DNA from: a virus
Taxonomy: Duplodnaviria; Caudoviricetes
IMG/VR virus record: IMGVR_UViG_3300020362_000765
Span: 1 to 24,619 of that record
Direction: 5' to 3' (one strand)
Length of the DNA stretch: 24,619 bases
Shown here piece by piece: positions 1 to 24,619 of this stretch. Position 1 is the stretch's first letter. Every line of letters begins with the position of its first letter. The translations under genes were made by a program, and so were the position numbers. The notes below the pieces were generated by a model. The model saw only the letters and a list, made by a program, of their open reading frames with translations, was not told the origin of the DNA and ran no database searches.

Positions 1-863
1 TTCTGTTGTATGTATCGTATTAATTTTTCAACGTGGGTTTTAGTGTTACCAATGACTTGACCTTTTCGTACATACGTATTATTAAAAGTTTCAATCGTTT
101 GAGCAAGATTTTGATTAGCTTCGAGAGTACGTAAGGTAGTACCAGAAATTTTATTAAATATCCTGCCAGCGTTACTAAGATGTGCATTGACTTCCTCCGT
201 ATCTTTTTTAGTCATAGTGAATCGTGTCATGTCTCTTAACATTGCGTCTTGTGACCAAACGTCTTTTGATTTAAAATTGGAAGTATCTACGCCATAAGAA
301 GCTTTCATGTCTTCAAATTTTCTACCTGTATATGATGTGTGCCAAACTACACCAATCTTTGCGGCTCGAGCTTTCTTTGCTGCTTCACTGTTTGTAGGTA
401 TCGCATACATGATTGTGTTGGGGTGAAACGTAAGATATGGTTTACCTTTTATCTTCTTTGTTTTTAAATCACCAGGTCCAAATAAAAAATCACCTTGTAT
501 TACACCTTTGATACCAATGTTTGGTAAGTATTTAAGTGCTGCTTTTAATTTTGTATTGAGATCACCAGAAGTATCGTCATCAATATCATCGTTAGATTTA
601 TATACCTTTGGAGTGGCATTGAAAATTCCTTTCTTTGCAACAAAAAATGCACCGTCACGAGGATCAGTACCGGCAAAAACAGCTGGAGCTCCATCCCATT
701 TGACGCTAACGTTTCCATCTTTGACTCCTCCTAACATATCTCTAAGAGAACGTAAAGCAAGTATTGCCTGTCTTGTACCATCGACACCACCATACAGGAC
801 TTTATCCTCAATGTGAGTCATATGAGTGTTCTTTTGTTCCGTAATAAATTCTTTAAAGTTCAT
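1..863 (-). CDS. DUF6267-like phage protein with ligase-like KxDG motif (partial, runs off left edge; absent from ORF track)
   Basis: Manual translation from ATG at 863: MNFKEFITEQKNTHMTHIEDKVLYGG...VSVKWDGAPAVFAGTDP...FFVAKKGIFN...VIQGDFLF...FHPNTIMY. The start overlaps the stop of the upstream gene (TAATG). Confidence 0.75.
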   Translation of the reverse strand, partial: MNFKEFITEQKNTHMTHIEDKVLYGGVDGTRQAILALRSLRDMLGGVKDGNVSVKWDGAPAVFAGTDPRDGAFFVAKKGIFNATPKVYKSNDDIDDDTSGDLNTKLKAALKYLPNIGIKGVIQGDFLFGPGDLKTKKIKGKPYLTFHPNTIMYAIPTNSEAAKKARAAKIGVVWHTSYTGRKFEDMKASYGVDTSNFKSKDVWSQDAMLRDMTRFTMTKKDTEEVNAHLSNAGRIFNKISGTTLRTLEANQNLAQTIETFNNTYVRKGQVIGNTKTHVEKLIRYIQQ

Positions 864-1678
864 TAGATTTTAACTGCTGGTTTTATAGAGCTCTGTGTTA
901 TAGTATCTATAATTACGTTTCTTGCATTAACTGGACCTACATGTAATATCTCGCCGTAGGTTGCGTCTTTCTTTTCATTGTTAATAAATATGACAGTATG
1001 TTTAGAAAAGTATCTTGATGCGATTTGTTTAAATTCATTTTCAAGACTCTTATATACTCTTGGATTTTTTTGTTTTAAAACTTTTAGTTTTTTACGACCA
1101 AATTCTAAACCAGTGCCACCTCCACCAGATTTAATTCCAATTTTTGCGAACTCATCAGCAAACTTACCAGCAAGTTTAGAAGTATCCTCTGCACCACCCA
1201 TAAAGAAACCAGCGACATAACCTTTTGGTATTTCACCTCTATCAGTTTTTGATACACTTATACTTTTTAATTCAGCACCATTATTACCTAAACTAACATC
1301 TATACCCTTTGACGCACCGCCACCGATCGATGCTTCGTCATACATAAAATAAAACATAAATTCACCGGGTCCTATACCAGACATCGGATAATGAATTAAA
1401 CTTTCTGCATTTTTTGCATCTTCTTTTTTTAACTTGGCAAGAAGTTTGTTATGCGCATCCTTTGAAAACTTAGTACCCTTAATAGTATCATTTAAATCAA
1501 AGTTAGGAAACCAAGTTGATCGTACAACAAACTGTATTTCTTTTTTATATTTAGTTGTTTTAAGATCCTGTGACTTAAGAGTAAAGGCTTTTAGTCTTAA
1601 AGCGTTTTTTACAAAGTCGCCATCTAGATCTTTGAGTTCCATATCTTCTAATATGCTATATAATCTTTTAAATCTCAC
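863..1678 (-). CDS. hypothetical protein with PD-(D/E)xK nuclease-like motif
   Basis: 271 aa, GTG start; GPGE...GGG...GIDVSLGNNGAELKS (D-x8-E-x-K); paralogous to 1675..2556. Confidence 0.6.
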   Translation of the reverse strand: MRFKRLYSILEDMELKDLDGDFVKNALRLKAFTLKSQDLKTTKYKKEIQFVVRSTWFPNFDLNDTIKGTKFSKDAHNKLLAKLKKEDAKNAESLIHYPMSGIGPGEFMFYFMYDEASIGGGASKGIDVSLGNNGAELKSISVSKTDRGEIPKGYVAGFFMGGAEDTSKLAGKFADEFAKIGIKSGGGGTGLEFGRKKLKVLKQKNPRVYKSLENEFKQIASRYFSKHTVIFINNEKKDATYGEILHVGPVNARNVIIDTITQSSIKPAVKI

Positions 1679-2556
1679 AGTCTGCCTCCACTTCTAATTT
1701 TTATTAATGGTTTTAAATTCTTTCCTGAATAATTGTGTATTGTGACGTCTTCTTCTCTTATATCATCAGCATAATATATTATCTCACCCATTCTATTTCC
1801 CGTATCTTTTGAACCTACAAAAATAAATGGAAACTTTCCAAAATAATTTTTTACAGTTAATGCTTGAAATTCTTTTTCTATTTTAGTAAATTCACCGGCT
1901 CCATCACCACTTTTTAATTTATCAATAGTTGTTTTTTTAACACTTTGAGGTGTATTAATTCCTAATTTATCTTTTTGTAAATTAACGAGTTTTGTTATAA
2001 TTGTATTCGATGTTATTTCTTCACCATTCTTACGTACAGCCTGCTTAGATATTTTTTCCTCTTTGTCTTTTTCCACTTTATCTACGCCTGTACCTATTCT
2101 AAATCCTTCGACATAATTTTTATCATAATATTTTACAGCCTTAACTTCATATTTTTTTGTTCCGATCCTAACATCACCATCATCATTACCTCCAGCTAAA
2201 TAAACTTTATCGTGTAATAGATATATAAGTACTTCAGCTGGCCCAAAACTTTCAAACTTGTTTTGAACTATTTCTCTATATTGATCTATTGGAATAGCAC
2301 TCTTTATTTCTCTTACTAAACTATTATAAGCTTTTGCTTCTGATAATCCAAACTGATTTTGTTTCAAAGCTCTTTCAAATATATTTTTGCCATTTAATTT
2401 AATATATTTTCTCATATATAATTCTTGTATCTCAAACTTATATTTTAAACTATCTTGTCCTTCAAAATCAGATCCAGTAAGTTTAAGTACTCTACCATAC
2501 GGTAATTTACTTTTTATCCATTCTAAACTGGCCGGCGTAAATCTGAACTTTGACAT
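1675..2556 (-). CDS. hypothetical protein with PD-(D/E)xK nuclease-like motif
   Basis: 293 aa; GPAE...AGG...GDVRIGTKKYEVKA; shares a C-terminal FIF...GEI...IKP/LKP pattern with 863..1678. Confidence 0.6.
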   Translation of the reverse strand: MSKFRFTPASLEWIKSKLPYGRVLKLTGSDFEGQDSLKYKFEIQELYMRKYIKLNGKNIFERALKQNQFGLSEAKAYNSLVREIKSAIPIDQYREIVQNKFESFGPAEVLIYLLHDKVYLAGGNDDGDVRIGTKKYEVKAVKYYDKNYVEGFRIGTGVDKVEKDKEEKISKQAVRKNGEEITSNTIITKLVNLQKDKLGINTPQSVKKTTIDKLKSGDGAGEFTKIEKEFQALTVKNYFGKFPFIFVGSKDTGNRMGEIIYYADDIREEDVTIHNYSGKNLKPLIKIRSGGRL

Positions 2557-2575
2557 CTCTTTCCACTATAATATT

Positions 2576-2604
2576 ATTATACACTATTTATAATGGTTTG
2601 TACA
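2576..2604 (-). promoter_or_regulatory. composite early promoter (TGTACA-N17-TATAAT) with an embedded T4-type late promoter TATAAATA (2585-2592)
   Basis: Minus strand TGTACAaaccatTATAAATAgtgTATAAT, directly upstream of the ORF starting at 2556. Confidence 0.75.
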
Positions 2605-2605
2605 T

Positions 2606-2630
2606 AAAAAAAGCACCCGAAGGTGCTTTT
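2606..2630 (-). terminator. intrinsic terminator
   Basis: Minus strand AAAAGCACC-TTCG-GGTGCTTTTTTT: C(UUCG)G tetraloop hairpin followed by a U-tract, immediately after a stop codon. Confidence 0.9.
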
Positions 2631-2799
2631 AATCGTGTATATTTTCGCAGAAATTTTTTATCTCTGGAAAGACGCCTATTCTACAGTTACCTTTATAATA
2701 TTCGATAGGCCAACCGATGAATATTATAACAAATATTAATATGAAAATAATAGAAACCGCGCGTTCCTTAAGGAACGACCAAAATTTATTAACGACCAC
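2629..2799 (-). CDS. small membrane protein (56 aa; not in ORF track)
   Basis: GTG start: MVVNKFWSFLKERAVSIIFILIFVIIFIGWPIEYYKGNCRIGVFPEIKNFCENIHD; one TM helix; stop abuts the terminator. Confidence 0.55.
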   Translation of the reverse strand: MVVNKFWSFLKERAVSIIFILIFVIIFIGWPIEYYKGNCRIGVFPEIKNFCENIHD

Positions 2800-2962
2800 G
2801 TTTTTTAAACGTCATACTTTTATTAAATCTTTTCTTATGAGAAGAATTTTTCTTTCTTCTATCATGTTCACGGTTACGAGGATCATACATCTCGTAACCA
2901 CGAATACCATTATCCTTTGCCCATGCGGCAATCATTTCTGGTTTATGTTTACTTGAACTCAT
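2789..2962 (-). CDS. small basic protein (57 aa; not in ORF track)
   Basis: MSSSKHKPEMIAAWAKDNGIRGYEMYDPRNREHDRRKKNSSHKKRFNKSMTFKKRGR; ATGA-coupled to the upstream gene. Confidence 0.7.
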   Translation of the reverse strand: MSSSKHKPEMIAAWAKDNGIRGYEMYDPRNREHDRRKKNSSHKKRFNKSMTFKKRGR

Positions 2963-3390
2963 TTTTTAAACCTCACACTGTAACTCTTGCCATCATAATT
3001 AAAAGTAATTATTGAATGAGAGTAAATTGTTTCCATTGACTCTTTGTATCTTGTTAAGTTTCTACAAACAAGTTCAGTACCATCTTTTGCAGTACTGTTC
3101 TGATGACCTAACAATCCACCAATAATCGCACCTGCTGTTCCACCGTCAGGCATGTTCTTGGTAACGTTGTTACCAATGATACCGCCGATAATCGCACCCA
3201 TAACTGCGTCACCAGTCTTATCACCTGATACTCTTCTTTCAGAACAAACTTCAACATTATATGGCGTTCTTTTAATTACTGTCTTTTCGTAATCTTGAAT
3301 ATCAATATTATATGGTTGAGTCGCGAAAGCCTCATTGATTAGAAATACTGAACCAAATCCGGCTAAAAAAGCTAATACTTTACTTCTCAT
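2959..3390 (-). CDS. glycine-zipper 2TM domain protein, likely secreted or membrane-associated
   Basis: Signal-peptide-like N-terminus (MRSKVLAFLAGFGSVFLINEAFA); GAIIGGIIGN...GTAGAIIGGLLG glycine zipper; start moved to 3390 (ATGA overlap). Confidence 0.8.
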   Translation of the reverse strand: MRSKVLAFLAGFGSVFLINEAFATQPYNIDIQDYEKTVIKRTPYNVEVCSERRVSGDKTGDAVMGAIIGGIIGNNVTKNMPDGGTAGAIIGGLLGHQNSTAKDGTELVCRNLTRYKESMETIYSHSIITFNYDGKSYSVRFKK

Positions 3391-3575
3391 TTCTTTAACT
3401 TCCATAAGATATATTCTTCACCATTTGCTTTCATGGTAATGGCAGGAACTCCCGATGGTTTTGTCTTACCAATGTATTCCCATTTATAGCCGTCTTTCAT
3501 TTGAGCGTTGGCCGTTTCTCTAAACTCTTGAGTGTCAATGCTGAACATACCAAGAACTAATGCTACTATTCCCAT
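3387..3575 (-). CDS. hypothetical protein
   Basis: 62 aa, GGAG RBS, hydrophobic N-terminus, part of an operon. Confidence 0.7.
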   Translation of the reverse strand: MGIVALVLGMFSIDTQEFRETANAQMKDGYKWEYIGKTKPSGVPAITMKANGEEYILWKLKK

Positions 3576-3606
3576 ATTTCTCTCCTTCCTTGGGTTAGAA
3601 GGTAGC

Positions 3607-4563
3607 TTACGCTACCTCCGCAAATTCTAATGCTGTCTTAAGAGCATCTCTTTTTCTGATTTGGTTACCACCAAACCATGAAGAGTATAACCTGTTATCA
3701 GGATTTCTACCCTGCAAGTGATCTGTCACGTAAGTAACAGAATTAAAAGCCTGCCACCAAGAGCCTTCGGCATACTTAGCGCCGGGCTGAAGCTCGATAG
3801 CATCAAATGCAGCCTTTGCATTCTTTGAAAGAGTCTCTACTGATAACTCTTGATTTTGAACACGCTTGTCAGCTGTTCTTGGAAAGACTGTATTGTAATA
3901 CTCTATAAGATTATCTATATTATATCTCTTAGAACCAAGAAACTCAGCCATTTCTTTGTACTGACTTAACTTAGCAGAAGCGATACCAAGAGCCTTCTTA
4001 ACTTCATCGGCATTGAACTCTGTTCTGTGACCGACTTTAACGGATCTTTCAGCCTTTGCCTCAAGAGATAATGATAAAGTATTGTTACATACCACTCTAA
4101 TTGGAGTAAACCTCACATCGATAGAGAAACCGTACTTATGTGGATTCGAAAAGAGCAAGTATGACTCGACGGTGTCACCACCAAACAAATCAAAAGACTC
4201 TTTAACTTTCGCTAAAGCCCATACGAGCTGACCACCCTTGAGTGAACCTGCTGTATGCATTTCCATATCGCCTTTTAAGACGTACTCGCTGAAGAAGTTG
4301 AATGCATCTTCGTTTTGGACAGGATTCCAAACCTGACCGATGTTAGTAAGAACTTTATTATCAGAACTTCTGACTAAAGCCTTCATACCAGTAGGAATTT
4401 TTTTGTCGCCTACAGTGACGTATGAATCAATCTGCTCGACTGTCCAGTCTAAGCCAGCTTTCTTCATCATTTGATTCGGTGTAAGATCGTTACTGACCGG
4501 AACACCAAGGCCGTGCCAAGGAACTTCCCCCGCGTAAGCCATTGTTTCAACATTATGAGCCAT
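3607..4563 (-). CDS. DUF932 family phage/plasmid-like protein (TIGR03299-like)
   Basis: MAHNVETMAYAGEVPWHGLG...AGLDWTV...PVQN...TAGSLKGG...YLLFSNPH...TPIRVVCNNTL...WQAFNSVTYVTDH. Confidence 0.9.
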   Translation of the reverse strand: MAHNVETMAYAGEVPWHGLGVPVSNDLTPNQMMKKAGLDWTVEQIDSYVTVGDKKIPTGMKALVRSSDNKVLTNIGQVWNPVQNEDAFNFFSEYVLKGDMEMHTAGSLKGGQLVWALAKVKESFDLFGGDTVESYLLFSNPHKYGFSIDVRFTPIRVVCNNTLSLSLEAKAERSVKVGHRTEFNADEVKKALGIASAKLSQYKEMAEFLGSKRYNIDNLIEYYNTVFPRTADKRVQNQELSVETLSKNAKAAFDAIELQPGAKYAEGSWWQAFNSVTYVTDHLQGRNPDNRLYSSWFGGNQIRKRDALKTALEFAEVA

Positions 4564-4579
4564 ATTTACCTTCCTTTCT

Positions 4580-4660
4580 TTATGCTAAAATAATATAGGC
4601 TAAAAATAATTCTGCGAACAGAATAACAGAACAAATAAAATATAAAAGTGATTTAAGCAT
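4580..4660 (-). CDS. tiny hydrophobic peptide (26 aa)
   Basis: MLKSLLYFICSVILFAELFLAYIILA with GGAGG RBS; the ORF-track 82 aa version is over-extended. Confidence 0.5.
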   Translation of the reverse strand: MLKSLLYFICSVILFAELFLAYIILA

Positions 4661-4943
4661 CTTGCGCCTCCACTTCTCGAGCAGCTCTTTGCGCGTCTCT
4701 TTCGTCCTGCTTACGAACGAAATCGTTGCCAGCCACACACTGCTTGGTTGTAAGGAAACCAGTCTTTTCGAAAAAAGACAAGAGGTTAGAAGCGAACTCG
4801 CTCCAATGCTTACGCTTTTGCAAGCCATACACGAGCTTCCTGTTAACAGGACACTTCATGAACCTGTCCATCTTAGCAAGTCTGCTTTGTGGAAACCTTC
4901 TGATTTTTTCCTGTCTGAGGAACATTGCTTGATCGATATTCAT
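4653..4943 (-). CDS. hypothetical early protein
   Basis: 96 aa, first gene behind an early promoter and AAGGGAG RBS; EFASNLLSFFEKTGFLTTKQ pattern. Confidence 0.8.
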   Translation of the reverse strand: MNIDQAMFLRQEKIRRFPQSRLAKMDRFMKCPVNRKLVYGLQKRKHWSEFASNLLSFFEKTGFLTTKQCVAGNDFVRKQDERDAQRAAREVEAQDA

Positions 4944-4975
4944 AATTTAAACTCCCTTTTCAATCTTATAATAAT

Positions 4976-5005
4976 ATTATACACTAGTTTCTCTCAAATG
5001 TAAAC
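4976..5005 (-). promoter_or_regulatory. phage early promoter
   Basis: GTTTACA-N17-TATAAT, followed by an AT-rich leader and AAAGGGAG RBS. Confidence 0.85.
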
Positions 5006-5027
5006 AAAAAAAATGCACTTATTTGAA

Positions 5028-5048
5028 AAAATAAACATAACATGTTAA
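5028..5048. repeat. 21 bp direct repeat, copy 1 (AAAATAAACATAACATGTTAA)
   Basis: Identical to 6492-6512; contains the palindrome TAACATGTTA. Confidence 0.85.
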
Positions 5049-5210
5049 TTAAACTTCGGTCCATACCGCAGTCCACTCATGCTCGAGCCACTTGGACTTA
5101 TGAATTCGATTCAGTGTACGGTAGAGACTCTTAGCCTTTTTAACACAATCGAACTCAAAAGTTTCCATGTGTTCACCGTCGGCGTACGTTTTGATAATAA
5201 TATTCTTCAT
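5049..5210 (-). CDS. small early protein (53 aa; not in ORF track)
   Basis: MKNIIIKTYADGEHMETFEFDCVKKAKSLYRTLNRIHKSKWLEHEWTAVWTEV, behind its own early promoter and AAGGGAG RBS. Confidence 0.8.
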   Translation of the reverse strand: MKNIIIKTYADGEHMETFEFDCVKKAKSLYRTLNRIHKSKWLEHEWTAVWTEV

Positions 5211-5242
5211 AATAATATAACTCCCTTTTTGATTATAGTTAT

Positions 5243-5271
5243 ATTATACTCTATTTTCTCTTAGATGTACA
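5243..5271 (-). promoter_or_regulatory. phage early promoter
   Basis: TGTACA-N17-TATAAT. Confidence 0.85.
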
Positions 5272-5287
5272 CCGTTTTTTTCACTTT

Positions 5288-5995
5288 TTAGGATTTTTTT
5301 TCAGAAGGATTTTTTTTACCGGTAATGTAGTCACGATCGGCATAGAGCTTCTGCCACTCTGGATTCATGTCGTAATAGTACTCCTCGGTGTCTCCAAGCC
5401 TGTACTCATTACCGTTCTCGACCTGATAGTATTCCGTACTCACTTTGAAATCCGGTGTCTTCGGATTCTTTGGCGTCAAACTATTATCATACACACGCAT
5501 ACGATTGTTCGGATACAGAGCGTACTGCCCGTTCTCCAACTCTAACAAGTTAAAAGACTTGTGCTCGTCCGGCTGTTCCGCTGTAGAGTAATCAACCTCG
5601 TCAGAGTGTATGTGATAGTTATCCAAGGTAGCAATGTATGAACCCTTTACACGCCCGTGGTTCTTTGTCCATACCTCGTAATCCATGGATCCAATGAACT
5701 GTTTCTGTATGCAAGTAACACCATAGTCCATACAGTTCCAAAACTGTAGATCCGGTAGAGCCATATCAACATCAGGAGTCTCAGGACTCGATACAAACGC
5801 TGATATCGGTAACTTATCGAAAAGAGCACCGTACTCTGGTAGGAATGTTTCAAAATAGAAGGCGCGACCAGGGATAGACTTCGCAGTTACCCAGTGACCC
5901 TCGACGAACTCACCGTGTCCATCCTCGAGGTCTCGTAGGTACTCACGGCGCACCCAAACTTTCTGATTGGGTATATTACAAATTAAATGCGACAT
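5288..5995 (-). CDS. hypothetical phage protein
   Basis: 235 aa long ORF; WVRREYL, DKLPISAF, QFWNC, EHKSFN, PNNR motifs; function not recognised. Confidence 0.85.
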   Translation of the reverse strand: MSHLICNIPNQKVWVRREYLRDLEDGHGEFVEGHWVTAKSIPGRAFYFETFLPEYGALFDKLPISAFVSSPETPDVDMALPDLQFWNCMDYGVTCIQKQFIGSMDYEVWTKNHGRVKGSYIATLDNYHIHSDEVDYSTAEQPDEHKSFNLLELENGQYALYPNNRMRVYDNSLTPKNPKTPDFKVSTEYYQVENGNEYRLGDTEEYYYDMNPEWQKLYADRDYITGKKNPSEKKS

Positions 5996-6079
5996 AATAC
6001 TATATATCTCCGAAAAAGGTATAGAGACGAAAATTTTCCAGGAAAAAATTTTTAAAAAAGGTTTCTGAAAAAAAGTTCT

Positions 6080-6455
6080 GTGCTCTCTAAAACGCGAACC
6101 ATACTAGTGACCTGTTACAGCCCTGCGCGATTCTGCCAATATAAACCCCTATATAGGTGAGTCACACAGAGGGCCGCAGAGTAACGAAACAGTATACTGA
6201 TATAGTATCTAACCTCGTGGCGCCAGAACGTTACTCTGCGAGTGTCTGAGGGCCGTTGTTCAAGACATCCACCCTACCGACCGATCGGCCCTCTGATAGG
6301 GTGGGATACGTTTTATACTCCGACTCTGGTTCCCTGGGTAGTACCACACCTGTAAACCCCGATGACCTTCACGCTATCTCATTGTCCCTCGGTCACCCTG
6401 TCGGTTACTGTCGCTATCCGTAATCCATATATTATACTCCCTTTTTTACTTTATA
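6080..6455 (-). ncRNA. candidate structured non-coding RNA (boundaries approximate)
   Basis: Downstream of an early promoter; no credible ORF; GC-rich; 12 bp stem 6175-6186/6229-6240; hairpin 6269-6276/6297-6304 whose loop can pair with 6248-6255 or 6167-6176. Confidence 0.5.
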
Positions 6456-6460
6456 TACTT

Positions 6461-6489
6461 ATTATACCACGGTTCGAAAAGAATGTACA
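6461..6489 (-). promoter_or_regulatory. phage early promoter driving the non-coding region
   Basis: TGTACA-N17-TATAAT, followed by AAAGGGAG. Confidence 0.85.
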
Positions 6490-6491
6490 CC

Positions 6492-6512
6492 AAAATAAAC
6501 ATAACATGTTAA
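6492..6512. repeat. 21 bp direct repeat, copy 2
   Basis: Identical to 5028-5048. Confidence 0.85.
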
Positions 6513-6656
6513 ATATATGGGCACTTTTTTGTGTGCTTAGAGAAAAATCTGCGGACTACTGCGGACACTAAGGTATGCGACTGTGTGTACGTTTTCCTTA
6601 GTTTTTATGATTTGTATGTAGACGGTGCACATTGTATATTACGCATATATAGTATT

Positions 6657-6785
6657 ATGAAGAGATTTATAGAAGATTTTATATACTACTATAGGATGTT
6701 TGGACCTCGGTATGGTTGGTTCTGGTCTCTTGAATACAGTCGCTTTAACGCAAGATACTTTAATAGAGACGGTACATGGAGGTAG
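6657..6785 (+). CDS. small aromatic-rich peptide (42 aa)
   Basis: MKRFIEDFIYYYRMFGPRYGWFWSLEYSRFNARYFNRDGTWR; ATG lies within the ATATATAGTATTATG motif. Confidence 0.65.
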   Translation: MKRFIEDFIYYYRMFGPRYGWFWSLEYSRFNARYFNRDGTWR

Positions 6786-6787
6786 AA

Positions 6788-6955
6788 ATGAATGCGACAG
6801 ACTTTATTATGGTTCTTTTGACCGCTTCCTTAGTCTATTTAGGGTTTTCTTTCATATGGATAGGTATGTATTGGGGACTGATATTGATATGGTTCAATAT
6901 GAAGATGTTTGATTATTATTGTATATGGAGAAAGAATGAGATTGATAGAACCTGA
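6788..6955 (+). CDS. small membrane protein (55 aa; not in ORF track)
   Basis: GGAGG RBS; MNATDFIMVLLTASLVYLGFSFIWIGMYWGLILIWFNMKMFDYYCIWRKNEIDRT. Confidence 0.65.
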   Translation: MNATDFIMVLLTASLVYLGFSFIWIGMYWGLILIWFNMKMFDYYCIWRKNEIDRT

Positions 6956-7796
6956 GCACAATACGTTTGATGCGATTATGGCAGACTTAACGCATCAGTG
7001 TAACATGGAGTGTTCGAACTGTTACCTACCGAATAGAGACATACCGGACATGGATAAGGAGAGGTTGTATGACCTTGTCGGTAGGTTACCGAGGCGTACG
7101 TTTATACGTTTGATAGGCGCGGAACCGACGCTGCGAGAGGACCTGCATGACATCGTACGAAAGATCAAGAGTCTTGGTCACCATGTGAGTCTTACCACTA
7201 ACGGATTGAAACTACACAGGATGGACTATGTGCAAAAGCTCAAGAGTGCAGGTTTGCGTCTGGTACTGATATCGATGAACGGTGCGGATGACGACGATGT
7301 GTACAAGCGTGTTGACGGTGGTAAGTACGCTCGACTCAAGAACCGCGCGCTTGATAACTGTATGAGATCGAACCTGATAGTCAATACCGGAACTATAGTA
7401 CTCAAGGACTGTAACGAACACGTCATACCGCGACTCTATCAGAGACTCGGTACGTACAAACCGAGAGTCAAGCCGGTGATGAGACTACGCACGATGGCAC
7501 CGATAGGTCGACACATGGGAGAAGAGTTCATATACGAGTTTGGCGAGTTTCGAGATCGTGTCTGTCGAGAGCTTGATATCACGAATAAATACATACAAGA
7601 ACACTCGGTTGAGGCGTTTAACAACTACAACGGAGTACTGTTTGACATGCCTAACTGTATCGTTCGTATGGTCGACTGGACGGTTGACGACGACGGAGTA
7701 CCAGACAACAGTAACGAGAGTCGAGGCAGGATAACACAGGACTTTAAACTGGCACCGTTTTTTGAACATGTAAAGGAGAATGAATATGGTTACTAG
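6936..7796 (+). CDS. radical SAM protein (MoaA/PqqE-like core)
   Basis: CNMECSNC (CxxxCxxC), IGAEPTL, LTTNG, ISMNG; start set at ATG 6936 behind GGAG. Confidence 0.92.
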   Translation: MRLIEPEHNTFDAIMADLTHQCNMECSNCYLPNRDIPDMDKERLYDLVGRLPRRTFIRLIGAEPTLREDLHDIVRKIKSLGHHVSLTTNGLKLHRMDYVQKLKSAGLRLVLISMNGADDDDVYKRVDGGKYARLKNRALDNCMRSNLIVNTGTIVLKDCNEHVIPRLYQRLGTYKPRVKPVMRLRTMAPIGRHMGEEFIYEFGEFRDRVCRELDITNKYIQEHSVEAFNNYNGVLFDMPNCIVRMVDWTVDDDGVPDNSNESRGRITQDFKLAPFFEHVKENEYGY

Positions 7797-8418
7797 AGAC
7801 AGAAAAGAGTTACCACCGTACGCGAAGATGCCGTACGAGTTTGATATCGAGAGGATCAAGAGCGAGCTCGTTGACATGCCGACCGAGGTTCGTGACTACA
7901 TATCGCTGACCTGTGACGCAAACTCGGCCTACAGTTCCTATGACAAGAACACGTATCACCTGATACCCATAACAGACTTTGACGAAGAGAACGTCAAAGA
8001 GTTTGCGACTTATAAGAAGGCCGGTCGAAAGGACATGAGATTCGATGAGAGACGATACACTAAGATACTTGATTGGGCAAGAAACAGTTACATCGAGGAA
8101 GTGCTTGGTACGTTCAAGGGTCAGGTCACGAGAAGTCACGTGCGAAGAATGAATCCGGGTGGTTACCTTAAATTTCACATGGACTACAACACCAAGTACT
8201 CAGTACGTTATCACATACCTCTAACGACAAACGACGACTGCGTGTTTAAGTTTAAGTTGGAACTCGATGGCGAGGAAGAATGCATGCACATGCCGGCTGA
8301 CGGATCGTGTTACTTCTTTAACCAAGGTTACTATCATCAAGCAGAAAACAACGGCAAGACGGATCGTGATCATCTCGTACTGGCTGTACACGGTCAGGAA
8401 GACATACAACACTTATGA
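7786..8418 (+). CDS. aspartyl/asparaginyl beta-hydroxylase-like 2OG-Fe(II) oxygenase
   Basis: MNPGGYLKFHMDY (HxD)...RYHIPL...MPADG...FFNQGYYHQAENNG...RDHLV; start 7780 or 7786. Confidence 0.85.
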   Translation: MVTRDRKELPPYAKMPYEFDIERIKSELVDMPTEVRDYISLTCDANSAYSSYDKNTYHLIPITDFDEENVKEFATYKKAGRKDMRFDERRYTKILDWARNSYIEEVLGTFKGQVTRSHVRRMNPGGYLKFHMDYNTKYSVRYHIPLTTNDDCVFKFKLELDGEEECMHMPADGSCYFFNQGYYHQAENNGKTDRDHLVLAVHGQEDIQHL

Positions 8419-8957
8419 TTCGAAGGATTGAAAACGACGAGGCGAGTTACCTTTTTGGAATCGCAAGAAGAGACGATCACAAGAACAGTAAGAACTATCT
8501 CGAAAAAAGAATCAAGGACTACATCGCCATACACGTTTATGAGAACGATAATGACGTTATCGCTTTTAGTGGCATCTATCCGTTTCAAAACAATTTTTGT
8601 AGAGTCGCTGACAGAACGTTCGTAATGAAAGAATACAGATCAAAGGGACTGAACTCGCTCGGTCACGGTCAGTTCCTATCACGTAACCTGTTACCTGTAC
8701 AAACGAAGCTTGCGTTGGAACTCGGTTACAATCCTTTCTATTCAATACAGGAAAGAAAGAGAAGAAAGAGTCTCGAGCTTTCAGTTAATGATTTTAACCT
8801 TAACAACGATTATACGTTTTATTATACTGTACTTGACGGAATGTACTACACTTGTGACGAGTATGTCGAAGGAAAAGAGAGTTGTTGGCAAAACGTTGCC
8901 ACTTTAGGAGAACAGAGTGGAATCAAATTTCGTAACACATTTAGACATCGAGTATAA
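8415..8957 (+). CDS. GNAT-fold acyltransferase-like protein
   Basis: VIAFSGI...CRVADRTFVMKEYRSKG (motif A-like); C-terminal SCWQNV. Confidence 0.65.
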   Translation: MIRRIENDEASYLFGIARRDDHKNSKNYLEKRIKDYIAIHVYENDNDVIAFSGIYPFQNNFCRVADRTFVMKEYRSKGLNSLGHGQFLSRNLLPVQTKLALELGYNPFYSIQERKRRKSLELSVNDFNLNNDYTFYYTVLDGMYYTCDEYVEGKESCWQNVATLGEQSGIKFRNTFRHRV

Positions 8958-9456
8958 CGAAGACATACTCTTAATGATAAGTGACGAGGTTAAGTACAAA
9001 CCTTTCACTGCAAAGACAAGACTTACCGAGGAAGAAATGCGTGACAGGTTCGATAAGTCTGATAAAAAGATGGCACAAAAAAATTTCTTCTTTGATGACA
9101 AGAATGGTTGGTTGATTGGTGAGACAGTCAAGGGTTACGAAGAAGTCAATCGTTTAGTTGAATATACAAAATCTAAACTCGGTGACGTCGATATAAGACC
9201 AAGGTTCTACGTGCAGAAAAAAGACGTCTTTGTACCTGAACATAAAGACATTGGCACAGAATGCGCTATCAACATTTTACTTTCAGACGATTGTGCACCG
9301 ATTACTTACAAAGACTTTGGTGACATATATTATAAGTGTGCGCTTATTAACACACAAGAAACACACTGCGTAAACACAGACGTTGAAAGAATACTATTTA
9401 AACTATCAATAATGGATATGAAATATGAAACTGCTGCATCTCGATTACGAAATTGA
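8917..9456 (+). CDS. 2OG-Fe(II) oxygenase-like protein
   Basis: DIRPRFY...VPEHKD (HxD)...CAINILL...ALIN...H...ERILFKLS. Confidence 0.75.
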   Translation: MESNFVTHLDIEYNEDILLMISDEVKYKPFTAKTRLTEEEMRDRFDKSDKKMAQKNFFFDDKNGWLIGETVKGYEEVNRLVEYTKSKLGDVDIRPRFYVQKKDVFVPEHKDIGTECAINILLSDDCAPITYKDFGDIYYKCALINTQETHCVNTDVERILFKLSIMDMKYETAASRLRN

Positions 9457-9916
9457 TAAGAAGAAATATAGAGATATATTTTACGATAACATACAACGCG
9501 GTCAGTGGCACTGGAGCGTAGCAAAGCGACAAGAATTATTTTGGTACCAGTTATTCATACCAGACGGTCATGACATGAAACCACTATTTGAGAATGTTGA
9601 AAAAGAATTAAATATCTTTAAGATGAATAACTATCCAAGATTCAGTTATCAGTTTCCTAATTCTTTATTGCCACATCATGTCGATGAAGATAACATGGTT
9701 TCTATAAATATTAATCTATTTGATACGACACCAATCATTCATATCGACCATGAACCGTATCCATACGAATGTGCATTTATTGACGTAGGTCATAAGATGC
9801 ATGGAGTCGAGAAAGACGCTAACGCAAGACTGATACTAAAGTTTTGTCTTAGACACCCTTACGAGGAGGTGTACGAGAGACTGGACAAGTTTGGACTCTT
9901 AAGTAATGTTTCCTAG
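9425..9916 (+). CDS. 2OG-Fe(II) oxygenase-like protein
   Basis: YPRFSYQ...LPHHVD...SININL...YECAFID...MHGV...RLILKF. Confidence 0.75.
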   Translation: MKLLHLDYEIDKKKYRDIFYDNIQRGQWHWSVAKRQELFWYQLFIPDGHDMKPLFENVEKELNIFKMNNYPRFSYQFPNSLLPHHVDEDNMVSININLFDTTPIIHIDHEPYPYECAFIDVGHKMHGVEKDANARLILKFCLRHPYEEVYERLDKFGLLSNVS

Positions 9917-10390
9917 TATGTGTATTCTCTCTTCACTTGAAGCGTTGACGGCGGTGTGCATCTGAGTCGTATCTACAACGAAGTAGGAACCGTTCGCTGG
10001 TAAGTGACTCATCTTTTCGTTAACCACTACCCAGCAGTGTTCGTTCGTAGTGACCGGTATGTGTATTCTTTTTGTCCTGTCCTTATGATAACTGTAACAG
10101 GTTCTTGGAAGTAACTTCATGACTCGAGTGTGAGTCATATTGTGTTCTTTTATAAACTGATTAACGTACGGTAAGTCAAACAAAGGGTACTTAAACTCGT
10201 CAGTCTTATGGCTATGCCTTTGTTTTCTTTCCCAACTGTTCTGACTTCCGTCTACTCCGCAACCAAGAAAGTAATCGTTGGATCCTTCAACACCCTGTAG
10301 ACAAATTTGTTTCTTAAACTCTGGTAGTATTGATAGCTCAAGTAATATTCTCTCAATATCAAGTTCTGACTTTATCTCTTTAAAGTGCAC
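9899..10390 (-). CDS. AspH-like 2OG-Fe(II) oxygenase (short form)
   Basis: RVMKLLPRTCYSYHKD...RIHIPV.TN...HLPANG...DTTQMHTAVNAS...RIHILG; likely GTG start at 10390 (the track start at 10513 overlaps the neighbouring gene). Confidence 0.82.
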   Translation of the reverse strand: MHFKEIKSELDIERILLELSILPEFKKQICLQGVEGSNDYFLGCGVDGSQNSWERKQRHSHKTDEFKYPLFDLPYVNQFIKEHNMTHTRVMKLLPRTCYSYHKDRTKRIHIPVTTNEHCWVVVNEKMSHLPANGSYFVVDTTQMHTAVNASSEERIHILGNIT

Positions 10391-10871
10391 TGTTAATTCT
10401 ATCGAGCGCTTGTTCGTACGTAATATCGAATATCGAAAACTTAAGTAGGAGTCTCTCGTTGGTATGAGCCGGCACCTTATGTTTCTTTGTGATGTTAAGT
10501 AAGGCACACTCATAGTCTACTTTACCGATGTCTTCAAACACGAACGGACCATTATCGTCTGAAAGCATGATATTGACGCAACATTTCGTATTAATGTCGG
10601 CATGTAACGGTACGGCGCTGTTGGCGCTCTGTTTGTAGAATCTTGGTCTTATATCCTCAGTCGAAAGTTTTGCCATGAAGTAATCTACTAATCTTCTTGT
10701 TTCTTTACACTTTGAAGTATCGACGTGTCCTTGTTGCCAAGTAGGAGCCTCGTCAAACCAAGAACCATTGTTGAAACCTGACTTAAACGCTGCAAACTCT
10801 GTAACCTTTGACTCTTCAATAAGTGCTTCTTTGTCGTACATAATATCGAGTTCTTTGTAATATGTTTCCAT
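10380..10871 (-). CDS. 2OG-Fe(II) oxygenase-like protein, paralog of 8917..9456
   Basis: DIRPRFY...VPLHAD...CCVNIMLSDD...YECALLN...H...ERLLLKFSI. Confidence 0.78.
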   Translation of the reverse strand: METYYKELDIMYDKEALIEESKVTEFAAFKSGFNNGSWFDEAPTWQQGHVDTSKCKETRRLVDYFMAKLSTEDIRPRFYKQSANSAVPLHADINTKCCVNIMLSDDNGPFVFEDIGKVDYECALLNITKKHKVPAHTNERLLLKFSIFDITYEQALDRINSAL

Positions 10872-11423
10872 TTATCTATTTATCCAATCTATTTTTTCAC
10901 CAGTAAAAATTACGTGTTGGTAACACGTATCGTCACTACCGTCTGCAACCTTACACAATTTATCCTCCATGTACCATTTATTCTTCGACCTACCGTTGAG
11001 ATACTCGACTAACATCTTACACCATCTTGGTTTGTGTGCGTGTAGCGTGAAGAAAGAAGTCTGAGCCTGTCTTCTTTTAAGAAAAAAGACCTGTTGATCT
11101 AACATTGATATCGTTCTTGCGTTCATTGGTATGTGTTTTTGATAGCCTGCACGGTACTTCGGTAGTATAAAGTATCGGCTTAACACTCTATAAGTGTCAT
11201 ATGGCCAGTATTCTCTTTCCATAATTGTTGATAATCCAACAATATCGTTATGTTGAGTTATAAGAGTACAAGCGATAGTATCTTGTAGCGTAAAGTTTTT
11301 ATAATTGTTTCCATGTTTATTGTCATGAACAGCGTTACGATTTAACCAAAAAGTTATCTTTTCGAGAGGTATGTCACTACGCTCAAACGTAGTTATTATA
11401 TTCTGTAAGGTCCTGTAAGTCAT
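10872..11423 (-). CDS. GNAT-fold protein, paralog of 8415..8957
   Basis: DIVGLSTI...YRVLSRYFILPKYRAG...TCYQHV. Confidence 0.65.
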   Translation of the reverse strand: MTYRTLQNIITTFERSDIPLEKITFWLNRNAVHDNKHGNNYKNFTLQDTIACTLITQHNDIVGLSTIMEREYWPYDTYRVLSRYFILPKYRAGYQKHIPMNARTISMLDQQVFFLKRRQAQTSFFTLHAHKPRWCKMLVEYLNGRSKNKWYMEDKLCKVADGSDDTCYQHVIFTGEKIDWINR

Positions 11424-12159
11424 CTTGGTTTTGCGTGTCTACAATTAAATGTATTCTATTTACGTTAGAATTATTTTCTGCCCAGTGTATGTGTCCCGCA
11501 TTAAGAAAGTAAACTCTACCGTCTGCAGGAAAATGTGTACGATACTCTACGTTCTTTTTCTTGACTCCCATTAAACACTTTTTATTAGTAATTAAAGGGA
11601 TATGAAAACGTGTAATGTAAGAAGGATCATAATCAATGTGTGGTTTTAAACTAAAGTTTGGTGCAAGATATGCGAATCGTACTCTTGCAAGTTTACCCTT
11701 AAACATGTTAAGAACCTTTTCAACTTCACCGATTACCAGTTCATTCTTTTTTCCATAGTTATGCTCGTCAGCCTCTGGCCTATATGTCTTACTTGAAGAA
11801 TCTAACCTACGCGTTCTACTCATGATTGTTGACTTTATTGGTACATGATTCTCTTGTACATAGTCTTGCCTTGCTTTTATCAAATCATTGTCGTGTAATT
11901 CTGTTAAGTATCTTTGTTTGTATACTTGACTCTCAAGATAGTCCTCACTACTATCCTTAAAAAAACTTTCTTTACAGAATTCGTTTGCAATAACAAATCC
12001 TTTCATAAACGAGTTCGAACTTACATTGATATCATTGTATAAATCGGTATCAAAATAATTGTTCTTAAAACAAAATTTCAGTAATTGTTCAATATCAACT
12101 TTATAATTGTTTAGTACACCAAAGTTTGGTAACTGTTTTCTATTTCGTGTGATGGTCAT
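11383..12159 (-). CDS. AspH-like 2OG-Fe(II) oxygenase, paralog of 7786..8418
   Basis: N-terminal TRNRKQLP; RVRFAYLAPNFSLKPHIDY...RFHIPL...FPADG...FLNAGHIHWAENNS...RIHLIV; likely start 12159. Confidence 0.85.
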   Translation of the reverse strand: MTITRNRKQLPNFGVLNNYKVDIEQLLKFCFKNNYFDTDLYNDINVSSNSFMKGFVIANEFCKESFFKDSSEDYLESQVYKQRYLTELHDNDLIKARQDYVQENHVPIKSTIMSRTRRLDSSSKTYRPEADEHNYGKKNELVIGEVEKVLNMFKGKLARVRFAYLAPNFSLKPHIDYDPSYITRFHIPLITNKKCLMGVKKKNVEYRTHFPADGRVYFLNAGHIHWAENNSNVNRIHLIVDTQNQDDLQDLTEYNNYV

Positions 12160-12682
12160 TATGATTTCCTTCGAATGGTGCAAATAAATTAATCCACCAT
12201 CTATTTATTGGTCCTTTATTGTCATGTCCAAACAAGTTTAACATACCATAAAAAATGTATGAACATATAAAAGTAAATGCTAAGTATAACATAAACGGAT
12301 AAAAAAGTACATAACTAATTGCTAAAATATAGTATCTGTACTTATGAAAAAATATTACTCTTGGATTTTTAAATAAATCTTTTACAAACTTACGTGGTAT
12401 GTTATTAACTCTCCAAGTTGAAAATAATATCTGCCACCATTTATTATACTTAGGACTGTGTGGATCTTTTTTAGTGTCGGCATATGCATGGTGCATTCTA
12501 TGTACTCCAGACCAACTTAACGCTGACTGGCCTCCGCACAATACACCACAATATAACATTACAACTTCAATCGTAGGATGTACTTTAAAATCACGATGCG
12601 CAAAGTATCTGTGAAAACCAAAAGTGATACCTACGGTTGCAAGTATGTAATAAGTCAAATATGCATATAAAAGATCAATCAA
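12140..12682 (-). CDS. membrane fatty-acid desaturase (delta-9/DesC-like), compact
   Basis: GITFGFHRYFAH, HRMHH, DPHSP, EGNHNDHH His boxes and TM segments. Confidence 0.88.
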   Translation of the reverse strand: MIDLLYAYLTYYILATVGITFGFHRYFAHRDFKVHPTIEVVMLYCGVLCGGQSALSWSGVHRMHHAYADTKKDPHSPKYNKWWQILFSTWRVNNIPRKFVKDLFKNPRVIFFHKYRYYILAISYVLFYPFMLYLAFTFICSYIFYGMLNLFGHDNKGPINRWWINLFAPFEGNHNDHHTK

Positions 12683-12765
12683 GATACTTGTATCGCTACA
12701 TAAATTAGCGTTCCAAGAATACTAAAATTTATAATCATATTAATATAATGTGGATTTGGTTTCAT
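12679..12765 (-). CDS. tiny membrane peptide (28 aa)
   Basis: AGGAG RBS; MKPNPHYINMIINFSILGTLIYVAIQVS; stop overlaps the desaturase start. Confidence 0.55.
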   Translation of the reverse strand: MKPNPHYINMIINFSILGTLIYVAIQVS

Positions 12766-12832
12766 AATATTTCTCCTTGTTGGTGGTTTATATGGTACAC
12801 CTCCGTACCAATCAATAATTCTTCCCCACATA

Positions 12833-13042
12833 CTATACTCCAAAGTATGCGGAGAGGCCGAAGACTTCCAACAGCATAAAACTAAACAAGAGTAATAATA
12901 TACTCCATACGATAAGCTTACCACTAAAGTTTGTTGCCGCCATCTTAATCGCTATCAATTCATTACCTAAAAATCGTAGTGCAAGTTCAAACTCGTTGTG
13001 TTCGTTCTTGATTACTACACCATTCTTTTTTTCTTCAGCCAT
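12833..13042 (-). CDS. hypothetical membrane protein
   Basis: 69 aa, GAGGAG RBS, C-terminal TM helix. Confidence 0.75.
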   Translation of the reverse strand: MAEEKKNGVVIKNEHNEFELALRFLGNELIAIKMAATNFSGKLIVWSILLLLFSFMLLEVFGLSAYFGV

Positions 13043-13059
13043 ATGTGCTCCTCAAAATT

Positions 13060-13133
13060 TGGAGAGGATACTTGGATTCGAACCAAGGTAAATGGATTTG
13101 CAGTCCATTGCATAGCCACTCTGCCATACCCTC
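13060..13133 (-). tRNA. tRNA-Cys(GCA)
   Basis: GAGGGTA-TGGCAGAGTGGCTATGC-AATGGA-CTGCAAA-TCCAT-TTAC-CTTGG-TTCGAAT-CCAAG-TATCCTC-T-CCA; full cloverleaf, U73 discriminator, encoded CCA. Confidence 0.97.
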
Positions 13134-13135
13134 AT

Positions 13136-13398
13136 GGTGGTGAGATTCTGTTTCCAAGCTCTCACCAAGCTCATAGGAATTACGCTGCTTGCGCGAACTC
13201 CTGAGGTGCAAAGTTATCGTTTGCATTTAGAGTTTTGTTACGTTAACCGAGCTTCCACCGGATAACTCCACATCGTTATTCTGTACCTGTCGATCCTATT
13301 TCAGCCCCATCAAAACTACTCGATAACAGTGTTTTTGGTGGAGCTGACGGGTACCGCCCCCGTGTCCAGTGAACATTTCACTTTGCTTCATCGTTATA
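13136..13398 (-). ncRNA. ssrA: two-piece (circularly permuted) tmRNA
   Basis: Acceptor piece ...GACACGGGGGCGGTACCCGTCAGCTCCACCA ends at 13336; 27 nt intervening segment 13309-13335; coding piece starts GGGGCTGAAATAGGATCGAC at 13308; tag 13180-13224 = ANDNFAPQEFAQAA*; outer ends approximate. Confidence 0.95.
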
Positions 13399-13406
13399 TA
13401 GTATAT

Positions 13407-13435
13407 ATTATACTACAAAATTTAGCATTTGTACA
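13407..13435 (-). promoter_or_regulatory. early/sigma70-type promoter for tmRNA-tRNA
   Basis: TGTACA-N17-TATAAT. Confidence 0.85.
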
Positions 13436-13444
13436 CCTTTTTTT

Positions 13445-13452
13445 TATAAATA
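13445..13452 (+). promoter_or_regulatory. T4-type late promoter
   Basis: TATAAATA ~22 nt upstream of ATG 13475, with a GAGG RBS between them. Confidence 0.75.
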
Positions 13453-13474
13453 GTTATGAAGAAGAGGAACTATA

Positions 13475-13957
13475 ATGATAGAAGTAGCAGCAGCTTTAAG
13501 TGCGGCAACCACTGCATTTAATGCAATTAAAAAAGGTTTTGAAGTCGGACGAGAAATCGAGTCCATGGCCGGTGACTTAGGCCGTTGGATGGGACACGTG
13601 TCTGACATTAATAAGGCAGACGAGTACGCAAAGAATCCACCATTGTTTAAGAAACTCTTTGCTTCAGGTTCTGTGGAAGAAGAAGCACTGCAAACACTAA
13701 TGGCAAAGAAGAAAGCCGAAGACATGCGTGCTCAACTCAAATCAATTATCATTATGTCTCGTGGTATGGGTGCTTGGGATGAGTTATTGAAGACTGAAGG
13801 TGAGATACGAAAGAAGAGACAAGCAGCAATCTATGCACAAAAAGAAAAGCAAAGAAAGTTTATGGAGTGGACTGCCATTACAATCGGTATCGCTATCTTT
13901 GGTAGTTTTCTTTTTTGGTTACTAACTCTCGCACTAAAAGCACAAGGATTACTTTGA
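13475..13957 (+). CDS. hypothetical protein with C-terminal TM helix
   Basis: 160 aa; helical; C-terminal hydrophobic anchor. Confidence 0.85.
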   Translation: MIEVAAALSAATTAFNAIKKGFEVGREIESMAGDLGRWMGHVSDINKADEYAKNPPLFKKLFASGSVEEEALQTLMAKKKAEDMRAQLKSIIIMSRGMGAWDELLKTEGEIRKKRQAAIYAQKEKQRKFMEWTAITIGIAIFGSFLFWLLTLALKAQGLL

Positions 13958-14346
13958 AAAAAGATTATTACTGGCTTATAACAACAATCTCATTTATTGC
14001 ATGTATATTTTTATTTACAATACTGGCACATGCAGGTGGTAAAATATACGAGCCACAAGATCCAAAGTATGGCACAAAAAAACCTTACACACTCCAACAA
14101 AAAGAACATAGAGGAATCAACGACGCTAAGAAAAAGTATACCACATGTCGTTTGATGAAGAGATTAAAATCTCGTATAACGAAAAGACAGGCATGTATTT
14201 ATCGTGGAGGAAACAAAACTTACACTTTAATGTATGAAAATACATGTCCTGCACAATATAAATGTGAATATAATCCTTGGAGTAAAGAGCCAAGTATTGA
14301 TGATATTATAGATAGTTTAAACTCAATAAAGAAAGGCAATAAATAA
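13954..14346 (+). CDS. hypothetical exported protein with 4 C-terminal Cys
   Basis: Probable TTG start overlapping the upstream stop; signal-like segment ...LAHAG; CRL...CIY...CP..YKC. Confidence 0.75.
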   Translation: MKKDYYWLITTISFIACIFLFTILAHAGGKIYEPQDPKYGTKKPYTLQQKEHRGINDAKKKYTTCRLMKRLKSRITKRQACIYRGGNKTYTLMYENTCPAQYKCEYNPWSKEPSIDDIIDSLNSIKKGNK

Positions 14347-14477
14347 TGTCAGGAAGTCCGGAAAGATGGTGTAATAGTTGCGGATGTAGGTGTCATTGTT
14401 ATGCACCTGAATGTCCAAGCTGTGCCAATGACGTGTGTTATAAATGTAATTGCAAGGATGACAATATTCAAACATGA
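14346..14477 (+). CDS. Cys-rich metallothionein-like peptide (43 aa; not in ORF track)
   Basis: MSGSPERWCNSCGCRCHCYAPECPSCANDVCYKCNCKDDNIQT; 10 Cys; TAATG-coupled to the upstream gene. Confidence 0.75.
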   Translation: MSGSPERWCNSCGCRCHCYAPECPSCANDVCYKCNCKDDNIQT

Positions 14478-14742
14478 AAATTTTGTACTTGATTTAAATG
14501 CAGCTCATAAGAGTATTCTTTACAAAGATAATAAGTTACTCTTTATGGGTGATGGATATAAAGCTATCCAGATACTTATTAGCCAAAGTACTGACGCTGA
14601 ACCGGTGAAGAAAAAATTCAAGGCACAATTACGTATGAGAGAAAAACCTAAATTTGATAATGCACATGATGAGATAGAAAGACTTCGAAGAGAAGCTCAA
14701 GCAGCTATAGTTAAAACCCCCGAAAAAAAGAAGAGAAAATAA
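14458..14742 (+). CDS. hypothetical protein
   Basis: Likely start MTIFKHENF at 14458; the track start at 14401 lies inside the Cys-rich ORF. Confidence 0.75.
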   Translation: MTIFKHENFVLDLNAAHKSILYKDNKLLFMGDGYKAIQILISQSTDAEPVKKKFKAQLRMREKPKFDNAHDEIERLRREAQAAIVKTPEKKKRK

Positions 14743-14957
14743 TGCATGCATTTTTATTAATGCTGTACATGGGTGAAGCCCTTGTAAGCAAAGATATGTA
14801 CTTTAAAAATATTAATGATTGTTTGTATTTTGCAGAAAGATTAAATGATCAACCTTTAGTGCCAAACCGCAACGCACAAGAGGGAGTTAACAAGTTTGTA
14901 AAGTACGTTGCGGTTTGTGTTCCCAAACGAGTTGGGAATAACGTTAAAATTTATTAA
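14742..14957 (+). CDS. hypothetical protein
   Basis: 71 aa, TAATG-coupled; YFKNINDC...AVCVP. Confidence 0.75.
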   Translation: MHAFLLMLYMGEALVSKDMYFKNINDCLYFAERLNDQPLVPNRNAQEGVNKFVKYVAVCVPKRVGNNVKIY

Positions 14958-15261
14958 ACGTATAATCGATATCAGCAACAGGTTTTTCGGCTTCTTTTAA
15001 ATCATGTACGTGTAATTGTATGATTGCATAATGTAGTATCTTCATTAGATCTTTTCTGGCTTGAGCGGCATCACCCTTCTTACCATATCTTTGTGCATAC
15101 TTCATAATATTACCAATACAAAATCCAGTACCGTGGCCACCGTCAACTATGAACTCAGTTGCTTGAAATTGTTCTTTTGAGTAATGACTATCATATGTTG
15201 AGTCAATATGTTTTTTTAACTCATTTATATTTTCTTCTTCATTAAATTTATAATCTATCAT
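14944..15261 (-). CDS. DUF3310 family protein (T7 gp1.7-like)
   Basis: SHY...GFCIGNIMKYAQRYGKKG...DLMKILHYA. Confidence 0.8.
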   Translation of the reverse strand: MIDYKFNEEENINELKKHIDSTYDSHYSKEQFQATEFIVDGGHGTGFCIGNIMKYAQRYGKKGDAAQARKDLMKILHYAIIQLHVHDLKEAEKPVADIDYTFNKF

Positions 15262-15458
15262 CTCTTAAAAAACCTCGTTGCCAATTTTATTGGATTCTTT
15301 AATCCTTCATATGTGTTACTTATAAATTCTATATGCTTTTCAAAGTTATCGTTTAACTTATCAATCTTTTCTTCTATAGTATCTAGTCTTTTTTCCAGTT
15401 CATCAATATCTCTTCTTATTGTACCACGATATTGACGTAGATTATCTTTATCATTCAT
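15258..15458 (-). CDS. small coiled-coil hypothetical protein
   Basis: MNDKDNL...IDELEKRLDTIEEKIDKL; start trimmed to ATG 15458. Confidence 0.7.
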   Translation of the reverse strand: MNDKDNLRQYRGTIRRDIDELEKRLDTIEEKIDKLNDNFEKHIEFISNTYEGLKNPIKLATRFFKR

Positions 15459-15825
15459 GCTCACCACCCGGATCATTCTTATCTAATTCTATTCTTTTAC
15501 CATTATAATACATATGTCTTGTTCTGCTAGGTGTATGGTAACCATTTGTCTTATGTTCTAATCTTAACTTAAATATACTTGAGTTATTTTTTGCAGCTTC
15601 GAATGTTGTCACTGTAATTACTATGGCTGCCAAAAATATAATGTGCACTATCATTGTTACACCCATTACAAATATACTACCAACATACATTGAAAATACT
15701 ATGCACCACATCCAAGCTAGAACTTGCAGCACCATATGTCTTGTGTTAATATCAGGTATGTGCTTTAAAGGATTTACATCAGCATTCATTATGCCATTCC
15801 AACTATCATATATAAATTCTCTCAT
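15451..15825 (-). CDS. hypothetical membrane protein
   Basis: Two TM segments (VLQVLAWMWCIVFS...); start trimmed to 15825 (TAATG). Confidence 0.8.
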   Translation of the reverse strand: MREFIYDSWNGIMNADVNPLKHIPDINTRHMVLQVLAWMWCIVFSMYVGSIFVMGVTMIVHIIFLAAIVITVTTFEAAKNNSSIFKLRLEHKTNGYHTPSRTRHMYYNGKRIELDKNDPGGEHE

Positions 15826-16382
15826 TACTTTTCCCACCTATAGAATATATGATTTGCTACTACTAATGTTTTCGTCTTTTGTTTACGCCATGCTGGAAAA
15901 ACATAGTCGGCATGGTAATGTGTTGCACCTTTTGTAATATCCTTACTGTATGAACCAAAGAAAACCTTTTGAGCGATTATTAAAGCAGTTCTATATACAT
16001 CAATATCATACAATGGTATCTCGTCACTTTTGCCATCACAATACCAACTAAACTGACATCGGTGTCTTATAGGTACAATCTTACCATGGTTTTCGTACCA
16101 CCATTTACTTGTAGGACCTTGTTTAATTACTTCGCAATGCGTAGCTGGAAATCTAGAATCAGCAACTCGATTATCGGTAACTAACGCAACTGCCCACATA
16201 CCTTTTACTGGTTGATTTCTTGCCTCCCAGTAAATATTGTCTGCCAAACAAACTATTTGATCATTGAAAGTTTTTGCGTTTATTGCATCACTTGCAGGTG
16301 CAGGTGGACTACAATAACTTAAACCAAGGAATGCTATAGTGGCTGCAAGCATTCCTTTAGCATATGTTCGTGGATTAAGCAT
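15825..16382 (-). CDS. cell wall hydrolase (SleB/Hydrolase_2 family)
   Basis: CLADNIYWEARNQ...AVA.V..NRV...FP..C.V..Q...CQFSWYCDG...GATHYHA...P.W...HIFY. Confidence 0.92.
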   Translation of the reverse strand: MLNPRTYAKGMLAATIAFLGLSYCSPPAPASDAINAKTFNDQIVCLADNIYWEARNQPVKGMWAVALVTDNRVADSRFPATHCEVIKQGPTSKWWYENHGKIVPIRHRCQFSWYCDGKSDEIPLYDIDVYRTALIIAQKVFFGSYSKDITKGATHYHADYVFPAWRKQKTKTLVVANHIFYRWEK

Positions 16383-16563
16383 AGTAGAAGTTTTCTACTT
16401 CTTCAGCCACTTGAAACTGATCAAGCCAGTTAAACTCAACTTTCCTAAGCTTTTCAACTCTTTGTTGAGCTTCCCATACCGAATCACTGTCTTTTACAAG
16501 AACAGCTGCCTTTTGGTAAAACTCTTCTTGTAAATCCATCATTAAACTTTTAACTTTTCCCAT
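16375..16563 (-). CDS. hypothetical early protein
   Basis: 62 aa, behind an early promoter and AAGGGAG RBS. Confidence 0.8.
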   Translation of the reverse strand: MGKVKSLMMDLQEEFYQKAAVLVKDSDSVWEAQQRVEKLRKVEFNWLDQFQVAEEVENFYYA

Positions 16564-16594
16564 AATTTAACTCCCTTTTTAATTTTATAATAAT

Positions 16595-16623
16595 ATTATA
16601 CACTATTTTTTTCCTTATGTAAA
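16595..16623 (-). promoter_or_regulatory. phage early promoter
   Basis: TTTACA-N17-TATAAT. Confidence 0.85.
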
Positions 16624-16635
16624 GGAAAAAATTCA

Positions 16636-16905
16636 CTATATTCTCACCTCATATGCAAGATTTTCTGCAACCCATGACTTACCTAAATCATAAGCGATGG
16701 CTACAAGAGCACCTTCTCTTGGTAAAGTGTCCATGTACTGGATTAGCTTCTTTGCACCAGAAGAATTATTACTCTCAATCATAATAAGAATAGCTTCGAA
16801 ATCCTTAGCATCTTGCTTGTACATATCAGACATATCTTCTTTGACAGCCCAATCCATTTTTGAAAGATTCTTATACTCTGTGATTAATTTTTTTAAATGC
16901 TTCAT
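16636..16905 (-). CDS. hypothetical early protein
   Basis: 89 aa, behind an early promoter and AAGGGAG RBS; MDTLPRE motif. Confidence 0.8.
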   Translation of the reverse strand: MKHLKKLITEYKNLSKMDWAVKEDMSDMYKQDAKDFEAILIMIESNNSSGAKKLIQYMDTLPREGALVAIAYDLGKSWVAENLAYEVRI

Positions 16906-16938
16906 AAAAACTCCCTTATTTTTTTATTTTATAGTAAT

Positions 16939-16967
16939 ATTATACCATATAAAAAAGGCCTTGTACA
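16939..16967 (-). promoter_or_regulatory. phage early promoter
   Basis: TGTACA-N17-TATAAT. Confidence 0.85.
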
Positions 16968-16995
16968 CCTTTTTTTTCACTTTTTTCAAAAAAAA

Positions 16996-17613
16996 TTAAA
17001 CCATTTTTGCTTTACCTTCATATGTTTTTACTGAAACATTATCAGGTATTTGAAATTTAACAGCATCATGAATATGATGTAATACAAACTTTGTATTTGG
17101 AAACTCATTAAACATCTTTTGCCACACTGGTCTCCAGTTATTTGCTAATCTATTTGTGTTCATGTTGCCTCTATCTGAATTTAAGTAAAAGTCTGAACAA
17201 CTTCTTAAATTAAAATCAAATATAGAATCAAATCCATACATATGAATCTCTTCTGCTTTTACTTTGTTTGCTGCGTAGTGTACCGCCATGTGACCACAGT
17301 TAAAGTCAGTATAGTTAGCTACATATTTTGGCAGTACTGTATAAAATTCTTTTACTTGATGAGAATGTTTTAAATAAAAGGTAGGCTTTTGATCCATCCA
17401 AATTTTCGGTCTCATTCCTAATATCCAATCACCTGGTATCTGTAAAGATCCTTCATTTAATGCTCTCATCATTTTAAAGTCTACCATGATTGTTCCATAG
17501 GCACCTGGTACTGGCCATGGCGGAATGTTACATGTAAGTTTCATACCGATTCTTTGTTTATGATGATACAAGCTTGCTTGATCACCGTTTCCAATTACAT
17601 GAACTATCTTCAT
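16996..17613 (-). CDS. putative glycosyltransferase, sialyltransferase/Maf-like fold
   Basis: VHVIGNG...CN...VD...NCGHMAVHYA...EEIHMYGFD pattern; last gene of the GT cluster. Confidence 0.55.
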   Translation of the reverse strand: MKIVHVIGNGDQASLYHHKQRIGMKLTCNIPPWPVPGAYGTIMVDFKMMRALNEGSLQIPGDWILGMRPKIWMDQKPTFYLKHSHQVKEFYTVLPKYVANYTDFNCGHMAVHYAANKVKAEEIHMYGFDSIFDFNLRSCSDFYLNSDRGNMNTNRLANNWRPVWQKMFNEFPNTKFVLHHIHDAVKFQIPDNVSVKTYEGKAKMV

Positions 17614-18260
17614 ACCATCTCCGATATTTTTATTTTACCTTTTTGACCTGTCCAATGTGCTATCTTTACTTCTCCACCATAACCGTCTTTTTCTAATTGT
17701 AATCTTAATACATTATATTTGTTTGGTAAATCTGTTATGTATTTAATTTTTGTTATTGGTGACAGTATCTTATCTAGTACTTCTTGATCACCATCTAACG
17801 GATTTTGTTTTACGGCTTTTACCCATTGGTATAGTATTACAGGTTTATCTTGAAATCCAACTACACCAGAGTTATGCCAAAGATGACCACGTCTCCAAAT
17901 CCAAGGTTCATCTTTCGCCATCAAGAGTTTTTCTGGTTCTATGAGATCAAAAATATCATCTGTATTTTCTCTTACCTCACAGTCTGTATCAATCCATACT
18001 GTTTTCTTCGATGGACTTTTTAACATTGATAGTGGTTTTTTAAACCAACCTTTCTCTTCTGTATTTGTCAAATCCATTACAGCATGTACGTTTTCTCTTA
18101 CTATTTGCATGGTTAAGTCAGTGATTCCAAAGTTTGCAAAGATAAGAGGTTTATTATTATTTTTTTTAAAGTTTTTTAAAAACCAAGGCAGCATCCATTC
18201 TTGTGTATTATCGCATCCTGTAACGTATGCTTCATCATATAATTTCATAGGTTTCGCCAT
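17610..18260 (-). CDS. GT-A (GT8-like) glycosyltransferase
   Basis: WIDTD (DxD), NSGVV, DQEVL, LP.KYN, IAHWTG. Confidence 0.82.
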   Translation of the reverse strand: MAKPMKLYDEAYVTGCDNTQEWMLPWFLKNFKKNNNKPLIFANFGITDLTMQIVRENVHAVMDLTNTEEKGWFKKPLSMLKSPSKKTVWIDTDCEVRENTDDIFDLIEPEKLLMAKDEPWIWRRGHLWHNSGVVGFQDKPVILYQWVKAVKQNPLDGDQEVLDKILSPITKIKYITDLPNKYNVLRLQLEKDGYGGEVKIAHWTGQKGKIKISEMV

Positions 18261-18876
18261 AATTATGTTTTGCCCAACAGCCTTCTTTTCTTTGTATTGT
18301 TGTGAAACTATCTCTTGCTTCTACTGGCCATGGATAGTATTCTCCTAAAGTAAACTTAGAACTATGTATAAAAATATCAGTTGGTCCTGCCGAATGTAAC
18401 GATTCGTCAATTAATTCTTGTGCACCCTTTGGTGTAATTCTATAAGCATGCGCACCAGGGAAATATGGTTTAGAAACAAGTGAACCATATCCTATAAACT
18501 TTGGTGTGTTAAATTTACCATATGACGGTTTACCAAAACTTAAGATGTCAAACATTTGTAATTGGGGTATCTCACCAACTAGAACAGCATCATGTTCGAA
18601 TATAACTATTGGTTCGTTTAATCTAATACATTTTTTCCAAAGACTATGATGACTTAAAAAACCTGCAATACAATTTTCTGGTCTACTATATTTTTCAATA
18701 AAACCTTTTTCACTATATTTTAATTTTTTAAGTTCTTCATATACATTACAATTTTGTGGTGTGTATGCCTTGTGCTTTTTAATATATGCATCAAACTTTA
18801 TTCCGCTCTTAATGCATCTTTCTGCAACTTGCACAGACCTTTCATTTTCAGTCATTGTAATTACAAACATTTTCAT
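18235..18876 (-). CDS. glycosyltransferase family 25
   Basis: FLSHHSLWKKC...IVIFEHDA...GAHAYRITPKGA...D. Confidence 0.85.
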   Translation of the reverse strand: MKMFVITMTENERSVQVAERCIKSGIKFDAYIKKHKAYTPQNCNVYEELKKLKYSEKGFIEKYSRPENCIAGFLSHHSLWKKCIRLNEPIVIFEHDAVLVGEIPQLQMFDILSFGKPSYGKFNTPKFIGYGSLVSKPYFPGAHAYRITPKGAQELIDESLHSAGPTDIFIHSSKFTLGEYYPWPVEARDSFTTIQRKEGCWAKHNYGETYEII

Positions 18877-19571
18877 AACGTTGTTGTTGACCTCAAGCCT
18901 TGTATTCTTGTATAAAAGTTTCTTGTTACACCAAGATTTGGTACTAGTTGTCTACACATCAGTGCATCGTTTGGCCACATGCCATATCTTTGCGATAAGT
19001 CTAACATTCTTTCAGCACCTTCTGGTTTTATGACATATGCTGAATTACCTGCCAATCCTTGCGGTATATGAACCTCGTCTATAATAGGTACTGGTTGAAA
19101 AAAATCTGTTTTACTTAAAATGGCATCATGATAGTCTTTTGATTTTCTTGTAGCCATAGATGGATCATTTATTCCAATTATATCAAATTCACAGTTTCTA
19201 AAAGTTCTGTCACTTGGCAGTTTTTTAATAAATCTTGCATCATGTTCTAAAATTAGAATCATTTCATTAAGGCTTTTACACTTTTGCCATAGATACCAAT
19301 GACCTAAGAAACAAGATATTCTTTTTCTTTTATCTGCAGTCGGGTATGCAGTTTTAGTTAGTCCAGTAGCAATGTCTATTTGTGAACCTTCCCATGGATA
19401 GTTCCATTCTAAACCATTACCACTTGAATAACCATCAACTTTAAATACATCAATCGCCTCAAACAATTCAATACCTTCTTCATGTCCATACTTATCATAG
19501 CTTTCTTTTAATTCTTCATAACCAGCCATTGAAACTTTGCTAGTTGGTATTGCTATTGCAAATGCTTTCAT
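18873..19571 (-). CDS. glycosyltransferase family 25
   Basis: SCFLGHWYLWQKC...LILEHDA...GNSAYVIKPEGA...PND. Confidence 0.85.
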   Translation of the reverse strand: MKAFAIAIPTSKVSMAGYEELKESYDKYGHEEGIELFEAIDVFKVDGYSSGNGLEWNYPWEGSQIDIATGLTKTAYPTADKRKRISCFLGHWYLWQKCKSLNEMILILEHDARFIKKLPSDRTFRNCEFDIIGINDPSMATRKSKDYHDAILSKTDFFQPVPIIDEVHIPQGLAGNSAYVIKPEGAERMLDLSQRYGMWPNDALMCRQLVPNLGVTRNFYTRIQGLRSTTTL

Positions 19572-19981
19572 TAAATTATCCTAACATTATCTTTATTTTC
19601 CACATAATATTTACCTACACAATATTTTCTAAATATATCATATCGATCAATATTATTATCTATTATGATATCAAACCTTGGACTATTCCATTGTTCTTTC
19701 ATAATTTTTTTTACAGCCTTTTCATTATCTATATCACATCTTATCCAATAAATTCTTGACTCTTTTAGATAGTCTATATTCTTTGGTTCTTGCTTTTGAA
19801 AATTATCTATACAAAAAATATTAGAGCGTGGCATAAACTTTTGCCAAACAGGTATAGTAGCATCACACCCTATCTGTAAAATTTGTAACGGTAAAAATCT
19901 TTTTTCATAAAATTGATTTTCATAAAAGTTTGCAAATTTAACTTTATTTGATTTAAACTTAGTTAAAAGATTATATAGCAT
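19571..19981 (-). CDS. degenerate class I SAM methyltransferase-like protein
   Basis: ILQIG...W..FMP.SNIFCID...FDIIID; short (136 aa), with altered motifs. Confidence 0.55.
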   Translation of the reverse strand: MLYNLLTKFKSNKVKFANFYENQFYEKRFLPLQILQIGCDATIPVWQKFMPRSNIFCIDNFQKQEPKNIDYLKESRIYWIRCDIDNEKAVKKIMKEQWNSPRFDIIIDNNIDRYDIFRKYCVGKYYVENKDNVRII

Positions 19982-20711
19982 CTTTTACAAATCTCTCAAT
20001 TGCGCAACCTCCATATACACAATGATGATCATCGTTTTCGCTTAATACTTGATACCAACCAAATTCTGCTGGCCACAGTCTTTTTTCTTCGTGTAATTTA
20101 AAAACCCTTTCCGGATCAAATTTACTAGGTGGATGTATTATCAAGTTATCATTTAACCACCAACACCAATCACGACTAACAGATATATCAGTATCTCTTG
20201 TACAATATTTATGTTCTATGTCTTTAAACATATTTAAATTCGTATGTCTTCCACCTCTGATTGCAAATCCAACTGCAATATTTTCATTATAGGACATATC
20301 TAAATATTTTTTAAAATTTATTCTAGAACCACAAACCGCGTCCCATCTTATTCTTACTATCAAATCATACTCTTTTTTTATGTCTCTTACTTGATATGCA
20401 TGAGCAAGTATCTGTTTAGTAGAATGATTTAATGATTCAGTTTGATATACGCCACCTATCTTGTTGCTAATACCAAATTTATATTGTGCATACTTATGAT
20501 TAGGATTATCTTCTACACATTCAGTCCATGAATTATAATGCAAAACAGGTTCAGGATAAGTAACTGCTTTATATTGTTTTGATATATCATTTTCACGTTC
20601 TTTCCATGTAGCATAGTAGAAATCTGCATCAGGCATAGCTGCCTCAACACTTTTTATGTTTCTTCTTACATTACCTCTAGCTATTCCTGAAAAACATATT
20701 GCTATTTTCAT
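19971..20711 (-). CDS. putative glycosyltransferase-like protein
   Basis: MKIAICFSG.R...YDLIVRIRWD...ND; a pattern seen in polysaccharide-cluster proteins. Confidence 0.55.
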   Translation of the reverse strand: MKIAICFSGIARGNVRRNIKSVEAAMPDADFYYATWKERENDISKQYKAVTYPEPVLHYNSWTECVEDNPNHKYAQYKFGISNKIGGVYQTESLNHSTKQILAHAYQVRDIKKEYDLIVRIRWDAVCGSRINFKKYLDMSYNENIAVGFAIRGGRHTNLNMFKDIEHKYCTRDTDISVSRDWCWWLNDNLIIHPPSKFDPERVFKLHEEKRLWPAEFGWYQVLSENDDHHCVYGGCAIERFVKDAI

Positions 20712-21409
20712 TTTAATTTTTCTAAGTCCTCTGGTGTTCCAAGTATATCGTGTCTTGTATTTTTATCGATTCCAATCTTTAATCCTCTATCAATCAGCAA
20801 GTTATAAACTGGTGCTATATAAAATTCACCTTTTGTTCTCATATCATTTTCTATCATAAACTTTGCATTACTGACAAAAGTGCTGCCTTTTTTAAAATAA
20901 TATAAACCACCTATCGCTTTATCACTAATTACTTCTTTCTCTTTTGTTTCTGCAACTAAACTTTCAAATTGATTCATTCTTACATAACTATGAGCTGGAC
21001 TAGAAGACTTAAATACGCAAACAAGACCATCGTAAAAACTATCAATTTTTTTAGGATCGATTTGTGGTTCAAAATAACAGTCAGGTGTAAATATCATAAG
21101 CGGATTATCATTGTCAATAAGTTCTTCTGCCAACAAGCAAGTGCATAAAGCACCTTCAGTTAATCCAGGGATAATTACTATCTTACAGTCTTTGTATTTA
21201 CTTCTAAGAACTAAATTTAAATTATGTTCTTTTACATGATCTTCTCTAATTATAAAAATTAAATTACAGTTATCGATATTAACTGATTCAAGTGATCGAT
21301 CTAAAATTGTCTTGCCATTTATTTCAATCAAAGGTTTTGGCAGTTTGTAGCCTGCATCAATAAATCTTTGACCGTTTCCAGCTATCGGCAATAGTAAATT
21401 AGTTTTCAT
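20708..21409 (-). CDS. sugar nucleotidyltransferase (NTP_transferase / BcbE-like)
   Basis: LPIAGNGQRF..AGY.LPKPLI...TEGALCT...D...EK..IS..A..GLYYF...EFYIAPVYN...LGTPEDL. Confidence 0.88.
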   Translation of the reverse strand: MKTNLLLPIAGNGQRFIDAGYKLPKPLIEINGKTILDRSLESVNIDNCNLIFIIREDHVKEHNLNLVLRSKYKDCKIVIIPGLTEGALCTCLLAEELIDNDNPLMIFTPDCYFEPQIDPKKIDSFYDGLVCVFKSSSPAHSYVRMNQFESLVAETKEKEVISDKAIGGLYYFKKGSTFVSNAKFMIENDMRTKGEFYIAPVYNLLIDRGLKIGIDKNTRHDILGTPEDLEKLK

Positions 21410-22064
21410 AAGTTAGTACCTTTAAAGTTTGTTCGTGAGCTTTTTCTAACGACTTTTCTATATTATCTGTATTTAACATATTTGAAATAAAGCATGCAGC
21501 AAAAGCGTCACCAGCACCAAGTACGTTTATATTATCTTTTACTTCTGTTGTAAATGCATATTGTTCCTCACCATTTGTACACATACTACCGGACGGATAA
21601 TGAAGAATTACGTATCCTCTTGTTAACTTTGCTAACTCTTTTACATCCATAAATAAGTCTTCTTCTGATATAAACAAATAGTCGACATATTTAATTTCAT
21701 TCATAATGTTCATATCACCTGCAGTCAGGTCTGCTGAAACTTTTCCATTTAAACTTTTCATAAATGAAGTATCTTTAAGTTTATTTAAATAAAGAACATG
21801 ATGCCAATGCGCATTAACTACTGATGGTTTTGTAGTTTTTAAATTTAAATTACCTCTACCAAATCTTTGTGATGAAGTTTCGTTAACTAAAACAACTGCC
21901 TCTCCCATGGCGCATGGTGCAAGTTTGTATTTTATATTTGTATTGATAACATTTAAAGCATTCCAAAAATTGGCAATAGCACCAAGTGAAATTTCTTCCT
22001 TAAAGTTTCTTATTATTCTATCGACAGTTATATGACCATAAACTGCTAAATCATACTCATACAT
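21399..22064 (-). CDS. PfkB/ribokinase-family sugar kinase
   Basis: N-terminal VYGHITVD; C-terminal NVLGAGDAFAA. Confidence 0.85.
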   Translation of the reverse strand: MYEYDLAVYGHITVDRIIRNFKEEISLGAIANFWNALNVINTNIKYKLAPCAMGEAVVLVNETSSQRFGRGNLNLKTTKPSVVNAHWHHVLYLNKLKDTSFMKSLNGKVSADLTAGDMNIMNEIKYVDYLFISEEDLFMDVKELAKLTRGYVILHYPSGSMCTNGEEQYAFTTEVKDNINVLGAGDAFAACFISNMLNTDNIEKSLEKAHEQTLKVLTYEN

Positions 22065-22068
22065 TATA

Positions 22069-22614
22069 TTACCTCATTTCTGCAGTTGTTTGCTCCAGTT
22101 TATCTAACTCAATAACTTTATCTATAGTTACGCTTTTTATATAATTTAACGTTTGACATATGTCATAAAGTTCTACTATACAACCTTCTCCACCTTTTGA
22201 TTTTAATTTTATAAAAGCTGAATCTTTTATTGCTAAAGGTACGTCACTAGGACATGCAGTATGTTTTAATTTTTGAAACATTTGATAGTCAAAATAATCA
22301 TCACCTACAAACATCATATCGTTATAATCAATTTTATATTTTGTTTTAAACTCATTTAGCCATAAGGATTTGTCTAATCCATCTTCTTTATCTCTAGTAC
22401 AATAGAAATCTATGTTTCTTTTTTCTGCCATGGCTCTATTGTAATTGTCGCCACTTATCATTATTACTTTTACTCCAGCTGCCATAAATCTTTTTATTGC
22501 AGTAAAATCTTTACACATAAATTTTTTATAAACCGGTTTGTGATCAACGTCATAAACTTTTGTACCATCAGTTAAAACACCATCAATATCAAGTATTAAC
22601 AATTTTAAATTCAT
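22069..22614 (-). CDS. kdsC: KdsC-like HAD phosphatase
   Basis: LLILDIDGVLTDG, ISG, K, FVGDDYFD, CPSD, GGEGCI.E. Confidence 0.8.
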   Translation of the reverse strand: MNLKLLILDIDGVLTDGTKVYDVDHKPVYKKFMCKDFTAIKRFMAAGVKVIMISGDNYNRAMAEKRNIDFYCTRDKEDGLDKSLWLNEFKTKYKIDYNDMMFVGDDYFDYQMFQKLKHTACPSDVPLAIKDSAFIKLKSKGGEGCIVELYDICQTLNYIKSVTIDKVIELDKLEQTTAEMR

Positions 22615-23234
22615 ACTTCCACCGTTATAACATATTGTGTCATACCTTGTCTATTCATACCAAAATCGTTTGAAAGTACAAACTCATTAACAGCTTTTGT
22701 TACACCTGCTTTTTGCCATTTTGCATCAGGCCAACCGTAATCATCACCGATTATTAATCCACCAGGTTTTACAATATTTAATGCGTTTTTTAAATCCTTT
22801 ATACATTGTTCATAAGAATGATTGCCATCGATATAAATCCAATCTAGCATTTCAAAATTTCCATGACCTTTAGATGCAAGATATCTTTCAAAAAAACTAT
22901 CAGAAGTTTCTCTACAAAGTTCTACTTCATTCATATGTTCGAATCTTGATTTAATCTCTTTCCAAACTCTTTCATAGAACTTTTGAAAACCTGCCTCTGC
23001 AATTTCACCTGTAATTGGTTGATACTTTGCTAGCCATTCTTGATAAGTCATTTCTGAACTATTTTTATATGGTTCAACTGAATAAGGGTCTACCATATAA
23101 AATTTTTTTAAACCTTTTTTTAAAAATTGAGTTGAAGTATTTCCCATCCATACACCAATCTCTGCACCTATAGTATTTTTTCTAATTAAATGCATGATGT
23201 GTGCTGAATCTTTATTTGTATGTAATGCCATCAT
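22611..23234 (-). CDS. class I SAM methyltransferase (Methyltransf_24-like)
   Basis: GAEIGVWMG, VDPY, DWIYIDGNHSYE, VKPGGLIIGDDY, GV.KAV. Confidence 0.88.
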   Translation of the reverse strand: MMALHTNKDSAHIMHLIRKNTIGAEIGVWMGNTSTQFLKKGLKKFYMVDPYSVEPYKNSSEMTYQEWLAKYQPITGEIAEAGFQKFYERVWKEIKSRFEHMNEVELCRETSDSFFERYLASKGHGNFEMLDWIYIDGNHSYEQCIKDLKNALNIVKPGGLIIGDDYGWPDAKWQKAGVTKAVNEFVLSNDFGMNRQGMTQYVITVEV

Positions 23235-23237
23235 AAT

Positions 23238-24008
23238 TTACACCATAAAATGTTTACTACCGTTGTTTATCGCTCTCACTAGGTGATGTGATTTATAACC
23301 ACCTACCTTACTATATAGGTGTATGTCTTCGTGCTTTTTATAAAGCGTTGCTAAATGAAACATGCCAGAATCACAACCTACATGAAAGTCTGCATAGTAC
23401 ATAGCGTGTCCTATATGAGCTAATGAATCTTTAAACCTACCTTTACCATTACCGCCAACATGAACAACTGCGCCTTGATACTTGTCTTCTATTTTTTGTT
23501 GTAACATTGGTGATAAAGTTCTTCCAGGATCTGTTGAATCCCATTGTACTGTAATAAACTGGTCTGGCAACCAATAGTTTTCTATTACCGGTTTTAGCAA
23601 TGCAGGTTTTCTAAGATATTGTGACATCTCCAAAGGAACAACTGTTTCATTTGGATGCATATGTATCGTATCTTGAAAATAATAAATCTCTGCATCAATA
23701 TTATTTTCTTTTAAATAACCAATCCAATCATTTTCTGGTACATTTTCTATTGGCCAATTTTTTATTTGTACTGAGTCTTTTGGAAAGAGTGTTAATATTT
23801 CACTCCAAGATTTTTTCTTCTTATCTGATTTTACACCACCTGCAACACTCCATTTATCATCGGTAATATGTATGGTAACTGGTGTATTGTGAGCTTTTCC
23901 GTACTGATATGCACATAGTACGCTTTGTAATCTGTCACCTATGCCAGGTGTTGTATAAGGTCTATCACCAGAGCGAATGCTCTTTGATCGTAATGCTATA
24001 TGTTTCAA
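23238..24008 (-). CDS. putative GT-B glycosyltransferase (GT9-like C-terminus)
   Basis: GIGDRL near the N-terminus; FHVGCDSGMFHLA. Confidence 0.6.
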   Translation of the reverse strand: MKHIALRSKSIRSGDRPYTTPGIGDRLQSVLCAYQYGKAHNTPVTIHITDDKWSVAGGVKSDKKKKSWSEILTLFPKDSVQIKNWPIENVPENDWIGYLKENNIDAEIYYFQDTIHMHPNETVVPLEMSQYLRKPALLKPVIENYWLPDQFITVQWDSTDPGRTLSPMLQQKIEDKYQGAVVHVGGNGKGRFKDSLAHIGHAMYYADFHVGCDSGMFHLATLYKKHEDIHLYSKVGGYKSHHLVRAINNGSKHFMV

Positions 24009-24340
24009 TGACTTTTCTTTTCTGTAATTTCACTTTGAAAATAGATATCTATTCTTTTCTTTGTTTCATGACGTAAATCATTTAATTGAGTTATAAGAAG
24101 CGCAGTGTCTGATTCTTCTTTACTGTATCTTTCAACACCGAATCTCTTAATATCTTCTAGGTTCCATAGTTGAGAATTTATTGCCGTCATAATATTTAAA
24201 TAATAATCAAAGCCGGCATCAAATATTGTTTCATATTGATCTAGTTCATTCTTTACATCTAAACCTTTTTCTTCTTTAATCTTTAATATTGAATATTTAT
24301 CTAGGTATTCACCGACGCTTATATCAACTTGTATCTTCAA
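24005..24340 (-). CDS. DUF6165-like protein
   Basis: ISVGEYLDKYSILKIK...IN..LWNLED.KR...ND.R...KK.I.......EKKSH. Confidence 0.75.
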   Translation of the reverse strand: MKIQVDISVGEYLDKYSILKIKEEKGLDVKNELDQYETIFDAGFDYYLNIMTAINSQLWNLEDIKRFGVERYSKEESDTALLITQLNDLRHETKKRIDIYFQSEITEKKSH

Positions 24341-24619
24341 CTTACTTTCTCCATCAACTCTTCAACGTTCTCGCCACCGTTTGGTAATTTATCTTTAAGA
24401 AAGAAATGTACAAAATATGCTTCTTTTATATTTTGATCCGGTATCGCTGTATATAATGCATTCCATTTCCAACTTAATTCTTGTTGAACCATATTCTCTT
24501 TCTTTATCCAGTAGTTTAAGAGTGTTTGATCAGTACTCCATTTCCATGCACCCATGCCGTCTACAAATCTTTTAAACTCTGGCCTTGTAACAAACTCTTT
24601 ACCAGTTTCATACCTTTTA
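24337..24619 (-). CDS. GT8-like glycosyltransferase, C-terminal part (runs off right edge)
   Basis: Frame is open to the window edge; DQTLLNYW...WKWNAL...FVHF. Confidence 0.7.
   Translation of the reverse strand, partial: KRYETGKEFVTRPEFKRFVDGMGAWKWSTDQTLLNYWIKKENMVQQELSWKWNALYTAIPDQNIKEAYFVHFFLKDKLPNGGENVEELMEKVS

Follow-up and report, generated by a model that had tools for sequence, protein, structure and literature searches.

Between two divergent genes of a marine T4-like phage lies a portable RNA module of ~200 nt that is very probably a functional structured RNA. Its H-type pseudoknot is proven by covariation, it is uncatalogued, and it likely works as a stand-alone RNA, of a type that has so far entered no catalogue; we infer its function below. 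The original prediction had described positions 6080–6489 as a single structured RNA of ~380 nt. The RNA is real, but it covers ~200 nt (6444–6246), and the stretch consists of two separable elements. For the 5' 200 nt, the prediction of an undescribed phage ncRNA is upheld by covariation, the absence of a shared open frame, the absence of an Rfam match and contigs from RNA libraries.

The phage and the locus

The window, i.e., the whole stretch of 24,619 nt that was analysed, is one linear 24.6-kb virus record (IMGVR_UViG_3300020362_000765). Its proteins match those of T4-like marine phages, and the best cultured relatives of one window gene are the phages C48C1 and Melnitz, both Kyanoviridae. 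The window encodes a two-piece alphaproteobacterial-type tmRNA (13136–13451, Rfam). Judging from the tmRNA type only, the host is probably alphaproteobacterial; a tmRNA-based host search across 401 genomes, all from one class, yielded a single weak match. A tRNA gene (13063–13133) and the tmRNA gene lie under the same early promoter type as the RNA module, and the tmRNA tag peptide is identical in two relatives (L403, L405). An island at 6909–12682 includes genes for a radical SAM protein and at least one 2OG-Fe(II) oxygenase-like protein; several ORFs in it look alike and alternate between strands.

The RNA module is placed in a 640-nt intergenic block with divergent genes on either side (Table 1), and G+C content is 53% for 6243–6430 vs. 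35% overall. One 14-nt, leaderless-promoter-like motif ends at the ATG of both divergent genes (6006–5993 on the minus strand, 6646–6659 on the plus strand), such that the pair brackets the block. The phrog_3704 gene is flanked by a 26-nt imperfect inverted repeat of A/T tracts (5290–5315, 6054–6079). Upstream of the promoter, at 6602–6567, there is a 7-bp inverted repeat with a 22-nt loop, which is kept in L002, L081, L086 and L089 and broken in L088.

Table 1. Features of the RNA locus and its surroundings (positions in the window).
Feature	Position	Strand	Basis or remark
Sigma70-type early promoter, TGTACA-17-TATAAT, extended -10	6461..6489	-	motif comparison within the window
Shine-Dalgarno (SD)-like site AAAGGGAG	6437..6444	-	8 nt before AUG
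Mini-ORF MDYG*	6414..6428	-	MT* (AUG-ACA-UAG) in most relatives
Conserved RNA module, ~200 nt	6246..6444	-	comparison of homologues; RNA contig X11 covers 6244-6444
Predicted long-range helix P1 (6404-6400 with 6324-6320)	6320..6404	-	closes the three-way junction
Hairpin P2, 7 bp, covarying	6361..6397	-	variable purine-rich loop containing the non-conserved MR* (6382-6374)
Nearly invariant core	6306..6360	-	predicted P3 (6358-6354/6332-6328), hairpin P4 (6350-6337), A-rich linker
H-type pseudoknot	6248..6304	-	stem 1 6304-6295/6278-6269; stem 2 6293-6286/6255-6248
Separate 3' element: stem with covariation, enclosing a loop of 40-46 nt	6175..6240	-	follows both RNA and protein passengers
Alternative partner of the pseudoknot loop, 10 nt	6167..6176	-	perfect only with the window's allele
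Terminator-like hairpin (6172-6146) running into locus motif (6149-6136)	6136..6172	-
A/T tracts, part of the fixed locus scaffold	6030..6080	.
Downstream gene (phrog_3704)	5288..5995	-	own leaderless-type motif immediately before ATG (6006-5993)

Bounds and structure of the RNA module

The 3' bound of the module is set by its second locus (see below), where similarity stops just past the pseudoknot. The pseudoknot itself was confirmed at 6304–6248, with two 8-bp Watson-Crick stems, stem 1 reaching 10 bp when a G-U pair is counted; none of 1000 dinucleotide shuffles of 6080–6489 attained a pseudoknot with 8/8 pairs. All 15 aligned sequences have the pseudoknot, with a stem 1 of 10–12 bp and a stem 2 of 7–8 bp. 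Stem 2 is paired in every complete sequence and occurs in several sequence versions, to which L452 adds another. With 13 of 59 pseudoknot columns invariant, shape is kept while sequence is free.

Covariation among homologues, proposed with the original prediction as a check, was found for the pseudoknot and hairpin P2. In an alignment that was fitted to the structure and comprises closely related sequences (70–99.5% identity), in which the pair changes represent few independent events, 8 of the 10 stem 1 pairs and 3 of the 7 P2 pairs changed on both sides. Stem 1 had zero unpaired cells in this model-fitted alignment, and the outcome for P2 was the same on an unfitted one. The covariation score was reached by none of 500 shuffles, slid controls were 31–52% paired, and G-U variants agree with the minus strand. 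In loop 3 of the pseudoknot (6268–6260), the first three bases are an invariant AUG; a stop comes after one further codon in 14 of 15 sequences (the exception is L351).

The core is nearly invariant, with 45 of 53 columns unchanged across 14 sequences (three short junk rows and the cut L451 are excluded). P1 and P3 are invariant and show no covariation; one P1 pair is broken in L451/L452. The core fold is predicted, not settled: a three-way junction (P1, P3, P4) is favoured in most sequences and a chain of hairpins in L451/L452. A second pseudoknot in the 5' domain found no support, as the candidate crossing helix never varies. Nested folding energy was not better than that of shuffles (z = -0.52 for the region, z = 0.66 for 6243–6450), so the evidence for structure is comparative. 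A search of seven stretches for antisense or repeat matches to the core returned none below E 2.6.

Promoter, ribosome-binding site and mini-gene

Transcription would run on the minus strand from the promoter at 6461–6489, probably starting near 6454. As originally proposed, this promoter and the ribosome-binding site are common to protein-coding cassettes (at 16967, 16623, 5271 and 5004); the promoter motif heads four SD-bearing coding cassettes as well as the tmRNA gene in the window. The SD-like site occurs in three sequence forms and was present in 21 of 22 distinct contexts, the 22nd being cut by a contig end.

Both predicted reading frames, the MDYG* mini-ORF (6428–6414) and the MR* micro-ORF (6382–6374), exist in the window, and they differ in conservation. 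MR* was found in only 3 of 17 distinct sequences. The mini-ORF reads AUG-ACA-UAG in 15 of 17 sequences, MDYG* being an in-frame variant of the window lineage, and its stop is always UAG, followed by CGA. All members retrieved by a core-only pattern have the SD, AUG, one or three sense codons and UAG-CGA, and a minigene (SD, AUG, 1–3 codons and stop) was recognised in 21 of 22 distinct contexts, the last ending with its contig. Among 103 long ORFs counted in five stretches, 17 stop at UAG and none of these has a C after it; UAG-C stops are weak.

The tmRNA gene has the same promoter type without a ribosome-binding site, and the minigene is kept in the module; this suggests that the ribosome site matters to the module. 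The SD and AUG may also travel with the shuffled cassette, and pairing in a predicted outer helix may be what preserves the UAG. No reading frame is open from the AUG in any sequence, and none is open in all 17 distinct sequences. Frameshifting, readthrough and hopping were rejected because no conserved frame leads into the pseudoknot in these 17 sequences. In the +1 frame after the UAG (6413–6393), which is served by no start codon, variation falls mostly at third positions and includes a synonymous double change in an Arg codon.

Presence in RNA libraries

Metatranscriptome contigs lie over the module in all eight RNA runs examined (six studies, out of 22 runs, picked for containing the 6080–6489 stretch). 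This agrees with the predicted transcript at the level of presence in RNA libraries, since such contigs are strandless and may contain DNA carried over. One contig (X11) comprises the module almost exactly, being 201 nt in whole (6244–6444). Others span 6261–6468 (X13, with one end inside the pseudoknot), 6177–6427 (X9), 6160–6472 (X12), 6159–6441 (X8), 6104–6470 (X6, in two pieces) and 6025–6499 (X5). The longest (X1, 5889–6604) includes the neighbours at similar depth. Seven runs have no cover beyond the cassette, an absence given no weight here because the 6080–6489 stretch was the basis for selecting the runs. One 3' end thus falls at the pseudoknot, one inside it (6261) and six beyond it (6177, 6160, 6159, 6104, 6025 and 5889). 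The three ends near 6160–6177 give a weak hint of a transcript end at the terminator-like site, and the single end at the pseudoknot gives a similarly weak hint of trimming to that structure.

A separate 3' element with alternative passengers

The 12-bp stem noted downstream of the pseudoknot (6240–6229/6186–6175) is present and belongs to the separate 3' element, in which 7 of 17 predicted pairs have changed on both sides. The 3' half of the stretch (6245–6040) occurs upstream of the phrog_3704 gene in 31 distinct loci (34 found, minus the chance matches L095 and L165 and the cut L146). The start of the cassette is readable in 20 of these loci; 15 carry a protein gene (53–95 aa) and five carry the RNA. 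The 15 protein genes have the same promoter and SD as the RNA, and no frame of the RNA shows a relationship to their products (best E 2.2). An intact ORF behind the same ribosome-binding site had been named in advance as the sign of a decayed gene; such ORFs do exist in relatives, but they are not homologous to the RNA (E ≥ 2.2) and are alternative passengers of a shuffled cassette. Two related families of 53–95-aa early proteins fill the RNA's slot in L082, L083, L086, L104 and L462, and one of the two recurs at a different position in G001.

Besides the covarying stem, 6245–6030 contains a fixed 14-nt motif, a -10-like box 17–18 nt further on and the A/T tracts; its role may be that of a weak promoter, an origin or a structured 3' end. 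The terminator-like hairpin closes on all four G in 5 of 5 RNA-bearing loci vs. 0 of 21 others, with the locus motif 6149–6136 having itself served as the search pattern, and 6136–6172 is likely the end of the primary transcript in the window lineage.

The original prediction also held that the pseudoknot loop could switch to a 10-nt downstream partner. This partner (6176–6167) is present, but the perfect match needs the window's allele at 6173; the other allele was found in L081, L116 and 4 of 4 RNA runs compared. In the window, the downstream duplex is predicted to be stronger than the local stem 2 (-21.1 vs. -18.1 kcal/mol), while it is the weaker one in the other 10 of 11 sequences. The 20 contigs with the second locus are without the 3' element that carries the partner. 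The switch is therefore not conserved, with the alternative pairing winning only in the window's allele (one of five same-slot sequences). A conserved, mutually exclusive pairing that controls a terminator or SD, as expected of an attenuator or riboswitch-like element, was not found: the downstream duplex is the stronger one in 1 of 11 sequences. The partner overlaps the terminator-like hairpin (6172–6146), and a lineage-specific attenuator is conceivable, though it would not be the conserved function. Both palindromes that had been pointed out (6190–6199, 6148–6157) exist, but at chance level: at least two 10-nt palindromes occurred in 158 of 2000 shuffles, and the whole-window mean is 0.78 per 410 nt.

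Distribution and relocation of the module

Besides the window, the module was found in 28 marine T4-like phage contigs (a hand count by contig names), of which five carry it in the window's slot and 20 at a second locus before a gene for a small hydrophobic protein; three are cut. In the group of 20, the next gene begins ~30 nt past the pseudoknot and has its own ribosome-binding site beyond it. Each of the contigs searched holds one full copy of the RNA.

Two genomes are reciprocal in this respect. G001 has the RNA in the window's slot, and at its second locus the homologous small gene directly follows the upstream neighbour, without promoter or RNA. G003 shows the converse arrangement: its RNA is at the second locus, and the window's slot is taken by a 95-aa gene. 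The RNA has thus been kept while the downstream gene changed, which favours a function of its own over a leader role; the loss of the cassette from G001 is compatible with a leader role in other phages. These reciprocal genomes show that cassettes with early promoters exchange RNA genes and protein genes alike, and they speak for the RNA being retained on its own account. The separation of the RNA from the 3' element, together with this reciprocal relocation, is what the locus contributes.

Wider searches added no members. A pattern scan of GTDB gave three matches, none of them a member, and a loose viral pattern, with 15 of 64 parts covered, gave no new member among 120 loci; L084, L085 and other pattern rows were dropped as chance matches. 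BLASTn against cultured phages returned short chance matches only. A search with model R2 of 48 contigs and genomes (including C48C1 and Melnitz, mostly fragments, with no positive control) found nothing.

Comparison with known RNAs and cassettes

The original prediction recognised no tRNA, tmRNA, RNase P or hammerhead motif, and no Rfam family matches the module either: covariance-model scans with Rfam 15 yielded nothing credible at E ≤ 5 for the window or at E ≤ 10 for 6000–6650 and five homologous loci. Rfam finds only the true tmRNA at 13136–13451, ARAGORN reports no gene at the RNA in L403, L404 and L406, and the hatchet ribozyme model (RF02678) gave 0 matches at the element in four contigs at E ≤ 10. 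The two-piece alphaproteobacterial tmRNA, of which the phage has a real one, likewise combines pseudoknots with a short frame and faces the ribosome; unlike it, the module is without a tRNA-like domain, a conserved tag frame or Rfam similarity.

Lambda bar minigenes consist of an SD, AUG, one sense codon and UAG. The minigene in the EHEC LEE1 leader is built in the same way (PMC3262186; here and below, published systems are compared on the basis of parts of the cited papers). Unlike both, the phage minigene leads into a conserved folded domain plus a pseudoknot, and it has no fixed link to one next gene. The repeated early promoter with SD and the shuffled passengers correspond to the PeSL cassettes of T4-type phages, which share a sigma70-like early promoter leading to an SD and start codon (PMC2839356). 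Their passengers are interchangeable, and here passengers are swapped between slots; the likeness covers the promoter, the SD and the shuffling of passengers, whereas the passenger in the present case is a 200-nt structured RNA. With type III antitoxins and the phage pseudo-ToxI RNA (PMC5086642), the module shares an H-type pseudoknot, single-stranded flanks and occurrence as a phage RNA. Unlike those antitoxins, it is larger, variable in sequence and single copy in each contig searched, with one 57-nt pseudoknot instead of tandem 34–36-nt (ToxI) repeats and no toxin gene seen adjacent.

Literature searches by sequence words and by topic turned up no description of this RNA. Four supplement files of the catalogue in PMC10690425 had no match, and a listing in its alignment files, which were not covered, is possible. 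The parts consulted of PMC7029224 and PMC9004378 report none, and the former, a survey of pelagimyophages, found no riboswitches.

Proposed function and alternative explanations

We tentatively favour, at somewhat below an even chance, a stable stand-alone early RNA with a ribosome-shielded 5' end, a pseudoknot-shielded 3' end and a partner-binding core. The module, portable between phage early-promoter cassettes, would be made as a stable RNA in its own right. Protection of the 5' end would come from a ribosome loaded on the mini-gene and that of the 3' end from the pseudoknot, which would block decay by shape alone; the invariant core would act in trans by binding a partner in the host, most probably the parked ribosome or a protein of translation or defence. 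RNase J is present in Alphaproteobacteria. There is a precedent for the 5' end: on the hbs mRNA of Bacillus subtilis, which has a strong SD near its 5' end, initiating ribosomes block the 5' exonuclease RNase J1 (PMC5737220), and by analogy a ribosome could block 5' decay here too. The hbs site protects a coding mRNA, whereas the phage module would protect a non-coding fold. A narrower and more speculative form of this idea, which we consider doubtful, is that of a ribosome-docking RNA, in which a ribosome parked on the slow UAG would allow the core to dock at the mRNA entrance and act in trans. Such an RNA would hold or reprogram host ribosomes early in infection or neutralise a translation-surveillance defence. 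The core begins ~13 nt after the start of the UAG, which, from the size of a ribosome footprint, may be near the expected edge of a ribosome parked there.

Of the competing accounts, a cis-acting leader or attenuator deserves most attention, although we consider it unlikely. Here, translation of the mini-gene would set the fold and so tune the downstream early gene or a terminator, much as the two-codon minigene of LEE1 acts in cis (PMC3262186). The module always heads an early transcript, with a gene ~30 nt past the pseudoknot in 20 of 28 contigs; its core has two competing predicted folds, between which a ribosome on the UAG could bias the choice; and the alternative partner of the window's loop overlaps the terminator-like hairpin. 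Yet in G001 the downstream gene persists without the cassette and the RNA sits elsewhere, the next SD lies outside the pseudoknot, inspection by eye of the group of 20 revealed no terminator hairpin, and the antiterminator pairing prevails in one same-slot sequence of five. It is improbable that the module is a stabilised toxic-minigene message of the lambda bar type, which would drain tRNA or ribosomes to shut down host translation and owe its long life to its folds. The strong early promoter, the SD and the prevalence of AUG-ACA-UAG (15 of 17 sequences) would suit such a message, and toxic minigenes inhibit protein synthesis through peptidyl-tRNA accumulation in Pth-defective cells (PMC2490762, in part); but the window lineage has swapped codons (MDYG), so that no single tRNA would be targeted, and the invariant 53-nt core would be unexplained. 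A new class of ribozyme for self-cleavage or processing, to which the compact multi-helix fold and many invariant joining bases might point, is distinctly improbable given the lack of an Rfam match (including hatchet) at E ≤ 10 and the RNA contigs that cross the core intact.

The remaining accounts fare worse still. A mimic of a pseudoknotted type III antitoxin, acting as an anti-defence decoy, would be consistent with early expression, the H-type pseudoknot after an A-rich linker and the precedent of phage pseudo-ToxI (PMC5086642), but a single 57-nt pseudoknot differs from tandem repeats of 34–36 nt and is the least conserved part of the module in sequence, making the decoy very improbable. 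We give even less credence to a primer RNA for an R-loop replication origin, which the original prediction had raised. The early promoter and the G-rich transcript, followed by A/T tracts in a divergent 640-nt intergenic block, invite the idea, and T4 origins have a similar layout of promoter, transcript and A/T tract. The RNA, however, moves between loci without the A/T tracts: in 20 contigs it is found away from this scaffold, and of the 20 scaffolds that could be read, 15 have a protein gene in its place; any origin here would be the 3' element, not the ~200-nt RNA. Least credible is a decayed protein gene. ORFs stand behind the same SD in relatives, and of the 7 variable sites within the 24 nt that follow the UAG, 5 are at third positions of one frame. 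This explanation is largely refuted by the lack of a frame open in all sequences, a periodicity that stops before the core, slot proteins that are unrelated (E ≥ 2.2) and helices that covary.

Marine T4-like phages have so far yielded few functional non-coding RNAs. With its small size, defined bounds, support from covariation and occurrence in ocean RNA, the module lends itself to synthesis and direct testing. If the ribosome-docking reading were true, it would represent a new phage route to take over host translation.
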